Shown here: piece by piece, positions 1 to 64,000 of the stretch
Layout of the letters: each line of letters starts with the position of its first letter
Numbering within the stretch: the first letter of the stretch is position 1
Assembly (NCBI GenBank): GCA_035254945.1
Contig: DATFAE010000022.1
Coordinates: 7,691-71,690 of the forward strand
DNA from: Arthrobacter sp.
GTDB taxonomy: Bacteria > Actinomycetota > Actinomycetes > Actinomycetales > Micrococcaceae
DNA length: 64,000 nucleotides
Direction of reading: 5' to 3'
The notes under the pieces: model-generated
Database searches by the model: none
The model's input: the letters and a program-made list of their open reading frames with translations, nothing else
Told to the model about the DNA's origin: nothing
Translations under genes and position numbers: made by a program

Positions 1-624
1 GCGTACTGGACAGGCTTCCGGGACATCGCCGCCGAGCTCAACCCCACGGACACCGCGCTGTTCGTCGAGGCAAGCGCCATCGCCAACTGGCACGCCGGAC
101 ACACGCACTGTCCCCGGTGCGGCGCCCCCACAGTCGTGGAGTCCGGGGGATGGATGCGCCGCTGCCCCCAGGACAACTCCGAACACTATCCGCGCACGGA
201 TCCGGCAATCATCGTCACCGTTGTGGGGCCGGACGGCAGGCTCCTCCTGGGCGGCGGCGGCCCGCCCGACGCCCGGAACTACTCCACGCTCGCAGGCTTC
301 GTTGAACCGGGGGAGTCATTGGAACAGGCGGTGGTCAGGGAAATCCGCGAGGAAGTAGGCGTCCGCGTTTCCGGATGCCAGTACCTGGGTTCCCAGCCCT
401 GGCCGTTTCCCGCCTCCCTTATGCTTGGGTTTACGGCCATCACCGCGGACGCCGTGGCAACGCCCGACGGCGTGGAAGTCACGCGGGCGCGCTGGTTCAG
501 CCGGGAGGAGCTCCAGGAGGCAGTGCTCACCGGCGAGATCACCATCTCCAGCCGGTTGTCCATAGCCCGCTCGCTGATTGAGCACTGGTACGGCGGACAA
601 ATCCTGGACCGTACCGACGCCTGA
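1..624 (+). CDS. nudC: NAD(+) diphosphatase NudC (5' truncated by window edge)
   Basis: Frame 1 is open from base 1. Zn-finger CPRC..CPQD, Nudix box GFVEPGESLEQAVVREIREEVG and NudC signature SQPWPFP. Confidence 0.93.
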   Translation, partial: AYWTGFRDIAAELNPTDTALFVEASAIANWHAGHTHCPRCGAPTVVESGGWMRRCPQDNSEHYPRTDPAIIVTVVGPDGRLLLGGGGPPDARNYSTLAGFVEPGESLEQAVVREIREEVGVRVSGCQYLGSQPWPFPASLMLGFTAITADAVATPDGVEVTRARWFSREELQEAVLTGEITISSRLSIARSLIEHWYGGQILDRTDA

Positions 625-685
625 AGGCCAGCCACACCACCGACCAGACTCCAGCACCAGGTAGTCGAGACAACAGAGCAGCAGA

Positions 686-2833
686 GTGACTACAGAGAAT
701 TTTGACAGTGCAGTGGACAGCTCGGCGTCCCTTGAGGACCGGATCCTGGGCGGCCTGGACGCCGAACAGCGGGAGGTTGCGAGCACACTGAACGGCCCGC
801 TGTGCGTGCTGGCCGGGGCCGGCACAGGCAAGACCCGGGCCATCACGCACCGGATTGCGTACGGCGTGCACTCCGGGGTCTACAGCCCGCAGCGGCTCCT
901 TGCCGTGACGTTCACCGCCCGCGCCGCCGCGGAAATGCGCAGCAGGCTGCGGGACCTCGGCGTCGGGAACGTCCAGGCCCGTACATTCCACGCGGCCGCG
1001 CTCAGGCAGCTGCAGTTCTTCTGGCCACAGGCCGTGGGCGGTACACTGCCCAATCTCCTGGACCACAAAGCCCAGATGATTGCCGAGGCCGCCCGCCGCC
1101 TCCGTCTCAGCACGGACCGGGCTTCCATCCGGGACCTCGCTTCCGAAATCGAGTGGGCAAAAGTCTCCATGCTCACCCCTGCCAACTACCTCGAGAACGC
1201 CCAGGGCCGCGGAACCCCCGGCGGGTTCGACCTCACGGCAGTGGCCCGGGTCTTCCAGTCCTACGAGGACGTCAAAACCGACCGCAACGTCATCGACTTC
1301 GAGGACGTCCTGCTGATCACGGTCGGCATCCTGCAGGAGGACCAGAAAGTCGCGGCCACGGTGCGCGAACAGTACCGCCACTTTGTGGTGGACGAATACC
1401 AGGACGTTTCCCCGCTGCAACAGCGCCTCCTTGAACTGTGGCTCGGCGGCCGCGATGAACTCTGCGTCGTCGGTGACGCCAGCCAGACCATCTACTCCTT
1501 CACCGGCGCATCGCCCAAGCACCTGCTGGGGTTCAAGGCCAGGTATCCCGAGGCCAACGTGGTCAAACTGATCCGGGACTACCGCTCCACGCCGCAGGTG
1601 GTCAAACTTGCCAACGACCTCCTCGCGGGGCGTCGAAGCGGCGGACCGGTGGCGGACGCTGCATGGGCTGCGCCCCTGCAGCTGGTGGCCCAGCGGCCGG
1701 CAGGGCCGGTTCCCCAATTCACGGAATGTTCCGACGACGAGGCCGAGGCAGCCACGGTCGCGCTCAAGATCAAGGGACTGCTCGACGCCGGCACGCCGGC
1801 AAGCCAGGTAGCCGTCCTCTTCCGCACTAACGGGCAGTCCGAAGCCTACGAGCAGGCCCTGGCCGCCGCAGGCATTGGCTACCAGCTGCGGGGCGGTGAG
1901 CGGTTTTTCGCGCGCAAGGAGGTCAGGGACGCCATTCTCCAACTGCGTGCAGCCACCAGGGCGGTGGCCGAAACTGCCACGCCGGAGCCGTTGGGGCAGC
2001 TGGTCCGCGACATCGTGGCCTCCCTGGGCTACACCGACTCCGCTCCGCACAATGGCGGTGCCCTGCGGGAACGCTGGGAATCATTGGCGGCACTGGTTGC
2101 ACTGGCCGACGAGCTGGTCCAGGTCAGGGGAGAGCAGTTCAGCCTCGCCGACTTCGTCAATGAGCTGCAGGAACGCTCACTGGCGCAGCATGCCCCAACG
2201 GTCCAGGGTGTCACCCTGGCTTCGCTGCACGCGGCCAAGGGCCTGGAATGGGATGCCGTGTTCCTCGTTGGCCTCAGCGAAGGGCTGATGCCGATCTCTT
2301 TCGCGGACACCCCGGAGTCGGTGGATGAGGAGCGGCGGCTCCTGTACGTCGGGATCACCCGCGCCCGGGAGCACCTCTTCCTGTCCTGGTCAACGGCCCG
2401 GACACCCGGCGGCCGGGCCAACAGGAAGCCGTCCCGCTTCCTTGACGGTCTTCGGCCGGACTCGGTGGCCAGCTCCTCAGCCCGGGGCAAGGGGCCGGCG
2501 CCCCGCCGGAAAGCCGCCAAGCCTGCCACGTGCCGGGTCTGCGGCAGCATGCTGGCCAGCGGCGCCGAACGCAAAGTCGGGCGCTGCAACGACTGCCCTC
2601 CCAGCTATGAGGAACAGACGTTCGACGCCCTGCGGCAATGGCGCAAGGACGTCGCCCTCTCGGCCGAGGTCCCGGCCTTCGTGGTGTTCACTGATGCCAC
2701 GCTGACCGCCATTGCCGAGGCCCGGCCCTCGTCGCTGGAGGAACTGGCCACCCTCGCTGGCGTCGGCCCGTCCAAACTCGAACGCTATGGTGAGGACGTC
2801 CTGAAGGTCCTCGTCGAAAGCACCACGCTGTGA
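686..2833 (+). CDS. uvrD2: ATP-dependent DNA helicase UvrD2 (SF1, tetracysteine motif, HRDC)
   Basis: AGAGTGKT Walker A, VVDEYQD, GDASQTIY, RDYRST, SLHAAKGLEW, ERRLLYVGITRAR; C-terminal CxxC..CxxC and HRDC-like tail. Confidence 0.93.
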   Translation: MTTENFDSAVDSSASLEDRILGGLDAEQREVASTLNGPLCVLAGAGTGKTRAITHRIAYGVHSGVYSPQRLLAVTFTARAAAEMRSRLRDLGVGNVQARTFHAAALRQLQFFWPQAVGGTLPNLLDHKAQMIAEAARRLRLSTDRASIRDLASEIEWAKVSMLTPANYLENAQGRGTPGGFDLTAVARVFQSYEDVKTDRNVIDFEDVLLITVGILQEDQKVAATVREQYRHFVVDEYQDVSPLQQRLLELWLGGRDELCVVGDASQTIYSFTGASPKHLLGFKARYPEANVVKLIRDYRSTPQVVKLANDLLAGRRSGGPVADAAWAAPLQLVAQRPAGPVPQFTECSDDEAEAATVALKIKGLLDAGTPASQVAVLFRTNGQSEAYEQALAAAGIGYQLRGGERFFARKEVRDAILQLRAATRAVAETATPEPLGQLVRDIVASLGYTDSAPHNGGALRERWESLAALVALADELVQVRGEQFSLADFVNELQERSLAQHAPTVQGVTLASLHAAKGLEWDAVFLVGLSEGLMPISFADTPESVDEERRLLYVGITRAREHLFLSWSTARTPGGRANRKPSRFLDGLRPDSVASSSARGKGPAPRRKAAKPATCRVCGSMLASGAERKVGRCNDCPPSYEEQTFDALRQWRKDVALSAEVPAFVVFTDATLTAIAEARPSSLEELATLAGVGPSKLERYGEDVLKVLVESTTL

Positions 2834-3483
2834 CGCCGCGGGCCGAAGGGCGGAAGGCTCCGCAACTGACCACGGCTGACGGCGCGCCGGTCGAGGTGCG
2901 GCGGTCTGCGCGCCGTACCCGGACCGTGGCCGCTTTTTGGGAGAACGGCACGGCGGTAGTGGCGATCCCGGCCCGTTTCACGGCCGCCCAGGAATTCGAG
3001 TGGGTGCACCGCATGCTGGAGAAGCTGCACCGGCAGGGCAGCCGCCGCGCGCAAAAACGCCGGCAACAGCCGGCAACAGACGCCGGCCTCGCCGCCCACG
3101 CGGCAGACCTGTCCGCCCGCTACTTCAGCGGCCGCGCAGTCCCGACGTCGGTCCGCTGGGTCAGCAACCAGAACTCCCGGTGGGGATCAGCGACGCCGTC
3201 TGAAGGCACCATCCGGCTCTCCGACAAGCTCAGGCCCATGCCCCAGTGGGTGATTGACTACGTCCTGCTTCACGAGCTGGCCCACCTGCTGGTGGCCGGG
3301 CACAACGCGGCTTTCTGGAAGCTGCTGGAGGCCTACCCGGACACGGCGCGGGCCAAGGCCTTCCTGGAGGGGGTCTCCTTCGCTACCTCCCGCGGCCTGG
3401 CCGCTGGTGCGGACAGCAGCGAAAGCGGCGGCGGGCACGGTGAACCGGGCCAGCCTGCCCTGTGGCCCGGTGACGCCGACTAG
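2830..3483 (+). CDS. YgjP/DUF45-like (M48-related) metallopeptidase domain protein
   Basis: RWGSAT..IRLS..VIDYVLLHELAHL..GHNAAFW. GTGA overlap with the uvrD2 stop. Confidence 0.85.
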   Translation: MTPRAEGRKAPQLTTADGAPVEVRRSARRTRTVAAFWENGTAVVAIPARFTAAQEFEWVHRMLEKLHRQGSRRAQKRRQQPATDAGLAAHAADLSARYFSGRAVPTSVRWVSNQNSRWGSATPSEGTIRLSDKLRPMPQWVIDYVLLHELAHLLVAGHNAAFWKLLEAYPDTARAKAFLEGVSFATSRGLAAGADSSESGGGHGEPGQPALWPGDAD

Positions 3484-3507
3484 GGAGCATCTCCCCAGCG
3501 AGCGGGC

Positions 3508-4971
3508 CTAGCTTTTCGGCTGGTCCCCGTCAGTTCCGCCGTCGGGGTTGCTGTCACTGCCGGTGGTGTCTGAACCATCCGTGTCCGTGGCGCTTCCGGC
3601 CGCGTCATCGCCCTGCTCCGGGGCGGCGTCGAAGCCTCCGCTGAGCAGCTTCTGCAAGGCATCGTCCACTTCGCTGTCGCTGGCCTCGGCCAGTTTGCGG
3701 CGGCCGCTGAATCCCAGGGGATCGTCGAGGTCTTCGGCGGTGGGAAGGAGGTCGGGGTGGTGCCAGATGGCGTCCCGGCCCTCGATGCCGCGTTCCTTCT
3801 TGAGCGCTGCCCACAGCGTGGCGGCCTCGCGCAGCCGCCGGGGGCGGAGTTCCAGGCCCACCAAGGACGAGAACGCGTGTTCCGCGGGACCACCCGTCGC
3901 GCGGCGGCGGCGCACGGTTTCGCGGAGCGCGCCTGCTGAGGGCAGGAGCTTCTCGGTAGCGGAGGCGGTAAGTTCATCCACCCAGCCTTCAACCAGGGCA
4001 AGGGCGGTCTCCAGCTTTTCCAAGGCCTGTTCCTGGGCGGGCGTCCGCTGCGGCATGAACACGCCCTGGGACAGTGCCTCCTGGATGCCCTCGGGGTTGC
4101 TTGGGTCCAGGTCCCGGGCCAGCTCTTCAATCCTGGACGTATCGATGTGGATGCCGCGGGCGTAGGCCTCGATCGCGCCCAGAAGGTGGCCGCGCAACCA
4201 GGGAACCTGGACAAAGAGGCGTGCGTGGGCTGCTTCGCGGACTGCAAGGAACAGCCGGATGTCATTCTCCGGCAGGCTGAGGCCTTCGCCGAACTTGGCC
4301 ACGTTGGCCGGAAGCAGGGCCATTTCCAGGTCTGCCAGGGGGACGCCGATGTCCGTGGAGCTCACCACTTCGGCGGACAGGGCGCCGATGGCCTGCCCCA
4401 ACTGCATGCCGAAGATCGCCCCGCCCATGTTCTGCAGCATGGAGGATGCGCCGCCCATCATGGACTTCATCTCTTCGGGCATCTGTTCGGTCATAGCGTT
4501 GGACAGGGCATTGGCGATGCTGTTGGCGACAGGCTCCGTCAGCCGCTTCCAGGTTCCAAGTGTTGCCTCCACCCATTCGGCGCGTGACCAGGCCCGGCCG
4601 ATCAGGCCGGTGGCGGGCAGGTCAGTGACCGGATCAAGCCACAGTTCGGCGAGGCGCAGGGCCTCGTCCACTTCGCGGGACTGCAGCGACGTGACGGACG
4701 GGTCCGCGCTGCCTGCCGCAACCCGACGGGCGTTCTCGTGGGCGAGCTGCCAGTTCACGGGGCCCTCGGAAGGCGCACTCATCATGGCCTGGACCTGGGA
4801 GAACATCTGGGCCAGGAGGTTGGGGTCGTCAGGCAGGCCGGCTGCCTTGGCAAGTTCGGCGGGGTCGATGTTTTCCATGCCCTTGCCGCCCATGAGGTTC
4901 TGCAGCATTTCTGTCAGCGGATCCTTGGGTGCGTCATCGCCGTTGGACGGATTGAGTGGGTTGGAGGTCAT
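3508..4971 (-). CDS. Zincin-like metallopeptidase-family protein (DUF2342 / Rv3195-like)
   Basis: GPVNW, LALLPAN-like segment, REAAHARLF, LETALALVEGWVD, RRRATGGPAE, GLELRPRRLREAA, HPDLLPTAEDLDDP; syntenic between uvrD2 and the PDZ-Lon gene. Confidence 0.85.
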   Translation of the reverse strand: MTSNPLNPSNGDDAPKDPLTEMLQNLMGGKGMENIDPAELAKAAGLPDDPNLLAQMFSQVQAMMSAPSEGPVNWQLAHENARRVAAGSADPSVTSLQSREVDEALRLAELWLDPVTDLPATGLIGRAWSRAEWVEATLGTWKRLTEPVANSIANALSNAMTEQMPEEMKSMMGGASSMLQNMGGAIFGMQLGQAIGALSAEVVSSTDIGVPLADLEMALLPANVAKFGEGLSLPENDIRLFLAVREAAHARLFVQVPWLRGHLLGAIEAYARGIHIDTSRIEELARDLDPSNPEGIQEALSQGVFMPQRTPAQEQALEKLETALALVEGWVDELTASATEKLLPSAGALRETVRRRRATGGPAEHAFSSLVGLELRPRRLREAATLWAALKKERGIEGRDAIWHHPDLLPTAEDLDDPLGFSGRRKLAEASDSEVDDALQKLLSGGFDAAPEQGDDAAGSATDTDGSDTTGSDSNPDGGTDGDQPKS

Positions 4972-5053
4972 GATTAGGCCGATCGTCGGTGTGACTGCTG
5001 ATCAACTTCACGGTACCCCGGGCAGCGTCGGCTGTCTGCCGGACAGCGGCGAC

Positions 5054-5071
5054 GTTCGCTGTAGGCAAAGA
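5054..5071 (-). promoter_or_regulatory. Putative ClgR operator
   Basis: Minus strand TCTTTGCCTACAGCGAAC fits WNNWCGCYNANRGCGWWS at 17/18 positions; about 60 bp upstream of the TSS implied by the TACCGT -10 (5010-5015, minus). Confidence 0.6.
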
Positions 5072-5106
5072 GCTTGCCGGCGGCCGGGACGCGTAATGTT
5101 GGATGG

Positions 5107-6318
5107 GTGACTACGACCCGTGGCGACCATCCCTCCGAGGACCGCGCAACCGAGCCGGACGCCGGCCCAGGGCCCATCGACGAAGCAGCGGACTCCTGGC
5201 CGGTGGACAGCGCAGTTCCTGGCGGCCCGGAACCCGTCACCCACCCCGCTTCACGCCGTGCACGGCGCCGCGGCAAGAAGGTTTCCCTGATGATGGTCTC
5301 CGGAGTGGCGGCGTTGGGGCTTGGCCTTGCAGCCGGGACACTGCCCGTCCCGTACGTCGTCGCAAAGCCCGGTCCCACGTTCAACACCCTGGGTGAAGCC
5401 CAGGGCGGACCGGTTATCAGCGTTACCGGACGCGAAACGTATCCGGCGGCCGGGAATCTGGACCTGACCACCGTCTATGTCGACGGTGGCCCCAACGGTC
5501 CGGTCAGTATTCTCACTGCATTCGCGGCGTGGCTGGACCCGGCCAAATCGGTGTATCCGGAGGAACTGATCTACCCCACTGGCACCACCAGGGAAGAAGC
5601 CGAGGAACAGAGCTCCGTGGCCATGGCCACGTCCCAGGAGAACGCCGTTGCATCGGCGCTCAAGGAGTTGGACATTCCCTTCAGCCAGGAGCTGCAGGCT
5701 GCCGGGTTCTCCACCGGCTCGCCGTCCGAGGGAAAGATCGAACAGGGCGACGTCTTCCGGTCGATCAACGGCAAGCCCATTAGCTCGCTCTCCGTCATCC
5801 AGGATGAACTCGCCGCCGGCAAGGGTGCACCTGCCACCGTGTTGCTCGACAGGGGAGCGGAGCAGGTCACCCAAACCATCACACCCATGGACAACGGCGA
5901 GGGCCGCTACATCCTGGGCGTGATGCTCCAGTACAAGTTCACCTTCCCCTTTGACGTGAAGATCTCCCTGGACAAGGTCGGCGGCCCCAGCGCCGGCATG
6001 ATGTTTTCACTAGGCATTATTGACAAGCTCACCCCCGGGGACCTCACGGGCGGCAGGCACGTTGCAGGTACCGGCGAAATCACCCCGGACGGCAAGGTGG
6101 GGCCCATCGGTGGCATCGGGCAGAAGATGCAGGGCGCCCGCGCTGCCGGAGCCACCCTTTTCCTGGCGCCCTCAGCAAACTGCGACGCAGTTGTGGGGCA
6201 CATCCCCGACGGCCTGCAGGTGGTGAGGGTGGAGAACCTCGCCGAGGCGCGTGACGCCGTCGAACTCGCCGCGTCGGGGCAGGACACCTCCGGACTTGCG
6301 GCCTGTACCAGCAACTAG
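5107..6318 (+). CDS. PDZ-domain Lon-like (S16) membrane protease (YlbL/Rv3194c-like)
   Basis: N-terminal TM helix, PYVVAKPGPT, PDZ segment, GGPSAG (catalytic Ser) and GGIGQK (Lys). GTG 5107 lies 7 nt after a TAATGT -10. Confidence 0.88.
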   Translation: MTTTRGDHPSEDRATEPDAGPGPIDEAADSWPVDSAVPGGPEPVTHPASRRARRRGKKVSLMMVSGVAALGLGLAAGTLPVPYVVAKPGPTFNTLGEAQGGPVISVTGRETYPAAGNLDLTTVYVDGGPNGPVSILTAFAAWLDPAKSVYPEELIYPTGTTREEAEEQSSVAMATSQENAVASALKELDIPFSQELQAAGFSTGSPSEGKIEQGDVFRSINGKPISSLSVIQDELAAGKGAPATVLLDRGAEQVTQTITPMDNGEGRYILGVMLQYKFTFPFDVKISLDKVGGPSAGMMFSLGIIDKLTPGDLTGGRHVAGTGEITPDGKVGPIGGIGQKMQGARAAGATLFLAPSANCDAVVGHIPDGLQVVRVENLAEARDAVELAASGQDTSGLAACTSN

Positions 6319-6453
6319 ACTGAGGCAGGAACTAAGCTTTACTGCCACTCGTGGCAGATATGACGGACGTTGCCATTCGTTTGACCGGTACCGGACGTCG
6401 CACGCACGCACGTTTCGACTGTTAATCTGACGACCAGCTATGAGGTACCGAGT

Positions 6454-9400
6454 TTGTCCCGTCCTGCCAGCCCCATCCCGCCCGGAAGACCTCCCTCACG
6501 ACGAGGTGCCCTGACGCCCACCCTCGTTGTTGTCGCCCTCGTGGTGGTAGGTTTCATTTTCTTCGCCAATGTGTGGACTGACGTTTTGTGGTACCGGCAA
6601 CTTGGCTACTTCGAAGTGTTCCTGACAGAAAACCTGGCGCGGATCGGTATCTTTGTCACCGGGTTCGCCATCATGTTTGCGGCGGTATTTTTCGCGATCC
6701 GGATTGCCTACCACGCCCGCCCGGTCTACGCGCCGGACTCCGAGATCAGGGACAACCTCAACCGGTACCAGGCCCAGCTCGAGCCGGTCCGCCGCGTGGT
6801 CATGATTGGCCTGCCCATCCTGTTTGGCCTCTTTGCCGGCAGTGCGGCGGCCAGCCAGTGGCAGAAAGTCCTGCTGTTCTTCAACCAGGAGCCCTTCGGC
6901 CAGCGGGATCCTGAATTCGACATGGACCTCAGCTTCTACCTGATGACCCTCCCGTTCCTGGGATTCGTCACCGGCTTCCTCATCAGCGTTGTCGTCGTGG
7001 CGGGCATCGCCGGGATCCTCACCCATTACCTTTATGGCAGCATCCGGCTGATGGAGCGCGGCGTCTTCACCAGCCGTGCCGCACAGATCCACCTGGCCGT
7101 CACGGGCGCTGCCTTCCTGCTCCTGCTCGGCACCAACTTCTGGCTGGACCGGTACGCGGCGCTGCAGAGCAACGGAGGACGGTGGGCCGGGGCGCTGTAC
7201 ACGGACGTCAGCGCGGTTATCCCCACCAAGGCCATTCTTGCCGTGGCGGCCGCACTCGTGGCCATCCTCTTCATCGTGGCGGCGGTCATTGGCCGCTGGC
7301 GCCTGCCGGTGATCGGCACCGCGATGCTGATCATCACCTCCATCCTTGCCGGGGGGGTTTACCCGTGGGTAATCCAGCAGTTCCAGGTCCGGCCTTCGGA
7401 AGAGACGCTGGAGAAGGAGTTCATCCAGCGCAACATCGACAACACCCGCGCCGCCTACGGCCTGGACAAGATCCAGGTGAACCGCTACGACGCCACCAAC
7501 ACCGCCACCACTGGCGCGCTGGCCCCGGACGCGCAGACCACCGCCAACATCAGGCTCCTTGATCCGAACCTGATTTCAGACGCTTTTTCGCAGCTGGAAC
7601 AGTACCGGCCGTACTACCAGTTCCCCGAGGCCTTGAACGTGGATCGCTATGAAGTGGACGGCAAGGTCCAGGACACCGTGATTGCCGTCCGCGAACTGAA
7701 TCCGCAGAATGTGGCCGAGAACCAGCAAAGCTGGCTGAACCAGCACGTTGTGTACACCCACGGCTACGGCGTCGTCGCAGCCAAGGGCAACAAGTTCACT
7801 GTTGACGGCAAGCCTGAGTTCCTTCAGTCGGGCATCCCGTCCACCGGTGTCCTCGGCGACGACTCCACCTACCAGCCCCGCATCTACTTCGGCGAAAGCT
7901 CGCCCGAATACTCCATCGTCGGAGCTCCGGACGGCTTCCCGAACCGTGAACAGGACAGGCCGTCCGGACGCGAAGGCGATGGAGAAACCCAGTACACGTT
8001 CGAGGGCAACGGCGGTCCCAATGTGGGCAGCTTCTTCAACAAAGTGCTGTACTCCATCAAGTTCCAGTCCTCGGACCTGCTGCTCTCTGACGGCGTGAAC
8101 GAGGAATCCCAGATCCTTTATGACCGCAGCCCGCGCGAGCGGGTGGAGAAGGTCGCGCCCTACCTGACTGTGGACGGCAACGCCTACCCCGCAGTGGTGG
8201 ACGGCCGCGTCAAGTGGATCGTCGACGGCTACACCACCAGCCAGTACTACCCGTACTCGCAGCAGGAGCAGCTTTCAGACGCCACTGCTGACACGCAGAC
8301 CACGTCCGGCCGGGCCGTTGCACTGCCCAACAGTACGGTCAACTACATCCGGAACTCCGTCAAGGCCACCGTGGATGCCTATGACGGGTCAGTGACCCTG
8401 TACGCGTGGGACGACCAGGACCCGCTGCTGAAGTCCTGGCAGAAGGTCTTCCCGACGTCCTTGAAACCGTTCTCCGAGATGTCCGGCGACGTCATGAGCC
8501 ATGTCCGCTATCCCGAGGACCTCTTCAAGGTCCAGCGGCAGCTTCTGGGCAAGTACCACGTGACAGACCCGTCCAGCTTCTACAAGACGAATGATGCCTG
8601 GAGCGTTCCTGCCGACCCGACGGTGGACACTGACGTCAAGCAGCCGCCGTTCTACATGTCGCTGCAGATGCCGGACCAAGACAAGCCTGCCTTCCAGCTG
8701 ACGTCGTCGTTCATCCCGCAGATCGTCAACGGAAATGCGCGCAACGTCCTCTATGGCTTCCTGGCGGCGGATTCCGACGCCGGCAACCAGGCGGGCGTGA
8801 AGGCTGACAGTTACGGCCAGCTGCGGTTGCTCCAGATCCCGCCGGAGACCCAGGTCCCAGGCCCGGGCCAGGCGCAGAACAAGTTCAACTCCGATCCCAC
8901 CGTGTCCCAGGCCCTCAACCTGCTCCGCCAGGGCGCCTCGGATGTGCTGAACGGCAACCTCCTGACGCTCCCGGTGGGCGGCGGAATCCTCTACGTCCAG
9001 CCGGTCTACCTGAAGTCCACGGGTGAAACGTCCTATCCGACGCTGCAGCGCGTGCTGGTGGCCTTCGGTGACAAGGTGGGCTTCGCGCCGACGCTGGATG
9101 CGGCGCTCAAGCAGCTGTTCGGCGGGGACTCCGGCGCTTCCGCCGGCGACTCCGCCAACAACGGCCAGACGCCGCCGACGCCTGGCACCACACCGCCTGC
9201 AGCTGCGGACGCCAAAGCCGAGCTCAAGGCCGCATTGGACGAGGCAAGGGCCGCCATCCAGGCGGGCCAGGCAGCCCTCGCAGCCGGTGACTTCGCGGCC
9301 TACGGCGAGCAGCAGAAGAAGATCGCCGCAGCCCTGCAGAAGGCCGTGGACGCGGAAGCCAAGATTCCGGTCATCGCGCCTGAAACGGTGCCTTCTCCGG

Positions 9401-9468
9401 CGGCCACTCCGACACAGGGTGCAACGCCAACAGAGACCGCTACGCCGTCTTCCGCACCGAGCAACTGA
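6454..9468 (+). CDS. UPF0182 family membrane protein
   Basis: About 1000 aa, multi-TM N-terminus, [59 protein letters not shown]; followed by tRNA-Met. Confidence 0.93.
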
Positions 9469-9479
9469 ATGAGTCCGCC

Positions 9480-9515
9480 GGCCTGGCCGCGCTCCGCAGG
9501 GAGTGTGGCCGGGCC
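9480..9515 (+). terminator. GC-rich 16-bp hairpin after UPF0182
   Basis: GGCCTGGCCGCGCTCC-gcag-GGAGTGTGGCCGGGCC; all three non-Watson-Crick positions are G-U on the + strand; no U-tract. Confidence 0.55.
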
Positions 9516-9600
9516 TGCGGCGTTAAGTGGCGTTGGGCGTCGCGCTGGCCGCGTTCAAGAGGGGCATGAACCGCCGAGACGCACATCACGCCATCTCGAT

Positions 9601-9629
9601 TTGGCCTCCAGTTCACCCGACGGTAGAGT
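9601..9629 (+). promoter_or_regulatory. Sigma-A-type promoter of the first tRNA-fMet
   Basis: TTGGCC-17 nt-TAGAGT ending 11 nt before the tRNA. Confidence 0.55.
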
Positions 9630-9640
9630 TGTTCTTGCGA

Positions 9641-9714
9641 CGCGGGGTGGAGCAGTTCGGTAGCTCGCTGGGCTCATAACCCAGAGGTCACAGGTTCAAA
9701 TCCTGTCCCCGCAA
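9641..9714 (+). tRNA. tRNA-fMet (CAT), initiator, CCA not encoded
   Basis: CGCGGGG...CCCCGCA with C1:A72 mismatch, GGG/CCC pairs in the anticodon stem, CAT anticodon, GTTCAAA T-loop. Confidence 0.97.
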
Positions 9715-9720
9715 CTGACG

Positions 9721-9754
9721 GAAAGCCCGGAACTGGAAACAGTTCCGGGCTTTC
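9721..9754 (+). terminator. Intrinsic terminator hairpin
   Basis: Perfect 15-bp stem GAAAGCCCGGAACTG-GAAA-CAGTTCCGGGCTTTC followed by CTGTTT. Confidence 0.8.
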
Positions 9755-9860
9755 CTGTTTAAGCCGGCCGCCGCCTGCTGCGGGTCCGGGGGCGTCCACA
9801 GGCCCCTGGGGGGCCCGTGGATTTTATGCCGGCGAAAGTAGGGTAGTGTTGATCAAGCGA

Positions 9861-9937
9861 CGCGGGGTGGAGCAGTTCGGTAGCTCGCTGGGCTCATAAC
9901 CCAGAGGTCACAGGTTCAAATCCTGTCCCCGCAACCA
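9861..9937 (+). tRNA. tRNA-fMet (CAT), second identical copy, CCA encoded
   Basis: Identical 74 nt to the 9641 copy, followed by CCA. Confidence 0.97.
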
Positions 9938-9940
9938 TGT

Positions 9941-9987
9941 GAAGGCCCCGGCCGGCAGATATGCCGCCCGGGGTCTTCTTTTTCTTT
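9941..9987 (+). terminator. Intrinsic terminator after the second tRNA
   Basis: GAAGGCCCCGG...CCGGGGTCTTC imperfect stem followed by a T-rich tract. Confidence 0.7.
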
Positions 9988-10074
9988 GATTGCTAGTAGT
10001 TCCTAGTATTCTCTTTCGCAGGGCCTCAGATTTTTCAGCCACGGGTCAGTCATTCTCGAGAGGAATGTTGTTCG

Positions 10075-11007
10075 ATGTCCACACCCACCAAAAAGTCCGG
10101 TACCGCGACGGGCAAAAGGAACAGACTCTACTGGGGCGTTCCTGCTGCCCTGGTGGCGCTGGTGCTGGTGGTGGTGCTCGCCAAGTGGCTCAGGGAGCTG
10201 CCGGCGGTCGCGTCCTTCCTGGTGGACTACCCGGGCCATTCCGAGCTCCCCGACGACGCTCCCGTGGGTTTCCCTGCCTGGCTCGCCTGGCAGCATTTCC
10301 TCAACGGGTTCTTCCTGCTTCTGATCATCCGGACCGGCTGGCAGGTGCGGACCACCACCCGGCCGAGCGGTCACTGGACCCGCAACAACAAGGGCCTGAT
10401 CAAAACCAAGACACCGCCCACCAAGATCACCCTGGAACTGTGGTTCCACCTGACCCTGGACGCCTTGTGGATCCTCAACGGAGTGGTGTTCGCCGTCCTG
10501 CTGTTCGCAACGGGACAGTGGATGAGGATTGTCCCGACCAGCTGGGATGTCTTCCCCAACGCCCTGTCCGCGGCCCTGCAGTACGCATCCTTGAACTGGC
10601 CCACCGAAAACGGCTGGGTCAATTACAACGCCCTGCAGCTGCTGACCTACTTCGTCACCGTGTTCGTCGCGGCGCCCCTGGCCTTCATCTCCGGCATCCG
10701 GACGTCCTCGGCGTGGCCGAAGAAGGCGGCTGCCCTGAACAAGGCGTACCCGATCGAGCTGGCACGGGCCATCCATTTCCCTGTCATGATCTATTTCGTC
10801 GCGTTTATCGTTGTGCACGTGTTCCTGGTGCTGGCTACCGGGGCCCTGCGTAACCTGAACCACATGTACGCCGTGACCGACGGCGACGGCTGGCTCGGCT
10901 TCTGGATCTTCCTCGTCTCCGTGGCAGTCATGCTGGCGGCATGGTTCCTCGCCCGGCCCATCTTCCTGCGGCCCATTGCTTCCCTGATGGGCAAAGTCAG
11001 CCGCTAA
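10075..11007 (+). CDS. Cytochrome b/b6-domain (di-heme, Ni-hydrogenase cyt b-like) membrane protein
   Basis: Several TM helices with His in WQHFLN, WFHLTLD, AIHFPVM and VVHVFLV; YNALQLLTY motif. Confidence 0.75.
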   Translation: MSTPTKKSGTATGKRNRLYWGVPAALVALVLVVVLAKWLRELPAVASFLVDYPGHSELPDDAPVGFPAWLAWQHFLNGFFLLLIIRTGWQVRTTTRPSGHWTRNNKGLIKTKTPPTKITLELWFHLTLDALWILNGVVFAVLLFATGQWMRIVPTSWDVFPNALSAALQYASLNWPTENGWVNYNALQLLTYFVTVFVAAPLAFISGIRTSSAWPKKAAALNKAYPIELARAIHFPVMIYFVAFIVVHVFLVLATGALRNLNHMYAVTDGDGWLGFWIFLVSVAVMLAAWFLARPIFLRPIASLMGKVSR

Positions 11008-11040
11008 GGCCCCGCTGCTGCCCTCCGCCGGTGAGGGCGG

Positions 11041-12480
11041 CTACCGGCCGTCCTTGAGTCTTTGGTAGGTTTCAAGCGCCCGCTCCCGGGACTCCGGCAG
11101 CGACACCAGCGGCGGCGGGTAACCGCCTGCCGCCTCGGCGTCCTTCCACGGTTCGTGGATGGCCTTGTCACTCAGGCCTGCGATCTCCGGGACGTACTGC
11201 CGCAGGTACCGTCCGCCGGCGTCGAACTTCTTGCTTTGCGTGACCGGATTAAAGATCCGGAAGTAGGGAGAGGCGTCCGCGCCGGACCCCGCCACCCACT
11301 GCCAGTTCGCCGGGTTGCTGGCGGCGTCGGCGTCCACCAGGGTGTCCCAGAACCACTCCTCACCCAGGCGCCAGTCTGCCAGCATGTTCTTGACCAGGAA
11401 CGACGCCGCGGCCATCCGGACGCGGTTGTGCATCCAGCCGGTCCTCCACAACTGCCGCATGCCGGCGTCCACCAAGGGGTAGCCTGTCCTGCCTTGCTGC
11501 CAGGCGCCGAGCTCTGCCCTGGACGGTTCCTCCCAGGCAAAGTCGTCGAACTCCGGACGGTAGTTACGCGTCGCCAGCTGGGGGTTCACATAGAGCAGTT
11601 GCCAGCAGAACTCGCGCCAGCCAATTTCGGACCGGAAAATTCCGACGTCGGCCGGCGCCTGCCGTGGAAACCGCTGCCTGAGTGCGTGCCAGACGCGGAA
11701 GGGGCTAATCTCGCCGAAACGGAGGTGGGGGGATAACCTGCTGGTCCCCTCGACGCCGGGAACGTCCCTGCCGGTCCCATACTCGGCCACCGGGCCATCC
11801 AGGAAGTCTTCCAGCCGGCCGTGGGCGCCGGCTTCGCCCGGTTCCCAGGTTTCCGCCAGGCCTCCGCTCCAGTCGGGTAATTCCGGCAGCAGGGACCACG
11901 ACTCCAGCGCTTCACTGTCGGCATGCTTTTTTCGGCCCGCACTGGCGGGGGTCGGCAGCGCGGCCGGAGCGTCCAACGGCATGCGCGGTTCGCCCGAAGC
12001 GAGGCAGGCGCGCCAAAAGGGCGTAAACACCTTGTAGGGGCCGCCGCTGCCGGTCGTCACGGTCCACGGCTCGAAGAGCAGGCTCGCCTGGAAGCTGGTG
12101 GCCTCGATGCCCTCAGCGGCGGCCCATTCCTTGATGCCGGCGTCAACGGCCCGTTCCGGACCGCCATAGCGGCGGTTCCACAGGAGATGGGCTGCATCAG
12201 TCTCCTGGACGAGTTCCCGGATGATCCGTGCTGCCGGTCCCCGCCGGAGGACCAGGGTGGAGCCAGCATCCTCCAGATCGGTTGAGAGGGACGCAAGGGA
12301 CTGGTGCAGCCACCAGCGGACCGCGCCGCCGAGGGGCCGGATGCCGTCCGATTCCTCGTCAAGGATGTAGACCACGGTCAGGGGAAGGCCCAGTTCGACG
12401 GCCCGGGTCAGCGCTGGATTGTCATCCAGGCGAAGATCATCACGGAGCCACACGATTGACGTTGCGTCGGGGGAGGACAT
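11041..12480 (-). CDS. phr: Deoxyribodipyrimidine photolyase / cryptochrome family
   Basis: WLRDDLRLDDNPAL, TSRLSPHLRFGEIS, TGYPLVDAGMRQLWRTGWMHNRVRM, NWQWVAG, RIFNP. Confidence 0.93.
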   Translation of the reverse strand: MSSPDATSIVWLRDDLRLDDNPALTRAVELGLPLTVVYILDEESDGIRPLGGAVRWWLHQSLASLSTDLEDAGSTLVLRRGPAARIIRELVQETDAAHLLWNRRYGGPERAVDAGIKEWAAAEGIEATSFQASLLFEPWTVTTGSGGPYKVFTPFWRACLASGEPRMPLDAPAALPTPASAGRKKHADSEALESWSLLPELPDWSGGLAETWEPGEAGAHGRLEDFLDGPVAEYGTGRDVPGVEGTSRLSPHLRFGEISPFRVWHALRQRFPRQAPADVGIFRSEIGWREFCWQLLYVNPQLATRNYRPEFDDFAWEEPSRAELGAWQQGRTGYPLVDAGMRQLWRTGWMHNRVRMAAASFLVKNMLADWRLGEEWFWDTLVDADAASNPANWQWVAGSGADASPYFRIFNPVTQSKKFDAGGRYLRQYVPEIAGLSDKAIHEPWKDAEAAGGYPPPLVSLPESRERALETYQRLKDGR

Positions 12481-12589
12481 GGCTCAACGCTACACACATC
12501 CGCAGGGAGCCGCATGGCGTGGTGCTGCTGCTGTGTAGGTGCCGCAGGTGCACGGACCCACCGCTGTACCCCCCGCTGCGGGAACGGCA

Positions 12590-12620
12590 AAGGCCGGGGT
12601 TCGTCGTGAACCCCGGCCTT
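12590..12620 (-). terminator. Terminator of pspA
   Basis: Perfect 13-bp stem AAGGCCGGGGTTC-5 nt-GAACCCCGGCCTT. Confidence 0.75.
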
Positions 12621-12652
12621 GTGCCTGCCCGGGCAGTACGGGCGTGGGCTGG

Positions 12653-13450
12653 CTACAGTTTGTCGAAGTCGGCTTCGTCCACCGTCGACTCGGCGCCGGC
12701 ACCTGAGGCACCCGAGGCGTCGATGGCGGGCGTGGCTTTGTTGCCGGACTTCAGCGCGGCGAGGCGGGCTTCGATTTCCACCTGTTCGCCGAGGTCCTCA
12801 AGCTGGTTGAACTGTGCATCCAGGCTGGACGCGGCAAGTTCCTGCTGGCCCCTGACCTTGGCTTCTTCGCGGCGGATCTTTTCCTCGAACCGGCCAACCT
12901 CCGACGTGGGGTCCATGAAGTCGATGCTCTTGATGGCGTCGTGGACCTGCGACTGGGCGGCAGCTGTCTTGGAACGGGCCACGAGTTCATTGCGCTTGCT
13001 GGTGAGTTCGTTGAGCTTGCCCTTCATCTGGTCCAGGCCGGTCTTGAGCTTGTCCACCACTTCGCGCTGTGAGGCGATGCTGGGCTCGGCGCCCTTGGCT
13101 TCGTTCTCGGCTGACATCTGGCGCTGCAGTGCCACCTTGGCCAGGTTGTCGAACTTCTCGGCGTCCGCGGCGTGCCCGCTGCTGCGGTATTCGTCGGCCT
13201 TGCGCGACGCGGCGAGGGCTTTGTTGCCCCAGTCGCGGGCGTTCTTCACGTCTTCGTTGTAGTCGTCCTCAAGCATGCGCAGGTTGCCGATGGTTTGGGC
13301 AACTGCCGATTCAGCCTCGGCGATGTTGTTGGTGTAGTCCCGGACCATCTGGTCCAGCATCTTCTGCGGATCCTCAGCGTTGTCCAGCAAGGTGTTGATG
13401 TTTGCTTTTGCAAGCTGCGCGATGCGGCCGAAAATGGACTGCTTAACCAT
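12653..13450 (-). CDS. pspA: PspA/IM30 family protein
   Basis: SIFGRIAQLAKANINTLLDNAEDPQKMLDQMVRDY, long coiled coil, FEEKIRREEA. Confidence 0.92.
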   Translation of the reverse strand: MVKQSIFGRIAQLAKANINTLLDNAEDPQKMLDQMVRDYTNNIAEAESAVAQTIGNLRMLEDDYNEDVKNARDWGNKALAASRKADEYRSSGHAADAEKFDNLAKVALQRQMSAENEAKGAEPSIASQREVVDKLKTGLDQMKGKLNELTSKRNELVARSKTAAAQSQVHDAIKSIDFMDPTSEVGRFEEKIRREEAKVRGQQELAASSLDAQFNQLEDLGEQVEIEARLAALKSGNKATPAIDASGASGAGAESTVDEADFDKL

Positions 13451-13560
13451 GGTGTTACCTTTCGTCCTGCTCAGTCGTGGCCACTGAAATCAGTGAACAG
13501 TTGTTGTACCGCTTTCTATGCGCCGGGCGGTTCGTTCCGCCCGGTGCCTAGTCTTTAGGG

Positions 13561-15609
13561 TCAGAAACTCCCAGAGTCGCCGCCGCCAAAATCGCCGCCG
13601 CCGAAGTCGCCTCCGCCAAAGCCTCCGCCGTCGCCGCCCCAGCCGCCGCCGTCGCTGTGTCCGCCGCCCCAGCCGCCGCCGCTTCCGCCGTGGAGGATGG
13701 AGTTGATGAGGATGCCGCCGAGGATGGCTCCGCCCAGTCCGCCTCCGCCGCCTCCACCGAACATGCCTCCGCCACCGTAGCCCTGGTTGGCGTAGCCGCC
13801 GAAGTGGTCCACGTCGGCCTGGGCAAGCTGGGCCGCCTGGGCTGCGAGAGCATGCGCCTGCTGGGCGTATGTGAGCGCAGTGACCGGATCGCTGCGGGAG
13901 ATGGAGAGGGCATAGTCCAGGTTCCGCTGCGACTCAGCGAGCCGGGTGCGGGCTTCCGTCCCTACGCCGCCGCGGCGCGCCGTGATGTAGTCCGACGTGG
14001 CGCTGATCTGGGCCTGGGCAGACATGATGGTCTGCTGCAGGGACGCCTGGGCCCGGCGGGCCTGCTCCTGTTGGTCCCGGATTCCGGTCAGTGCCTGGTC
14101 CAGTGACTGGTGCGCCGTTTCCACCCGCTGGAGGGTGGCAATGGGATCGATTTTCCCGCCCTGGATCTCGGCCTTGACCTGGGCAAGGGCGGATTCGACG
14201 CCCGCTACCGGGCCGGCAAGCTCCGGGTGGGCCCCGGACTGGATCATCGCACGTGCCTGCGCAAGGTCCTGGGAGGTATCCACGACGGCGGCCTCAAGTC
14301 CGTTGCGGGCCTCATCCAGGCTGGTGGAGACCTTGGAAATTGCATCGAGGAGGACGTTGGTCTGGTGGAGGCTCTCTTCGGACGCGCGGACCGCCACGGC
14401 GGCGAGGCTGGCCTCCCCTTCGGCCAGCTTCTGCTCAGCAGTTGCCGTGGCGTTCTGGACGAAGGCCAGCCGCTCCTTGGCCTGCGTGATGTTATCGGAT
14501 ACCTGGGCCAGGGCGCTGTCCGCATATTTGGAGCGGAGGCTGGTCAGCGACTGTTCAGCGCTGGCGATCTTGGCGTCGGCCTCCTGCGCCCCCGCCTTGA
14601 CCGTGGCGAGTGCCTGCGGCGCGTTCTTTTCGAGCTCGCGCAGCGAATCGAAGTCGGCCTTCTGTTCCTGCAGGGAACCGAGGGCGGCCTCGGACCGGCG
14701 GATGATCTCACCAAGCCAGCTGCGCTGCTGCTCTTCGGTGTCCGGAATGTGGTCGTCCAGTTGCTGCTGGAGTTTGAAGGATTCGGACATGTGTCCCTTG
14801 GCTTCCTGCAGCGCCTTGGTGAAGTTCCCGACGGCGGAATCGCCGTACTGGGCCTGGGCAAACATCAGTTCCTGCTCGCTGGACTTGATCGCGTCATCGG
14901 CTTCGATGAGCAGCGATCCGCTCTTGCGGCGGAGGTCCTCCACACTGAGCGAGGCCAGCGGATCCAGTTCGGCCCCTTGCGGGCCGTAGCTGGCGCTGGA
15001 CGCCTGGCCTGCCTTTTTCCGCCTGTTGCGGAAGTACAGGTAGGCGCCGGCACCTCCGGCGGCTACGACGCCGGTTCCAACAAGGACCGCGGTTCCTGCG
15101 CCGCTGTCGGACGGAACAGATCCACTTCCGCCTCCGGCGGCGTCGCCGATGGCTGCGGCGGTGTCGATGGCTGCCTGAGCGTAGTCCTTCTTGCCGCCGG
15201 CAAGATTTGCGGTCACGGCATTCTGGCTGATGTTCGACTGCTTGGACCTGATGGCGCTTGAAGCGTCAGTCGCAAAATAGAACTGACCGGCTGTAGAAAT
15301 GGCCAACAGAACGTCGGCTTTACCCATGGATTTCTTTGTCGCGACGGCCTTGCCCCAGTCTTCAGGCTTTGCGGGGTTCTCGAAAGAGTTCACAGTGACC
15401 ACGTAGAGGTTGTACTTGTGGTCCTTCAGAAGCTTTGAGATGGCCTCCTGGACCTCTGCCTTGCGGCCACCCAGGACATTGGCGTTATCCACAATGTTCG
15501 TTCCGGAGGGAATGGTCACCGGATCTTCGGCCCAGGCCGCGGCGGCGGGAACCGCCAACAAGCCCGTCAGGCCAATCACGGCGAGGATACGTTTGAACTT
15601 TGACCGCAT
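13561..15609 (-). CDS. TPM-domain membrane protein with long coiled coil and Gly-rich tail (Rv2345-like)
   Basis: Signal peptide from MRSKFKRILAV, TPM-like IVDNANVL..YVVTVNSF, TM helix, ADDAIKSSEQEL..AQAQYG, Gly-rich C-terminus; start reassigned to ATG 15609. Confidence 0.82.
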   Translation of the reverse strand: MRSKFKRILAVIGLTGLLAVPAAAAWAEDPVTIPSGTNIVDNANVLGGRKAEVQEAISKLLKDHKYNLYVVTVNSFENPAKPEDWGKAVATKKSMGKADVLLAISTAGQFYFATDASSAIRSKQSNISQNAVTANLAGGKKDYAQAAIDTAAAIGDAAGGGSGSVPSDSGAGTAVLVGTGVVAAGGAGAYLYFRNRRKKAGQASSASYGPQGAELDPLASLSVEDLRRKSGSLLIEADDAIKSSEQELMFAQAQYGDSAVGNFTKALQEAKGHMSESFKLQQQLDDHIPDTEEQQRSWLGEIIRRSEAALGSLQEQKADFDSLRELEKNAPQALATVKAGAQEADAKIASAEQSLTSLRSKYADSALAQVSDNITQAKERLAFVQNATATAEQKLAEGEASLAAVAVRASEESLHQTNVLLDAISKVSTSLDEARNGLEAAVVDTSQDLAQARAMIQSGAHPELAGPVAGVESALAQVKAEIQGGKIDPIATLQRVETAHQSLDQALTGIRDQQEQARRAQASLQQTIMSAQAQISATSDYITARRGGVGTEARTRLAESQRNLDYALSISRSDPVTALTYAQQAHALAAQAAQLAQADVDHFGGYANQGYGGGGMFGGGGGGGLGGAILGGILINSILHGGSGGGWGGGHSDGGGWGGDGGGFGGGDFGGGDFGGGDSGSF

Positions 15610-15812
15610 GTGCAACCCTTCAGCACGCCTGACACCGATTCGGGACGAATCAGTCGTCTCAGAATGCAGCAGCGCCCCCACGCGTGGTGTAAAGCCGCAG
15701 GTCGCTGTGGCAATTCCTCTTGATTCTATGGTGCACCTATAAGTGCGTCCACAAGGCCGAATATGCCACCAGCGAAACGGACTTCGGGGCCCGGCAAGGG
15801 CCTTGCACAGGC

Positions 15813-15829
15813 ATTCAGGAAGCTCCCAG
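15813..15829 (+). promoter_or_regulatory. MprA-box-like direct repeat upstream of htrA
   Basis: ATTCAG-5 nt-TCCCAG resembles the TCTCAG-N5-TCTCAG repeat. Confidence 0.4.
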
Positions 15830-15897
15830 CCAACGTCCGCATTTGTTCCAGCCAAGAGGTTCATAGTTAATGGCAGACGAGGATGAAAGGAAGTCCA

Positions 15898-17568
15898 ATG
15901 ACTGAGAACCCAACGCCAGGTGCAGCGCCGGAACCCCGGGATCCGCGGCAGCCGGAAGCGCCGCAACCGGCACCGCCGGCCGGTCGCACTCCAGCGCCGC
16001 TTCACGATCCCGCGGCTGCGGCGCAGGGGGACCAGCGAGCAACCGAAGCCCGGGGTACAGATCCTGACGCCGGAGAGCACCCTACCCAGCGGATTGACCG
16101 TACGCCGGGGGCAGAGCACACCCAGCAGCTTCCGGGCGCCCCCCGTCCGGATTACCCGCCACGCGGACCTTTTTACGGCCAGCAGAACCACCCGGCCAGC
16201 GAACACCACTCCGGGCAAAACACTTTCGGCCAGAACCAGGCCGGCCCGTACAGCCAGGGCCCGCAGTACGGTCAGCCGCAGTACGGCCAGCACGGCGTCC
16301 ACGCTGCGGGCCCGGGCGGGGGAGGCGTGGCCCTGGCCCCGAACCCTGCCGACGCTCCCCGCCGCAAGCCCAGCTTCGGCGTCGGCACCCTCGTGGCCAG
16401 CATCCTCGCCGCCGGCCTGGTAGGTGGCGGAGTGGCCACCGTGGGTTCAGGCAACCTCTTCGACGGCGGGAACTCCGGCGCCGTGAGCAGCAGCCAGCCG
16501 GAAACGGTCATCGTCAACAACAAGGACGATGTCAATGCCATCACCGCGGCAGCATTGAAGGCTTCCCCGAGCGTGGTGACCATCAGCGCGACCAGCGGCA
16601 GTTCAGGCGGTACCGGTTCCGGGATCATCCTGGACGATGAAGGACACATCCTCACCAACACCCACGTGGTGACCCTGGACGGAGCAACGGCCAACGCGGC
16701 ACTTGAGATCCGCACCAGCAACGGCCGCGTCCTCACCGCCAAGCTTGTGGGCACCGACCCGCTCTCCGACCTTGCCGTCATCAAGGTGAACGACGCCTCC
16801 GGCCTGACACCCGCTACCCTTGGCGACTCCGGCAAGCTCAACGTGGGAGACACCGCCATCGCGATCGGCTCGCCTCTGGGCCTCACCGGAACCGTGACGG
16901 ACGGCATCGTCTCCACCCTGAACCGGACCATCAGCGTGGCATCCTCGGCAGCACCCAAGGAAGGCGACACTTCCCAGGGCGGCGATCAGGGCTTCCAGTT
17001 CGCGCCTCCGGGCGGAGGCCAGAGCCAGCAGACGGCAGGCCAGGGCTCCATCTCCATCAACGTGATCCAGACGGATGCGGCCATCAACCCCGGCAACTCC
17101 GGCGGCGCGCTGGTCAACAGCAAGGGTGAGATCATCGGCGTCAACGTTGCCATCGCCTCAGCAGGGTCCGACTCCTCGTCCAGCTCGTCAAGCGGCAACA
17201 TCGGCGTGGGCTTCAGCATCCCGATCAACCACGCCAAGAGAGTCGCCCAGGAGATCATCGACACCGGCAAGGTTTCCCATGGCCAGCTGGGCGTCAGCGT
17301 CAAGGACAAGTCATCCACCAGCTCTTCCTCCAGCTTCTCCGTCGGTGCCGATGTCGCCACGGTCGAATCAGGATCGGCTGCAGCCAACGCCGGCATCAAG
17401 GTGGGCGATGTGATCACCCGCTTCAACGATCTGACCATCAGCGAACCCAACCAGCTGACGGCCGCGGTCCGCGAGCAGGCCGCCGGAGCCAAGGTCAGGA
17501 TCACGGTCCAGCGCAACGGCCAGGAACAGACCCTGGATGTCACGCTCGGCAAGGCAGCCGAGCAGTAA
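15898..17568 (+). CDS. htrA: HtrA/DegP-type S1C serine protease with PDZ (PepD-like)
   Basis: Pro/Gln-rich N-terminus, TM helix, triad motifs LTNTHVV, DLAVIK, NPGNSGG, C-terminal PDZ; RBS GAAAGGAAG before ATG 15898. Confidence 0.92.
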   Translation: MTENPTPGAAPEPRDPRQPEAPQPAPPAGRTPAPLHDPAAAAQGDQRATEARGTDPDAGEHPTQRIDRTPGAEHTQQLPGAPRPDYPPRGPFYGQQNHPASEHHSGQNTFGQNQAGPYSQGPQYGQPQYGQHGVHAAGPGGGGVALAPNPADAPRRKPSFGVGTLVASILAAGLVGGGVATVGSGNLFDGGNSGAVSSSQPETVIVNNKDDVNAITAAALKASPSVVTISATSGSSGGTGSGIILDDEGHILTNTHVVTLDGATANAALEIRTSNGRVLTAKLVGTDPLSDLAVIKVNDASGLTPATLGDSGKLNVGDTAIAIGSPLGLTGTVTDGIVSTLNRTISVASSAAPKEGDTSQGGDQGFQFAPPGGGQSQQTAGQGSISINVIQTDAAINPGNSGGALVNSKGEIIGVNVAIASAGSDSSSSSSSGNIGVGFSIPINHAKRVAQEIIDTGKVSHGQLGVSVKDKSSTSSSSSFSVGADVATVESGSAAANAGIKVGDVITRFNDLTISEPNQLTAAVREQAAGAKVRITVQRNGQEQTLDVTLGKAAEQ

Positions 17569-17616
17569 CGGGCACTAACAGGCAAGCCTGTGTACGGCTA
17601 AATGGAGTTCCGGCAG

Positions 17617-17649
17617 CGGCGGGCGTCCCCTGGAAAGGGGGCCCCGCCG
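17617..17649 (+). terminator. Probable hairpin terminator after htrA
   Basis: CGGCGGGCGTCCCCT-GGAA-AGGGGGCCCCGCCG imperfect stem. Confidence 0.45.
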
Positions 17650-17814
17650 TCGGCATTCCTCCGCCGCTGGCAAGCCGGCTGACACAGGCGTTAACGCGAC
17701 GTCCCCCGGGTACTTCTATATGGTTAGCTAGGATCTACCCGTACCCCGGGCGTTCCGCGGCCATGACCTCACCCGGCTGGCTATCCACAAGCATGGAAGG
17801 CTGCTGTAAATACA

Positions 17815-18627
17815 GTGGAAGAGACATTGAAGATCATCGTCCTGGTCAAGCATGTACCGGACGCTCAGTTCGACCGTCACCTCAACGGGGAGGGCTACAC
17901 CACGGACCGCGATGAAAGCATCCTGTCCGAACTGGATGAATACGCGCTGGAAGCGGCACTGCAGCTGGCTGAAGCCCGCGGCGGCAGCAAGGCCGGAAAC
18001 CAGGTCATCGCGCTCAGCATGGGCCCCTCCGGCGCTGTCAATGCCGTCAAGAAGTCACTGCAGATGGGCGCCACCGAAGGTGTCCACCTCACCGACGGCG
18101 CCCTGGCCGGCTCGGATGCCGCCGCCACCTCGCTGGCCCTGGCCGCCGCCGTCCGCCACCTCGGCGCTGACGCACCGGTGGACCTCGTGCTCACCGGCAT
18201 GGCCTCCACCGACGGCGAAACCTCCCTGGTGCCCGCGCAGCTGGCAGAACGGCTGGGACTGCCGCAGGTCACCTTTGCGTCGTCCCTGGAGGTCGACGGC
18301 GGACGGCTGACCGCCCGCCGCGACGCCGACACCTACTCGGAGACCGTGGAAGCGTCGCTGCCGGCCGTCGTATCGGTGACCGACCAGATCAACGAGCCCC
18401 GCTACCCCAACTTCAAGGGCATTATCGCGGCCAAGCGCAAGAGCATCACCACGCTGTCGCTGTCAGACATCGGAGTTGATCCTTCCCAGGTGGGCCACGC
18501 CGGATCCTGGACCACGGTGACGTCGGCCGAGGAACGCCCGCCGCGCACCGCCGGCACCATCATCACCGACGAAGGCGACGCCGGCATCAAGCTGGTGGAC
18601 TTCCTGGCCGCCCAGAAGCTGCTCTAA
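17815..18627 (+). CDS. etfB: Electron transfer flavoprotein beta subunit
   Basis: IIVLVKHVPD, DEYALEAAL, ASTDGETSLVPAQLAERL, NEPRYPNFKGI. Confidence 0.93.
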   Translation: MEETLKIIVLVKHVPDAQFDRHLNGEGYTTDRDESILSELDEYALEAALQLAEARGGSKAGNQVIALSMGPSGAVNAVKKSLQMGATEGVHLTDGALAGSDAAATSLALAAAVRHLGADAPVDLVLTGMASTDGETSLVPAQLAERLGLPQVTFASSLEVDGGRLTARRDADTYSETVEASLPAVVSVTDQINEPRYPNFKGIIAAKRKSITTLSLSDIGVDPSQVGHAGSWTTVTSAEERPPRTAGTIITDEGDAGIKLVDFLAAQKLL

Positions 18628-18641
18628 GAGGGATCACAGAC

Positions 18642-19595
18642 ATGGCAAACGTACTTATTTTCATTGACAACCCTGGCGCGGCCCTGAAGAAGAGCAGCCT
18701 CGAACTGCTGACCCTGGGGCGTTCCCTGGGCGAGACAGCAGTCGCTCTGAACGGCGAGCTCAGCAGCGACGTATCGGCAGCCTTCGCCGAGTACGGCGTC
18801 GGCAGCGTCTACCGTCCGTCCGCCCAGGACCTGGACGACTACCTGGTGGCAGCGAAGGCCGCCTACGTTGCGGCCGCGGTCCAGGCTGCCGGGGCCACCA
18901 CGGTGCTCCTGGACAACTCGCCGGAGGGCAAGGAAATCGCCGCCCGCCTTGGCATCCGGCTTTCGGCCGGCGTCATCACGGATGTGGTGGCCGTGGACCC
19001 GGACGGCACAGCCCACAAATCCGTCCTCGCAGGTTCGTACAACACCGCCGCGAAGACCACCACACCTGTCTCCGTGCTGACCGTCAAGGCGAACAACGTG
19101 ACGCCCGAGCCCGCGGCCGGTCCCGGCGCTCCGGAATCCGTCACGGTTGACGTGCCCGCTGACGGCACCTCCGCAGCCGCGCGCATCACGGCCCGCGAGC
19201 AGAAGGTGGCCAGCGGCCGCCCCGACCTGACGGATGCCCGGATCGTGGTGGCCGGCGGACGCGGCGTCGACGGCGACTTCGGTCCCGTTGAACAGCTTGC
19301 GGATGCCCTCGGTGCTGCCGTCGGAGCTTCCCGTGCGGCTACGGATGCAGGCTGGATCAGCCACGATGCCCAGGTGGGCCAGACCGGCAAAACGGTCTCC
19401 CCGCAGCTGTACATTTCAGCGGGAATCTCCGGCGCCATCCAACAGAAAGCCGGGATGCAGACAGCCAAGGTCATTGTGGCAGTGAATAAGGACGCCGAGT
19501 CCCCTGTCTTCGAGATCGCCGACTTCGGCATCATCGGTGACTTGTTCGACGTGCTGCCGCAGGCCACGGAAGAAATCAAGAAGCGAAAGGGCTGA
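18642..19595 (+). CDS. etfA: Electron transfer flavoprotein alpha subunit
   Basis: ARIVVAGGRG, VGASRAATDAGW, QVGQTGKTVSPQLYISAGISGAIQ, IVAVNKD. Confidence 0.94.
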   Translation: MANVLIFIDNPGAALKKSSLELLTLGRSLGETAVALNGELSSDVSAAFAEYGVGSVYRPSAQDLDDYLVAAKAAYVAAAVQAAGATTVLLDNSPEGKEIAARLGIRLSAGVITDVVAVDPDGTAHKSVLAGSYNTAAKTTTPVSVLTVKANNVTPEPAAGPGAPESVTVDVPADGTSAAARITAREQKVASGRPDLTDARIVVAGGRGVDGDFGPVEQLADALGAAVGASRAATDAGWISHDAQVGQTGKTVSPQLYISAGISGAIQQKAGMQTAKVIVAVNKDAESPVFEIADFGIIGDLFDVLPQATEEIKKRKG

Positions 19596-19598
19596 TCC

Positions 19599-20378
19599 TT
19601 GACCGATCCTGCTGTTCCAGCACAGAGCCCGTTCAACCCGGCCATCCACCGGATTGGGCGGGTGCTCTGTTTCGCGGCCCACCCTGACGACATCGACTTC
19701 GGCGCGGCCGGCACCATCGCGGCCTGGACAGCGGCAGGGGTGCAGGTCAGCTACTGCATCATGACCGACGGCGACGCCGGCGGCTTCGATCCCGCCCACC
19801 GGCCGGAAATCATCGCCCTGCGCGCCGCCGAACAGCTCCGGGCAGCAGAACTCGTGGGCGTTTCGGACATCCACTACCTTCACCAGCGGGACGGCTACCT
19901 GGAACCCTCACACGAAGTGATTAAGGGCGTGGTCAAGCTCATCAGGCAGCTCCGGCCCGACGTCGTCCTTGCCATGCATCCTGAGCGCAACTGGAAGCGG
20001 CTCCAGAAGAGCCACCCGGACCACCTGGCGGTCGGCGAAGCGGTCACACGGGCCGTCTACCCTGCTGTGGAGAATACATTCGCTTACCCGGAAATTGCCG
20101 AAGCCGGGCTGGAAGCCTATAAGCTCCCATGGCTCTGGCTGTATGCGGGGCCGGAGGAGCGGGAAAACCACTTCGTTGATGTCACGGACCATGTGGACAA
20201 CAAGCTGAAGGCCATCCATGTCCATGTCAGCCAGCACCCCGATGTCGAGGCGATGGAAGCAGCCGTCCGCGGCGGGATGCAGGCCAATGCCGGGCGGGCA
20301 GGGCTGCCGGCGGGCAGCAGCGCCGAGGCGTTCCACGTAGTGGCAGTCAACGGACCGGGAACCATCGCCGGCTTTTAG
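19599..20378 (+). CDS. PIG-L/LmbE family N-acetyl deacetylase
   Basis: AHPDDIDFG and HPDHLAVG metal-binding motifs, TDGDAG. Confidence 0.88.
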   Translation: MTDPAVPAQSPFNPAIHRIGRVLCFAAHPDDIDFGAAGTIAAWTAAGVQVSYCIMTDGDAGGFDPAHRPEIIALRAAEQLRAAELVGVSDIHYLHQRDGYLEPSHEVIKGVVKLIRQLRPDVVLAMHPERNWKRLQKSHPDHLAVGEAVTRAVYPAVENTFAYPEIAEAGLEAYKLPWLWLYAGPEERENHFVDVTDHVDNKLKAIHVHVSQHPDVEAMEAAVRGGMQANAGRAGLPAGSSAEAFHVVAVNGPGTIAGF

Positions 20379-20420
20379 GACCTGACTCAGAGCTGATCAT
20401 GCCCGGGCAGACCCAGTAAC

Positions 20421-20467
20421 AAAAAGAACCCACGGCGCCCTCCTGGGAGGGCGCCGCGGGTTCTTTG
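20421..20467. terminator. Bidirectional terminator between convergent genes
   Basis: AAAGAACCCACGGCGCCCTCC-TG-GGAGGGCGCCGCGGGTTCTTT with A and T flanks. Confidence 0.8.
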
Positions 20468-20494
20468 TCTCCAGCGGAAGCCAGGTGTGACGGC

Positions 20495-21361
20495 TTAGGT
20501 GCTGAGCGTCGCGGCAGCAACTGTGGGGAACGTCGGGGAGGCCGAGCCTCCCACGGGCTCCACGGTGATGCCCAGTGCTGCAGCGGAAGAGATGCCCTTC
20601 ACCACGGCAGGCTTGGACAGCGCCGCTTCGTCCATCAGGCCCTGCGAAACGGGCGCAGAACCGTCCTTGGGGATCAGCCACATCTGGTACACCTTGCCGG
20701 CCGGCGGCGCGGGAACCCCGTTCATCTTGACCACAACGGCGTCCCTGGACGGTGAAATCAGGACCGTCGCGGTTCCACCGGCGGAAACGGGCACCGACGC
20801 TTCACGGACATCGTCTGCCCGGACCACCTGGTTCAGCGGATCATTCTGGTCCGCAATATAGGCGCCAACGCCCACACCGCCAAGGGCGATCACAGCCGCG
20901 GCGGCGACGCCGGCGAGCCACCGGCGCGGACCTGCTTGCCGGCGTCGTTCGTCCCTGCGCTGCCGGGCTGCGGCAAGATCGTCGCCCTCCGCCAAGGGGG
21001 CGGGCTGGTGCAGCGGCGCGGCCGGAGCTGCCTCCTGCCCATCTGCGGGGGCCAGTCCGGAACCCTGTGCCGGGAGCTGCGCCACGATGCGGGCAAAGAG
21101 GTCCGACGGCGGCTCTTCCTCGGCCGTGAACGTCACGGCCAGCGTCTCCCGTGCCTGGCGCACACGCTCCTGGAACGATCCCCGCTCAGCCTCCGGGGCG
21201 GAGGAGATGTATTGGTCAATGGCCGAGCGCTCGGCGTCGGTCACCGCATCCAGGGCGTACAGTTCCGCCAGGTCCACTGCACGGCCTGATTCAAGGTCGG
21301 CCGGAACCGTCTCGCCGAAGGTGCCCCGGCGGCTGCCTCCCTGATTGTTCATTTCTGTCAT
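20495..21361 (-). CDS. rskA: Anti-sigma-K factor RskA
   Basis: LAELYALDAV..ER, TM helix WLAGVAAAAVIAL, C-terminal VYQMWLI..ALGITVEPVGGS..PT; 1 nt downstream of sigK. Confidence 0.88.
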   Translation of the reverse strand: MTEMNNQGGSRRGTFGETVPADLESGRAVDLAELYALDAVTDAERSAIDQYISSAPEAERGSFQERVRQARETLAVTFTAEEEPPSDLFARIVAQLPAQGSGLAPADGQEAAPAAPLHQPAPLAEGDDLAAARQRRDERRRQAGPRRWLAGVAAAAVIALGGVGVGAYIADQNDPLNQVVRADDVREASVPVSAGGTATVLISPSRDAVVVKMNGVPAPPAGKVYQMWLIPKDGSAPVSQGLMDEAALSKPAVVKGISSAAALGITVEPVGGSASPTFPTVAAATLST

Positions 21362-21362
21362 C

Positions 21363-21971
21363 TCAACTCACCCCCAAACAGGTCTTCAAGCGGATCAGTC
21401 CATCGCGGATGCGGGACTTGATGGTGGGTACTGCCGCATTCAGCCGTTCCGCGACCTCCCGGTAGGTGAGCCCGCCGTAATAGGCAAGCCGGACAGATTC
21501 CTGCTGCGTATCGGTCAGTGTTTCCAGGCAGCGGACCACGGCCTCTGCCTCGAGCTTGCTGCCCACCTCATCGGACACGGAATCGTGGTCGATCTCCTGG
21601 CTGCTCGCCCCATAACGGGCTTCGCGGTCCGTGGAGGACTGCGAGGACCGGACTTTGTCCACCGCCCGCCTGTGCGAGATGGTCATCAGCCAGGACAGGG
21701 CACTTCCGGCGTCGGGGTTGAACTTCGCGGCGTTCTGCCAGACCTGGATGAACACCTCCTGGGTGGTGTCCTCGCTGAGCTCGGGATCGATCAGGACCCT
21801 GCGCGCCATGCCGAACACCCGGCGGGAGGTCAGCTGGTAGAACTCTGCGAACGCATCCTGGTCGCCATGGGCAATGCGGCCAAGCAGTGTTGCAAGACGC
21901 TGGCTGATGTCGGACGGCGAGTCTGTCACGGCTGCAGGGGCCTCAGAATTTGGCGCGTTGGGAGTTTCCAT
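21363..21971 (-). CDS. sigK: ECF sigma factor SigK
   Basis: GDQDAFAEFY, SEDTTQEVFIQVW, WLMTISHRRAVDKVRS, LAYYGGLTYREVAERL, TIKSRIRDGL; two Cys (VRCL, KTCL); RBS GGAGGTG. Confidence 0.9.
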   Translation of the reverse strand: METPNAPNSEAPAAVTDSPSDISQRLATLLGRIAHGDQDAFAEFYQLTSRRVFGMARRVLIDPELSEDTTQEVFIQVWQNAAKFNPDAGSALSWLMTISHRRAVDKVRSSQSSTDREARYGASSQEIDHDSVSDEVGSKLEAEAVVRCLETLTDTQQESVRLAYYGGLTYREVAERLNAAVPTIKSRIRDGLIRLKTCLGVS

Positions 21972-22123
21972 CACCTCCAAGCATAGGTGTCTGGAGATCG
22001 TTTCAGGAGCAGCCCGGCCAGAGGCGGCGCAGGCGCCCAGCCGGCCCGGCCGATCCGTAACCCTAACGGCCTCCACTGCCCTCACCTGCCGCTCCTGTCC
22101 ACTGTGGAATGTCCTCAGGAGTG

Positions 22124-22151
22124 ATTCGTGCCAGGCATGGTTACGGATTGG
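22124..22151 (-). promoter_or_regulatory. SigK-type autoregulatory promoter
   Basis: Minus strand CCAATCC-16 nt-CGAAT, resembling the mycobacterial SigK CATCC/CCGAA elements, upstream of sigK. Confidence 0.6.
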
Positions 22152-22210
22152 CCACATTCAGGAAAAAATCCGGCGGGCTCAGCCGTGACGCTCCGGTCCG
22201 GCACCGTGCT

Positions 22211-22230
22211 CAGGTCAGGTCAGGTCAGGT
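22211..22230. repeat. (CAGGT)4 pentanucleotide tandem repeat spanning the trmL stop codon
   Basis: caggtcaggtcaggtcaggt read directly. Confidence 0.9.
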
Positions 22231-22692
22231 CCTGGCGCCGGCGAAGCCTTGTTGCCGCCAGGCCTCATAAACTGCGATGGAGGCAGCATTCGCAAGGTTG
22301 AGCGACCGAAGGGCCGGAAGCATGGGCAGCCGCACCGTGGAGGTCACGTGGGGGTCCTGCTTGACGTGTTCGGGCAGCCCGACGGATTCCTGGCCGAACA
22401 TCAGGACATCACCGGGCTGGTAGGCGATGTCCGTGTAGCTGGCCGTTCCGTCCGAGGTGAACGCATACACATGCTCCGGCCGGAGGGCGGCCCAGGCATC
22501 CTCGATGCTCTTATGCACTGTCACCACTGCGAGGTCGTGATAGTCCAGGCCTGCCCGGCGGAGCTTCGCATCGGAGAAGTCGAAGCCCAGCGGTTCCACC
22601 AGGTGCAGCTCGGCGCCGGTAATGGCTGCCAGCCGGATGGCGTTACCGGTGTTGCCAGGAATTTCAGGGGAGTGGAAGAGGATGCGGAACAC
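22225..22692 (-). CDS. trmL: tRNA (cytidine/uridine-34 2'-O)-methyltransferase TrmL (SPOUT)
   Basis: PEIPGNTGNAIRL, LRRAGLDY, FGQESVGLP, RSLNLANA; TAGGAT -10 six nt before GTG. Confidence 0.93.
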   Translation of the reverse strand: MFRILFHSPEIPGNTGNAIRLAAITGAELHLVEPLGFDFSDAKLRRAGLDYHDLAVVTVHKSIEDAWAALRPEHVYAFTSDGTASYTDIAYQPGDVLMFGQESVGLPEHVKQDPHVTSTVRLPMLPALRSLNLANAASIAVYEAWRQQGFAGART

Positions 22693-22714
22693 CCTCCCAT
22701 CCTAGTCAATGCCG

Positions 22715-23674
22715 TCAGTGCATGCCCCGCAGGAGCCTGGCGAGCACGGACACGTTGACGGTGTTGGGTGCCGGGCCCGAGGAGAGGAACTGCTTGAGGC
22801 CCCGGACCAGCCCGGCAGCATTCACCACCTGGACAGTCTCGAGGGCACCCGCTGATCTTCGGTGGCGGTCGATCACCGGCTCATGCAGGTTCCCGTCGGG
22901 GCTGTGCACCACCGTCCAGCCTGTGACGTTCAGTTCAGGGAAGATGTCCTGCATGGCACGGACCACGTGCGCCAGCTGCGGAGGAGGGATGGAACGCCCG
23001 CCGTGATTAAGGGTGCGGCCGTCCCAGGCGTAGGCACCCTTGGGCAGGAGCATGGACCCGATGATCGCCAGGCGGTAGCCGGACAGCAGCGCATGATCGA
23101 TATGGCTGTTGTCCGCCGGTGACTGCAATCCGTTGATCAGCCGTGCGGCCGGGATGGCAGGCAGGACCTGGCGGCTGATCAGCTGCACAGTCCGCATTTC
23201 ACGCTGGATGCGTGCCTCAGCGCCGAAGATGCCGCGTTTCCGCGGCATGCCGTGGACCTGTTGGCTGGCCTGGGTGAGGGGGATCAGAGGCACCGTGCCG
23301 GCGCTCTCGAACTCCGCAGCGTCATAGGGCGGCACGTAGACAGGGGCGTCGCCGGCGGTGTTGCGGGGCGTGTTGGGACGGTGGACCGTGGCGGACGCGT
23401 GACTTCCGGCCGCCGGCGCGTCAAAGTGCGGACCGGCATCTCCGTTGCCGGAACCGCCGGTACCGGCGGCGTAGGAACGGTCGTAGGCGTTCCTGCGCGT
23501 GGGATCGATCAGCGTCTCGTAAGCCGCTGTGACACGCCGGAACGCGGCGGCGTCGCCACCATGATCGGGGTGTGCCCGGCGTGCCGCGCGGCGATAAGCA
23601 ACTTTGATCTCCTTCTCGGTGGCTGTCACGGCGACGCGGAGCACCTGGTAATGGGAGTTGCTGCTCTCGGTCAA
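22715..23674 (-). CDS. J-domain protein fused to a degenerate NERD/PD-(D/E)xK-like domain
   Basis: HYQVLRV..EIKVAYRRAARRAHPDHGG..YETLIDP..R..YD J-domain; C-terminal INGL..IDHALL..IIGSM..YAWDG; TTG start after RBS AAAGGA. Confidence 0.75.
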   Translation of the reverse strand: MTESSNSHYQVLRVAVTATEKEIKVAYRRAARRAHPDHGGDAAAFRRVTAAYETLIDPTRRNAYDRSYAAGTGGSGNGDAGPHFDAPAAGSHASATVHRPNTPRNTAGDAPVYVPPYDAAEFESAGTVPLIPLTQASQQVHGMPRKRGIFGAEARIQREMRTVQLISRQVLPAIPAARLINGLQSPADNSHIDHALLSGYRLAIIGSMLLPKGAYAWDGRTLNHGGRSIPPPQLAHVVRAMQDIFPELNVTGWTVVHSPDGNLHEPVIDRHRRSAGALETVQVVNAAGLVRGLKQFLSSGPAPNTVNVSVLARLLRGMH

Positions 23675-23741
23675 GCACTTGTCCTTTTCGTTAGTGTGGC
23701 CGGTCCACGGCGGCAGGCTGGGCCCATCGTCAGGTAGCCCC

Positions 23742-23764
23742 AGTTTAACGGCCCATTCTGACAA
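23742..23764 (-). promoter_or_regulatory. PafBC / RecA-NDp-type DNA-damage promoter
   Basis: Minus strand TTGTCAG-AATGGGCCGT-TAAACT fits TGTCRG-N10-TANNNT exactly. Confidence 0.65.
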
Positions 23765-23810
23765 CGTCCGCGGCGGCGGCCGGGGTTCCCGCGGCTGGCA
23801 TAATCAGCCC

Positions 23811-24719
23811 ATGATGATCGCCGTTGCCGTCAATCCCCGGGCATCCTCCGGGTCCCGGACGCATGCCGGCGCGCAGGCGGCTGACTACTTCCGGGCTGCA
23901 GGGGCCGACGTCCTGGAGCTGCGGGAACCCGGGTTCGCCCCGCTGGCATCAGCCGTGGAGCGGGCGCTCGCCGGCGGCCTGGATGCCCTCGTTGTGGTGG
24001 GCGGGGACGGCATGGTGCACCTCGCCGTGAACGCGCTGGCCGGCGCCGGATCCCGCGTGCCGCTCGGGATCGTACCCAGCGGGACCGGAAACGACGCTGC
24101 CCGGACGCTGGGACTGCCGTTGAACGACGTCGACGCTGCCTGCCGGAGAATCACCGCCGGCATGGCCACGGGCGGACGCGCCTTTGACCTGGGCCTGATT
24201 ACTGCGGACGGGGTCCCCCGCTGGTTCGCCGGGGTGCTGTCAGCGGGCTTTGACGCCGCTGTCAACGACCGCGCGAACGGGTGGCGCTGGCCGCGTGGCA
24301 ACGCCCGCTACAACCTTGCGATGCTCCGGGAACTGGTGACGTTCCGCGCCATCGAATATACGGTGACGGACTACACGGAAACAGGCGGCGGAGACAGCTG
24401 GCAGCAGGGGGCGATGCTTGTTTCCGTCGCCAACGGCCAGTCAATTGGCGGCGGGATGCGGATTACCCCGGATGCCCGGGTCGACGACGGGATGCTTGAC
24501 CTGTTTGTTGTCAGCCCGCTGTCCAGGGCACGCTTCCTGGCCGTGTTCCCGAAGGTTTTCAGCGGCCGGCATGTCGGGCATCCGGCGGTGGAGATCCGCC
24601 GCGTACGCAAGGTGCGGCTGTCCGCCCCCAGCGTCGTGGCATACGCCGACGGCGAACGGATCGGGCCGCTTCCGCTCACGGTTGAAGTGGTTCCGGGTGC
24701 CGTCCAGATCCTGGCATAG
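23811..24719 (+). CDS. Diacylglycerol kinase family lipid kinase (YegS/Rv2252-like)
   Basis: AVNPRA, VVGGDGMVH, GTGNDAARTL, GFDAAV, YADGE; CATAAT -10 six nt before ATG 23811. Confidence 0.88.
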   Translation: MMIAVAVNPRASSGSRTHAGAQAADYFRAAGADVLELREPGFAPLASAVERALAGGLDALVVVGGDGMVHLAVNALAGAGSRVPLGIVPSGTGNDAARTLGLPLNDVDAACRRITAGMATGGRAFDLGLITADGVPRWFAGVLSAGFDAAVNDRANGWRWPRGNARYNLAMLRELVTFRAIEYTVTDYTETGGGDSWQQGAMLVSVANGQSIGGGMRITPDARVDDGMLDLFVVSPLSRARFLAVFPKVFSGRHVGHPAVEIRRVRKVRLSAPSVVAYADGERIGPLPLTVEVVPGAVQILA

Positions 24720-24850
24720 CTGCACAGGGGCGGGACGCCGTCGGGCATGGATGCCTGCCGACGCCGGGTGACCGGGGCGTCTAGACTCTGTGAGGGGCCG
24801 GGCGGAAGCCGGCCGGTGGAGCCGGACAGCCGGCCAGGCATTGGGGTGGA

Positions 24851-25534
24851 ATGAAATCACGGGGGACCACGGCAACGTCCGCGACGGCGGTGCTCACCGC
24901 AGCACTGTTCGGAACCGCACTGTTGGGCGGCTGCACGGTTGAAGTGCCGGACCCGTCCGCCCCCACGGCGGAGCAGCCGGCTCCCGGGCCGGCCACCCCC
25001 ACCATAAAGCCAGGCCACGATGCGGAAGCGGTTGCAGCCAGGGACCTTCCTTTCGCCGCCGGTGGCACCCTCGCGCCGGACGCCCCGGTGGGTATTTCCG
25101 ACGGGCTGAAGGAAGCGCCGGGCTGGAAGCCGGTCAAGGAAAACGTGTCCGGCGAGAACCAGTACGCGAAGGGCGACGGCTGCCTCGTTGCCGCCAAGGT
25201 ACGGACAGGCCAGGCTCCCCTTGCCCTCGGGGATGACCGCGCGTCGACCGTTGGCCTCTTTGCCTACCTGGACCCGGGCATCCTGCCCCAGGACCTCAGG
25301 ACGGAAACCCTCCGTTGGGGCGGCGATCCGGACAAACCCGGCCCCCGCGTGGAGGTGCTGGTGCTGGATCAGCCTGCGGCGCAGGGAGCCAGGGCGAGGG
25401 CCGTCATGGCCCGCCTGTTCAGCACTCCCGCCTCGTCCGTCTACATTTCAGTCTCGTGCCCGGATGCGTCCACCCTCGCTGCCGCGCGGCAGGACGTGGC
25501 CGCGCGCCTGATCATCGTTCCCCCATCCACTTAA
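24851..25534 (+). CDS. Putative lipoprotein of unknown function
   Basis: Signal peptide with lipobox LGGC, then a Pro/Ala linker. Confidence 0.7.
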   Translation: MKSRGTTATSATAVLTAALFGTALLGGCTVEVPDPSAPTAEQPAPGPATPTIKPGHDAEAVAARDLPFAAGGTLAPDAPVGISDGLKEAPGWKPVKENVSGENQYAKGDGCLVAAKVRTGQAPLALGDDRASTVGLFAYLDPGILPQDLRTETLRWGGDPDKPGPRVEVLVLDQPAAQGARARAVMARLFSTPASSVYISVSCPDASTLAAARQDVAARLIIVPPST

Positions 25535-26426
25535 GCCTCTCTTCCCTTGCCTTGATTCCCGGGGATCTTTTGGACGGACGTGCGCTGGTGAGCAGGACGC
25601 CGCCAACCACCAGGAGTCCGCCCAGGATCTGGGGCACACTGATCGCCGTGCCCAGCAGGAAAGTGATGGCGGCCGTAAAGACCACCATGAGGTTCAGGTA
25701 ATTGCCTGCTGTTCCCGGGGCGGTCGTTTTGAGCGCCAGGTTCCACAGGAGGTAGGCACAGAGCGACGGGAAGACAGCGATGTAAGCCAACGACCAACCG
25801 CCGGCTGCCGTCTGCGGCAGCTGCGCTCCTGTTGCCACCGCCACCGGAGTGATGACGACGGTGGCCATGGCAACCTGAACCGCCGTCGCGGAGATCGCAG
25901 GGATTGGCAGACGGCGGGCGATGATGGTGTAGAAGCTCCACACGGCAACAGCACCAAGCATCAGGAGCTCACCCAGGTTGAAAGAGAACCTCACCAACCG
26001 CTGGATGTCCCCGCCGGTCAGGACCAGCAGGACCCCGGCAAGACCCAGCCCGATGCCTCCCCAGCCGAGGACACCCGGCCGGTCACCCAGCATCACGGCA
26101 GCCAGGACAACGATCAAAGCAGGGTTGGCCGCCGTGATGAGCGAGGCGTTCAACGCGGACGTGTGCTGCAGGGCGGTGTACAGGAGCAGCGTGTAGCCAC
26201 CCATGCCCAGGAAGCTAAGGAGCAGCAGCGTGGGCCAGTACCGCAGGACGGCCCGCCAATCGGGGCGGTCCACTAACTGGGCCAGGGCCAACAACGGCAG
26301 GGCAGCAATCGTCCAGCGCCAGAAGGTCAGTTCCACCGGGGTCATCGACGTCACGGCTGCCTGTCCCACCACAAAATTTCCGGACCAGAAAAGGGTGGCC
26401 AGCACCAGGTAGAGGGAGGCTTTCAC
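25512..26426 (-). CDS. DMT/EamA family transporter
   Basis: Ten hydrophobic helices, LFWSGNF, TFWRW, ASLITAANP, NYLNLMVVF. Confidence 0.9.
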   Translation of the reverse strand: MKASLYLVLATLFWSGNFVVGQAAVTSMTPVELTFWRWTIAALPLLALAQLVDRPDWRAVLRYWPTLLLLSFLGMGGYTLLLYTALQHTSALNASLITAANPALIVVLAAVMLGDRPGVLGWGGIGLGLAGVLLVLTGGDIQRLVRFSFNLGELLMLGAVAVWSFYTIIARRLPIPAISATAVQVAMATVVITPVAVATGAQLPQTAAGGWSLAYIAVFPSLCAYLLWNLALKTTAPGTAGNYLNLMVVFTAAITFLLGTAISVPQILGGLLVVGGVLLTSARPSKRSPGIKAREERLKWMGER

Positions 26427-26432
26427 CGCTCG

Positions 26433-26460
26433 AATCTATACCAGCGCAGGTGGCTAGAAT
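26433..26460. promoter_or_regulatory. Back-to-back leaderless promoters for EamA and iscS
   Basis: TAGATT (minus, 26433-38) and TAGAAT (plus, 26455-60), each exactly 6 nt from a GTG start. Confidence 0.65.
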
Positions 26461-26466
26461 TGATGG

Positions 26467-27696
26467 GTGCCTGTTTACCTGGACCATGCAGCAACCACGC
26501 CCCTCTCCGCGGAGGCGCTGGCTGCCATGACCCGCGAGCTGTCGCGCACCGGGAACCCTTCCTCCCTGCACGGCTCGGGGCGCCGGGCCCGCCGGGCAGT
26601 GGAAGACGCTCGGGAAGCACTTGCGGCGGCGGCCGGGGCGCATCCTTCAGAAGTCATTTTTACGTCGGGCGGCACGGAGGCTGACAACCTGGCTGTGAAG
26701 GGCCTTTTCTGGTCCCGATCGGGTGAGGACCCTGCCCGGCGGCGCATTCTTTGTTCCGCCGTCGAACACCATGCCGTGCAGGACACCGTGGAATGGCTGG
26801 AACGGCATGAGGGTGCCGAGGTGTCGTGGCTCGCCGTGGGCAGCGACGGCGTCGTGGACCTCGCTGCCTTGAAAGCCGAACTGGCGCGGGAACCGGAAAC
26901 CATTGCCCTGGTGACGGTGATGTGGGCCAACAACGAGGTAGGCAGCATCCAGCCCATTTCCGAAATTGTTGAGCTCGCGCACGCCGTCGGCGTGCCGGTC
27001 CATTCCGACGCCGTCCAGGCCTTCGGCTCGCTGCCTCTGAACTTCAAGGCCTCGGGGCTTGATGCAATGTCCGTTTCCGGCCATAAAATCGGTGGTCCGG
27101 TTGGGGTCGGTGCACTGCTGCTGGGGCGCGCCGTGAAGCTGACTCCTGTGCAGCATGGCGGCGGCCAGGAACGGGACGTCCGGTCCGGCACCCTCGACAC
27201 TGCCTCCATCGCAGCCTTCGCTGCCGCGGCGGAGGCTGTCACGGCGGGCCTTCCCGGCGAATCGGCCAGGATCTCGGCGCTCCGCGACCGGCTGATCGAC
27301 GGTGTCCGGGAGTGCGTTCCCGAGGCCGTCCTTCGGGGAGCCGCCGCCGGGGGACGGCTCCCCGGCAATGCGCATTTCACCTTCCCCGGCTGCGAAGGCG
27401 ATTCCCTGCTGTTCCTCCTGGACCTTGCCGGGGTGGAATCATCCACCGGATCTGCCTGCACCGCCGGGGTGCCGCGTCCCTCGCATGTGCTCCTGGCCAT
27501 GGGCCTGGACGAGGGAACCGCCCGGGGCGCCCAGCGTTTCAGCCTGGGCCACACGTCCACCGAAGCTGACGTTGACGCTCTGCTTGCCGCGCTTCCTGGT
27601 GCGTATGCCAGGGCCCGGGCAGCCGGGATGGCCGGTCACGAATCCTCCATCCAGACCGCAGGCACGGTGGCGCGTCAGGCCTCCGGCAGGAGCTGA
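26467..27696 (+). CDS. iscS: Cysteine desulfurase (IscS/NifS class V PLP enzyme)
   Basis: [54 protein letters not shown]. Confidence 0.93.
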
Positions 27697-28940
27697 TCCA
27701 GCCCCACTGACTCATCAGCCAGGCGGTCGGGGCTGACCTGAGTCCGGGCCGAGATGAGGGCCTTGATGGCTTTTTGCGCCCCCGGCTGGACCTTGCGCGG
27801 CCAGTTGACGTTCATCCCGGCCACCACCCGGGAGTCGCGCTGCCAGAAAGCGATGAACTCCTTGCGCTCCAACGAACCCCGGATGACGGGCTCCGCGCCG
27901 GCCGCAAGGGCGGCGAACCCGGAATACTCCATGCTGACGTCGAACTGGTCCGTATAGAAGTACGGGATGGTGCTGAGGGCGGCGTCCTGGCCGAGCATTG
28001 CCTTCGCGGCCACCTTGCCGCCGTTCAGCGCGTTGGACCAGTGCTCGCTGCGGTAGTGCTGGCCTGTGAACGGGTGCAGGGCGTTGGCAACGTCGCCTGC
28101 GGCGAAGATCCCCGGCACGCTGGTCCGCAACGACGCGTCCGTGACGATGCCATTGTCCACCTCCACGCCCGCCGCGAGCGCCAGTCCTGTTTCGGGTGTG
28201 ACCCCCACGGCAACTACGACAACATCGGCGGGGAGCAGCTCTCCGCTGTCAGTGACCACTCCCGAGACGGCGCCGTCCGTTCCGGTGATTTCGCGGGCCG
28301 ACGCGGGAAGCCGGAAGTGAACGCCGTGGGCTTCGTGGAGCGACTGGAAGAAGCGGCCCAGTTCCGGGCCGATGGCGCCGGCCAGCGGGATGGCCTCCAG
28401 GCCGAGCAGCGTGACGTTGTTTCCATAGGTTGCCGCTGCGGCGGCGAGCTCCATGCCGATCCAGCCGGAGCCGATCATCACCACGTTCTTTCCGCCCTGG
28501 TCCAGGGACTTCCGTAGCCGGCGGCTGTCGTCGAGCGTGCGGAAAGTGGTGACCCCTGACAACCCGCTCCCGGGCAGCGGAATCGTGCGGGGGACCGCGC
28601 CGGTGGCCAGCAGCAGCGAGCCGTACTTCAGTGAGGACCCGTCGCTGAGCAGCACCGACCTTGCATCCGGTCGTATGCCGGTGACGGAGACGCCCAGGCG
28701 GAGGTCGACGTCGTTCTCCGCGTACCAGCCCGGCGGCACCACCGCGGCTTTGTCTTCGCCTTCCTTGCCGAGCAGGTAGTCCTTTGACAGGGGAGGGCGA
28801 ATGTAGGGGTTGTGGCGCTCTATGCCAATCAGGATGACGGGGCCGGTGTGGCCCTCGGAGCGGAGCGTCCGTGCGGCCGTGGCCCCGGCCAGGCCAGCCC
28901 CAACAATCACGATGTTTCCGGCAGTCTGTCCTGCAGCCAT
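27675..28940 (-). CDS. NAD(P)/FAD-dependent oxidoreductase (ferredoxin-reductase type)
   Basis: [48 protein letters not shown]. Confidence 0.88.
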
Positions 28941-29094
28941 GGTGCATGCGCCTCCTGAAGATCCCTAGCTCAACTATGGCCGAACGCAGCAGGCATTAGA
29001 ATAGACGGGCGTGCATTGTGTTCCCTTAGCGGTGCAGCCAGGCCCAACAGCCCTTCACAACCCCAAACACACACTTCACCTACGGAAAGCCAGC

Positions 29095-30231
29095 ATGCGA
29101 GTTCTAGCAGCCATGAGCGGCGGAGTCGACTCCGCCGTTGCCGCAGCACGTGCCGTCGAGGCGGGCCACGACGTCGTCGGCGTCCACCTGGCTCTGTCCC
29201 GGATGCCCGGCACCCTGCGGACAGGCAGCCGCGGCTGCTGCACCATTGAAGACTCCCGGGACGCCTGGCGGGCCTGCGACGTACTCGGCATCCCGTACTA
29301 CGTATGGGACTTCTCCGAGCGCTTCAAGGAGGATGTGGTCCAGGACTTCATTGACGAGTACGCTGCCGGCCGCACCCCGAATCCGTGCATGCGTTGCAAC
29401 GAGCGCATCAAGTTCGCGGCATTGCTTGAAAAGGCCATCGCGCTGGGCTTCGATGCCGTCTGCACCGGGCATTACGCCAAGGTGATCACTGATGCGGACG
29501 GAAACCCCGAACTGCATCGCGCCGCCGACTGGGCCAAGGACCAGAGCTACGTCCTGGGCGTCCTCACCCACGAGCAGCTCAAGCACTCGATGTTCCCGCT
29601 GGCCGACACTCCGTCGAAGGCTGAAGTCCGCGCGGAAGCCGAACGCCGCGGGCTGTCCGTGGCCAACAAGCCGGACAGTCACGACATCTGCTTCATCCCC
29701 GACGGCGACACCGCCGGCTGGCTGGCCGAAAAGATTGACATGACCACAGGCGACATCGTCGACGAGACAGGCGCCAAGGTAGGCGAGCACCCCGGTGCCA
29801 ACGCCTTCACTGTGGGACAGCGCAGGGGCCTGAAGCTGGGCACCCCCGCCGCCGACGGCAAGCCGCGCTTTGTGCTGGAGATCCGGCCCAAGGAAAACAA
29901 GGTAGTGGTGGGGCCGGAGGCGCTGCTGGCCATCGACGAAATCCGCGGTATCAAGGTGTCCTGGGCCGGGCTTCCCATCGCCGAAATAGCAACCGGCGAG
30001 GACTTCGACTGCTACGCCCAGGTCCGCGCGCACGGCGACCCCGTCCCTGCGACGGCACGGATGGAGACCCCGGTGGATGGCGAAGGGGTTTCCGGGCAGC
30101 TGGTAGTGACACTGACGAACCCGCTCCGCGGTGTCGCCCCCGGCCAGACGGTGGTCCTCTACCAAGGAAGCCGCGTGCTCGGCCAGGCAACCATCGACGC
30201 CGCCCGCTCCCTCCAGCGCGCGGAGCTGTAG
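29095..30231 (+). CDS. mnmA: tRNA-specific 2-thiouridylase MnmA
   Basis: [52 protein letters not shown]. Confidence 0.95.
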
Positions 30232-30244
30232 CCCCCTCCACCCA

Positions 30245-30309
30245 GCGCGAACGTACACTTGAGGCCCCAAATCGCCGAGCGAATTGGGGCCTCAAGTGTA
30301 CGTTCGCGC
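30245..30309. repeat. REP/MITE-like long perfect palindrome
   Basis: 26-bp perfect inverted repeat GCGCGAACGTACACTTGAGGCCCCAA / TTGGGGCCTCAAGTGTACGTTCGCGC with a 13-nt spacer. Confidence 0.85.
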
Positions 30310-30421
30310 GTTTCCGGACGGTGCGGCGGACTCTTCCTGCTGCACCGGCCGGCGGCACCCCCGACCCCGGCCGGCCGGTTCTTGCGGAAAAGTGAGAGCG
30401 GCAACCCATTCAGGTAAATAT

Positions 30422-30452
30422 TGTGTCTCAACTCACAGAATGAATCGATTCA
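30422..30452. promoter_or_regulatory. CRP/GlxR-like site plus LacI-type palindromic operator
   Basis: TGTGT-N6-TCACA (30422-37) and perfect palindrome TGAATCGATTCA (30441-52). Confidence 0.6.
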
Positions 30453-30563
30453 CAGTGTTTTGGTCTGGTTGAATCAAGGCATCAGGACAGCGCGCTGCCC
30501 GCTCAAGCAAATACACCCATTAGCGGGCGGCGAGCGCGTACTCATCGAACAGAAAGTTCACAG

Positions 30564-32201
30564 ATGACCAAGAGCACCAAAGCCTTGCGGAGCGCCATCG
30601 CGCTCGCAGGCGTTTCCGCCTTCGCATTGACGGCCTGCACGGGCCCATCAGGTGGCGGCGGTGGCAGCACAGCATCCGGGAATGCAAGCAGCGTTATTGC
30701 CTACGGCACCACCGACAAGGTCACCGCACTGGATCCGGCAGGCTCGTACGACAACGGTTCGTTCATGGTGATGAACCAGATTTACTCCTTCCTGTTGAAT
30801 TCCAAGCCCGGCGGCGCCGAGCCGGTGCCGGACCTGGCCGAATCGGCCTCGTTCACCAAACCCACCGAATTCACGGTCAAACTGAAGAGCGACCTCAAAT
30901 GGGCCAACGGCCACGTGCTGGACTCCAAGGACGTCAAGTTCTCGTTTGACCGCCAGACGAAGATCAAGGACCCTAACGGACCAGCATCACTGTTGTCCAA
31001 CATCGAGTCCATTGCCACGCCGGATGCCACCACCGTGGTCTTCACGCTCAAGCAGGCCAACGACCAGACTTTCGCGCAGATCCTTCAAAGCCCGGCCGGC
31101 CCGATCGTTGACGATGAAGTCTTCCCGGCGGACAAGCTCCTCACCGACGAGGAAATTGTCAAAGCCAATGCGTTCCATGGGCAGTACGTCATTGATTCCT
31201 TCAACAAGAACACGCTGGTGAGCCTGAAGGCGTGGCCTGACTACAACGGCGTGCTTGGCAAGCCGGCCAACGCCGGGGCCACCATCAAGTACTACACCGA
31301 CCAGACCAACATGAAGCTGGAGGTCAAAGGCGGCCAGATCGATGTGGCCAACCGCAGCCTCAGCGCCACCGACATCGATGACCTGAAGAAGGACTCCAAC
31401 GTCAAGGTGCACGTGGGTCCCGGCGGCGAAATGCGGTACATCGTCTTCAACTTCGACACCATGCCGTTTGGCACCAAGACCCCGGAAGCAGATCCGAAGA
31501 AGGCCCTTGCCGTCCGCCAGGCCGCGGCCAACCTCGTGGACCGCCAGGCCATCTCGGACCAGGTCTACAAGGGCACGTACCTGCCCATGTGGTCCAACGT
31601 CCCGTCCGGGTTCGCCGGGGCCAACGAGTCCTTTAAGCAGGCTTACGGGGATGGCTCAGGCAAGCCCAGCCTGGACAAGGCCAAAAAGGTCCTGTCCGAC
31701 GCCGGTATCACCGGCCCCGTCAGTATCAAACTGCAGTACAACCCGGACCACTACGGCAAGTCATCCGGTGACGAATACGCCATGGTCAAGGACCAGCTCG
31801 AGAAGAGCGGCCTGTTCACGGTGGACCTCCAGTCCACCGAGTGGGTGACCTATAACTCTGCGTCGAAGAAGGACAGCTACCCAGTCTTCCAGCTGGGCTG
31901 GTTCCCCGACTTCAGCGATGCGGACAACTACCTGACCCCCTTCTTCGTGGGCGGCGGCTTCATGAACAACCACTACAAGAACGCAGAAGTGGAAGCATTG
32001 ATCGCCAAGCAGCTGGTCACCGCTGACAAGGCGGAGCGCGAAAAAGCCATCCAGGACGTCCAGAACCTGTTGGCCAAGGACATCTCCACCCTGCCATTGC
32101 TGCAGGGCGCGCAGGTGGCCGTTTCGGGGACCAGCGTGAAGGGCGTGGACTCCACCCTGGATGCGTCGTTCAAGTTCCGCCTCGGCACCGTTTCCAAGTA
32201 A
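30564..32201 (+). CDS. ABC transporter family-5 substrate-binding lipoprotein (Dpp/Opp-like)
   Basis: Lipobox LTAC, LDPAGSYD, PVPDLAES, LKSDLKWANG, VRQAAANLVDR. Confidence 0.9.
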   Translation: MTKSTKALRSAIALAGVSAFALTACTGPSGGGGGSTASGNASSVIAYGTTDKVTALDPAGSYDNGSFMVMNQIYSFLLNSKPGGAEPVPDLAESASFTKPTEFTVKLKSDLKWANGHVLDSKDVKFSFDRQTKIKDPNGPASLLSNIESIATPDATTVVFTLKQANDQTFAQILQSPAGPIVDDEVFPADKLLTDEEIVKANAFHGQYVIDSFNKNTLVSLKAWPDYNGVLGKPANAGATIKYYTDQTNMKLEVKGGQIDVANRSLSATDIDDLKKDSNVKVHVGPGGEMRYIVFNFDTMPFGTKTPEADPKKALAVRQAAANLVDRQAISDQVYKGTYLPMWSNVPSGFAGANESFKQAYGDGSGKPSLDKAKKVLSDAGITGPVSIKLQYNPDHYGKSSGDEYAMVKDQLEKSGLFTVDLQSTEWVTYNSASKKDSYPVFQLGWFPDFSDADNYLTPFFVGGGFMNNHYKNAEVEALIAKQLVTADKAEREKAIQDVQNLLAKDISTLPLLQGAQVAVSGTSVKGVDSTLDASFKFRLGTVSK

Positions 32202-32222
32202 AACCCAAGAAAACCCGCGTGA

Positions 32223-32250
32223 GGAGGTAGGGCCGGACGGCCCTGCCTCC
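32223..32250 (+). terminator. Intercistronic stem-loop after the binding-protein gene
   Basis: GGAGGTAGGGCC-GGAC-GGCCCTGCCTCC, 12 bp with one G-U. Confidence 0.55.
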
Positions 32251-32297
32251 TGCGTGTTCGCTCCACAATTTCCAGCTCCAGACCAAGCAGGGACAGC

Positions 32298-33380
32298 ATG
32301 GCCACAACGATTGATGCGCCGCCGCCAACGGTGGCGCCCCCCAAATCCAAATCCGCGGGAGGTGGCCTCGGGAAATACATCCTGATCCGCTTCCTGCTGA
32401 TCTTCCCCACGATCTTCATCCTCGTCAGCCTCGTTTTCTTCCTGATGCGGATCACCGGCGATCCCATCACTGCAGCGCAGGGCGGACGCCTGCCGCAGGA
32501 ACAGATTGACGCGTTGGTCCACCAGGCCGGCTACGACCGGAACCTTTTTATTCAGTACATCGAGTACCTCGGCAACATCGCCACCGGCAACTTCGGCCGG
32601 ACCATTTCAGATGGCCGCCCCGTCATCGAGATGCTCGCCAGGTTTGGTGCCGCCACCCTCGAACTGAGCATCAACGCCGTGGTGGTGGCGTTGCTCGTGG
32701 GAATTCCGCTCGGAATGTTCGCCGCCCACAAACGCGACAAAGTTCCGGACGCTTTCCTGCGCACGTTCGCCATCCTGTGCTACGCCACCCCTGTCTTCTT
32801 CGCCGGCCTGCTGCTGAAGCTGACCTTCTCCGTAGCCCTGGGCTGGTTCCCGGTGGCCGGCCGTGCTTCCACCACCACGGAACTGGCAATGGGCAGATTG
32901 GCGGCGCCCACAGGCATCTACTGGCTGGATGCCTTGCGCAGCGGCGACCTGGCGGCCTTCTCCGACATCGTCCACCACGCGGTCCTTCCCGCCGTGGCGC
33001 TGGGCCTCCTGACCGCCGGTGTGTTCCTCCGCCTGGTCCGTACGAACGTGATCGGCACCCTGGGCAGGGATTATGTTGAGGCAGGCCGGTCCCGTGGAGT
33101 CAGCGAATACCGGCTCGTGACAAAGCACGCCTACAAACCGGCACTGATCCCCATCATCACCGTCATGGGATTGCAGATTGCACTGCTGCTTGGCGGTGCA
33201 GTACTGACCGAAACCACCTTCGAGTGGAAGGGCCTCGGGTACCAGCTGGCGCAATACCTCACGGCGCGTGACTTTGTTGCCGTCCAGGGCATCGTCATGC
33301 TGCTCGCCGTCATTGTGGCGGTCACCAACTTCGTGGTGGACATTGCCGCAGCCCTGATTGATCCGCGGGTGAGGTACTGA
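32298..33380 (+). CDS. ABC transporter permease (DppB/OppB-like)
   Basis: YILIRFLL, GNFGRTI, ATLELS, HAVLPAVAL, EAA-like YVEAGRSRG, FEWKGLG. Confidence 0.9.
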   Translation: MATTIDAPPPTVAPPKSKSAGGGLGKYILIRFLLIFPTIFILVSLVFFLMRITGDPITAAQGGRLPQEQIDALVHQAGYDRNLFIQYIEYLGNIATGNFGRTISDGRPVIEMLARFGAATLELSINAVVVALLVGIPLGMFAAHKRDKVPDAFLRTFAILCYATPVFFAGLLLKLTFSVALGWFPVAGRASTTTELAMGRLAAPTGIYWLDALRSGDLAAFSDIVHHAVLPAVALGLLTAGVFLRLVRTNVIGTLGRDYVEAGRSRGVSEYRLVTKHAYKPALIPIITVMGLQIALLLGGAVLTETTFEWKGLGYQLAQYLTARDFVAVQGIVMLLAVIVAVTNFVVDIAAALIDPRVRY

Positions 33381-34393
33381 TGGGCGCTACAACATTGGAA
33401 CCAGGAAAGAAACCCTTCCTGGACCGGCTTCCGGTCGCTTCCCACATCCGCCAAAGCGTTGGCCTGCAACGCACCATGCTGCTCATCGGCGTCGTGCTGT
33501 GCACCGTTTTTGTGGTGTCCGCCGTTTTTGCGCCGCTGCTTGCGCCCTACGGATACTCCCAGATTTCCGACGACGCCGGTTCCTTCCCGGCGCAGGCCGA
33601 ACCTGGGGGCAAGCACCTGCTGGGAACAACCGTGGGAGGCTACGACGTCCTCTCCCGGGTGATCTGGGGATCCCAGACAGCGGCGGCGGTGATTGTTGCT
33701 GCCGTGCTGATGTCCATCTTCCTGGGAGTTTTCCTGGGACTGGTCAGCGGCTACTTCGGCGGCTGGCTGGACCGTGTGCTGGTGGTGATCGCCGACGCAA
33801 TATATGCGTTCCCGACGCTGCTCGTGGCGATCGTGATGTCGATTGCGATCAACAAGGGACAGTCCGGATTCTGGGGCGGCATCCTCGCCTGCGGGTTCGC
33901 CATCACGGCTGTGTTCGTACCGCAGTATTTCCGGGTGATCCGCGCCGAAACCATCCGGCTCAAGGCCGAACCGTTCGTGGAATCCGCCCAGGTTGTGGGA
34001 GCCTCCAGTGCCAGGATCATCGGCCGGCACATCTTCGCCAACGCGACCCGGACCCTTCCCCTGATCTTCACGCTCAACGCCTCCGAGGCCATCCTCACGC
34101 TGGCCGGGCTGGGCTTCCTGGGCTTTGGTATCGAGCCGAGCTCGGCAGCTGAATGGGGCTTTGACCTGAACAAGGCGATGGCCGATGCCTCCTCCGGCAT
34201 TTGGTGGACAGGGGTGTTCCCCGGCCTTGCCATCGTTTTGACGGTGGTGGGCCTTACCCTCGTGGGTGAAAGCATCAACGACCTGAACGATCCGCGGCTT
34301 CGCGGGCGCAAGGCGGCAGGCGCCAAGGGTGGCGCTGGACCATCCACGGCCGCCGCGCAGGCCTCGATTGCAGCGGATGTGAGAGGACTGTGA
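33380..34393 (+). CDS. ABC transporter permease (DppC/OppC-like)
   Basis: HLLGTTVGGYDVLSRVIWG, FVESAQVVG, RHIFAN, AGLGFLGFG, EWGFDL. Confidence 0.9.
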   Translation: MGATTLEPGKKPFLDRLPVASHIRQSVGLQRTMLLIGVVLCTVFVVSAVFAPLLAPYGYSQISDDAGSFPAQAEPGGKHLLGTTVGGYDVLSRVIWGSQTAAAVIVAAVLMSIFLGVFLGLVSGYFGGWLDRVLVVIADAIYAFPTLLVAIVMSIAINKGQSGFWGGILACGFAITAVFVPQYFRVIRAETIRLKAEPFVESAQVVGASSARIIGRHIFANATRTLPLIFTLNASEAILTLAGLGFLGFGIEPSSAAEWGFDLNKAMADASSGIWWTGVFPGLAIVLTVVGLTLVGESINDLNDPRLRGRKAAGAKGGAGPSTAAAQASIAADVRGL

Positions 34394-36102
34394 CCATCAA
34401 TATTGGAGCCGAATCGGACCGGTCAAGGCCGGCCGATAAGCCGGTCCTGGAGATCGACCACCTCAAAGTCACGTTCGCCACCGATAGCGGCGATGTGTAC
34501 GCCGTCAAGGACGTCAGCCTCGAGGTCCGGGCCGGTGAGGTCCTGGCCATCGTGGGTGAGTCGGGCTCCGGCAAGACGGTGACCGCCAAAACCATTCTTG
34601 GGCTGCTCCCGGAAACGGCCACCAGCGGTGGTGCAGTGCTGATTAACGGAAACAACGTCATTACCGTCAGCGCCGCCAAGCTGCGGCAGATCCGGGGACG
34701 CGATGTGGCCATGGTTTTCCAGGAGCCCTCCACAGCCCTGAACCCCGTGTTCACCGTAGGCTGGCAGATCGCCGAAGGCATCCGTGCCCACGCCGGCGCC
34801 GGCGGAAAGCGGATCTCGGCCAAGGATGCCAAAGCCCGTGCCGTAGAGGCGCTGCGCAAAGTGGGGATCCCGGATCCCGAGCACAGGGTCAACTACTACC
34901 CGCACCAGTTCTCCGGTGGCCAGAAGCAGCGCGTTGTCATCGCGGCGGCCTTGGCCCTGAATCCCGGGCTGATAGTGGCCGATGAACCCACCACAGCCCT
35001 GGACGTCACCGTCCAGGCGGAGATACTGCAGCTGCTGCGGGATGTGAGGGACAAATACGGGACCTCCATCGTGCTGATCACCCATAACATGGGGGTGGTT
35101 GCTGACCTGGCGGACCGCGTCGTGGTGATGTATCAGGGCGACATCGTGGAGGAGGCAACCTCGCGCGTCCTGTTTGCCGAGCCCAAACAGGACTACACCA
35201 GGAAGTTGCTGGCGGCCGTCCCCCATCTGGGGCACAACTCCGCGTCGGAGGGCATGACGGAGCGGGCCCATCAGAAGGCAAAGGTCCTGGTGGAGGCGAA
35301 GGAGCTGACCATTGAATACCCGGGCAGGCTGGGGACCCCGTCCTTCAAGGCTGTCGACGGCGTCAGTTTCACAGTGTCCGAGGGCGAAGTTTTCGGGCTC
35401 GTGGGGGAGTCGGGTTCCGGGAAGACAACCATCGGCCGGGCTATCGCGGGACTGAACAGGACCACCGGCGGAAGCCTGAAGGTGCTGGGCTACGAAATGC
35501 TGAACTTCAAGGCGCGGACGTTCAAGCCCCTGAGGAAGGACATCGGCTTCGTTTTCCAGGATCCGGCGGCGTCCTTCAACCCCCAGCTGACCATCGGGGA
35601 CTGCATCGCGGAGCCGATGATCATCCACACCAGCCCGAGCCCGGCGCAGGCACGCAAACGCGTCGGCGAGCTGCTCGAATCAGTCCAGTTGCCAGCGTCG
35701 TACGCAGGACGGTATCCGCATGAGCTCTCCGGCGGCCAGCGGCAGCGGGCCTCCCTGGCCCGGGCGCTCATCCTGAACCCGAGGCTGCTGATCGCGGACG
35801 AACCGACCTCGGCCCTGGACGTGTCGGTGCAGGCCAAGGTCCTGGAACTGTTCAAGGACATCCAGGCCGAATTTGGCTTCGCCGCACTGTTCATCAGCCA
35901 CGACCTGGCGGTCGTGGACATCCTGTCCCATTGGGTGGGTGTCCTGCACAAGGGGAAACTGGTGGAACAGGGGATCTGCAGCCAGGTCATGGGGGCACCG
36001 CAGCACGAATACACCAAACGGCTCATTGCCTCGCTGCCAGTCCCTGACCCGGAAGAACAGGCACGGCGCCGCGAAGAAAACCGGGCTCTGCTCGGAATCT
36101 GA
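34390..36102 (+). CDS. ABC transporter ATP-binding protein, two fused ATPase domains
   Basis: Two GESGSGKT, FSGGQ/LSGGQ, ADEPT and THN/SHD motif sets. Confidence 0.93.
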   Translation: MTINIGAESDRSRPADKPVLEIDHLKVTFATDSGDVYAVKDVSLEVRAGEVLAIVGESGSGKTVTAKTILGLLPETATSGGAVLINGNNVITVSAAKLRQIRGRDVAMVFQEPSTALNPVFTVGWQIAEGIRAHAGAGGKRISAKDAKARAVEALRKVGIPDPEHRVNYYPHQFSGGQKQRVVIAAALALNPGLIVADEPTTALDVTVQAEILQLLRDVRDKYGTSIVLITHNMGVVADLADRVVVMYQGDIVEEATSRVLFAEPKQDYTRKLLAAVPHLGHNSASEGMTERAHQKAKVLVEAKELTIEYPGRLGTPSFKAVDGVSFTVSEGEVFGLVGESGSGKTTIGRAIAGLNRTTGGSLKVLGYEMLNFKARTFKPLRKDIGFVFQDPAASFNPQLTIGDCIAEPMIIHTSPSPAQARKRVGELLESVQLPASYAGRYPHELSGGQRQRASLARALILNPRLLIADEPTSALDVSVQAKVLELFKDIQAEFGFAALFISHDLAVVDILSHWVGVLHKGKLVEQGICSQVMGAPQHEYTKRLIASLPVPDPEEQARRREENRALLGI

Positions 36103-36242
36103 CCTGCCGGCGCGGCGGACGGAAACTCAGCTCGAAAGGGCCGCAGGCTCCGTCCGCCGGGCATGCAGGGACGACGGCGGGTTGGTTGCGGACGGCGCTT
36201 AACACCGCAAGGGATTTCCGCGCCTGCCCATAGACTTGGACC

Positions 36243-36713
36243 ATGACGCAGCACAACCACGACGTTCCTGATTCCGACACTTACGATGCCGCCGCCAGCT
36301 CGCTGGCCGGGCAGGTGGACAACTCGGTGATGGCGGAACTGCTGTCCATCCGCTCCAGCATCGACAACATCGATGCGACCCTGGTTTACCTGCTCGCGGA
36401 GCGTTTCAAAGCCACCCAGAAAGTGGGCTTCCTGAAGGCCGCCCACCGCCTGCCGGCAGGCGATCCCGGCCGTGAAACCGCCCAGATTGCCCGGCTGAGG
36501 CGCCTTGCCGAGGACGCCCACCTGGATCCCGCCTTCGCGGAGAAATTCCTGAACTTCATCATCGGCGAAGTGATCCGCCACCACGAAGCAATCGCCGAGG
36601 ACCACCAGGCGTCCGCCGGAAACCACGGTGCAGGCGCAAACAGTGGCTCTGGCGACCGGACGCAACATGCTTCGGGAATCCCTTCCGGGCCCCCGGCTTC
36701 CGTCGTAGCGTGA
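36243..36713 (+). CDS. Chorismate mutase (AroQ type)
   Basis: IRSSIDNIDATLVYLLAERF..VGFLKA..DPGRETAQIARLR; TAGACT -10 six nt before ATG. Confidence 0.88.
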   Translation: MTQHNHDVPDSDTYDAAASSLAGQVDNSVMAELLSIRSSIDNIDATLVYLLAERFKATQKVGFLKAAHRLPAGDPGRETAQIARLRRLAEDAHLDPAFAEKFLNFIIGEVIRHHEAIAEDHQASAGNHGAGANSGSGDRTQHASGIPSGPPASVVA

Positions 36714-37813
36714 GGAACACCAGCCGACAGGAACCAGGCAGGCACCCCCAGGGGCAAAACAGCCAGGCCCCAAACCAGACGGAGCCCGCCGCTGCCGGAC
36801 CGCAGGAGGTAACCGCCACCGCGCTGGGTTCCTGGCCGGGGGAGGACCCTGCTGAGGCCGCGCGTATCATCCGCGGTGAACTTGGCAGCCCGCACCTGCC
36901 GTTCCTTGCCGAACTCCCGGAGCGCGGCGTGGGCTCCGATTCCCTGGGACGCACGGCGTCGCTCCTGGTCGAGATGGCCGTGGACGTCCAGCCCTTTGGC
37001 TGGCGCCTGGTGGACCGGCCAGGCAAGGACTTTCGCCGGGCGGCGTCGGCGTTGTCGACGGATATCAATGTCCTCGCGGACGTCGCCGGAGCCGAGGACA
37101 CGCCCGCCACTGAGCTGAAGGTACAGCTGGTGGGGCCGATGACCCTCGCAGCAGGGCTCCATCTGCACAACGGCGAACGTGCGCTCCTTGACTACGGAGC
37201 CCGCCGCGATGTCGCAGCCTCGCTCGCGGCCGGAGTGGAAAGCTACCTGTCACGGGTGTCCGCGGCGGTCCCCGGGGCCCGGCTGGTGGTCCAGCTCGAC
37301 GAGCCCGACATCGCTGCCGTGCTGGGCGGCACCATTCCGACCTCCAGCGGTTACCGGACCCTGCGTGCAGTGGCTGGCCAGGAGGCCACGGAATCGTGGG
37401 GCGTGGTGGTCTCAGCACTTCGGGAAGCCGGGGCCGCCGAAATCATCGTTGCCGTACCGGAGGTTGAGGCCCCGTTTGACCGGATTCTCGCGGCCGGCGC
37501 GGACGGCATCGCTGTGCCCCTTAGGGCCCTCACGTCGCGTCAGTGGGAGCAGCTTGCGGGCGCCGTTGAAAGCGGCAAAAGAATCTGGGCCGGCGCGCTG
37601 GACCTCAGCACGGGCAACCTGCCCAAAGTGTCCGACGTCGTCGAATCCGTCTGGCGGCCATGGCACCAGCTCGGCCTGCCGGCGTCGTCCCTGCGCACCC
37701 TGCGCGTCACACCCTCCGCCGGCCTCGCCGGACAGTCCCCGGCGGCGGCCACCGCAGCGCTCACCCGGCTCACCCAGGTGGCCGACGGCCTGAACCAGTT
37801 GGCGCTGGGCTAG
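36710..37813 (+). CDS. Cobalamin-independent methionine synthase C-terminal-like protein (Rv3015c-like), zinc ligands degenerate
   Basis: TALGSWPG, LPFLAELPERG, KVQLVGPMTLAAGL, VQLDEP, RVTPSAGLAG. Start uncertain. Confidence 0.75.
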   Translation: MRNTSRQEPGRHPQGQNSQAPNQTEPAAAGPQEVTATALGSWPGEDPAEAARIIRGELGSPHLPFLAELPERGVGSDSLGRTASLLVEMAVDVQPFGWRLVDRPGKDFRRAASALSTDINVLADVAGAEDTPATELKVQLVGPMTLAAGLHLHNGERALLDYGARRDVAASLAAGVESYLSRVSAAVPGARLVVQLDEPDIAAVLGGTIPTSSGYRTLRAVAGQEATESWGVVVSALREAGAAEIIVAVPEVEAPFDRILAAGADGIAVPLRALTSRQWEQLAGAVESGKRIWAGALDLSTGNLPKVSDVVESVWRPWHQLGLPASSLRTLRVTPSAGLAGQSPAAATAALTRLTQVADGLNQLALG

Positions 37814-37859
37814 GGAACACGCCCACGCCGGGAGGCGGCGCCGGCGGGCGGCCGGGCTG

Positions 37860-38576
37860 TCAGGTCCGGCCCTCCCAGCGGTCCGGGTGGGCGTACCGGG
37901 GCAGGAAGCTCCGGGCCGAGCTGCCGCCCGCATAGGGACGCAGCCGGTAGTCGAAGCTTCCTGCGTACACCAGGACCAGGCCGATCTGGGGCTGGATGAC
38001 TTTGACCTGGATGCGGTGCTTGCCGTGTTCCCCTTCGGCGGGATCCCACCATTGTTCGGCGTAGGCCTTGGCGTCGAGTGCGGGGGGAAGCGGGATCCGG
38101 AGCGGGCCCAGGAACAGCCGGGAGGCCTCGGAGACACCCCTGAGCCTGCCCGATTCCGTGACGCTGAGGTTCAAGTCGGTGACCAGACGCCGGTACCGGC
38201 CAACGTAGTCCACCAGCCGGGGCCCGTCCTTTGTTTCGGCCATGCTGGTGGTGTCCTGGAAGATCCTGGTCCGGCCGGGGAACCTGATCTCGCGCCTGGC
38301 CGACAGGCTGGAGCGTCCGAAGGGATCTTCGTGGGCGTGGTTTTCAATCCGGAACGGGATGCGCTCGCCATACTCGGGGAAGAACGCCTCCTCCCCGGAA
38401 GTCAGTTTCAGCAGCGGCCGCAGCCAGCGCTGCCTGCAGCCGACGACGTCGAACACGCCTTCACCGATGCCGTACTGTCCTGCGCCGGGCACGAGTGCAA
38501 AGTAGTCCTGGAGTTCAGGCTGCAGCCGGTCGAAGTCCGCCCCCAGGGCCTGCCGGTAGATGGGAATGTTCATCAT
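37860..38576 (-). CDS. DUF4166 domain protein
   Basis: IYRQALGADFDRLQPELQDYF, FFPEYG..IPFRIEN, GPLRIPLP, GLVLVYAGSF; RBS GGAGG. Confidence 0.7.
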   Translation of the reverse strand: MMNIPIYRQALGADFDRLQPELQDYFALVPGAGQYGIGEGVFDVVGCRQRWLRPLLKLTSGEEAFFPEYGERIPFRIENHAHEDPFGRSSLSARREIRFPGRTRIFQDTTSMAETKDGPRLVDYVGRYRRLVTDLNLSVTESGRLRGVSEASRLFLGPLRIPLPPALDAKAYAEQWWDPAEGEHGKHRIQVKVIQPQIGLVLVYAGSFDYRLRPYAGGSSARSFLPRYAHPDRWEGRT

Positions 38577-38621
38577 GACCTCCTGGTGGCTGGATGGGCG
38601 CCGGCGCTTTTTTCGTTGATC

Positions 38622-39914
38622 TCATAATCTACCGGCAGCCTTCAGCCGGATGTACATGTCCGCAAGCCGCGGCGGCAACTGATGCGGTTCGGCATCCACC
38701 ACCTCCACCCCGTGCTGGCGGAGCTGGGCGCTCACGGCCTCACGTTCCAGCAGGGCACGTTCGGCGGCTGCAGCCCGGAAGACGCCGGCGGCGGTGTCCC
38801 GCTCCTTCAGCATCTGCCCCAGCAGCGGATCGCGCACAGCTGCCACCACCACAACGTGCTGCCGGGCCAGCCGCGTGGCCACGGGGATAAGCCCTTCTTC
38901 CGGGGCCCCGCCTTCGAGGGATGTCAGGAGCACCACCAGCGAGCGGTGGGCCGAGACTGCCCTGACCTGTCCCGGGATCCCTTGCCAGTCCATCTCGATC
39001 AGTTCGGCCTGAAGCGGGGCCATTGCCTGCACCAGTTGGCCCAGGAGGTTCCCCGACGCCGCTGATCCCGCCCTGGCGCGGGGGCGCCGGTCGAAGGCGA
39101 GGAAGTCAACCCTGTCGCCGCCGCGTTCAGCCAGGACTGCCAGCAGCAGGGCGGCCTCCATCCCGGTGTCCAGGCGTGGTTCGTCGTCGATCCGTGCCGC
39201 CGAGGTGCGTGAAGTGTCCAGCACAATGACCACGCGCCGGTCCCGCTCCGGCCGCCAGGTACGGACGACGACGGCGGAACGCCGGGCGGTTGCCCGCCAG
39301 TCAATTGACCGGACGTCATCGCCGCGGACATAGTCCCGCAGCGAGTCGAACTCAGTGCCCGCACCGCGGATCTGCACGGCCGCCTTCCCGTCCAGTTCGC
39401 GCAGTTTCCGCAACTTGGACGGCAGATGCCGGCGGGAGTGGAACGGCGGCAGGACGCTGAGGGAGCCGGGGCAGGGCATGGTTCGCTGGCGGGCCGCAAG
39501 CAGGAGGGGTCCGTAGGAGCGGAGCGTGATGTGCGGGGCCAACAGGATCCCGCGCCTGACCGGACGGAGCGTTACCCGCGCGCGCCGGCGCTCTCCGGCC
39601 GGGACGTCCAACGGCTGGACAGGTTCCCCGGCCCCGGCCGAGGGCTGCCAGGCGTCCCGGATGAACCCACGCAGCCGGCGGTTGCCCTGGTTGCGGACCG
39701 TCAGGACTGAATGCGCCACACTGTTCAGGGTCACGTGGCCAGGATCCTGGCGCTCGACGTCGACGGTGCGCAGGGATGCGGCCAGGGCAAGTTCGACGAC
39801 CAGAAGTGCCGAGAGCACCCCGAGGACGCCCAGGACCGTCCCCCATCCGGGCAGTAACAGCAGCGGCAACAGTCCCAGCAGGGCCAGGACCACAAAGCGC
39901 CCGGAGAGAGCCAT
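38622..39914 (-). CDS. DUF58 / vWA-like protein
   Basis: GTEFDSLRDYVRGDDVRSIDWRATAR, WRPERDR, VLDTSRTS. Confidence 0.9.
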   Translation of the reverse strand: MALSGRFVVLALLGLLPLLLLPGWGTVLGVLGVLSALLVVELALAASLRTVDVERQDPGHVTLNSVAHSVLTVRNQGNRRLRGFIRDAWQPSAGAGEPVQPLDVPAGERRRARVTLRPVRRGILLAPHITLRSYGPLLLAARQRTMPCPGSLSVLPPFHSRRHLPSKLRKLRELDGKAAVQIRGAGTEFDSLRDYVRGDDVRSIDWRATARRSAVVVRTWRPERDRRVVIVLDTSRTSAARIDDEPRLDTGMEAALLLAVLAERGGDRVDFLAFDRRPRARAGSAASGNLLGQLVQAMAPLQAELIEMDWQGIPGQVRAVSAHRSLVVLLTSLEGGAPEEGLIPVATRLARQHVVVVAAVRDPLLGQMLKERDTAAGVFRAAAAERALLEREAVSAQLRQHGVEVVDAEPHQLPPRLADMYIRLKAAGRL

Positions 39915-39919
39915 CCCGG

Positions 39920-40915
39920 TCAGCGGGGAACGGCCACGGAGGCCAGGATCCCGGTCAGCACGTCATCCACCCGGACTCCGTCCATTTGGGCTTCGGGATG
40001 CAGGGCCACGCGGTGCCGGAGGCAGGGCAACGCCAGGGCCTTGACGTCGTCGGGGGTGATGAAGCTCCGGCCGGACAGCCAGGCCCAGGCCCGGGAAGTG
40101 TTCAGCAATGCTGTCGCACCCCGTGGAGAGACACCGAGCTGGAATGAAGGAGCCGCCCTGGTGGCGCGGACCAGGTCCACGATGTAGCCGATGATCTCAG
40201 GTTCGACGGCGACGTGGGCCACCGCTTGCCGTGCCCGCTCAAGGTCCTGGGCCCCGGCGACGGCGCGGACACCGGCGGCGGCCAGGTCCCGGGGACTGAA
40301 CCCGGATGCGTGCCGCCGGATTACCTCCATCTCCTCCGAACGGCTCGGAAGCGGCATGGTGAGCTTGAGCAGGAAGCGGTCCAGCTGGGCCTCCGGGAGG
40401 GGGTAGGTGCCCTCGTACTCCACCGGGTTCTGCGTCGCGGCCACCAGGAAAGGCGCAGGCAAAGGCCGGGAGACTCCATCCACCGAGACCTGGCGTTCCT
40501 CCATGGCCTCAAGCAGCGAGGCCTGCGTTTTGGGGGGAGTGCGGTTGATTTCGTCCGCGAGCAGGATGTTCGTGAAGACCGGCCCCTCCCGGAAGCTGAA
40601 CTCGGAGCTGTGCGAGTCATACACCAGGGATCCCGTGACATCTCCGGGCATCAGATCCGGGGTGAACTGCACGCGCTTGGTGTCCAGGCTCAACGATGCC
40701 GAGAGGGCGCGCACCAGCAGCGTCTTGGCGACACCCGGCACGCCTTCGAGCAGCACATGTCCCTGGGCGAGCAGGGCGATCAGCATCCCGGTAACGGTGG
40801 AGTCCTGGCCGACAACGGCTTTGGCCACCTCGTTACGGACGTCCAGGAGTGCCTGCCGCGCGGGATCGTGCTGCAGGGGGTCCAGGATCTGCGGGCCGCG
40901 GAGCTGTTCGTTCAT
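39920..40915 (-). CDS. moxR: MoxR family AAA+ ATPase
   Basis: HVLLEGVPGVAKT, QFTPDLMPGD, LADEINRTPPKTQASLLEAM, ATQNPVEYEGTYPLPEAQLDRF; ATGA overlap with the upstream gene. Confidence 0.93.
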   Translation of the reverse strand: MNEQLRGPQILDPLQHDPARQALLDVRNEVAKAVVGQDSTVTGMLIALLAQGHVLLEGVPGVAKTLLVRALSASLSLDTKRVQFTPDLMPGDVTGSLVYDSHSSEFSFREGPVFTNILLADEINRTPPKTQASLLEAMEERQVSVDGVSRPLPAPFLVAATQNPVEYEGTYPLPEAQLDRFLLKLTMPLPSRSEEMEVIRRHASGFSPRDLAAAGVRAVAGAQDLERARQAVAHVAVEPEIIGYIVDLVRATRAAPSFQLGVSPRGATALLNTSRAWAWLSGRSFITPDDVKALALPCLRHRVALHPEAQMDGVRVDDVLTGILASVAVPR

Positions 40916-42114
40916 CGGGTCCTTACCTCGTTCTCTAGTTCGTCCAGTTCCCGGGACCATCGCACCAGCCTGGCTTCGTTCGGGGGCCGTTCATTGATCA
41001 GTTCCTGGATGCCGCCGTCCGGCCGGTCCAAAGTCCGGGCCACGGCACGGGCAACGTCGTCGGCCGAGGCATCGGGCCCCAGCCTGAGTTCCTTCGCCAA
41101 CCTGACCAGTGTTCCCGCCCGGAGGTTGTCGCGGGCGCGGTCCACGGCATGCGAATCGTGGTAGAGGCGCGCCCGGCCCTCAGCCGTTTCGGCGGCCTTG
41201 ACCACCACGGGCAGCGGTTCAAGGACAAGCGGACCAAAGCGCCGGCCGCGCCAGACCATGGCGAGCACGGCGACGAACACCAGCCACGGACCGAGGAACG
41301 CCACCCAGCCGGGAGCGAGTTCGTCGAGCGTTCGGGCGGACCCGGCCCTGCTCACGTCAGCCAGCCCGGGAAGGTACCAGACGAGGTCCTTCGAACCTCC
41401 GAGTGTCCGCAGCGCAAGGGCCGCATGGCCGCGCTCATCGAGCCCCGCGTTGTTGATCAGCGTGGTACTTCCCAGGACGGTCAGCGTACCGTCTTCGGTG
41501 GATGCGAGCAGGCCGGCTTCTGAACCCGGCGGCCGGTAACACACAGTGCTTTCGCCTTCGCTGACGTACAGGAAGCCGGACTCTCCGGAGACCGTTCCGG
41601 CTGTTTCAGCATCGGCGTTCCAGCAACCGGGCTCCAGTGTGGGGGATGATTCCGGGACGACTCCGGCCTGGCTGATTCCGGCGTCCAGGGCGGCCAGGGT
41701 GCTCAGCCGCGGCGTCACGAGCACCACGCGCGTCGCTTCGACAGTCAGCTGTTCCAGCTGTGAGCGGTCGAGGAAGCCGTTCCGGTCGTACAGCAGCAGC
41801 GTTGAATCCGTGCCGGCCTGCAGGGCAGCCAGTGCCGCGCCGAAAGATTCGACGCTGTCCACGTTTACGCCGTGCCGGCCCAGGATTTCGCCCGCGGCGC
41901 GGCCGCCGTCCGGCCCTGCGTTGCGGATGGACAGGGGAACGGAGTCACCTTTGGGGGCCAGCTGGGTGAAGATCACCACCACCAGCGTGACGGCCAACAC
42001 CGCCGCCGCCAGCGCAGGACCGCGGTGGCGCCGCACCCAGCCCGGCGGGCCGGCAGGCCCACGCGGCCGCTCCTCACGGGAGGTCCCGGTGCCCGCACCA
42101 AGGTCCGCGGTCAT
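40912..42114 (-). CDS. DUF4350 domain membrane protein
   Basis: N-terminal TM helix, NAGPDGGRAA, NAGL..GHAALAL, RGRRFGPLV.EPLPVVV.AAET.EGRARLY. Confidence 0.82.
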   Translation of the reverse strand: MTADLGAGTGTSREERPRGPAGPPGWVRRHRGPALAAAVLAVTLVVVIFTQLAPKGDSVPLSIRNAGPDGGRAAGEILGRHGVNVDSVESFGAALAALQAGTDSTLLLYDRNGFLDRSQLEQLTVEATRVVLVTPRLSTLAALDAGISQAGVVPESSPTLEPGCWNADAETAGTVSGESGFLYVSEGESTVCYRPPGSEAGLLASTEDGTLTVLGSTTLINNAGLDERGHAALALRTLGGSKDLVWYLPGLADVSRAGSARTLDELAPGWVAFLGPWLVFVAVLAMVWRGRRFGPLVLEPLPVVVKAAETAEGRARLYHDSHAVDRARDNLRAGTLVRLAKELRLGPDASADDVARAVARTLDRPDGGIQELINERPPNEARLVRWSRELDELENEVRTR

Positions 42115-42752
42115 GGGGCAACCGCATCGTATGCCGGAGCGTCCCCGGGCTTGAGCGACTGCAGCGAAACATCGAGCGCCGTCATGGCATCAAAGTCCGC
42201 GCTGTCCGCGGAACCGTGTCCGTAGCGGATCCGGTCGAACGTCCTGGCGGCCCAGTCAAGCCGCCGGGCCTCGGGAACAAAAACAGCGGCGAGTTCGCGG
42301 GCCACTTCGCCTGCGGTCCTGCCGGGCCTGGCATCAAGTATGTTCCGGTCTTCGGCAGCACGGACCAGCGCGCGGAAACAGTGCACGACGGCGGCACCCC
42401 AGTCTCCCCGGCTGGCAGCGGCTGCAGCGCTTGCACGGTAGTCCGGGGCACTTACGGACGTGTCGTCGTCGAACACTTCCTGCTGGTTCTTCGGGCGGGC
42501 GTTCAGGCGGGGACGGGCCACGATGATGGCGGCGGCGATCAGCACCGCGATCACCACGCCGGTCAGTGGTGCCGCGACATTTCCTTCCACGCCGGACGGG
42601 CCGTCCAGGGAGGCCAGCCAGTCCAGGAAGCTGCGCCACAGTCCATCCAGCCAGCCAGGCTCAGCGTTTCGGTACTCGGGTTTGGCCAATTCCTCGACAG
42701 CCCAGCGGCGGGCTTCGTCAGCTTCGGGCAGGACCGGAGGTTCAGCGGACAT
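42111..42752 (-). CDS. DUF4129 domain protein
   Basis: EARRWAVEEL..PEY, TM helix, GDWGAAV..FRALVR, PGRTAGE, FDRIRYG; start reassigned to ATG 42752. Confidence 0.78.
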   Translation of the reverse strand: MSAEPPVLPEADEARRWAVEELAKPEYRNAEPGWLDGLWRSFLDWLASLDGPSGVEGNVAAPLTGVVIAVLIAAAIIVARPRLNARPKNQQEVFDDDTSVSAPDYRASAAAAASRGDWGAAVVHCFRALVRAAEDRNILDARPGRTAGEVARELAAVFVPEARRLDWAARTFDRIRYGHGSADSADFDAMTALDVSLQSLKPGDAPAYDAVAP

Positions 42753-44007
42753 CAGGCCAGGTGCGGTACTCAGGTCCTGCACCGTTGGCGGGACCACCCT
42801 GTCCGGGGCGCCCGTGCACCGGGATGCCGCGGCCGGGAACGCCGTCCGGGTCGGCGCCGGATTCCAGCAGGCGCAGGAGCGAGATGTCCAGGCCATCCTT
42901 CCGCATCCGCAGGTCAAGGTAGAGCAGTGCCATCACGGCGGTCTGGAACGCGTAACCGACGCCGCCCACAAGGGCGGTGACAATGGCAGTGATCACGGCG
43001 ATTGCCACGGCGGCCGCTATTGCCTGGTCCGTGCCGCCATGGGGCGAGACCACGGACGTATAGAACGCGGGAAGCAGGCTGACAGGGATGGTTACCACCT
43101 GGGCGATGATGCCCACCATGATGGCCACAACCAAGGTGATTCCCAGGGCTCTCCACCAGTTTCCCCGGGTCAGCTGCCAGGACCTGCGGAGCCCGTCCAC
43201 CGCGCCCAGTTCCTCGATAACAACAGCGGCGGGGGCCACGAGGATTTTGACATAGATCCAGATGGCCAGGGCGACGCCGCCGAATCCGAGGGGAATCAGG
43301 ATGAGCGCGCCAAGTCCACCCACTGCAGCGACCACGAGGACTGCCAGGCCCACAAAGAGCGCCGCGCCCAGCAGCCAGCCAAGCACCATGAGGCAGGCAA
43401 GCCGGATCAATGCGCCGGCACGTGAGCGGGCCAGCGCCCACATCTGCCGGAAGCCGGTGGTGCGATTAAGGACGGAACGGGCCACAGGCACCACCATGGC
43501 GCCTTGGAGGACTGCCGAAAGAAAAACCGTCAGGACCGATACCAGCAAGACCGCGGCAAGGAAAACCAAACCCGCTGAGACCATGTCCTGTTCATTCAGG
43601 CTCTCGATCCAGGTTTCCAGGGAGGCCGCCGACACGACGGATCCGGCGGTGAGCACGGCCGTCAGCACAACCGCCAGCGACTGGGCAAGCAGTGCCGCTC
43701 CCAGCATGGCCCTGGCGTTGCGCCGGATGGTCTGGAAGGACCCGTCGATGATCTCGCCGAACATCAGCGGGCGCAACGGAATAATGCCGGGCTTGGGCGG
43801 GGCAATGTACTGCGGCTGCCGGTAGGGCGGCGGGCCGCCGCCCGGGTTGAAGGGCGGCTGTCCCCACTGCGGTGGATGCGGCGGTCCGGCGGGCGGACCC
43901 CACACAGGCCGGCCGTCCCAGTGGGGCGGGCCGGAACCGGGTTGCGGCTGCCATGGCTGCCCGCCGCCGCGTGGCGGCTGGTGCATGTTCGGATCCTGTG
44001 GTGACAA
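42742..44007 (-). CDS. Pro-rich multi-pass membrane protein (Rv3689-like / GDPD membrane-domain-like)
   Basis: PKPGIIPLRPL.FGEI.DG.F, several TM helices, LRRSWQLTRGNWWR, LLYLDLRMRKDGLD. Confidence 0.78.
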   Translation of the reverse strand: MSPQDPNMHQPPRGGGQPWQPQPGSGPPHWDGRPVWGPPAGPPHPPQWGQPPFNPGGGPPPYRQPQYIAPPKPGIIPLRPLMFGEIIDGSFQTIRRNARAMLGAALLAQSLAVVLTAVLTAGSVVSAASLETWIESLNEQDMVSAGLVFLAAVLLVSVLTVFLSAVLQGAMVVPVARSVLNRTTGFRQMWALARSRAGALIRLACLMVLGWLLGAALFVGLAVLVVAAVGGLGALILIPLGFGGVALAIWIYVKILVAPAAVVIEELGAVDGLRRSWQLTRGNWWRALGITLVVAIMVGIIAQVVTIPVSLLPAFYTSVVSPHGGTDQAIAAAVAIAVITAIVTALVGGVGYAFQTAVMALLYLDLRMRKDGLDISLLRLLESGADPDGVPGRGIPVHGRPGQGGPANGAGPEYRTWPDVR

Positions 44008-44196
44008 CCTGTTCCTTCCCCCGGGCGGAACCGGACGCTTGCTGACGGGCGCCGTTGCCGCAGTTCAGGGGCGAAGGCGTCCGGCACGGCCGGCACGGTC
44101 CCAGCCTATAGTTCAGGGGACCGGCGTCATAGCGCTGCGCCATGCCGTGGCGGCGATCAACACGACAAAGGGTGGGCAATAAGGGAATATATAACT

Positions 44197-44871
44197 ATGA
44201 AGGCACGCATTCTGGTAGTTGATGATGACGAAGCGCTGGCCGAAATGATCGGAATTGTTTTGCGCAATGACGGCTTCGAGCCGGTCTTTTGCGCTGACGG
44301 CGGCCAGGCGCTGGATGTGTTCCGTTCATCGAAGCCGGACCTCGTGCTGCTCGACCTGATGCTCCCCGGCATGGATGGCATCGAAGTCTGCCGGCAGATC
44401 CGTTCCGAATCAGACGTGCCCATCGTGATGCTCACCGCAAAGTCGGACACGTCCGACGTCGTCCGCGGACTCGAGTCCGGCGCCGACGACTACGTCCCGA
44501 AGCCTTTCAAACCGGCTGAGCTGGTGGCACGGGTCAGGGCGCGGCTGAGGCCGGGCGACCAGAAGGCACCGGAAACCCTCCGGATCGCCGACGTCACCAT
44601 TGATGTGGCCGGACACACCGTCAGCCGCGGAAACGAACGTATTTCACTGACCCCGCTGGAGTTCGACCTGCTCGTCGCCCTGGCCCGGAAACCGTGGCAG
44701 GTCTTTACCCGGGAGCTGCTGCTGGAGCAGGTCTGGGGCTACCGCCACGCCGCGGATACACGGCTGGTCAACGTCCATGTGCAGCGCCTCCGGTCAAAAA
44801 TCGAGCGGGACCCGGAGGCCCCGGAAGTTGTATTGACGGTTCGTGGTGTCGGCTACAAAGCAGGTTCCTGA
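44197..44871 (+). CDS. mtrA: OmpR-family response regulator MtrA
   Basis: ILVVDDDEALAEMIGIVL, LLDLMLPG, LTAKSDT, GADDYVPKPF, LEQVWGYRHAADTRLVNVHVQRLR. Confidence 0.96.
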   Translation: MKARILVVDDDEALAEMIGIVLRNDGFEPVFCADGGQALDVFRSSKPDLVLLDLMLPGMDGIEVCRQIRSESDVPIVMLTAKSDTSDVVRGLESGADDYVPKPFKPAELVARVRARLRPGDQKAPETLRIADVTIDVAGHTVSRGNERISLTPLEFDLLVALARKPWQVFTRELLLEQVWGYRHAADTRLVNVHVQRLRSKIERDPEAPEVVLTVRGVGYKAGS

Positions 44872-46795
44872 CCCCTCAGGAGCAGATCGCGGGCACGTAC
44901 CGGACGTACCCGCAGCGGAGCACGCTGCACGTCCGGAAGAACACCCCGGTGCCCCGGAACACACGGATTCCCTGGCGGCCGGCCTCGAACAGCTGCCGTT
45001 CCGGGCCCGCATCTGGAGGCGCCGGGCGATCATTGTCAGCCTGCGCGTTGCCCGCCTGGTCCGCACGGGCATCAGCCGGTTCTTTCCTGCCCTGCGCTAC
45101 ATTGTGCGGTCGCTGCACCGCCGGTGGCGCCGGTCGCTGCAGTTCCGGACAGTACTGACAACGCTGTTGCTCGCGGTAACGTCGTTTGCCGTGGTGGGCG
45201 CGTACCTCTCGAACCAGATCGCCAACAACCTGTTCCAGGAGCGCCTGACCCAGGCGGAGTCCGAGACCCGCTACAACGTCAAGCAGGTCCAGGACACCTT
45301 TGACGGGGCCCAGGTCACGGACCAGTCCAGCGTCATCACCCTGGTCTACGACACCCTGAACGCGGTCGAGGGCAGGGGCTCGGTGATCCAACGGCGGTAC
45401 GTTTTTGAGGCCATGCCGCAGCAGACGAAACCCCGCAACCGCTGGGTGGAATCCCGGGCCTCGGACCAGCTCACGGTCAGCGTGATCCCGCCGGACCTGC
45501 GCAAGGCGGTGCAGGAATCCGGCAAGGACCAGTACTGGGCCTCAACTGTCATTCCGGTAGGCACCGAGGACCGGCCAGGCATTGCCGTTGGCAACAAGGT
45601 GACGTTCAACGGAACCGTGTATGAGCTCTACCTGATCTACGACCTGAACACCGCGCAGCAGACCCTCGACGAAATCCAAAGCGTGCTCTGGGCCGGCGGT
45701 GCCGTCCTGGTCCTAATGATCGGGGCGATTGCCTGGTATGTCACGCGCAACGTGGTCAGCCCGGTCAGCCATGCCGCCGTCGTCTCCGAAAAACTGGCAG
45801 CAGGCCAGTTGCAGGAACGCATGGTGGTCAAGGGCGAGGACGAGGTGGCCCGCCTCGGCGCCTCCTTTAACCACATGGCGGCCAGCCTGCAGGAACAGAT
45901 CACCCAACTGGCCACCCTGTCCCAGATGCAGCAGCGGTTCGTCTCGGACGTTTCCCACGAACTGCGGACTCCGCTGACCACCGTGCGGATGGCCGCGGAA
46001 GTGCTGTTCGATGCCCGCCACGATTTCGACCCCATCAACAAACGCTCCGCCGAACTGCTGTACAACCAGGTCGAGAGGTTCCAGTCCCTGCTGTCGGACC
46101 TTCTGGAGATTTCGCGCTTCGACGCCGGGGTGGCCATGCTTGACGCTGAGCCGGAGGACATCCTGCAGGTCATCGCCCATGTCATCGAAGGTGCGGCGCC
46201 GGTGGCCGCCGAATATGGTTCGGAGATCATCCTTCGGGCACCGGCCGACGGGATTGTGGTGGAGATGGACTCACGCCGGATCGACAGGATTCTGCGGAAC
46301 CTTATCCTGAACGCCGTCGAACACGGGGAAGGAAAACCAGTGACAATCACGGTGGCCGCCAACCAGACCGCCGTCGGAGTGGCCGTCCGGGACCACGGCA
46401 TTGGCATGACGCCGGCGGAAGCCGCGCGCGTGTTCGACAGGTTCTGGCGGGCCGACCCCGCCCGTGCACGGACCACCGGCGGCAGCGGGCTGGGGTTGTC
46501 CATTGCCATGGAGGACACCAAACTCCACAACGGCTGGCTGCAGGCATGGGGGAACAAGGGCAGCGGAGCCAACTTCCGGCTGACCGTCCCCCTCCGGCAG
46601 GGTGAAGAGATCGACAGGTCGCCGGTGCAGCTGGAGCCGGAGGACATCGTGCTGCCGGGTGGACGGGAGGACAGGAATATCCTGCTCCTCGGTTCAGGCC
46701 CTGCGGCCCGGCCCGGCGAGACTGAAGAGATCCGCGGAGAGGCGCCCCCGCCTTCAAAGACCGCGGTGCACGTCCCGCCCAAGGGGACGTCATGA
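44843..46795 (+). CDS. mtrB: Sensor histidine kinase MtrB (start uncertain, may be downstream)
   Basis: [64 protein letters not shown]. Confidence 0.93.
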
Positions 46796-48510
46796 CCGGA
46801 CCGCAGCCGCGCCGCGGCCACCGGGCGGCCGTCCTCGTGCTGATGCTGGTTCTTCTCGTGGCCGGCTGCGCGCGGATCCCGACGGCCGGACCGGTGGGGA
46901 AGAGCACCGATGAAAGCGCCGGAAACCTTAACGCGCCCGTCTTCCTGCCGGCAGCGCCGCAGCCTGGCGCTGCGCCCGAGACCATCATTGAGGACTTTTA
47001 CCGTGCCGGCAGCGGCTACGAGGACGACTACGCAGTGGCGCGCGAATACCTCACCCAGGCATCATCGGTGGCCTGGAAGCCGGACCAGCGCGCCTTGGTG
47101 TACCGGGCGGCGCGGGTGGTGCGCACAGCCGTCGAAAACGTCTACAACTATGAGCTGGACGTTGCCTATACCGTCGACGCCGACGGGATCGCAACGCAGA
47201 CACCCGAGGGCACCACCGAGAACATCCCGGCCACGGTCACCCAGGTGGACGGCGAATGGCGGATCTCGGCCATCCCGGACGGAACCGCCATCCCGGAGGA
47301 AACCTTCAAAGTGATCTACGGCGCGTATCCGATCTACTTCTATGACCCGAGTTTCACCTACGCCGTTCCCGACGTCCGCTGGTTCATCAAGAACAAAACC
47401 GTCAAGGCAATGACCAGCGCCTTGCTCGCCGGTCCTGCTCCCTACCTCCGCGGTGCTGTGGTCAGTGCGTTCCCATCCGGCATCAAACTCGCCAGGGAGT
47501 CCGTCCCCGTGGTGTCCGGCGCCGCGCAGGTGGACCTGACGGCCAAGGAGCTGTCGGAAGCTTCCACGGAGGACAGGCTGAGGATGCAGACCCAGCTTGC
47601 GCTGACCTTCCGCAGCCAGCCGGACGTGGTGAACGTTGAGCTGCGTGCCAACCAGGACCTGGTCCGCGTAGAGGACAACGGCTCGGTCCTGCCTCCTGTC
47701 CAGAATAAAGGCGTCCCGGCCCGCCAGATCGCCGTCAGCGGCAATGAGCTGGTGCGCTACGAGAACAACCGTGTATCGCCCCTTCCGGACATGCAGCCCG
47801 TGTCTGCACTGGGTCCCCGGTATCCGGCGGAATCACCGGTGTCCCAGACAGTGGCGTTCCTGAATGAAAGCAGGACCACGCTGTACAGCATGGTTCCGGG
47901 CCAGCCCGCGAGGGCGCTCACCACACGCAGCACGCTCACGCATCCCACCTTCAGCCTCCATGACTGGGTGTGGACCGCCGGGCCGGGGGCTTCCGGCGGC
48001 ACGGAAATCGCTGCCTACCGGCCCGTTGGGGTGGCGGAAGGCGCCGCCGTGCCCAACGTCACGCTGGCGCCGTCCTGGCTTGCCGGCAGGACGGTGAAGG
48101 ACCTGAGGGTCTCCCGTGAAGGCGTGCGCGTGCTGGTGATCTCCGAACAGAACGGAAAGACCCGGGTCCAGGTTGCCGGGATCATCCGTGCCGCCGACGG
48201 CACGCCCAAGGAGTTGACGCCGCCCATTACGCTCGCGACCGCGACTGAACCGGACCAGGGCGTCTGGGTGAGCGACACCGTGGTGGCGGTCATGAAGGGC
48301 TCGGCAGCGGCGAACGTGACACCCGAGCTGCTGTCGCTGACCTCTGGTCAGCCGCAGCAGTTGGCGCCCTGGCCCGGTCTGGTGGCACTCAGCGCGGGCA
48401 ACGGCACCGAGGAGATCTATGGACAATCTTCCGACGGTATCTTCCAGCGGCTGGGCAACGGCTGGTCTCCGCAGCTCAAGGGCCCCGTTGACCCCTCGTA
48501 TGCAGGCTGA
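46792..48510 (+). CDS. lpqB: Lipoprotein LpqB (GerMN and beta-propeller)
   Basis: Lipobox VAGC, YLT...WKP, GEWRI, YFYDP..VPDVRW; follows mtrAB. Confidence 0.9.
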
Positions 48511-48526
48511 CCGAAGGTAGCCGGAC

Positions 48527-48565
48527 CTTTCCACGCAGGAACTGTCCACCTTGGACTTTTCCACA
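48527..48565 (+). promoter_or_regulatory. Three DnaA-box-like nonamers at 15-bp spacing upstream of comF
   Basis: CTTTCCACG (48527), CTGTCCACC (48542), TTTTCCACA (48557). Confidence 0.45.
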
Positions 48566-48616
48566 TAGGAGGTCCCGGCACTTCACCGGCAGACTCCGGG
48601 ACGGGAGCATAAGGGG

Positions 48617-49558
48617 GTGTCCGCAACAGCACCGGCCCAGGGCCAGGACCGTCCCCGCGGTCCGTTCCCCGTCGATCCGGACCTCCGGCCGCCGTCATTG
48701 CAGCCCGCACGGCACAGGGGAGTACATCGCGGGCGGCTTCTTCGTGCGGTGGACCACGGTGCTGCTGCAGTGGCGGAGCTGCTGGCGCTGGCAGTGCCCG
48801 TTGACTGTGTCTGCTGTGGCGCGGAAGACCTGGTCCTTTGTGTGGCCTGTGAGCGACGCGTCAGGCAGTTGACGCGTCACCCGTTCAGGGCGGAAGCGCA
48901 GGCCCCGGCCCTGATGGATATCGACGGCGGTGTGATACTTCCCGTCGTCGCTGCAGGGGTTTACCGCGACGAACTCGCGCAGGCCGTCCTTTCATTCAAG
49001 GGCCACGGCCAGTACCAGCTCCGGCGGGTCCTGGCATGCGCCCTGGCCCGTGCCATCGCCGCAGCAGTGAATCACGATGACCGTATAGCGCTGGTGCCGG
49101 TGCCCAGCAGCACCGGTGCGTTCGTGCGGAGGGGCTTCAGCCCTGTACATCTGCTGCTGGGTTCTCCTGCCACCGGCAGCTTGTTGGGCGGCACGACGCT
49201 GTTGGACGTGCTGCGGAAGTCCCATCGCCGCATGGGACCGGGCGGCCTCCCCGGCGGCCAAAAGGGCCTGGGCCGCGGAGCCCGCGCCAGCCGTGTCCGG
49301 GGATCGATGCGGGTGCCGCAGCGGAAGCTCGACGCCGCGGCGGGCCGCAGGTGCATCATCGTCGACGACGTCCTGACTACCGGTGCAACGCTCGCCGAAG
49401 CGGCCCGCGCACTGCACGCTGGCGGGGCCGTTGTGGCCGGCGCAGTGGTCCTCGCCGCGACACGCGCGCCCGATTCAGCTGGCGGCGGAACCGCATCCGC
49501 GGAAGCTGGCGGAAACGGGCCTGACTTAGAAAAAAATAAACGAAGAAAGGATGAATAA
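48617..49558 (+). CDS. comF: ComF family protein (Zn ribbon and PRT domain)
   Basis: CVCC..LCVAC, VLSFKGHG, LVPVPSS..RRGF, CIIVDDVLTTGATL. Confidence 0.88.
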   Translation: MSATAPAQGQDRPRGPFPVDPDLRPPSLQPARHRGVHRGRLLRAVDHGAAAVAELLALAVPVDCVCCGAEDLVLCVACERRVRQLTRHPFRAEAQAPALMDIDGGVILPVVAAGVYRDELAQAVLSFKGHGQYQLRRVLACALARAIAAAVNHDDRIALVPVPSSTGAFVRRGFSPVHLLLGSPATGSLLGGTTLLDVLRKSHRRMGPGGLPGGQKGLGRGARASRVRGSMRVPQRKLDAAAGRRCIIVDDVLTTGATLAEAARALHAGGAVVAGAVVLAATRAPDSAGGGTASAEAGGNGPDLEKNKRRKDE

Positions 49559-49611
49559 CCCGTGGCTATGAACTAACGTCGGTTGTGGGTACCAAGAACA
49601 GATGTACCTGT

Positions 49612-49674
49612 CGATAGCGGCTCGGAAAGGGGCTCGACTGTCAAGCAGATCGGCCCTCGGAAGTGCCGCCGTCG
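49612..49674 (+). ncRNA. Structured hpf/raiA leader (raiA-hairpin candidate)
   Basis: Outer stem CGATAGCGGC/GCCGCCGTCG, symmetric internal loop with CGGAA on both sides, inner stem 49629-49657. Confidence 0.45.
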
Positions 49675-49701
49675 TGTCACCGAAGTCATTTGGAGGGCAC
49701 C

Positions 49702-50427
49702 ATGGAGTTTATGATCAGCGGACGAAATCTGACGGTCTCAGACCGCTTCCGCGAATACGCCGGTGAGAAGATCTCGAAGATCGAATCGCTGGGCGACAAG
49801 GTCCAGCGGGTGGATGCGAAGGTCTCGAAGGAAACCAACGCCCGCCAGGCCGGCGACCAGCTCACCGTTGAAGTGACTGTCCTGGGACGCGGGCCCGTTA
49901 TCCGGGCCGAAGCCAGCGCCGCAGACAAATTCGCTGCCTTTGATCTCGCCTACAACAAGCTGCTCGAACGTCTTCGCCGTGCAAAAGACCGCAAGAAGGT
50001 CCATCACGGCCGCCACACGCCCAAGGCGGTCCGCGAAGCCACCGCATCATTGGAGCCTGCGAGTGCCCATGAGCCCATTTACGTCGAGGCAAGCCACCGG
50101 AACGAACCCGTAGCAGCGGCAGCCGAAAAATCGCCCTACGACGTTGACAACGATATCCCCGCCGGGGACTCGCCCGTACTGATCAGGCGAAAAGTCTTCC
50201 CCGCAGCGTCCCTTTCCCTTGACGATGCCGTGGACAATATGGAACTGGTTGGCCATGATTTCTACCTGTTTGTGGACAAAGCCACGAACACACCGTCTGT
50301 CGTTTACCGCCGCCGTGGCTGGACCTACGGTGTCATCACCCTGGACCACGAGTGCGAACCAGGGGAAACGGTTGTTGAAGAAAAGATCCTTGCCTACCGT
50401 TCCGACGACGAGGCTGCCAGGATCTAG
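49702..50427 (+). CDS. hpf: Ribosome hibernation promoting factor (long HPF / RaiA)
   Basis: MEFMISGRN, AEASAADKFAAFDLA, RLRRAKDRKKVH, DDAVDNMELVGHDFYLF, SVVYRRRG..YGVI; RBS GGAGG. Confidence 0.94.
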   Translation: MEFMISGRNLTVSDRFREYAGEKISKIESLGDKVQRVDAKVSKETNARQAGDQLTVEVTVLGRGPVIRAEASAADKFAAFDLAYNKLLERLRRAKDRKKVHHGRHTPKAVREATASLEPASAHEPIYVEASHRNEPVAAAAEKSPYDVDNDIPAGDSPVLIRRKVFPAASLSLDDAVDNMELVGHDFYLFVDKATNTPSVVYRRRGWTYGVITLDHECEPGETVVEEKILAYRSDDEAARI

Positions 50428-50459
50428 GGTGGTGCACACCATCCATCGAAAGGACTGAT

Positions 50460-51728
50460 GTGGCGGCGACGCTGAGCCTTGGACAGGCGCGGCGGATCGC
50501 CCTGGCAGCCCAAGGTCTGGACAAAGGACGGCCCTCCGGCCCCGTGACTTCACGGACGGTGGGCCGTACCTTTGCCCGCCTGCAGCTGGTCCAGATCGAT
50601 TCCGTCAACGTGGTCTCGCGGAGCCACTACCTGCCGTTTTTCTCGCGCCTGGGCAACTACGACCGGAGTATCCTGCAGCGCATGTCCAGCACCCGCCCAC
50701 GGCGCATGATGGAGTATTGGGCGCATGAGGCCAGCTACATCCGGCCGGAGCACTTCCAGGATCTGGTGCAGTGGCAAAAGCGTAAATGGGTCGGGGCCGC
50801 CGCCATGGATCCCGGGCTGCGCGAAGCCGTGGCCGGAAAAATCCTGGCGGTCCTGGCCCGCGGACGGGCCATGACGGCTGCCGAACTGACGGTTGAAATC
50901 GGGCATGTGGAAGACCGCCGGAGTGACAACTGGGGGTGGAACTGGAACGCCGTCAAAAGGGTTCTTGAACATCTGTTTGAAGCGGGCGTCGTTTCCGCAG
51001 CGTCCCGCACGGAACAATTCGAGCGCAGGTACACCCTGACTGCGCGGGTGCTGCCGGACCGGCGGGCCCTGGATGAGGAACGGCGGGACCCCGTAGAGTC
51101 CATGCGCCGCCTGATCGACGCGGCCGCACAGGCCCACGGCATCGGAACCGTGAAGTGCTTCGCTGACTATTTCCGCACGCCGGTCAAGCCCGCTGCCGCC
51201 GCCGTGGAGCATTTGGTAGGCACCGGGCGGCTGACGCCCGTTACTGTTGCGGGCTGGGACAGGGAAGTGTACCTGCACGCTGATGCCCGGACGCCGCGGC
51301 GGGCGGTGGGCCGGGCCCTGCTCAGTCCCTTTGACTCGCTGGTCTTTGAACGCCGCCGGCTGGAAGAACTCTTCGGCTTCCACTACCGCATCGAGATTTA
51401 CACCCCTGAACACCGGCGTCGGTTCGGCTATTACGTCCTGCCGTTCCTGCTGGGGGAAACCCTGGTGGCACGGGTGGATCTTAAGGCCGACCGTGCTGCC
51501 GGACAGTTGCTGGTCCGCTCCGCCTACCGCGAGCCAGGCGCCCCGCCGGGAACCGCCGTCGAACTGGCAGCCGAGCTGGAACTGATGGCTGAGTGGCTGG
51601 GGTTGGGGGACGTTGTGGTCAGCCCGGTAGGGGACCTGGCGGGTGACCTTGCTGCGGCGGTCGGAGCTGGCGGAAGCGCTATCCGCTCTCAGGGAACACA
51701 GGCATCGTGGCCTGTGTCTCTCCCGTAG
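50460..51728 (+). CDS. YcaQ/AlkZ-like (HTH_42) DNA glycosylase
   Basis: [22 protein letters not shown] (QxD), [35 protein letters not shown]. Confidence 0.88.
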
Positions 51729-51774
51729 ACTAAAAACGCCAGAATTCGGCGGCAGAGACTGGGAGCATCTTCAC

Positions 51775-54513
51775 GTGGCATCACTTATCGAAAAACTTCT
51801 CCGTACGGGTGACAAAAAAACCCTCCGGCAACTGCGCAACTATGCCGACTCCATCAATGCCCTCGAAGACTCGTTCAAGACGTTCACTGACGCCGAACTC
51901 CGCGAAGAAACCGACCGCCTCCGGTCACGCCACCAGGACGGCGAAAAGCTGGATGACCTCCTGCCGGAGGCCTTTGCAGCCGTGCGGGAGGCCTCATCCC
52001 GAACCCTGGGCATGCGCCACTTCGATGTCCAGATGATGGGTGGCGCTGCCCTTCACCTGGGCAATATCGCCGAGATGAAGACCGGTGAAGGCAAGACCCT
52101 GGTGGCCACTGCTCCGGCCTACCTCAACGCCCTCACCGGGAACGGCGTCCACGTCATCACCGTGAACGACTACCTCGCCGAATACCAGTCAGACCTGATG
52201 GGCCGTGTTTACCGATTCCTGGGCCTGACCAGCGGATGCATCCTGTCCAACCAGGACCCGTCCGTCCGCCGGGAGCAGTACGCAGCGGACATCACCTACG
52301 GCACCAACAACGAATTCGGCTTCGATTACCTCCGCGACAACATGGCGTGGGACCGCTCAGAGCTGGTCCAGCGCGGCCACCACTTCGCGATCGTGGATGA
52401 GGTTGACTCCATCCTGATCGACGAGGCCCGGACGCCGCTGATCATCTCCGGGCCCGCCCAGGGCGACACCAACCGCTGGTACAGCGAATTCGCCAAAGTA
52501 GTCCTTCGTCTCCAGCCCGAACACGACTACGAGGTTGACGAGAAGAAGCGCACCGTTGGCGTCCTCGAAAGTGGAATCGAAAAGGTTGAAGACTACCTCG
52601 GGATCCAGAACCTGTACGAGTCCGCCAACACCCCGCTCATCGGATTCCTGAACAACGCCATCAAGGCCAAAGAATTGTTCAAGCGCGACAAGGACTACGT
52701 CATCCTGGACGGCGAAGTCCTGATTGTTGACGAACATACCGGACGAATCCTTGCCGGCCGGCGCTACAACGAGGGCATGCACCAGGCAATCGAGGCCAAG
52801 GAAGGCGTCGAGATCAAGGCCGAAAACCAGACGCTGGCCACGGTGACGCTCCAGAACTACTTCCGCATGTACGGCAAGCTCTCCGGCATGACCGGCACCG
52901 CGGAGACCGAAGCCGCCGAGTTCATGGGGACCTACAAGCTCGGTGTTGTTGCGATTCCCACCAACCGCGACATGCAGCGGATCGACCAGTCCGACCTCGT
53001 GTTCAAGAACGAAAAAGTCAAATTCGACGCCGTGGTGAAGGATATTGCCGAACGCCACGAAAAGGGCCAGCCAGTCCTGGTTGGCACCACGAGCGTTGAA
53101 AAGAGCGAATACCTCTCCGGGCTGCTCGCCAAGGAGGGCATCAGGCACGAAGTCCTCAACGCCAAGAACCATGCCCGCGAGGCCGCCATTGTCGCGCAGG
53201 CCGGCCGCAAGGGCGCCGTCACCGTCGCCACGAACATGGCCGGCCGTGGCACCGACATCATGCTGGGCGGCAACGCCGAATTCACCGCTGTCGCCGAGCT
53301 CGCCAAGCGAGGGCTGGACCCGGAGGAGAACTCCGAGGAGTACGAGGCCGCGTGGCCCGCTGCCTTTGAGGCAGCCAAGCAGTCCGTCAAGGACGAACAC
53401 GAGCAAGTGCTGAGCCTCGGCGGCCTCTACGTCCTTGGCACCGAACGTCACGAATCCCGCCGCATCGACAACCAGCTCAGGGGCCGTTCCGGCCGCCAGG
53501 GCGATCCTGGCGAGTCGCGGTTCTATCTTTCCCTGACCGATGACCTGATGCGGCTGTTCAACTCAGGGGCCGCAGAGCGCCTGATGAACAGTTCAGTGCC
53601 CGACGACGTCGCGCTGGAATCCAAGCTGGTGTCCCGTGCCATCGCTTCCGCGCAGGGGCAGGTGGAAGGCCGCAACGCCGAACAGCGCAAGAACGTCCTG
53701 AAATACGACGACGTCCTGAACCGCCAGCGCGAAGCCATCTACGGCGACCGCCGCCGGATCCTGGAAGGCGACGACCTGCACGAAAAGGTGCAGTTCTTTG
53801 TCGAAGACACCATCACGGCCCTCATCGACGCCGCCACGGCTGAGGGCAACGGCGATGACTGGGACTACAACCAGCTGTGGACCAACCTGAAAACCCTGTA
53901 CCCGGTGAGCGTCACTGCGGAGGACATCATCGACGAGGCGGGCGGAAAATCCCGGCTCACGGTCGAGTTCCTCAAGGAAGAGCTCCTCTCCGACGCCAGG
54001 CTGGTGTACCAGGCACGTGAAGAGGCCATCGGCTCCGAAAGCATGCGGGAGCTGGAACGCCGCGTGGTGCTGTCCGTCATCGGGCGCAAGTGGCAGGAAC
54101 ATCTTTATGAGATGGACTACCTGAAGGAAGGCATCGGCCTGCGCGCAATGGCCCAGCGTGACCCGCTCGTGGAGTACCAGCGGGAAGGGTTCACGATGTT
54201 CCAGAGCATGATGGAGGCCATCCGCGAGGAAAGTGTGGGCTTCCTCTTCAACCTCGAAGTGGAGGTCACCCCGGCGCAGGACGTCGTGGTTGCCGACGCC
54301 GCGGGCGGACACACCGAGCACGTAGAACCGCAGATCCGTGCTGCTGGACTGGAGGCGCCGGAGAAGCCCGCGCAGCTGCAGTACACGGCTCCTGGTGAAG
54401 ACGGCGCAAGCCAGACACGCGTTGAAAGCCGTTCTTCAGGCCGTTCGGGCAACCCGGCGAAGGCGGCCGCACAGGACGGTGCCAGGAAGCCTGGCAAGAA
54501 GAAGCGCCGCTGA
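51775..54513 (+). CDS. secA: Preprotein translocase ATPase SecA
   Basis: [48 protein letters not shown]-like, [16 protein letters not shown]; GTG 51775. Confidence 0.97.
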
Positions 54514-54543
54514 CCATCAGCTCACCCCACGGCAGTGACCAAT

Positions 54544-54581
54544 GGGAAAGGGCCCGGAACCTCGGTTCCGGGCCCTTTCCC
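54544..54581. terminator. Bidirectional terminator between secA and the Rv3235-like gene
   Basis: Perfect 18-bp inverted repeat GGGAAAGGGCCCGGAACC / GGTTCCGGGCCCTTTCCC. Confidence 0.82.
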
Positions 54582-54604
54582 GTGAGGCCGGCTGGACGGG
54601 GGGA

Positions 54605-55069
54605 TCAGCCGATCACGAGTTCCGTGACACGCCACACCTCCTTGCTTCGTTCCAGCCGGACAGCCACGGCACGTGCCCGGACGTCGTCAACGACAACGGC
54701 ACTGGCTTCGTAGATCCCGGGAGCGGCTTCGCACAGGCGGACTGACCTCACCACGGAGTTCTTGTGCAGCCTCGCCAGCGACGGCGACGATGAGCGGGCA
54801 AGCTCACGCCGGATCAACGACGCCCGATGCTGCAGCGCCGCCAGACAGCGCGGATCCAGGCGGCGCGAAAGCTGCTGGACTGGCCGGATACCTGCCAGGA
54901 CCTCCATGGAAGCCTGGACCGTGCTACGTATGATAGCGAGGACCTCGGCCTTTTCGTCGACGGCCCTGAGGGGGTGGGCAGCAAGTCCCGCCCGGTCCTG
55001 AGCCTGCCGCACGGCCACTGACCGGTTCGAGCCCGGGGCTGCGGGGCGGATAGGTGTTACTGCACTCAT
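54605..55069 (-). CDS. Rv3235 family protein
   Basis: MEVLAGIRPVQQLSR, SVRLC..EASAVV..RARAVAVRLE..WRVTELVIG; RBS AAGGGG. Confidence 0.8.
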   Translation of the reverse strand: MSAVTPIRPAAPGSNRSVAVRQAQDRAGLAAHPLRAVDEKAEVLAIIRSTVQASMEVLAGIRPVQQLSRRLDPRCLAALQHRASLIRRELARSSSPSLARLHKNSVVRSVRLCEAAPGIYEASAVVVDDVRARAVAVRLERSKEVWRVTELVIG

Positions 55070-55110
55070 GGTTTCCCCTTAGTTGTTGATGCTGCCCGTT
55101 TTTCCGACAG

Positions 55111-55920
55111 CTAGGCCGCAGCCGGTGGTTTCAGAAGTTGACCCGGAAGCAGGACATCCGGGTTGTGGCCAATTGCGGCCTTGTTGGCCTGGTACCAGCG
55201 CGGCCAGTGCAACGCCACTTCGACATCCGAGGCTCCCGGTCCCAGGTCCCTGGCCGCGATGTCCCAGAGGGTGTCGCCGGCGAGGACGGTGACCTCTGCC
55301 GGGGCCGCCGTTTGCGCTTGCCCGGCGCGTACAGGCCAGGCAACCGTGAGGCCCGGATCGGTTACCGGGGTACTCGGCCGCCAGTTCGGCTCCAACCCCG
55401 ACATTGGACCCTGATCCTCCAAAGCAGAATCGGCAGCGTCACTGCTTAAGGCACCATCAATTCCAAATGTGGCGGAAGTGCCGCCCGTGGGCACCCACGC
55501 GGCTGGGACCGGGACGGCTGTGGTGGGACCCCAGCCCGGTCCGGAGGCTGGTTCAGCGGCCTGGGCAAGTGGGCCGGAAACGAGCTGGACGGACAGCACA
55601 GCCAGCGCCAGGCGGCGCATGAATGAGGGACAGAACTTTCCGGCAGCGGCGGCCGCGCGTTGCTTCCCTGTCCGTTCCAGGACTGCTGAGAGAAAAGCGC
55701 AGGACATGGAGACAGCCCACCAGGCGGTGAGTGCCAGACCTGCCGTACTTATGGCAGCTCCCAGAAGGTGGTCGAAATCAGGAGCTTGCTTCCCGGGGGC
55801 TGTCAGTATCCATGGTTTCGTGAATCCAAGCCCCGCAGCCCCAAGGGAGCCGCCCAGAACCAGGATGGCTGCGGTCATGGCGGCGTCGGAGCCGGCCATC
55901 CCCTTCCCAGGTGCCGCCAT
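55111..55920 (-). CDS. Membrane-anchored LysM domain protein
   Basis: N-terminal hydrophobic helices, Pro/Ala linker, VTVLAGDTLWDIAA..WYQAN..IGHNPDVLLPGQLL; RBS GGAGAAGG before ATG 55920. Confidence 0.82.
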   Translation of the reverse strand: MAAPGKGMAGSDAAMTAAILVLGGSLGAAGLGFTKPWILTAPGKQAPDFDHLLGAAISTAGLALTAWWAVSMSCAFLSAVLERTGKQRAAAAAGKFCPSFMRRLALAVLSVQLVSGPLAQAAEPASGPGWGPTTAVPVPAAWVPTGGTSATFGIDGALSSDAADSALEDQGPMSGLEPNWRPSTPVTDPGLTVAWPVRAGQAQTAAPAEVTVLAGDTLWDIAARDLGPGASDVEVALHWPRWYQANKAAIGHNPDVLLPGQLLKPPAAA

Positions 55921-55934
55921 TGCCTTCTCCGTTC

Positions 55935-56002
55935 CGTTTGATGCTGTTTGATAGACTTTGATGCAATTAATGACAGTTTGCACTGCATTTATAATTTTTG
56001 TC
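55935..56002. repeat. 10-bp phased AT-rich direct-repeat array (TTTGAT core)
   Basis: TTTGATGC 55937, TTTGATAG 55947, TTTGATGC 55957, degenerate units near 55967, 55977, 55987, 55997. Confidence 0.8.
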
Positions 56003-56064
56003 CAGACGTTGGAGAGAATTGGTTGTGAATTGACCGGGCGTCACGGGCGCCCTACGCTGGCCGA

Positions 56065-56637
56065 ATGCGTTGGGATGAACTCTTCAATGACATGGAAGCG
56101 CAGTTTGCTGAAGGCGGCAGGCTGGCCATGGAAGCCGAAATTTCGGAACGCGCAAGGGCGGACACTGCTGGACTCCTGCTGGCAGACCGCCTGCGTGGAT
56201 CCTTGGGCACGCTGGTGAAGGTGCATCTTGTATCCGGCGCGGTCTTCGAAGGGACCCTGACTTATACGGGCGCCGATGCGTTGGTCCTGAATGACAAGCG
56301 CCACCAGGTGCTGGTTCCCCACGGCGCCGTACTGAGGTACGCCGGATTGGGGCGTTTCTCGGTCGACGAGCCCTCAGTTGTGCGGAGCAGCATGGGGCTG
56401 TCGAATGCCCTTCGAGCCCTGGCCCGGGACCGGTCCGAACTGACGGTCATCCTCAGGGGCGCGGACGTGCGGGACTCCGGGGTGACCGGAGTCATCGATA
56501 GGGTGGGCCGGGACTACTTCGACCTGGCTGCGGTGCGGCCCGGTGAAGCGCGACGTGCCCTGCACGTGGGCCAGGTGTCCACGATTCCGTTTTCCGCGCT
56601 CGCCGCGATCAGGTCACCAATCACAGGCGACCTGTAG
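56065..56637 (+). CDS. Hypothetical protein with two Sm/Hfq-like repeats
   Basis: MRWDELFNDMEAQ N-terminus, internal repeat of L.G..G.l..vG.D.l.L..v.vP..A; TACGCT -10 six nt before ATG. Confidence 0.7.
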   Translation: MRWDELFNDMEAQFAEGGRLAMEAEISERARADTAGLLLADRLRGSLGTLVKVHLVSGAVFEGTLTYTGADALVLNDKRHQVLVPHGAVLRYAGLGRFSVDEPSVVRSSMGLSNALRALARDRSELTVILRGADVRDSGVTGVIDRVGRDYFDLAAVRPGEARRALHVGQVSTIPFSALAAIRSPITGDL

Positions 56638-56666
56638 CCGCCGGAGCTTGGCGGCCGGCAGGGCCT

Positions 56667-56882
56667 TCAGATTGATTTGGACTTGGATTCCTGGATCATC
56701 CGGCTCGCCTCGGCATAGCGCTCCTCGATGTACTGCTCCAGCATTTTCTCCTCGACGCGCCACTGGCCGCGCCCGCCAACCTGGATGGCTTTAAGCTCGC
56801 CGCTGCGGACCAGAGCATAGGCCGCCGGCGAGTTGATCTGAAGCTGCTCTGCGACGTCTGCAAGGGTCAGGAATCTGGGCAT
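56667..56882 (-). CDS. Small HTH_17 (Xis/BldC-like, MerR-type wHTH) DNA-binding protein
   Basis: MPRFLTLADVAEQLQI..AYALVRSGELKAIQVGGRGQWRV; CAAAAT -10 six nt before ATG 56882. Confidence 0.85.
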   Translation of the reverse strand: MPRFLTLADVAEQLQINSPAAYALVRSGELKAIQVGGRGQWRVEEKMLEQYIEERYAEASRMIQESKSKSI

Positions 56883-56907
56883 AACCCTATTTTGCCACTC
56901 CAGAGCC

Positions 56908-56955
56908 CATATGATGCGGTTATCCACAATTTGATGCCGTTTATCATTTTGACTT
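56908..56955. promoter_or_regulatory. Second 10-bp phased array containing a perfect DnaA box
   Basis: TATGATGC 56910, TTATCCACA 56920, TTTGATGC 56930, TTTATCAT 56940, TTTGAC 56948. Confidence 0.7.
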
Positions 56956-57038
56956 CCGGTTCCGGCGTCCATGCCGTAACAATGAGGTTGTCCGGGTGCG
57001 GCCAACCGTCCCGGTGCGGAGCGAGGGGGAGACTGCGC

Positions 57039-57683
57039 GTGAGTTTTGGTGGAGAATCTGCAGCGGCGAGGCTGAAGCGGCCGTCCTGGAAGGATCCGCG
57101 GCTGCTCGTGGGAATACTCCTTGTCCTTGCGTCCGTGGCGGGGGTTATTTCCCTGGTAGGCAGCGCCGACAGGACCACCGAGGTCTATGCGGCCCGCGAT
57201 GCCATTGCGGTGGGCGAAACGCTGACGGAGGACAACGTGGTCCGCGCCAAAGTGCGGCTGGGTGACACCGAGCAGCACTACATCACGGTCGAGGCCGGCC
57301 TGCCTGAAGGTGTCGTGGCCGTCCAAAGAATCGGCAAGGACCAATTGGTCCCGCGGGAAAGCCTGGGCAGCGTGGATGCCCTGGACCGCAAGCCCGTCGC
57401 AGTGGCCGTCGAGGAGGCACTCCCAAGCCAGGTTGTTGACGGCACGCGGGTGGACGTCTGGGTTGCCATGCCAGATGCGAAGAACGGATTCAGCGAACCG
57501 AAACTACTCCTTCCAGGCGCCGAAATAGCGCAGATCACGTCCGGATCCACAACGTTGGGCTCGTCGCGAAGCACCGTGCTGATGATCCTGGTGTCGGACA
57601 GCCAAATGCCGGCACTCCTGGGCGCACAGGCTAACCAGGCCAAGATCTCCGTGGTCTGGAGTCCCGGCGGGGCCGCTTCGTGA
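57039..57683 (+). CDS. SAF-domain / CpaB(RcpC)-like protein
   Basis: RLKRPSWKDPRLLVGILLV TM helix, YAARDAIAVGETL, GTRVDVWV; RBS GGGGGAG before GTG 57039. Confidence 0.75.
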   Translation: MSFGGESAAARLKRPSWKDPRLLVGILLVLASVAGVISLVGSADRTTEVYAARDAIAVGETLTEDNVVRAKVRLGDTEQHYITVEAGLPEGVVAVQRIGKDQLVPRESLGSVDALDRKPVAVAVEEALPSQVVDGTRVDVWVAMPDAKNGFSEPKLLLPGAEIAQITSGSTTLGSSRSTVLMILVSDSQMPALLGAQANQAKISVVWSPGGAAS

Positions 57684-58987
57684 GCATCCCGGTGGTAACC
57701 GTCGGTGAGGCCCAGGAAGATGTAGTGGGCGGCCTTGAACGGTTGCACGGCCCTGTCACCGTGGTCCGCAGGTGCGCCGAACTCGCAGAGTTGCTGGCAG
57801 CCTGCCAGAGCGGACTGGCCCGTGCAGCGGTGATTGCAGACGGATGTGAGGGATTGACCGCTTCCCTTGTTGACAGGCTCGGCGCGGTCGGTGTGGCCAT
57901 CATTGCCCTCACAGACAACCCGGTCGAAGCATCCCGGCTCCGTGGGATCGGTGTTGCGTCGGCGTTGTCGGGCGTTGAGTCCGCAGCCCTGGCCGCAAGG
58001 ATATCTGAGGCCGTTGGCCAGCTTGCGGGTTCCGGTCAGCCCGGCAGTCCGGCAGCTGGCCTGGCCGATCCCTCCGCCGCCTTAAGGCCCGTGGCCGCCG
58101 CACCCGAGGACGTCCCGGTGGCTTCCGGTACGGGCACCGTCATTGCGGTCTGGGGCCCGGCGGGGTCCCCGGGGCGGACGTTCGTGGCAGCGAATATGGC
58201 GGGGGAGCTGGCGGCGGAGGGGAAGTCCGTCCTCCTGATTGATGCCGACAGCTATGGGGCCAGCATTGCAGCCGTCCTTGGCCTGCTGGATGAAGCGGCC
58301 GGGCTGGCCCAGGCCTGCAGGCTTGCGGACCAAGGTGTGCTGGACGCCGACGCAATGCTCAGGGTAACCGCTACAGTGGCAACCAAACTGGGCACCTTCC
58401 GGGTCCTGACCGGCATCACCCGGGCGGACAGATGGACCGAACTCCGGGCGGCAGCGCTGTCACTGGTAGTGGAGCGCGGGCGCGAAATTGCCGATGTGGT
58501 GGTCATTGATACCGGATTCTGCCTTGAGGCGGACGAAGAGCTCAGCTTCGACACCATGGCCCCGCGGCGCAATGCGGCCACGCTGCGCAGCCTGGAGTTG
58601 GCAGACACTGTCTTTGCCATTGGCTCGGCAGATCCTATCGGCGTTCCGCGGCTGGTCCGTGGCCTGACTGAACTTGAGCTTGCCGTCCCGCATGTCACTC
58701 CGATTGTCGTGCTTAACAAGGTGCGCGCCGGCGCGGTGGGCAGGTCACCAGAACGACAATTGCGCGACGCATGGGAACGGTACGGACCCGCCGCAGGAAT
58801 TAATGCGTTTCTGCCGGCGGACGGGCCCGCCGCCGATTCGGCCCTGCTCGGCGGCTCCCTGCTGCTTGAATCTTCCCCCGACTCGAAGCTAAGGACCGCA
58901 ATCGCACAATTGGTCTGTGCATCCGTCCAGCAAAAACCTGCATCCTCTGTATTTTCTTCCACACCGAGGCGTCGGCTAAAGGGTTAG
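57680..58987 (+). CDS. CpaE/TadZ-MinD-like ATPase with N-terminal receiver-like domain
   Basis: Deviant Walker A WGPAGSPGRT, VLLIDADSYG, VVIDTGF, VVLNKVR; GTGA overlap with the SAF gene. Confidence 0.82.
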   Translation: MSIPVVTVGEAQEDVVGGLERLHGPVTVVRRCAELAELLAACQSGLARAAVIADGCEGLTASLVDRLGAVGVAIIALTDNPVEASRLRGIGVASALSGVESAALAARISEAVGQLAGSGQPGSPAAGLADPSAALRPVAAAPEDVPVASGTGTVIAVWGPAGSPGRTFVAANMAGELAAEGKSVLLIDADSYGASIAAVLGLLDEAAGLAQACRLADQGVLDADAMLRVTATVATKLGTFRVLTGITRADRWTELRAAALSLVVERGREIADVVVIDTGFCLEADEELSFDTMAPRRNAATLRSLELADTVFAIGSADPIGVPRLVRGLTELELAVPHVTPIVVLNKVRAGAVGRSPERQLRDAWERYGPAAGINAFLPADGPAADSALLGGSLLLESSPDSKLRTAIAQLVCASVQQKPASSVFSSTPRRRLKG

Positions 58988-59044
58988 GCTCACCATAGGA
59001 GCTGCAAAGGTGCAGCATTAATCTTGTGATGGAGGCGTTTGCAG

Positions 59045-62000
59045 ATGTCGTCTGGATCCAGTGTTGAGGATCAACCCCTTGCTATCGGAGACCGTGAAGG
59101 TTACTTGGGGGACTACTACCAGCACCTAGCCGAAGAGGACGCACGCAGCTATTCGCAGGATGTGCTCGCCTCCCGGGCCGAGACACACCGTGAGGTGGCC
59201 GCCGTCCGGCTCCCGGGCCAAGCCAGGATCTCCATCGTTACGGAGGCGGACAGCAGCGTTGTCTATGTCGTTACGGATGACATGCCGTTCCTCGTTGATT
59301 CAGTCAACGCAGAGCTCGTCCGCCAGAATTCGGCCATCCACCTGGTAATCCATCCTCTTTTTGTGGTCACCCGCCACCGCGAATCGGGACAGTTGGTCAA
59401 AGTCGACCGGGTCCCCTCCCAGTTTGGAATTTCCAGCGGTGACACCGCTGCCATGCCCAGCCTGTCGCACCTCATCGCCACGGGCGACAACGCCTCCCAC
59501 ATGGAGTCCTGGATCGCAGTGGAGATCGACCGCACCACCGAGGAGGCCCGGGCTGCGCTTCTTGCCGGCCTGGAACGCGTCCTTGGTGATGTCCGGGCCG
59601 CAGTCGAGGACTGGCCGAAGATGCGCAACAAGGCCCTGCAGATCGCGGAAAGCCTGGACAAAGTGGCCAATCCTGCCCAGATCGCAGAGCTGCGCCAAGC
59701 CCAGGACCTGCTCCGCTGGCTCGACGAGGGGAACTTCACCTTCCTGGGCTACCGCGAATATGACCTTATTAACGTGGATGGCGAAGACGTCCTTGAATTG
59801 CGGGAAGACAGCGGGCTCGGACTACTCAGGGCCGCAGCGGATTCCCACCACGTCCAGCACCTGACCGACGCCGGCCGGAAGAAGGCGCGCGAAAAACGCG
59901 CACTCGTGATCACCAAGGCCAACTCGAGGTCCACTGTCCACCGGCCTGCCTACCTTGACTACATCGGCGTGAAAAGCTTCGACGCAGCGGGCAACGTCAA
60001 CGGCGAGCGGCGCTTTATCGGTCTGTTTGCCACCAGCGCCTACGCCGGGTCTGTCCGGAACATCCCAATCGTCAGGGAAAAGGTGGACGCCGTGCTCAGG
60101 AATGCCGGGTTCCCGCCCGACTCGCATTCCGGCAAGGACCTGCTGGGAATCCTTGAAACCTATCCGCGCGACGAACTGTTCCAGATCGAGATCCCCGACC
60201 TCGCCGCCACCGCGATGGGAATCCAGCGGCTGCAGGAGCGACGCCGCACCCGGCTGTTCCTGCGGCCGGATATCTACGGCCGGTTCATGTCCGCCGTCGT
60301 GTATCTTCCGCGCGACAGGTACACCACCAACGTCAGGCTCCGCATCGAGGATGAGCTGCGGGAAACGTTCCAGGCCGTCTCCATCGATTACGAAGCGCGG
60401 ATGACCGAGTCCGCCCTGGCCCGGCTGTTCTTCCGCATCCGCCTCCCCAAAGGCGCCGACGTCAGCCATGTCGACGCTGACGAGCTGGAGAAGCGGCTGG
60501 TCCGCGCCGCGCGATCGTGGAGCGAAGGCATCTCAGAGGTGCTGCGGGGCAGGGATGACGATGAACATGCCAAGGAACTGGCCGCCATCTGGTCCGAGGC
60601 GTTCCCGGCGAGCTACCGCGTGGACTACGAAGTTGAAGAGGCCCTGGAAGACATCTCCCGTTTCGAAAAGTACGGTGCGGAAGCGGAACGCACCGCCGGG
60701 GCCCGGCAGGAGCGTCCGGGAGTCCATGTTTACCTGCCGGAAGGTGCCGGGGCCACCCTGGAGGAAGATGCCCGCGTCAAGCTCTACATGCTGGAACCGA
60801 AAAGCCTCAGCCAGATCCTGCCCTACTTCCACAACATGGGCATTGAAGTCCTCGACGAGCGGCCCTTCGAGATCGAAACGGCAGACCGGCGAGACTTCTT
60901 CCTGTACGACTTGGGACTCAAATACCCGGCGGGTGTGGATCCGATAGCGACCGGCCAACTGCTCGCCGACTCCTTCGGGGCCGCGGTTTCGGGTGCCATT
61001 GAGTCCGACAGTTTCGACCGGCTGGTGCTCCGCGAGGGCATGCACTGGCGCCAGATCACCGTTCTCCGGGCCTACGCGCGGTACATGCGCCAGATGGGTA
61101 ACACCAATTCGTTCGGGTTCATCGCCGACACCCTGCTTGCCAATCCTGAAGTCACCAAGGGACTGAGCGCGCTCTTCGCCGCACGGTTCGATCCCTCCCT
61201 TGATGAGGGCCAGCGCAGCGCCAGCCAGGATTCCGTCCGGGCAGCGTTGAGCGAAGCGATCGAACAGGTCGCAACCCTTGACGCCGACCGCGTCTTGCGC
61301 ACCTTCGTGAACCTGATCGAATCCACCCTGCGCACCAACTTCTACCAGTACAAGCCGCACCTGAGCTTCAAACTGGACCCCACCAACATCGACGGGCTGC
61401 CGTTCCCGCGGCCGAGGTTCGAGATCTGGGTGTATTCCCCGCGGGTGGAAGGCGTGCACCTGCGGTTTGGCAAGGTGGCACGCGGCGGACTTCGCTGGTC
61501 TGACCGCCGCGAAGACTTCCGCACCGAGATACTGGGGCTGGTGAAGGCCCAGACCGTCAAGAATGCGGTGATCGTCCCCACCGGTGCCAAGGGCGGCTTC
61601 TTCGCCAAGCAGCTCCCCGATCCGGCCGCAGACCGCGCGGCGTGGATGGCCGAGGGAATTGAAAGCTACAAGACGTTCATCCGGGGGTTGCTGGACCTGA
61701 CGGATAACCTGGTCACCAGCCCCGAGGGCGAAAACCTCGTGCCGCCGTCGGACGTGGTACGGCACGACGACGACGATTCCTACCTGGTGGTGGCCGCGGA
61801 CAAGGGAACCGCTACCTTCTCCGACATCGCCAATGGCCTGGCCGCCGAGTACGGCTTCTGGCTGGGAGATGCCTTCGCCTCAGGCGGTTCGGTGGGCTAC
61901 GACCACAAAGCCATGGGCATCACCGCCCGCGGGGCCTGGGAATCGGTCAAACGCCACTTCAGCGAACTGGACCTGGACACCCAGACCCAGCCGTTCACCG

Positions 62001-63898
62001 TGGTGGGCGTGGGGGACATGTCAGGGGACGTGTTCGGCAACGGAATGTTGCTGTCCCGCCACATCCGACTGCTCGCAGCCTTCGACCATCGCCATATCTT
62101 CCTGGACCCCAATCCCGACGAGGAATCGTCCTACGCCGAGCGCCAGCGGCTGTTCGAACTGCCCCGTTCCTCGTGGGATGACTACGACAAGTCGCTCATC
62201 AGCGAGGGTGGCGGCGTTTTCGCCCGCCAGGCCAAAACGGTCCCTGTTTCGGAGCAGGTCCGTGCAGCGCTGGGGCTTCCGGAGTCGACAACTCAGCTGA
62301 GCCCGCCTGAGCTTCTCCGGGCAATTCTGCTGGCGCCAGCCGACCTCCTCTACAACGGCGGGATCGGAACTTACGTCAAGGCAAGCACCGAGTCGAATGC
62401 CTCCGTCGGTGACAAGGCCAATGATGCCATCCGTGTGGACGGCCGTGATTTGCGTGTGAAGGTAGTCGGTGAAGGCGGCAACCTGGGGATGACCCAGCGC
62501 GGGCGCATTGAGGCAGCATTGCAGGGAGTCATTCTTAACACGGACGCCATCGACAACTCGGCGGGCGTGGACTGCTCGGACCACGAGGTCAACATCAAGA
62601 TCTTCGTGGACCGGATGGTGGCTGCAGGCAAGCTCTCCGCAGAAGAACGCGCCGGTTTCCTCGCTTCAATGACCGACGAGGTTGGCCGGCTGGTGCTCCA
62701 GGACAATGTTGACCAGAACATCCTGCTCCTCAATGACCGGATGCGTGTTGACGAGTGGAGCCCCAGCTATGAGCGGCTGATGGACTGGCTGGAGAAATCA
62801 GCTGACCTCAAGCGCGAACTTGAAGCTTTGCCCACCACGGAGACCCTGCGGGAAAGGCTGGGTCAGGGACAGGGCCTGACGTCCCCGGAACTCTCGGTGC
62901 TGGCAGCGTACGCCAAGATCGAGCTGGCCACAGCCCTGAGGGAAAGCGACCTCGCCGACGATCCATGGTTCCGCAGGACCTTGCGCGCCTACTTCCCGCA
63001 GCAGTTGCGCGAACGGTTTGATGCTGAGCTCGATACGCATCCGCTGCGGCGGGAAATCATCGCTACCGTTGTGGCGAACGACATGATCAACATGGGTGGC
63101 ATCACCTTCGCCTTCCGGACTATTGAAGAAACGTCCGCCACCGAAGCGGCGGTCGCCAAGGCGTTCGTCGCGCTCCGTGAGATTTACGAACTCGACGTCA
63201 TGGTGGACGAACTCAACAGCCTTCCGGCGTCGTTCCCCACAGAGCACTGGAGCACTGTCCACCTGGACGTCCGGCGGCTGCTTGACCGTGCCGTACGCTG
63301 GCTGGTCGGGCAAGGCGGAGCCGGCCGGCCCATCGCCGACGTCGTCGCCGAATTCAAACCGGTCATGGATCCAATGCGTGCCCACCTTCTTGACTACCTC
63401 AGGGGCGACGACCGTGAGCGCGTCTCCGCCTGGCTCGAGGAGGCTCGGGAGTGGAAGCTGCCGGAAGGCCTTGCACTGCGGTGGGCTGAACTCTTTGAAA
63501 GCTTTGTACTGTTGGACGTTGCCAAGATCGCCAAGGTTCGCAAGGATCCGGTGGGCGAGATTGCGTCGGTTTACTACACCGTATTTAACCGGTTCCACGC
63601 TGATTCCCTGCTCGAACGGATCAGCAGCCTGCCGAGGCAGGACAGGTGGCAGGCCCTGGCACGGGCGGCCTTGCGGGACGATCTGTACTCGACGGTCTCG
63701 GATATGACGACGGCGGTCCTCGAATCCACCGATTCCGGCGTGCCGCCGGAGGAACGGCTGAAGCAATGGGAAGGCCAGAACGCCGAACAGCTGGGCCGGG
63801 CCAAGAGCATGTTTGACGAGGTCAATTCCCTCGAAGCGGACGATATGGCGTCACTGTCGGTAGCATTGAGGCTCTTGAGGTCAATCGTCCGACGCTAG
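59045..63898 (+). CDS. gdh: Large NAD-specific glutamate dehydrogenase
   Basis: VTDDMPFLVDSV, GVHLRFGKVARGGLRWSDRREDFRTE, KNAVIVPTGAKGGF, VVAADKGTATFSD, GVGDMSGDVFGNGM, NTDAIDNSAGVDCSDHEVNIKI. Confidence 0.96.
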   Translation: MSSGSSVEDQPLAIGDREGYLGDYYQHLAEEDARSYSQDVLASRAETHREVAAVRLPGQARISIVTEADSSVVYVVTDDMPFLVDSVNAELVRQNSAIHLVIHPLFVVTRHRESGQLVKVDRVPSQFGISSGDTAAMPSLSHLIATGDNASHMESWIAVEIDRTTEEARAALLAGLERVLGDVRAAVEDWPKMRNKALQIAESLDKVANPAQIAELRQAQDLLRWLDEGNFTFLGYREYDLINVDGEDVLELREDSGLGLLRAAADSHHVQHLTDAGRKKAREKRALVITKANSRSTVHRPAYLDYIGVKSFDAAGNVNGERRFIGLFATSAYAGSVRNIPIVREKVDAVLRNAGFPPDSHSGKDLLGILETYPRDELFQIEIPDLAATAMGIQRLQERRRTRLFLRPDIYGRFMSAVVYLPRDRYTTNVRLRIEDELRETFQAVSIDYEARMTESALARLFFRIRLPKGADVSHVDADELEKRLVRAARSWSEGISEVLRGRDDDEHAKELAAIWSEAFPASYRVDYEVEEALEDISRFEKYGAEAERTAGARQERPGVHVYLPEGAGATLEEDARVKLYMLEPKSLSQILPYFHNMGIEVLDERPFEIETADRRDFFLYDLGLKYPAGVDPIATGQLLADSFGAAVSGAIESDSFDRLVLREGMHWRQITVLRAYARYMRQMGNTNSFGFIADTLLANPEVTKGLSALFAARFDPSLDEGQRSASQDSVRAALSEAIEQVATLDADRVLRTFVNLIESTLRTNFYQYKPHLSFKLDPTNIDGLPFPRPRFEIWVYSPRVEGVHLRFGKVARGGLRWSDRREDFRTEILGLVKAQTVKNAVIVPTGAKGGFFAKQLPDPAADRAAWMAEGIESYKTFIRGLLDLTDNLVTSPEGENLVPPSDVVRHDDDDSYLVVAADKGTATFSDIANGLAAEYGFWLGDAFASGGSVGYDHKAMGITARGAWESVKRHFSELDLDTQTQPFTVVGVGDMSGDVFGNGMLLSRHIRLLAAFDHRHIFLDPNPDEESSYAERQRLFELPRSSWDDYDKSLISEGGGVFARQAKTVPVSEQVRAALGLPESTTQLSPPELLRAILLAPADLLYNGGIGTYVKASTESNASVGDKANDAIRVDGRDLRVKVVGEGGNLGMTQRGRIEAALQGVILNTDAIDNSAGVDCSDHEVNIKIFVDRMVAAGKLSAEERAGFLASMTDEVGRLVLQDNVDQNILLLNDRMRVDEWSPSYERLMDWLEKSADLKRELEALPTTETLRERLGQGQGLTSPELSVLAAYAKIELATALRESDLADDPWFRRTLRAYFPQQLRERFDAELDTHPLRREIIATVVANDMINMGGITFAFRTIEETSATEAAVAKAFVALREIYELDVMVDELNSLPASFPTEHWSTVHLDVRRLLDRAVRWLVGQGGAGRPIADVVAEFKPVMDPMRAHLLDYLRGDDRERVSAWLEEAREWKLPEGLALRWAELFESFVLLDVAKIAKVRKDPVGEIASVYYTVFNRFHADSLLERISSLPRQDRWQALARAALRDDLYSTVSDMTTAVLESTDSGVPPEERLKQWEGQNAEQLGRAKSMFDEVNSLEADDMASLSVALRLLRSIVRR

Positions 63899-63926
63899 GG
63901 AAACTGGCGTCGTAACTGGAGGTGCA

Positions 63927-64000
63927 GTGGCAATCTTTACGGACCCCATCAGGGAACACGCTGATTTTGGGCCGGGCGATGCCGAATGGCTGCACCTCCT
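63927..64000 (+). CDS. pdtaS: Probable sensor histidine kinase PdtaS (5' fragment, runs off window)
   Basis: RBS GGAGG then GTG-AIFTDPIREHADFGPGDAEWLHLL, resembling the N-terminus of actinobacterial PdtaS; only 24 codons visible. Confidence 0.55.
   Translation, partial: MAIFTDPIREHADFGPGDAEWLHL

Follow-up and report, generated by a model that had tools for sequence, protein, structure and literature searches.

J-domain proteins decide where Hsp70 works, and to our knowledge only a handful of specialised bacterial J-proteins have a known client. In the class C (type III) J-proteins, such as CbpA and DjlA of E. coli, a J-domain with the HPD tripeptide is fused to an unrelated module at the C-terminus, which determines the site of DnaK recruitment; CbpA itself binds DNA. 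We describe a gene of an Arthrobacter species whose product appears to share this layout. The C-terminal module here is, by profile comparison, a NERD-derived PD-(D/E)xK fold, in contrast to a CTD I/II client-binding domain or a membrane anchor, and the protein has neither a Gly/Phe region nor a zinc finger. The NERD domain family is said to go back to Grynberg and Godzik in 2004. NERD (PF08378) belongs to the PD-(D/E)xK superfamily (PMC3424549). SmdA of S. aureus, a membrane-anchored protein with a role in cell division and no known nuclease role, has a NERD-like domain in which several conserved NERD residues are missing (PMC9040797). SmdA therefore offers a non-nuclease precedent, in that a NERD-like domain without the canonical catalytic residues is functionally important; it differs from the protein described here in being membrane-anchored, in having no J-domain and in its confinement to the Staphylococcaceae, and the two are likened by description, not by sequence.

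Promoters of sigma-H and sigma-E have been defined experimentally in C. glutamicum as GGAAC-N17-18-cGTT (GGAAC-N18-19-GTT), and in Corynebacterium this class drives both dnaK and dnaJ2 (PMC10012870). The C. glutamicum dnaJ2, dnaK, clgR and sigB promoters share their core with the promoter predicted here, and chaperone-system genes are found behind it in both organisms; dnaJ2 reads GGAACA-N17-CGTT (PMC10012870), against GGAACC-N17-CGTT in the predicted promoter of our locus. A second class of actinobacterial promoter, that of PafBC (RecA-NDp; PMC8635444, PMC6789036), has the in-vivo consensus tGTCgg(N10)tA(N3)T, in which the GTC triplet is strictly conserved (PMC8635444).

The window, by which we mean the whole stretch of 64,000 nucleotides that was analysed, contains the gene on its minus strand (Table 1). 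The span 22715-23764 is a mechanical open reading frame that is longer than the real coding sequence, which runs from a TTG start to a TGA stop and encodes 319 aa. The TTG codon at 23674 has a Shine-Dalgarno sequence 7 nt ahead of it, and the start context AAGGA-N6-8-TTGACC is kept across the genus (80 species). The 5' extension of the mechanical frame is non-coding intergenic DNA that is common to a divergent DagK/YegS-like gene (ATG at 23811). Since the coding sequence really starts at 23674, the putative promoter falls within this extension. Downstream, a trmL-like gene adjoins the J-domain/NERD-like gene in 26 of 30 family-level loci, no terminator-like site was found between the two genes, and trmL is a probable operon partner.

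Table 1. Positions of the gene, its neighbour, the protein domains and the promoter elements in the window
Feature	Position	Strand	Basis or remark
CDS, J-domain/NERD-like protein	22715..23674	-	start context conserved in 80 species; homologues annotated at 311-321 aa
Shine-Dalgarno AAGGA	23682..23686	-	sequence reading; conserved in genus
trmL-like SpoU methyltransferase gene	22225..22692	-	Pfam SpoU_methylase E 1e-29; 22 nt downstream of the J-domain/NERD-like CDS
J-domain, residues 8-72	23459..23653	-	Pfam DnaJ E 1e-16; AF2 pLDDT ~97; top Foldseek PDB matches all J-domains
HPD codons (H35-P36-D37)	23564..23572	-	between helices II and III
Gly/Ala/Pro-rich linker, residues 73-110	23345..23458	-	AF2 pLDDT 44-65 over residues 71-100; length varies in family alignment
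NERD-derived PD-(D/E)xK-like domain, residues 111-319, predicted catalytically degenerate	22718..23344	-	hhalign, relatives' PF08378 matches, AF2
I192-D193-H194	23093..23101	-	
I204-I205-G206-S207-M208	23051..23065	-	G206-S207-M208 at 23051..23059
Predicted ECF (sigma-E/sigma-H class) promoter GGGAACC-N17-CGTTG	23762..23790	-	GGGAACC 23784-23790, CGTTG 23762-23766; conserved in genus
TGTCAG, look-alike of the PafBC '-26 element'	23758..23763	-	10 nt upstream of TAAACT
-10 hexamer TAAACT (TANNNT)	23742..23747	-	no matching -35

Pfam and NCBIfam scans of the 319-aa protein found the J-domain alone (PF00226; E 1.1e-16, 61.1 bits against a curated cut-off of 27.8). The HPD motif, described as intact in a first-pass annotation of this DNA, was located within this Pfam-supported domain, and the tripeptide is at least 90% conserved in a 49-protein family alignment. 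The AF2 model has a four-helix J fold (helices 8-12, 20-34, 42-56 and 58-72), and the best PDB matches of the full-length model in Foldseek were J-domains with a TM of ~0.8 on the target, structures of the CbpA J-domain among them. The linker that follows is modelled as disordered over residues ~71-100, with its tail end packed against the C-terminal domain.

The C-terminal domain gave no PF08378 match in the 319-aa protein itself, even at E <=10, and a PDB sequence search with its profile returned nothing meaningful. Homology to NERD was found through relatives and profiles. Alignment of residues ~111-319 with a canonical NERD of the same genus by hhalign gave a probability of 94.5% and an E of 8e-8, the region of homology comprising the core helix and the strands that follow it, with the conserved E and the D of the DH motif aligned. 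PF08378 was matched by 15 of 49 relatives and exceeded the curated NERD cut-off in eight of ten long relatives, to which phmmer connects the 319-aa protein at E 1e-44. Relative to NERD, the 319-aa protein differs in its missing Pfam match, in the residues described below, and in the presence of N- and C-terminal extensions beyond the NERD core in addition to the J-domain. As Foldseek with the full-length model was swamped by J-domains, it was repeated with the C-terminal domain alone, which yielded weak matches, all at E >=0.02 and TM <=0.39 on the query and individually insignificant. Many of the top 50 are proteins that we take to have the PD-(D/E)xK fold (R2 endonuclease, SfsA, Hjc, Can2, Cdn1, McrC and RecU). 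Modelled by itself with AF2, the domain reaches a pLDDT of 94 and shows the order of elements expected for the restriction-endonuclease-like alpha-beta-beta-beta-alpha-beta core. Whether the domain is related to PD-(D/E)xK folds had been raised as a point to settle, and profile-profile comparison places it as homologous to NERD.

That comparison also set IDH on the LDH of NERD and G206-S207-M208 on its D-A-K, in agreement with the earlier observation that IDH is kept and IIGSM stands in place of (D/E)xK. E158, D193 and H194 are thus retained and the D-x-K dyad is replaced. By sequence comparison, then, the protein joins a J-domain to a NERD-homologous C-terminal domain that has lost its (D/E)xK dyad, and the proposal of an inactive NERD-like nuclease is borne out by the hhalign homology, the NERD matches of the relatives and the loss of the lysine. 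A nuclease that is still active through substitute residues is the other way to read this domain, and the retained E158, D193 and H194 speak for it; none of the 26 short relatives in the 49-protein sample, however, has the lysine, and in the 319-aa protein glycine replaces the acidic residue of D-x-K. The D-x-K loss is common to the whole short clade, where the other catalytic positions drift; E, D and H257 vary freely in it, so that constraint on the active site appears relaxed (H257 is conserved in 100% of long forms vs 32% of short ones). We consider residual nuclease activity most improbable.

Catalytic residues are better kept in the long forms, with E-D-D-K retained by 14 of 21 proteins of the long-form clade. 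The long relatives carry a hydrophobic insert between the J-domain and NERD that is missing from the short form. We read this insert as putatively membrane-spanning. Full-length matches to the short protein were found in 89 of 121 Micrococcaceae genomes, while in the other sampled families of the order matches are confined to the J-domain at the N-terminus of the query; among the genomes searched, the J-domain/dead-NERD protein is restricted to the Micrococcaceae. The databases annotate the family as 'J domain-containing protein' and nothing more, our literature search found no paper describing a J-domain/NERD protein, and PADLOC returned no defence-system match for the 319-aa protein or its intact relatives.

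Upstream of the gene, the conserved feature is an ECF-type promoter motif. GGAAC-N19-GTT was found ahead of orthologues in 80 of 80 and 30 of 30 regions, which together make 110 of 110 loci in the genus (100 distinct sequences), with each motif position at least ~90% conserved compared to 30-70% in the spacer. In most other genera the orthologues lack it. From this conservation, the gene and trmL are predicted to lie behind a promoter of the sigma-E/sigma-H stress class whose transcription start would be near 23756. A promoter of this kind would be expected to raise expression upon heat, thiol-oxidative or envelope stress. The region upstream of the gene has no canonical sigma-70 -35/-10 pair. 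In most orthologous regions a TANNNT hexamer followed by GG is kept, and its distance from CGTT varies (14-17 nt in 58 regions, 27-29 in 25 and 38-44 in 10). A second promoter, predicted to have a -10 element only, lies downstream of the ECF promoter.

The first-pass annotation had placed the gene under a PafBC-type DNA-damage promoter. The TTGTCAG-N10-TAAACT that it reported is present on the minus strand (TGTCAG-N10-TAAACT at 23742-23763) and is the sole TGTCRG-N10-TANNNT match in the window. Chance alone would give 0.16 matches in the window, and at least one was seen in 16 of 100 shuffles; the PafBC-like motif is present but only weakly above chance at this level. Under a PafBC (RecA-NDp) hybrid promoter the gene would be induced by DNA damage, and its product would guide DnaK to DNA that has been damaged or to nucleoprotein complexes. 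The sequence fits the published in-vivo consensus, including the GTC triplet, and like other such promoters it has no canonical -35 (PMC8635444). The genome encodes a fused PafBC in a single 689-aa frame with two WYL domains, as in Arthrobacter aurescens, and has PafBC-type boxes upstream of recA, uvrB, dnaX, sbcD, uvrD, an exonuclease and a helicase; recA and the helicase also have a leader of ~60 nt like the one here. A position weight matrix derived from 14 confident sites gives the box an intermediate 12.2 bits, which lies within the leave-one-out range (8.2-29.3), and the box is retained in six of the seven closest species.

Conservation argues the other way. Of one set of 30 genomes from the genus, 29 have a strict box ahead of recA and two have one ahead of the J-domain/NERD-like gene, and among 80 species representatives it is found upstream of the gene in eight. 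Arthrobacter sp. S39 and BE255, for example, have the box, and P. chlorophenolicus and P. phenanthrenivorans do not. One of the closest relatives reads TGACAG, and across the genus the C, R and G positions of TGTCAG are ~40-50% conserved. The GTC core follows the ECF element and not the spacing to the -10 hexamer, being no commoner with TANNNT at the PafBC distance (11/42) than without it (23/58). The 12.2 bits fall below the mean of 19.5 and are reached by 76 positions in the genome, and about half of the strict genome-wide matches would be expected by chance (23 against ~11, extrapolated from the shuffle rate in the window). An SOS box is likewise absent near the gene. The TGT of the box, half of its upstream hexamer, is the tail of the conserved ECF -10 element CGTTGT, and the box is most likely fortuitous, an ECF -10 tail that happens to precede CAG 10 nt from TAAACT. 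We therefore do not uphold the DNA-damage promoter, and regard PafBC control in this lineage, together with damage-directed delivery of DnaK, as rather unlikely. The box differs from genuine PafBC promoters such as that of recA in not being conserved among orthologues and in overlapping the ECF element. It illustrates a pitfall of predicting regulons from motifs: a sequence that fits the PafBC consensus perfectly, ahead of a plausible gene in a PafBC-using genome, failed the control of conservation.

The reading that we favour, and hold to be probable, is that of a stress-regulated Hsp70 adaptor, co-transcribed with trmL, in which a basic, non-catalytic nuclease fold brings DnaK to a bound client. 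The protein would act as an adaptor and not as an enzyme. Its dead nuclease fold would be the targeting or client-binding module, the client would most probably be nucleic acid or nucleoprotein, and the J-domain would switch on the ATPase of DnaK at the bound client. The first-pass annotation had proposed a damage-induced adaptor that takes DnaK to nucleic acids or nucleoprotein complexes; the adaptor role remains plausible from the union of a J-domain with a dead NERD, and the damage promoter is made unlikely by its unconserved box.

The dead NERD could instead be a protein-binding or localisation module, with the J-domain remodelling a protein client such as the envelope or division machinery. 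The degenerate NERD of SmdA, a morphology factor of S. aureus, is a precedent (PMC9040797), the intact paralogues carry the insert read as membrane-spanning, and sigma-E, one of the factors of the conserved promoter class, is associated with envelope stress. Conservation in the short clade falls mainly on structural Gly, Pro and Trp residues, together with R178 and R201. Against a protein client stand the strongly basic character of the domain (pI 10.3), the missing hydrophobic insert in the short form, and a local neighbourhood in which the gene is neither inside nor adjoining a division or cell-wall cluster. No partner emerged either: a score of 0.00 was obtained for each of two complex predictions, one pairing the NERD-like domain with a TrmL dimer and the other modelling it as a homodimer, which is neither support nor counter-evidence. 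A protein client is unlikely in our estimation, though of the readings other than the Hsp70 adaptor for nucleic-acid or nucleoprotein clients it is the one we would take most seriously. A compound reading, in which a Micrococcaceae-specific Hsp70 adaptor was exapted from a dead NERD for nucleic-acid or nucleoprotein clients and overlapping ECF and newly arisen PafBC promoters share bases in this lineage, seems distinctly improbable; if true, signals of proteotoxic or envelope stress and of DNA damage would be integrated at a single short piece of DNA.

This uncharacterised and conserved family, in which a J-domain is fused to a dead nuclease fold and which also has catalytically intact paralogues, would be a clear instance of a nuclease fold recruited for targeting, and for the adaptor that we propose the conserved sigma-E/sigma-H-type promoter points to the relevant stresses and mutants. 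Among 19 loci matching sigma-70 region 4, there was no autoregulated ECF gene with GGAACC..CGTT upstream. Searching 13 genomes of the genus for a regulon of the strict extended motif gave 0-5 matches against 0-4 for the control, i.e. no enrichment; any search wider than the strict extended motif was unreliable because of a crude gene model. Comparison of metatranscriptome contigs with a relative gave no start site. The neighbouring SigK-like ECF factor was considered as the reader of the promoter and ruled out by its own, different conserved promoter, CCAATCC-N16-CGAAT. Co-regulation with dnaK likewise found no support in this genome, as the region upstream of dnaK has HAIR-like repeats and no GGAAC..GTT motif, in contrast to the sigma-H/sigma-E promoter of dnaK in C. 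glutamicum. The genome does encode a SigH/RshA pair, no gene could be assigned to SigE, and the promoter of sigH itself reads GGGAAT-N18-GTT.

J-proteins with targeting domains, NERD domains, and both of the promoter classes considered here (the PafBC-type DNA-damage class and the ECF, sigma-E/sigma-H, stress class) are each already known. What is new is the split of the J-domain/NERD family into a putatively active branch that carries a hydrophobic insert and a seemingly dead branch without it, the perfectly conserved ECF promoter of the J-gene, and the failure of its PafBC match in a matched conservation control. The fusion itself is named in automatic cluster names, and no description of it was found among the papers searched.

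The minus-strand span 22715-23764, to which the first-pass annotation had assigned the gene, is a mechanical ORF. The J-gene does lie there but is shorter; the topmost 90 bases are intergenic rather than coding, judging by the start context and by the lengths of database homologues (311-321 aa). The AAGGA-N6-8-TTGACC context recurs across 80 species, and the DNA upstream of the start varies in length and sequence. Near-identical homologues bear names that point to a Pseudarthrobacter/Arthrobacter (Micrococcaceae) as the source. The source assembly is a draft in 367 contigs.

Coordinates of features of the J-gene and of PafBC-type boxes in the source genome (G000)
Feature	Position	Strand	Basis or remark
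J-gene start, TTG	23674	minus	AAGGA 7 nt before
HPD motif, H35-P36-D37	23564-23572	minus	sequence
ECF promoter, GGGAACC / CGTTG	23784-23790 / 23762-23766	minus	conservation
PafBC-like box, TGTCAG-N10-TAAACT	23742-23763	minus	sole such match in window; 0.16 expected by chance
Strict PafBC-type boxes	contigs C207, C263, C59, C78, C213, C165, C178, C22:7264 and others

The encoded protein, P0001, has 319 residues, of which 8-72 match Pfam DnaJ well over the curated cut-off (E 1e-16). The HPD motif lies inside this match and is intact, as originally reported, and the J-domain, modeled with a pLDDT of ~97 (AlphaFold2, alignment of 49 sequences), looks functional. Every one of the best PDB matches of P0001 is a J-domain, and residues 71-100 form a linker of low model confidence. 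The C-terminal part has no Pfam match of its own in the Pfam scan. Profile and sequence comparisons nevertheless make a solid case for its homology to NERD. In an exhaustive phmmer search it aligned to longer family proteins with E down to 1e-44; 15 of the 49 family proteins hit PF08378 NERD, and 8 of 10 long members exceed the Pfam cut-off. With hhalign, a profile of the family's C-terminal domains matched canonical stand-alone NERD proteins from within the genus at a probability of 94.5% (E 8e-8), pairing E158 with the E of 'GE', D193-H194 with 'DH' and G206-S207-M208 with 'D-A-K'; the residue mapping of the first-pass annotation was therefore correct. The domain modeled alone is confident (pLDDT 94, pTM 0.90). 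Its PDB matches are each weak (E 0.02 or worse), and many of the top 50 are what we take, by fold, to be PD-(D/E)xK nucleases (R2 endonuclease, SfsA, AF1548, Hjc, Can2, Cdn1, McrC, RecU and a cap-snatching endonuclease). Model and alignments together show a predicted domain that is folded, basic (pI 10.3), NERD-derived and without the catalytic dyad.

The family occurs in a long form (~400-550 aa), with a hydrophobic insert between J-domain and NERD that we read as membrane-spanning, and a short form (~290-370 aa) lacking it. The full E-D-D-K set is kept by 14 of 21 proteins of the long-form clade, and H257 is invariant there versus 32% conserved in short forms. The lysine is gone in all 26 short proteins sampled, and the other catalytic positions have drifted (E to Q, A, H or R; D to A, G, H or P; D/E to G, N, S or T). 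This pattern is best described as relaxed constraint on a catalytic site, and the short clade is therefore, by its sequences, a pseudo-nuclease, which agrees with the inactivity first proposed. Full-length short-form matches were obtained in 89 of 121 Micrococcaceae genomes (27 of 38 genera); in other sampled families of the order only the N-terminal, J-domain part of P0001 was matched. PADLOC yielded no defence-system match for P0001 or for intact relatives. Long relatives from outside the window (P0136, P0139, P0150, P0168, P0170, P0193 and P0197) combine J-domain, insert and NERD with intact E/D/DxK, and such proteins are present in some Arthrobacter, e.g. A. humicola; these could be DnaK-coupled nucleases, active and tethered to the membrane.

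We infer that P0001 is an Hsp70 adaptor, in which the dead nuclease fold would bind a client or site and the J-domain would then trigger DnaK there. Because fold and charge point that way, a nucleic acid or nucleoprotein is tentatively favored as the client, at somewhat short of an even chance. The chief rival is a protein client, for which S. aureus SmdA, with its degenerate NERD, offers a precedent (PMC9040797).

Upstream of the J-gene, GGGAACC-N17-CGTTG occurs with exact spacing in 110 of 110 orthologous regions of the genus (100 distinct sequences), with each motif position at least ~90% conserved against 30-70% for the spacer, which shows a predicted promoter of conserved ECF type. In Corynebacterium glutamicum, GGAAC-N17-18-cGTT has been defined experimentally as the consensus of promoters that sigma-H and sigma-E both recognize; targets there include dnaK (GGAACA-N16-CGTT), dnaJ2 (GGAACA-N17-CGTT), clgR and sigB, and the same study reports similar -35 features for recognition by M. 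tuberculosis sigma-E and sigma-H (PMC10012870). With GGAACC-N17-CGTT, the J-gene matches the form of the dnaJ2 promoter. Heat, thiol-oxidative or envelope stress would be expected to bring on expression. The source genome encodes a SigH/RshA pair with GGGAAT-N18-GTT in its own upstream region. No ECF gene with the J-gene motif upstream was found among 19 loci matching sigma-70 region 4, and enrichment of the strict extended motif elsewhere was not seen in 13 genomes. Among J-gene orthologues the motif occurs in the genus and a few neighboring genera, and is missing at most others in the family.

The first-pass annotation had instead proposed a PafBC promoter. The motif is present and fits the published in-vivo consensus tGTCgg(N10)tA(N3)T, including the strictly conserved GTC triplet read by PafB (PMC8635444). 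Moreover, the PafBC system is evidently alive in this genome, with a single 689-aa open frame carrying two WYL domains (G000:C238:21868-23088, minus strand), a natural fusion like that of Arthrobacter aurescens (PMC6789036). Many of its 23 strict boxes stand directly upstream of recA, uvrB, dnaX, sbcD, uvrD/pcrA, a DnaQ-like exonuclease gene and a large SF1 helicase gene (1244 aa, RNase-H-like domain). In about half of the 23 the start codon lies 5-7 nt past the -10, so those genes would be leaderless. Boxes also precede nudC, a thiL-like gene, DUF1003 and an M4 peptidase gene. Scored with a weight matrix built on 14 confidently assigned sites, the J-gene site reached 12.2 bits (leave-one-out range 8.2-29.3, mean 19.5); 76 genome positions score as high, and the score does not decide the question.

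The conservation control does decide, against the box as the likely J-gene promoter: across 30 genomes of the genus, which are related and not independent, recA is preceded by the strict box in 29 and by the GTC core in all 30, versus 2 and 4 for the J-gene, and among 80 species representatives the J-gene figures are 8 and 16. One of the seven closest relatives has TGACAG at the box position, and no SOS box was found near the J-gene. The base after CGTTG is T in ~80% of sequences, so the T-G-T of the presumed PafBC hexamer comes from CGTTGT; beyond it, C, R and G are only ~40-50% conserved. A -10-like TANNNT-GG is also kept, at 14-17, 27-29 or 38-44 nt from CGTT. Since 11 of 42 sequences with TANNNT at PafBC spacing have the GTC core, versus 23 of 58 without (again related genomes), the hexamer travels with the ECF element and not with the -10 hexamer, the reverse of what PafBC sigma adaptation requires. 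PafBC-dependent damage induction in the source lineage is improbable and, if real, would be a recent lineage-specific overlay.

A SpoU-type methyltransferase gene, read as trmL from its Pfam match and size, starts 22 nt past the J-gene stop with no terminator-like site found between them. Because the two adjoin in 26 of 30 family-level loci, they probably form an operon. Complex predictions for the NERD-like domain, one with a TrmL dimer and one as a homodimer, each scored 0.00, and neither counts against binding. On the other side, the 90-base intergenic stretch is shared with a divergent DagK/YegS-like gene starting at 23811 (window 23796-23813, plus strand), whose extended -10 TGGCATAAT (23796-23804), 6 nt ahead of the ATG, is back to back with the ECF -35; this gene appears leaderless.

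The SigK-like ECF factor next door (21363-21971) was ruled out as reader of the J-gene promoter by its own promoter, CCAATCC-N16-CGAAT (22124-22151, minus strand), conserved across the genus. This promoter also lies upstream of an RskA anti-sigma gene (20495-21361), and a second conserved element, TATGCT, stands just ahead of the start. The arrangement looks like autoregulation of the SigK type; the motif resembles the mycobacterial SigK consensus. The dnaK gene (G000:C198:4150-4423), which ends at a contig edge, has upstream of it, instead of the ECF motif, two HAIR-like inverted repeats (AAGTTGAG...CTCAACTT) flanking a TTGACA/TAAAGT promoter, so that control by HspR is suggested and not an ECF promoter. 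Another ECF sigma gene (G000:C29, locus L111, ~2140-2180, minus strand), paired with a zinc-binding, apparently membrane-spanning anti-sigma, has TGAACC-N16-CGTC, probably an autoregulatory promoter, inside its mechanical ORF, so its true start would be an ATG ~100 nt downstream. Finally, two other genomes carry a second orthologous GGGAACC-N17-CGTTG site (L212:1501-1529 in G125; L217 in G124). It falls at the 3' end of a gene for a membrane protein, ~175 nt ahead of one for a GT4 glycosyltransferase, and in some species the sigma factor that reads the J-gene promoter may target it too.

Follow-up and report, generated by a model that had tools for sequence, protein, structure and literature searches.

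The gene block between secA and gdh

Six genes lie between secA and gdh in the window, the 64,000-nucleotide stretch of an Arthrobacter sp. contig analysed here, and all of them were found where the first-pass annotation had placed them. The genes and the elements around them are as follows.

54544-54581: hairpin (17-bp stem) separating the convergent genes secA and DUF6459, read from the sequence
54605-55069, minus strand: DUF6459 (Rv3235-like) gene (Pfam PF20060, 95.8 bits)
55111-55920, minus strand: LysM gene; about three hydrophobic segments (three-TM) and a divergent C-terminal LysM-like domain
55937-56002, plus strand: 10-bp-phased direct-repeat array; TTTGATGC at 55937, TTTGATAG at 55947, TTTGATGC at 55957, then degenerate TTTG units
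56030-56058, plus strand: predicted sigma-A-type promoter of hyp190; TTGACC, 17 nt, TACGCT, then 6 nt to the ATG
56065-56637, plus strand: hyp190; a long N-terminal helix, then two Sm/Hfq-like domains (AlphaFold2, Foldseek, PDB profile search)
56667-56882, minus strand: wHTH gene; 71 aa, Xis/HTH_17 (excisionase) type (Pfam HTH_17, 48.1 bits; TIGR01764)
56910-56955, plus strand: wHTH-SAF divergent promoter region; TATGATGC at 56910, TTATCCACA at 56920-56928, TTTGATGC at 56930, TTTATCAT at 56940, TTTGAC at 56948
57039-57683, plus strand: SAF-domain protein with an N-terminal TM helix (SAF match weak, 19.9 bits)
57680-58987, plus strand: CpaE-like P-loop protein of the MinD/ParA superfamily (Pfam/NCBIfam and alignment of orthologues)
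59001-59016, plus strand: terminator-like hairpin 3' of the CpaE-like gene, directly ahead of gdh

The proposed boundaries also held: the 54544-54581 hairpin, which has no T-run, is likely a bidirectional terminator, and gdh starts at 59039. The CpaE-like reading frame and the SAF stop overlap by 4 bp, and 41 nt separate the LysM gene from the DUF6459 gene, which follows it on the same strand. The LysM gene likely starts at the ATG at 55920 (its longest reading frame extends to 55983) and the SAF gene at the GTG that follows a GGGGGAG ribosome-binding site (longest reading frame from 56892). The AT-rich islands described for the two intergenic spacers are real, with GC contents of 0.495 and 0.55 against about 0.65 elsewhere.

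The order secA-DUF6459-LysM-hyp190-wHTH-SAF-CpaE-like was found in 40 of 40 Micrococcaceae loci and in most of about 20 loci from other actinobacterial families, bearing out the proposed co-occurrence in relatives and extending it well outside the Micrococcales. Such conservation could reflect ancient synteny beside secA with no common function among the six genes. DUF6459 does behave independently, being retained when the others are lost and being present in Corynebacterium too (a control), and the LysM gene has a cis-element of its own that differs from that of the SAF operon. However, in two genera (g3 and g15) hyp190, wHTH, SAF/CpaE-like and an unlinked tadA of the type found on contig C139 were lost together, while comEA and recA were kept and DUF6459 stayed beside secA. 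In addition, a common promoter box ties the right half of the block to tadA and comEA, and both spacers carry TTTGAY units in the Arthrobacter group. We consider synteny alone unlikely. As these two genera keep DUF6459 but have lost hyp190, wHTH, the CpaE-like gene and tadA, the working unit comprises four or five genes rather than the six claimed; DUF6459 is probably a secA-linked neighbour outside it, and the LysM protein probably belongs with the core. The LysM domain itself is sub-threshold in Pfam (19.7 bits against a cut-off of 20.9), with an NCBIfam E value of 1.2e-4.

The description of hyp190 as a tandem-Sm protein was upheld at the level of the fold. Its AlphaFold2 model (pLDDT 87.5) contains a helix and five strands, twice; Foldseek with this model returned Hfq/Lsm matches (TM 0.7-0.84, by target), 14 of the 18 weak PDB matches of the family profile were Hfq chains (best E 0.009), and the Atlas structural neighbours were Hfq and DUF2642. 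These models indicate a tandem Sm/Hfq-like fold. The promoter layout predicted for hyp190 recurs in family loci, and the spacing of only 6 nt from the predicted -10 to the ATG would imply a leaderless mRNA.

The wHTH protein had been labelled BldC-like. Its profile matched no BldC chain in the PDB, where its nearest solved relative was the mycobacteriophage Xis Gp37 (Pukovnik; 4j2n, E 0.002), and we rejected the BldC assignment in favour of an Xis/HTH_17-like one. Across 22 loci from several families, its relatives share 48-96% identity with the protein of the window.

Two cis-elements in the intergenic spacers

A single octamer had been proposed to recur in both spacers as the common operator of four promoters. 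We found instead two different predicted cis-elements in the module, the TTTGAY array and a box identical to the DnaA box, and their conservation was confirmed by comparison of family and class loci. The octamer TTTGATGC is present at 55937, 55957 and 56930 (six copies in the window against 1.5 expected). In the LysM-hyp190 spacer, 17 nt upstream of the LysM start codon, the claimed array is strongly real: TTTGAY-N4-TTTGAY occurs once in the 4.35-Mb genome, at this position; TTTG pairs in 39 family loci are spaced by 10, 20, 30 and 40 bp (57, 33, 11 and 8 pairs) and by almost no other distance; and 39 of the 43 occurrences of TTTGAY-N4-TTTGAY in 1.18 Mb of loci fall inside the two spacers. The array is conserved across the family and appears in other families as GTTTGC-N4-GTTTGC. 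In the wHTH-SAF spacer, the unit at 56910 is TATGATGC, which gives only a one-mismatch pair with TTTGATGC, and the conserved element there is T(T)RTCCACA. TTTGAY units in this spacer are kept in the Arthrobacter group only; strict pairs were found there in five loci with a local wHTH gene and in none of the loci without one, and M. luteus-type loci yielded no TTTGAY pairs in this spacer. Ten genera in which the wHTH gene has been relocated still carry the array, a point against a link between the two. The relocated wHTH copies, which may be orthologues or paralogues, stand behind box-N38-40 promoters, one of them with TCCACA-N2-TTTGAT as in the window.

The repeats might alternatively act as RNA, with AUCAAA repeats in the LysM 5' leader bound by hyp190 to control translation. 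Hfq distal faces prefer A-rich motifs of the CAUCAAA kind; the LysM strand carries the repeats as A-rich CAUCAAA units, which precede the LysM start codon by 17-45 nt and stand immediately ahead of the ribosome-binding site of that gene, and hyp190 has two Hfq-like domains. An exact 10-nt spacing over up to four turns nevertheless fits one face of a DNA helix, whereas an Sm ring reads triplets. Moreover, an Rfam search of the repeat region matched no family, and transcription of the repeats depends on a promoter placement that is itself predicted. We regard a role as RNA as quite improbable.

The second element, TTATCCACA, is conserved in the wHTH-SAF spacer of most family and class loci, including loci without a wHTH gene. 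TCCACA was also found upstream of the C139-type tadA in 28 of 30 loci, of comEA in 24 of 30 and of recA in 23 of 30, and the distance from the box to TAnnnT peaks at 37-41 nt (25 pairings for tadA, 14 for SAF, 10 for comEA and 20 for recA). In this genome, the layout stands ahead of tadA, recA, the true CpaB gene and comEA, among others. Since gTTRTCCACAg is common to the SAF, tadA, comEA and recA promoters at a fixed distance from the -10, we place the SAF-CpaE-like operon in one predicted regulon with the pilus motor, DNA receptor/channel and recombinase genes. The box is also found ahead of dnaA, a multi-copy gene family, a WXG100 gene and the gene for an EssC-like type VII secretion ATPase, so this regulon would be wider than competence.

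DnaA itself may read TTATCCACA, such that replication-initiator status would switch the module together with recA and the competence and pilus genes while wHTH only fine-tunes them. The tadA/SAF consensus is that of the boxes clustered at oriC of this genome (dnaA-dnaN spacer, contig C278) and upstream of dnaB, flanks included; the dnaA promoter has a box-N37-TAGAGT layout; and genus g15, which has no wHTH, retains box-N39 at recA and comEA as the variant TCCACG. On the other hand, genus g3 lost the recA box along with the module, in M. luteus the only mutations found to raise comEA/EC expression lie in the wHTH locus, and no experiment tying DnaA to competence in Actinobacteria was found in the competence literature searched. 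A regulator mimicking DnaA-box specificity would yield the same pattern, and Spo0A in Bacillus does so in part. We hold control by DnaA to be possible, but only tentatively.

The SAF and CpaE-like proteins and their probable tie to pilus and competence genes

The SAF protein matched neither the RcpC nor the CpaB equivalog. The CpaE-like protein combines an N-terminal domain of about 150 aa with a P-loop of the form WGPxGAPGR[TS], in which Arg replaces the Walker lysine (R166 in 23 of 25 orthologues, alignment A1), and is present in 36 of 38 Micrococcaceae genera and 82 of the 102 class genera sampled. As had been noted, the window holds no cpaF, tadB/C or flp gene. Elsewhere in the genome, Tad loci lie on contigs C256 and C139, with a further T2SSE ATPase match on C26 and a CpaB gene on C84 that is a better match than the SAF protein (70.2 bits against a 71-bit cut-off). 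In many genomes the C139-type tadA is on the same contig as the CpaE-like gene, 13-66 kb downstream of it (113 kb in one), and in two other families the two are 5.6-8 kb apart. T2SSE ATPases are present in 150 of 151 class genomes, which makes co-occurrence at class level uninformative.

The first-pass annotation had offered two functions, division-site control and DNA uptake. As a division or septum-placement system, the module would use the MinD-like ATPase in the manner of Ssd and the LysM protein to mark the division site. The CpaE-like protein is indeed a member of the MinD/ParA superfamily (its PDB profile matches were FleN, MinD and Soj) with Ssd as its best, if weak, NCBIfam match, and the M. 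luteus wHTH gene resisted deletion, hinting at a role past competence. However, that match scores 35.7 bits against a cut-off of 154 for the Ssd equivalog (TIGR03815), while the true Ssd of this genome scores 333.6 bits and lies in the C256 Tad locus beside tadA/B/C; the CpaE-like protein was rejected as Ssd. Furthermore, two genera live without hyp190, wHTH and the CpaE-like gene, the promoter box is common to pilus and DNA-uptake genes rather than division genes, and the M. luteus SAF knockout is viable and transformation-defective. Division-site control is unsupported, and we judge it very unlikely.

DNA uptake is supported both by the box common to tadA, comEA and recA and by published genetics in an orthologous locus. 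By sequence comparison, the wHTH, SAF and CpaE-like proteins are orthologues of Mlut_14660, Mlut_14650 and Mlut_14640 (annotated TadZ/CpaE), which make up M. luteus "cluster 13" and were described as HTH_17, SAF (RcpC/CpaB-like) and TadZ/CpaE-like proteins (Torasso Kasem et al. 2021, PMC8467076). SNPs in this cluster raise comEA/EC promoter activity, the SAF knockout lowered transformability 10^4-fold in viable cells, and the wHTH gene could not be deleted (PMC8467076). The same paper had pointed out the synteny in other Actinobacteria and counted Mlut_14670, a neighbouring gene that probably corresponds to hyp190, as part of it (PMC8467076). With three of the six genes and their synteny published, the system is not "undescribed". 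In a Micrococcus-like locus (L065), the residues mutated in M. luteus are present (S27, S46 and R64 of wHTH; G27 and V31 of SAF), and G27 and V31 fall in the homologous SAF TM helix. Taken together, the earlier observation was confirmed in part, and its interpretation is partly supported.

Proposed explanation and comparison with known systems

We favour, with moderate confidence, a model in which the block is a conserved neighbourhood whose core is the split-off front end of a Tad-pilus/natural-competence system. The core would consist of hyp190, the Xis-type wHTH, the SAF membrane protein, the TadZ/CpaE-like P-loop protein and probably the LysM protein, with DUF6459 as a neighbour linked to secA rather than a functional member. 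SAF, outside the membrane, and the P-loop protein, in the cytoplasm and with its Arg P-loop, would be CpaB/TadZ-like assembly or positioning factors serving a Tad machine encoded elsewhere, on C139; the absence of an RcpC domain from SAF and the sub-cut-off score of the P-loop protein in the CpaE/Ssd equivalog model count against these roles. The wHTH would bind head to tail on the array before the LysM gene, a link drawn from co-location and from analogy with Xis and BldC filaments. The TTTGAY units that separate the box from the -10 in SAF promoters of the Arthrobacter group may be a second target, through which wHTH would damp the module and, indirectly, the competence genes; as M. luteus-type wHTH-SAF spacers have no TTTGAY pairs, this may hold for the Arthrobacter group only. 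The box would be read by a factor other than wHTH, either DnaA or a protein of the same specificity.

The predicted regulon resembles those of the competence boxes of other phyla (ComK K-boxes in Bacillus, the ComX cin-box in streptococci, CRP-S in Haemophilus) in that one short box, set at a constant distance from the -10, precedes pilus, comEA/EC and recA genes, but here the box is identical to the DnaA box, and type VII secretion genes and a multi-copy gene family also belong to the regulon. Like BldC of Streptomyces and the excisionases (lambda Xis, Pukovnik Gp37, RdfS), the wHTH is a single-domain protein of about 70 aa whose gene adjoins direct repeats one helical turn apart, of the kind that BldC and Xis proteins coat head to tail (PMC5859096); sequence comparison does not make it a BldC orthologue, and, unlike excisionases, it has no integrase partner.

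The SAF/CpaE-like pair recalls RcpC/CpaB and TadZ/CpaE of the Tad/Flp loci of Aggregatibacter and Caulobacter: a membrane-anchored SAF protein comes first, then a protein of the MinD/ParA type that has an additional N-terminal domain, and both systems are tied genetically to a Tad-pilus-dependent process. Here, however, the pair lies kilobases to tens of kilobases from tadA/B/C, the SAF protein has no RcpC domain match, the P-loop is longer by one residue and carries Arg in place of Lys, a separate and better-matching CpaB is encoded on C84, and there is no secretin, the cell being Gram-positive. Ssd (Rv3660c) of M. tuberculosis is likewise MinD-like and actinobacterial, has a degenerate P-loop and is encoded at the start of a Tad locus; the protein of the window fails TIGR03815, and the true Ssd is separate, on C256.

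The closest counterpart is M. luteus cluster 13, which comes from the same bacterial family and shares the three genes as well as their divergent arrangement, although the CpaE-like gene is followed there by a PAS sensor kinase and here by gdh. The account of that cluster does not include the promoter box, the phased repeat array or the Sm-like fold of the neighbour, and it proposes transcriptional interference rather than shared operators (PMC8467076).

Gene content of the secA-gdh interval

The first-pass annotation had placed six genes between secA and gdh, and our ORF map and domain scans recovered all of them, in the following layout.

51643-54513: secA, left neighbour of the block (ORF map and domain scans)
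54544-54581: hairpin with a 17-bp stem, between secA and the DUF6459 gene
54605-55069, minus strand: DUF6459 (Rv3235-like) protein; PF20060 at 95.8 bits against a 27-bit cut-off
55111-55920, minus strand: membrane protein with a divergent C-terminal LysM domain
56065-56637, plus strand: hyp190, an unannotated protein of 190 aa
56667-56882, minus strand: wHTH, an HTH_17/excisionase-type protein of 71 aa
57039 (likely GTG start) to 57683: SAF-domain protein; a GGGGGAG ribosome-binding site precedes the start
57680-58987: MinD/ParA-type (CpaE-like) protein of 435 aa; 4-bp overlap with the SAF stop
59039 (start): gdh, NAD-glutamate dehydrogenase of 1619 aa, right neighbour of the block

The two divergent spacers are AT-rich, as had been proposed, with GC falling to 0.495 and 0.55. 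The stop codons of hyp190 and wHTH are convergent and 29 nt apart (window 56638-56666), and a short GCCGCC/GGCGGC hairpin inside this gap is a possible terminator common to both genes. A search of the module against Rfam gave nothing above noise. Because a generic promoter scan found none, the promoters described below were read from conservation.

Neighbourhood comparison bore out the co-occurrence of these genes: the order secA-DUF6459-LysM-hyp190-wHTH-SAF-CpaE(-gdh) was kept in 40 Micrococcaceae neighbourhoods, and the order from secA to the CpaE-like gene in most of 20 loci outside the family. Of 38 Micrococcaceae genera sampled, 36 gave a match to the CpaE-like protein, at a single locus in all matched genomes except one; across the class 82 of 102 genera did so, a tally that takes in four unpublished genomes (G065, G090, G094 and G101), none of which gave a locus for other claims. 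A pattern scan of public genomes returned at least 589 loci, spanning Arthrobacter, Pseudarthrobacter, Kocuria, Rothia, Sinomonas, Modestobacter, Dermatophilaceae and Frankiales, among others; judged by its closest relatives, the window falls within Pseudarthrobacter or Arthrobacter. One 77-kb contig titled Vibrio cholerae strain 35D (WNZI01000011.1, locus L151) carries this same actinobacterial locus with 57% identity to the query protein and is most likely a contaminant in that assembly. Three family genomes, G030 (L059), G053 and G032, have one in-frame stop in the CpaE-like frame, and the gene may be decaying there.

The wHTH gene is missing from the locus in about 10 Micrococcaceae genera, and a copy 52-61% identical lies elsewhere in all five searched genomes that lack the local gene; G030 is also among the genomes with a moved copy. 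A tree of wHTH homologues (69 columns) left most forks open and did not settle the orthology of the moved copies, whose flanks showed no homology to the paralogue locus of this genome.

The protein at the right end of the block had been labelled CpaE/MinD. It does carry a C-terminal MinD/ParA-type nucleotide-binding domain (CbiA and ParA Pfam matches), and its family profile matches FleN, MinD and Soj structures, but the gene does not lie within a tad operon (gdh follows it, and tadA is on another contig) and the protein falls far short of the Ssd equivalog model TIGR03815 (35.7 bits, cut-off 154.45). That score rules out its being Ssd; the genome's true Ssd, at 333.6 bits, is encoded on contig C256, ahead of tadA-tadB-tadC. 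The division-control reading offered earlier loses its footing on the same two results. No TadZ-like gene accompanies the second tadABC set, on contig C139. The conserved N-terminal domain of the CpaE-like protein (~150 aa, alignment A1) has no Pfam match. Its P-loop, WGPxGAPGR[TS], exceeds the canonical loop by one residue, and 23 of 25 orthologues have Arg where the Walker lysine would stand, but the DxD and Walker B aspartates are retained; judged from these residues, catalysis is therefore doubtful, while nucleotide binding is plausible.

For the protein that had been labelled CpaB, the SAF match is weak (19.9 bits), and a search for the RcpC domain (PF16976) and TIGR03177 gave no match. 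The CpaB protein encoded on contig C84 has both SAF and RcpC domains and, at 70.2 bits, narrowly misses the 71-bit equivalog cut-off. In annotation, the "CpaE/Ssd" and "CpaB" labels at this locus should not be taken to denote division or canonical pilus proteins. The LysM label is borderline: Pfam gives a partial match of 19.7 bits (cut-off 20.9), and the NCBIfam LysM model E 1.2e-4 over residues 226-288.

The wHTH protein matches HTH_17 (48.1 bits, cut-off 27) and TIGR01764 (34.5 bits, cut-off 28.8) and is highly conserved: its counterparts in loci of several families are 48-96% identical to it. It had been called BldC-like; a profile search of the PDB instead gave mycobacteriophage Xis Gp37 (4j2n) as the nearest solved relative and no BldC chain, and phmmer found no PDB match. 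The tandem-Sm description of hyp190 fared better. Its structural model (pLDDT 87.5) opens with a long helix, after which an Sm fold of one helix and five strands occurs twice, Foldseek aligned it to Hfq/Lsm chains with TM 0.7-0.84 by target, and 14 of 18 weak PDB matches of the family profile were Hfq chains, at marginal E values of 0.009-1.7; there was no Pfam match to Hfq. Hfq is not known from the phylum, and a conserved protein with this predicted fold bears on that long-standing absence.

Linkage to a Tad motor operon and shared loss

In many genomes a pilus motor gene of the type found on contig C139 (C139-type tadA) shares a contig with the CpaE-like gene, and in most of these it follows 13-66 kb downstream (113 kb in one); only in two other families is the gap as short as 5.6-8 kb. 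This linkage fits an ancestral operon of the CpaE-like gene and tadA that was split by insertions.

Four genomes of 95-99% completeness, from the two genera g3 and g15, had no match for the CpaE-like protein, hyp190 or wHTH, and C139-type tadA was without a match in all three of them sampled for it. In these genera gdh abuts a LysM remnant or the DUF6459 gene beside secA, and the repeat array of the LysM-hyp190 spacer is absent. Each of comEA and recA was present in the three genomes sampled for it, and DUF6459 was retained in all four. These losses amount to at most two independent events. Because DUF6459 stays where the other genes go, the six-gene unit proposed at first does not stand, and the co-loss points to a working unit of hyp190, wHTH, SAF and CpaE-like genes with tadABC, possibly with LysM, and with DUF6459 outside it. 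Co-occurrence with T2SSE ATPases in general was uninformative, since 150 of 151 class genomes have one. Nearly every sampled genus of the family and many across the class carry the block, which is tied both physically and evolutionarily to one Tad motor operon.

Two cis-elements in the divergent spacers

A single octamer had been claimed for both spacers. TTTGATGC does occur in both, at 55937, 55957 and 56930, with TATGATGC as the unit at 56910, but the spacers contain two different cis-elements rather than one.

The first is a 10-bp-phased array of TTTGAY repeats that begins 17 nt from the LysM start codon. As TTTGAY-N4-TTTGAY, it is the sole occurrence in the 4.35-Mb genome. The array is conserved across the family, with GTTTGC-N4-GTTTGC found in other families. 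Among 39 family spacers, TTTG pairs were spaced by 10, 20, 30 and 40 bp in 57, 33, 11 and 8 cases, with almost none between, and 39 of the 43 strict TTTGAY pairs in 1.18 Mb of loci fell inside the two spacers. In the wHTH-SAF spacer strict pairs were limited to five loci, all with a local wHTH gene. Such a phased, conserved array is suited to BldC-type head-to-tail oligomerisation on direct repeats, and the wHTH protein would bind it in front of the LysM gene. A conserved TGTCCAG in the LysM-hyp190 spacer was first taken for a degenerate copy of the second element; it is better read, on the opposite strand, as a putative -35 (TGGACA) of the LysM promoter.

Conservation in the wHTH-SAF spacer centres on the second element, T(T)RTCCACA(G), which most loci of the family and of the class carry and which persists in those without the wHTH gene. 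With 30 family loci examined for each gene, TCCACA is found upstream of C139-type tadA in 28, comEA in 24 and recA in 23, against a chance expectation of ~2 of 30 from 6-mer density in the loci. A TAnnnT hexamer follows this box most often at 37-41 nt, with 25 pairings at tadA, 20 at recA, 14 at SAF and 10 at comEA, and at exactly 39 nt in the SAF promoter of genera without wHTH. In the Arthrobacter group, TTTGAY units stand between the box and the -10 of the SAF promoter, and this distance is 48-50 nt versus ~39, one helical turn more. Moved wHTH copies have box-N38-40 promoters, one of them with TCCACA-N2-TTTGAT as in the window. In this genome the box layout precedes tadA, recA, comEA, the cpaB gene on C84 and the rpsF operon, as well as a WXG100 gene, an FHA-FtsK/SpoIIIE (EssC-like) gene, dnaA and a multi-copy gene family. 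Together these genes form a putative regulon marked by the box.

Several of these promoters have features of their own. The EssC-like gene (1369 aa; C22:74142-78340, ~10-14 kb past the window end; L011:3143-7252, minus strand) has gTTATCCACA-N39-TAGCGT, and the WXG100 gene on C226 has a promoter of this kind, so that the box seems to extend to type VII secretion genes. Upstream of recA (C207:6415-6540; L258-L287), a LexA SOS box is followed by TTATCCACA and then 38-39 nt with a PafBC-type TGTCAGTG-N8-TAGCGT; the box layout is kept in 20 of 30 Micrococcaceae. We considered and set aside the idea that the box at recA belongs to the PafBC -26 element, since TGTCAGTG-N8-TAGCGT is absent at tadA and comEA. 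At comEA on C279 (L227), TAGCGT is followed by 6 nt and ATG, so spaced that the gene appears leaderless, and the box overlaps the stop of the upstream DegV-like gene. The multi-copy family has at least seven copies (C74:6093, C207:25007, C240:11714, C326:214, C178:19486, C15:4008 and C271:3554), whose proteins begin MGSGAGVDSVEAMMAS; each lies behind gTTATCCACAtag-N36-GATGAT-N6-ATG, with the same box-to-start layout.

Flanks included, the box consensus equals that of the boxes clustered at this genome's oriC (dnaA-dnaN spacer, C278) and of those upstream of dnaB. Clusters of 5-13 DnaA-type boxes also occur outside oriC, at C28:10373-11092 (upstream of a DnaB-like gene), C191:9838-11285 and C241:26665-27044. 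We considered the wHTH protein as the reader of the box and lowered that possibility, because genus g15, with no wHTH homologue at E 1e-6, retains the box-N39 layout, in the form TCCACG, before both recA and comEA; genus g3 no longer has the box at recA. This leaves DnaA, or a protein mimicking DnaA specificity, as the candidate reader. We would give only a small chance to the fuller proposal that competence, Tad pili and recombination in Actinobacteria form one regulon whose master switch is this box, fixed ~39 nt ahead of the -10 and read by DnaA itself, with the secA-side module supplying modulators, namely an array-coating Xis-like wHTH protein and a tandem Hfq-like protein. Were DnaA the reader, DNA uptake would be coupled to replication status.

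Relation to the Micrococcus luteus competence locus

In a chemical-mutagenesis screen of M. luteus, the densest SNP cluster covered Mlut_14660 (HTH_17), the adjoining spacer and Mlut_14650 (SAF), genes that share an operon with Mlut_14640 (TadZ/CpaE-like) (PMC8467076). In this cluster single SNPs make the comEA/EC promoter more active, transformation is abolished by the SAF change G27D, and a clean deletion of the upstream SAF gene alone, leaving the CpaE-like gene, lowers it 10^4-fold; deletion of the HTH gene was not obtainable (PMC8467076). Two Tad clusters are required for transformation of M. luteus, a species previously described as lacking TadZ (PMC4322843). The Micrococcus-like locus L065 carries the residues mutated in M. 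luteus (S27, S46 and R64 in wHTH; G27 and V31 in the SAF transmembrane helix), and by this sequence correspondence the window genes are therefore orthologues of the M. luteus cluster. As that cluster and its synteny in other Actinobacteria had already been noted (PMC8467076), the block cannot be called undescribed; our literature search found no later paper on the cluster genes.

Relative to the searchable literature, what is new is the proposed phased operator before the LysM gene, the DnaA-box-identical promoter box common to tadA, comEA and recA, the predicted Sm/Hfq-like fold of hyp190 and the co-loss pattern. Competence control in Actinobacteria is almost unknown, with the M. luteus wHTH/SAF/CpaE locus as the only genetic entry point and its mechanism unexplained; the fixed-position box shared with tadA, comEA and recA, together with the ties to tadA, supplies concrete operators and candidate readers. 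What the SAF and P-loop proteins do is inferred, as is wHTH binding to the array. Taken together, the block is real and ancient, but its description as a new division system does not hold: the core forms the detached head of a Tad-pilus and competence system already tied to transformation in M. luteus.

Follow-up and report, generated by a model that had tools for sequence, protein, structure and literature searches.

A conserved three-unit phased direct repeat in a divergent LysM/p190 intergenic region, a candidate operator for a lone HTH_17 protein

Background

In the window (the whole stretch of 64,000 nucleotides that was analysed) the tetranucleotide TTTG recurs at positions 55937, 55947, 55957, 55977 and 55997, upstream of a gene for a LysM-domain membrane protein. 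A first-pass annotation of this DNA had read these positions, together with degenerate units near 55967 and 55987, as one array of seven direct repeats. It had also proposed that the array is a filament-type platform for a small HTH_17 protein encoded about 700 bp away, in the manner of BldC of Streptomyces. All of these positions were borne out by the sequence, and the 71-aa protein indeed matches HTH_17 (PF12728). The question raised by this locus is which of the seven units belong to a true repeat, how well that repeat is conserved and which protein is the most likely to read it.

Results

Gene neighbourhood of the repeats

By the names given to near-identical proteins, the window comes from an actinobacterium of the Arthrobacter/Paenarthrobacter type. 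The genes of the locus are:

51643-54513, plus strand, secA, beside the module
54605-55069, minus strand, DUF6459/Rv3235-family gene, downstream of the LysM gene on the same strand
55111-55920, minus strand, LysM-domain membrane protein gene, 269 aa when read from the ATG at 55920; likely target of the regulation
56065-56637, plus strand, p190, encoding a 190-aa protein without a Pfam family, divergent from the LysM gene
56667-56882, minus strand, gene of the 71-aa HTH_17 protein, the candidate reader of the array and orthologue of M. luteus Mlut_14660
57039-57683, plus strand, SAF/CpaB-like gene
57680-58987, plus strand, Ssd/CpaE-like ATPase gene

A large ORF of 1619 aa, putatively gdh, is also part of the neighbourhood. 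The start codon of the LysM gene was placed at the ATG at 55920, with the Shine-Dalgarno sequence (SD) GGAGAAGG at 55923-55930; the upstream GTG of the mechanically called ORF was rejected in its favour. With this start, the repeats fall within the divergent LysM/p190 intergenic region of 144 bp (55921-56064), and only 16 nt separate unit 1 from the LysM start codon. The G + C content of this intergenic region is 43%, versus approximately 66% in its surroundings.

All 24 same-genus genomes and most of the sampled families of the order have the gene order LysM-p190-HTH-SAF, including the HTH orthologue. Within the genus the HTH protein (90–97% identity) is much better kept than its neighbours p190 (47–81%) and LysM (approximately 36–65%). 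In profile searches, no DNA-binding domain other than HTH_17 could be recognised among the proteins encoded by the module. The first, beta-rich domain of p190 (approximately residues 41–105) gave weak, repeated matches to Hfq, LSm and DUF2642. Hfq/LSm chains were hit in the profile search with E values of 0.04–1.6, and DUF2642 was matched by 5 of 30 p190 orthologues (best E value 1e-7). A single-sequence structure model of p190 was poor (pLDDT 44.9) and was set aside. The N-terminus of p190 (MRWD.LF.D.E.Q) and an RDR motif are nearly invariant. In one genome (G179), a deletion takes out the array, p190, the HTH gene, the SAF gene and most of the Ssd-like gene, so that the 5' end of LysM directly abuts the remaining 80 or so final codons of the latter.

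Sequence and rarity of the repeat

The first four units, all in the same orientation, are:

55937-55946, plus strand, unit 1, TTTGATGCTG, preceded by a G at 55936; the unit closest to the LysM start
55947-55956, plus strand, unit 2, TTTGATAGAC; consensus TTTGATGC.G
55957-55966, plus strand, unit 3, TTTGATGCAA
55967-55976, plus strand, 'unit 4', TTAATGACAG, degenerate; the spacer around the predicted LysM transcription start

The first three units begin with TTTGATGC, TTTGATAG and TTTGATGC, and the true repeat family consists of these three only: GTTTGATGC, i.e. (G)TTTGATGCnG three times at an exact 10-bp spacing and in the same orientation (55936-55966). The 'unit 6' at 55987 (ATTTATAATT) is degenerate, like 'unit 4'. 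Among 74 units compared, the ninth position was a C in 57%, and the middle GATG was conserved.

The pattern is far beyond chance. In the 4.35-Mb genome, searched on both strands, this is the sole locus with at least four of seven TTTG slots at 10-bp spacing; elsewhere the maximum was three, as it was genome-wide for the control periods of 8, 9, 11 and 12 bp. The whole genome contained no further copy of TTTGA-N5-TTTGA-N5-TTTGA or of TTTGAT-N4-TTTGAT. A position matrix built from the orthologous units and applied as phased triplets ranked units 1–3 on top at 46 bits, with the next independent loci at 22, 16 and 14 bits. When the remaining phased or paired matches in the genome were searched for a regulon, they proved to be a TTGACA promoter (one contig), coding sequence (two contigs) and an overlap with a start codon (one contig). 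Neither the array nor the TT(A/G)TCCACA box described below was found upstream of comEA/comEC in this genome.

Conservation of the array

The regions upstream of p190 in the 24 same-genus genomes were aligned as 10-bp blocks anchored on unit 7. Units 1–3 retain both their sequence and their 10-bp phase in all 24. The block consensus was TTTGATg..g for unit 1, TTTGATgc.G for unit 2, TTTGATg..g for unit 3, TTTGA.C for unit 5 and TTTGTCcAgA for unit 7. In-phase TTTG was present in 17, 18 and 16 of the 24 loci at units 1, 2 and 3, respectively, and in 16 at unit 5. At unit 4 it was present in one of 24, with a mean top-base frequency of 0.55, and unit 6 was unconserved. In total, 90 of the 103 TTTG occurrences in the 24 regions share the same phase modulo 10. 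The 10-bp periodicity in orthologous intergenic regions, on which the earlier reading hinged, is thus present, and the direct repeats at one-helical-turn spacing are real and strongly conserved. Some species have a fourth unit upstream. Four same-genus genomes show a shift of 1–2 bp between array and promoter.

Two-unit versions were found in three other families of the order. The exact pair TTTGAT-N4-TTTGAT was present in 77 of 151 family genomes and in 31 of 38 genera (one unpublished genome, G170, is counted in these tallies, and none of the individual claims depends on it), versus 11 genomes for the reversed control. Collated by hand, the pair lies inside this gene module in at least 57 of the 77 genomes.

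Units 5 and 7 as a predicted LysM promoter

Two features on the opposite strand overlap the outer units:

55975-55980, minus strand, predicted LysM -10, CAAACT, overlapping 'unit 5'; conserved as CAnnnT
55999-56004, minus strand, predicted LysM -35, TGGACA, within 'unit 7' (TTTGTCCAGA, 55997-56006), separated from the -10 by 18 nt

In the genus, in further genera and in a second family, the -10 element occurs as CAAACT, CAAAAT, CAGACT, CACACT, CATGAT, CATGCT, CAGGAT and CACCCT. The A2 and T6 of CAnnnT were invariant in every locus read, whereas the TTTG at this position varies (TCTG, TGTG, CTTG). TTTGTC(C/T)A was present in 24 of 30 loci, and also in other genera and families, with a 17- or 18-nt spacer to CAnnnT; on the minus strand unit 7 reads TGGACA here and TAGACA in other species. 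Because the constraint on units 5 and 7 matches the form of a -10 and a -35 while the TTTG of unit 5 varies, we read them as the LysM promoter: from their conservation, T(G/A)GACA-17/18-CAnnnT is the predicted -35 and -10. A consensus promoter scan of 55850-57100 gave no sigma-70-type call, the LysM promoter included.

Judging from the position of the -10, LysM transcription would start at about 55968 on the minus strand. Units 1–3 would then span about +2 to +32 of this transcript and end 7 nt before the SD. The distance from unit 3 to the -35 is 42 bp here and about 35, 43 or 45–46 bp in other genera.

The claim of a seven-unit array thus holds in part. Units 1–3 share a consensus of 8–9 bp, but units 4 and 6 are unconserved and units 5 and 7 are promoter-like sequences. 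The seven units as described are better divided into an operator of three units and predicted promoter elements with a partial resemblance to them.

The second intergenic region and other promoters

Two further features were recorded:

56910-56955, plus strand, second phased array, weaker than the first, between the HTH and SAF genes: TATGATGC at 56910, TTATCCACA at 56920, TTTGATGC at 56930, TTTATCAT at 56940 and TTGACT at 56949
56030-56067, plus strand, p190 promoter: TTGACC at 56030-56035, 17 nt, TACGCT at 56053-56058, 6 nt, ATG at 56065; conserved in the genus

The second array scored 15–16 bits in the phased scan, placing it among the four loci of the genome above 12 bits, and its 10-bp TTTG register is kept in the genus. 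Within it, GTTATCCACAG is nearly invariant in the genus (T for A in one locus, A for T in another), and the flanking units vary (TTTGnTGC, TTTGnnnnnG, TTTGG). Exact TTTGAT-N4-TTTGAT pairs lie in the HTH/SAF region of five genomes of other genera.

One element of this region belongs to a different motif. TTATCCACA has 44 copies in the genome, versus approximately 7–8 expected from the base composition; the copies are clustered, and three of them lie on the dnaA contig. TT(A/G)TCCACA is probably the DnaA box of this organism. The sequence TT(A/G)TCCACA(G), with the core (A/G)TCCACAG, precedes the SAF gene in all loci examined, and also those HTH genes that have been relocated (see below). The match to the DnaA box is 9/9 for TTATCCACA (56920-56928) and 8/9 for TTGTCCAGA (55998-56006); the -35/unit 7 thus resembles the DnaA-box-like element of the second region. 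With this assignment TT(A/G)TCCACA would be removed as the main competitor for the HTH protein's own site, which would leave the TTTGATGC units as the candidate motif for the HTH protein. A DnaA-box cluster was rejected as an explanation of units 1–3, which read TTTGATGC and not TT(A/G)TCCACA.

The p190 promoter is separate from the repeat array. In seven other same-genus loci CTGTGGAT, an inverted DnaA-box-like core, overlaps the p190 -35 TTGACC; its counterpart here (TTGTGAAT, 56022-56035) is degenerate. The HTH promoter has the -10 TGGCAAAAT, 6 nt from the ATG (56882-56897). The p190 and HTH transcripts look leaderless, the -10 standing at a fixed 6 nt from the start codon across the genus. 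The HTH gene of M. luteus has an SD and a 5' UTR instead.

The HTH_17 protein

The 71-aa protein matched PF12728 (HTH_17) with an E value of 1.4e-12 (48.1 bits versus a cut-off of 27) and TIGR01764, an excisionase-family DNA-binding domain, with 34.5 bits (cut-off 28.8); its Pfam family is HTH_17 and not one of the MerR families. A structure model built from 22 orthologues (pLDDT 87.7) has the elements E4-6, H7-14, H18-27, E41-44 and H45-70, a beta-alpha-alpha-wing-alpha layout. In this model the protein appears to be a lone MerR-like winged helix-turn-helix (wHTH), lacking an effector or coiled-coil dimerisation domain. The best matches among solved structures were the BldC-DNA complexes 6AMA and 6AMK and Pukovnik Xis (4J2N), with TM scores normalised by target of 0.75–0.86 and rmsd values of 1.2–1.5 Å. 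The next matches were, among others, RacA, RdfS, N-terminal domains of the MerR family, another excisionase and the phage P2 DNA-binding protein. In a phmmer search of the whole set of PDB chains, nothing was matched by the 71-aa protein at E ≤ 1, BldC included. The modelled fold thus agrees with the earlier suggestion of a BldC-like reader, but a sequence relation to BldC is not detectable.

Public annotations of this protein range from 71 to 122 aa. The longer calls start inside the intergenic region (56883-57344, minus strand), with a GTG inside the TTATCCACA box as a candidate start. Since the sequence upstream of MPRFLTL is unconserved as protein, the 71-aa form is the likely product. The HTH gene was present in 363 of 401 family genomes and lies in a fixed core synteny near secA in genus and family. 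A site for a recombination directionality factor or mobile-element Xis was rejected on account of this core chromosomal synteny, the 363 of 401 genomes, and a six-gene module in which no integrase or mobile element was seen.

The orthologue in M. luteus

In a chemical mutagenesis of M. luteus for derepressed comEA/EC, mutations fell in Mlut_14660 (HTH_17) and the divergent SAF gene Mlut_14650 in almost every mutant (PMC8467076). The point mutations S27L, S46F and R64W in Mlut_14660 derepress comEA/EC, showing that it is a working regulator; a deletion of Mlut_14660 was unobtainable, and a DNA-binding site was not reported (PMC8467076).

A 2.5-Mb, single-contig M. luteus-like genome (G201) carries the Mlut_14660 orthologue at position 1607034. 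Its codons 27, 46 and 64 are TCG, TCC and CGG, as needed for S27L, S46F and R64W, at a constant offset of 91 bp, and its -8 base is the G of GAAGGAG, matching the published SD mutation. All published M. luteus cluster-13 mutations were reproduced at this locus (G201:C1:1605537-1608713). The 71-aa protein is 66–68% identical to the M. luteus orthologue over residues 2–61, and the two are reciprocal best matches with shared synteny. With the mutant codons and the -8 base reproduced, the orthology to Mlut_14660 is solid.

The LysM/p190 region of this genome contains only two units, TTTGGTGATG and TTTGATGATG, approximately 45 bp upstream of the p190 start. They lie upstream of the LysM -35 (TTGACA) and adjoin the p190 promoter, so repression by occlusion cannot be general. 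The published intergenic mutations of M. luteus, mapped onto this genome, fall at -8 in the SD and at -44 in GC-rich sequence, none of them in a unit or box.

Association of the HTH_17 protein with the array

The HTH_17 protein is a candidate reader of the array, and the link between the two is circumstantial. One of the next-best phased sites genome-wide is the HTH gene's own promoter region. In four genomes of three genera, exact TTTGAT pairs stand on both sides of the p190-HTH pair, approximately 1 kb apart, and in a fifth genome a pair lies some 60 bp upstream of the HTH gene.

Five genomes without an HTH orthologue also lack p190, SAF and the array at the secA-DUF6459(-LysM) locus. Two of these five retain the LysM gene there, yet have no array; in one of the five, a deletion runs from the LysM start into the Ssd-like gene. 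Two genomes with p190-HTH-SAF but without an adjacent LysM gene have no array either. These patterns of co-absence tie the array to the LysM gene and the module together: it appears only where both the LysM gene and the p190/SAF module are present, as expected of a coupling operator. Co-absence cannot separate HTH from p190 or SAF as the partner of the array.

In seven genera the HTH gene has gone from between p190 and SAF, with the array and the module otherwise unchanged. These genera have a reciprocal-best homologue (52–61% identity) at an unrelated locus, with at most single units upstream of it. Physical linkage of array and HTH gene is therefore not required. In addition, positions 20–23 of the recognition helix differ by genus (AAYA, QAYA, AVRT, QTRI, AARA, QVRS), whereas the TTTGAT core is constant, which argues against base readout by this helix. 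The wing (GGRGQWR) is invariant and could compensate for the varying helix. S27, at the end of the recognition helix, is nearly invariant.

Discussion

Proposed explanation and alternatives

Units 1–3 are a real, conserved cis-element, an operator of the BldC/Xis type in which a lone wHTH, here a candidate reader, would sit on phased direct repeats. We consider it somewhat better than an even chance that this three-unit operator, placed between the predicted LysM promoter and the LysM SD, is read by the 71-aa HTH_17 protein, the most likely reader, which would block RNA polymerase and autoregulate. As with BldC and Xis, HTH_17 monomers would line up head-to-tail along one face of the helix, one to a unit. 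Bound there, the protein would stand in the way of RNA polymerase at the LysM promoter, a regulation of presumably negative sign. Autoregulation would follow from its binding to the weaker phased units upstream of its own gene. A filament may extend further, onto the weaker TTTG elements overlapping the -10 and -35; such spread from the strong units is possible within this genus and is not required by the data.

The most serious competitor, for which the odds are clearly lower, is another protein reading the same operator. This could be an unlinked dedicated transcription factor (e.g. a response regulator on direct repeats of 10–11 bp), a nucleoid-associated protein with a preference for phased T-tracts, or p190. 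Such a reader would account for an array that goes with p190 and SAF in every case, also where the locus has no HTH gene, for changes in the HTH recognition-helix residues under a constant motif, and for units that abut the p190 promoter in the M. luteus-like genome. However, the module encodes no further DNA-binding domain, and p190 looks Sm-like, unlike known DNA binders. Also, one would expect a nucleoid protein or global regulator to have many sites, whereas the phased motif is essentially unique to the module, and three units, not being an even number, are a poor fit to dimeric response regulators. MtrA, PhoP or another global response regulator was rejected in view of the uniqueness of the motif in the genome. 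Unlikely in our judgement is the original proposal of a full seven-unit filament, in which units 1–3 nucleate and the protein spreads in phase over units 4–7, covering the -10 and -35. BldC has been reported to extend from consensus onto non-consensus repeats (PMC5859096), in-phase TTTG does occur within the genus at units 5 (16/24) and 7, and the -10 region reads TCAAAC, a partial unit. Against this stand the lack of conservation of units 4 and 6 and the constraint on unit 5, which is that of a CAnnnT -10 and not of TTTG. The distance from unit 3 to the -35 also differs by genus, with shifts of 1–2 bp even in four same-genus genomes; the phase is therefore without family-wide constraint.

Less probable still are readings at the level of RNA. 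The three CAUCAAAC repeats just upstream of the SD in the LysM leader might be bound by an RNA-binding protein, such as the Sm-like p190, that controls translation or stability; we regard this as improbable. The predicted start does place all three units in a short unstructured leader (z-score +0.95), and p190, with its weak but repeated Sm/Hfq-like matches, is always adjacent. But a conserved unit of 8–9 nt at an exact 10-nt period is typical of B-DNA phasing, and Rfam gave no match at E ≤ 1. The HTH transcript, predicted to be leaderless, would not contain the units of the second intergenic region, since these precede it, and those of the M. luteus-like genome, upstream of the LysM -35, would stay untranscribed. 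A combination of both levels, in which the DNA array nucleates an HTH_17 filament while a ring of the tandem Sm-like p190 recognises the three copies of CAUCAAAC in the leader, seems a shade more improbable yet. If true, it would make p190 an Hfq-like post-transcriptional regulator with a defined periodic target, in a phylum that is generally not known to have Hfq. The least credible reading, to which we give hardly any weight, is a passive feature without a specific reader, either DNA bending by phased T-tracts or the AT-rich promoter DNA as such. The region is an AT-rich island (43% G + C versus approximately 66%) with a run of Ts at each helical turn. However, each TTT is followed by a GATGC that is kept from genus to genus, a constraint that curvature by itself would not impose, and T3 runs are short for A-tract bending. 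We therefore retain units 1–3 as an operator with HTH_17 as its candidate reader.

Implications

Within Actinomycetota, HTH_17 proteins of the Mlut_14660 type are the only regulators of natural competence known from genetics. A unique phased direct-repeat site in the same module offers a concrete candidate operator of 30 bp for these proteins. It also brings into view a target not considered before, namely the LysM cell-wall gene together with the downstream gene of the DUF6459/Rv3235 family. If confirmed, head-to-tail recognition in the style of BldC and Xis would extend to a core chromosomal regulator across the Micrococcaceae and related families.

Comparison with known systems

The boxes of OmpR/PhoB-type response regulators are likewise direct repeats with a periodicity of 10–11 bp in promoter regions. 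They are usually pairs for dimers and regulon-wide, whereas here the module has no response regulator and the motif has no other genomic copies. The Mlut_14660 locus (PMC8467076) has the same synteny, with the SAF/CpaB-like and CpaE-like genes divergent and p190 and LysM on the other side. It differs in that the M. luteus-like genome has two units only, beside the p190 promoter and not at the LysM start.

BldC of Streptomyces binds 2–4 direct repeats one helical turn apart, head-to-tail (two at whiI and four at smeA), with the unit AATTXXXX(C), in which an AT-rich tetrad is followed four bases on by a C-G pair (PMC5859096). Like HTH_17, the BldC that binds the whiI and smeA-ssfA operators (PDB 6AMK, 6AMA; PMC5859096) consists of a small MerR-like winged helix only. 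The direct repeats one turn apart, the T/A-rich start of the unit and the location of operators in promoter regions are also shared. The two proteins have no detectable sequence similarity and are 24–26% identical in the structural alignment. Proteins of the BldC type form oligomers solely on DNA. The BldC unit is read largely by shape, with a free XXXX, whereas the (G)TTTGATGC unit found here is well conserved and keeps its middle GATG. BldC moreover acts pleiotropically through many sites; the present array is essentially the only one of its genome, and its binding by HTH_17 is a prediction.

Phage lambda Xis forms a short filament over three neighbouring sites. Filament-forming factors of the Xis type (Pukovnik Xis, 4J2N; RdfS, 8DGL; D29 Gp36; the phage P2 protein, 4LHF) share with HTH_17 both the fold and the 'excisionase' Pfam/TIGRFAM signature, and D29 Gp36 was reported to repress genes through 3–4 direct repeats (PMC12266134). 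The HTH_17 gene differs from these in being a core syntenic gene of the chromosome, and its candidate target is the promoter of a cell-envelope gene and not an attachment site.
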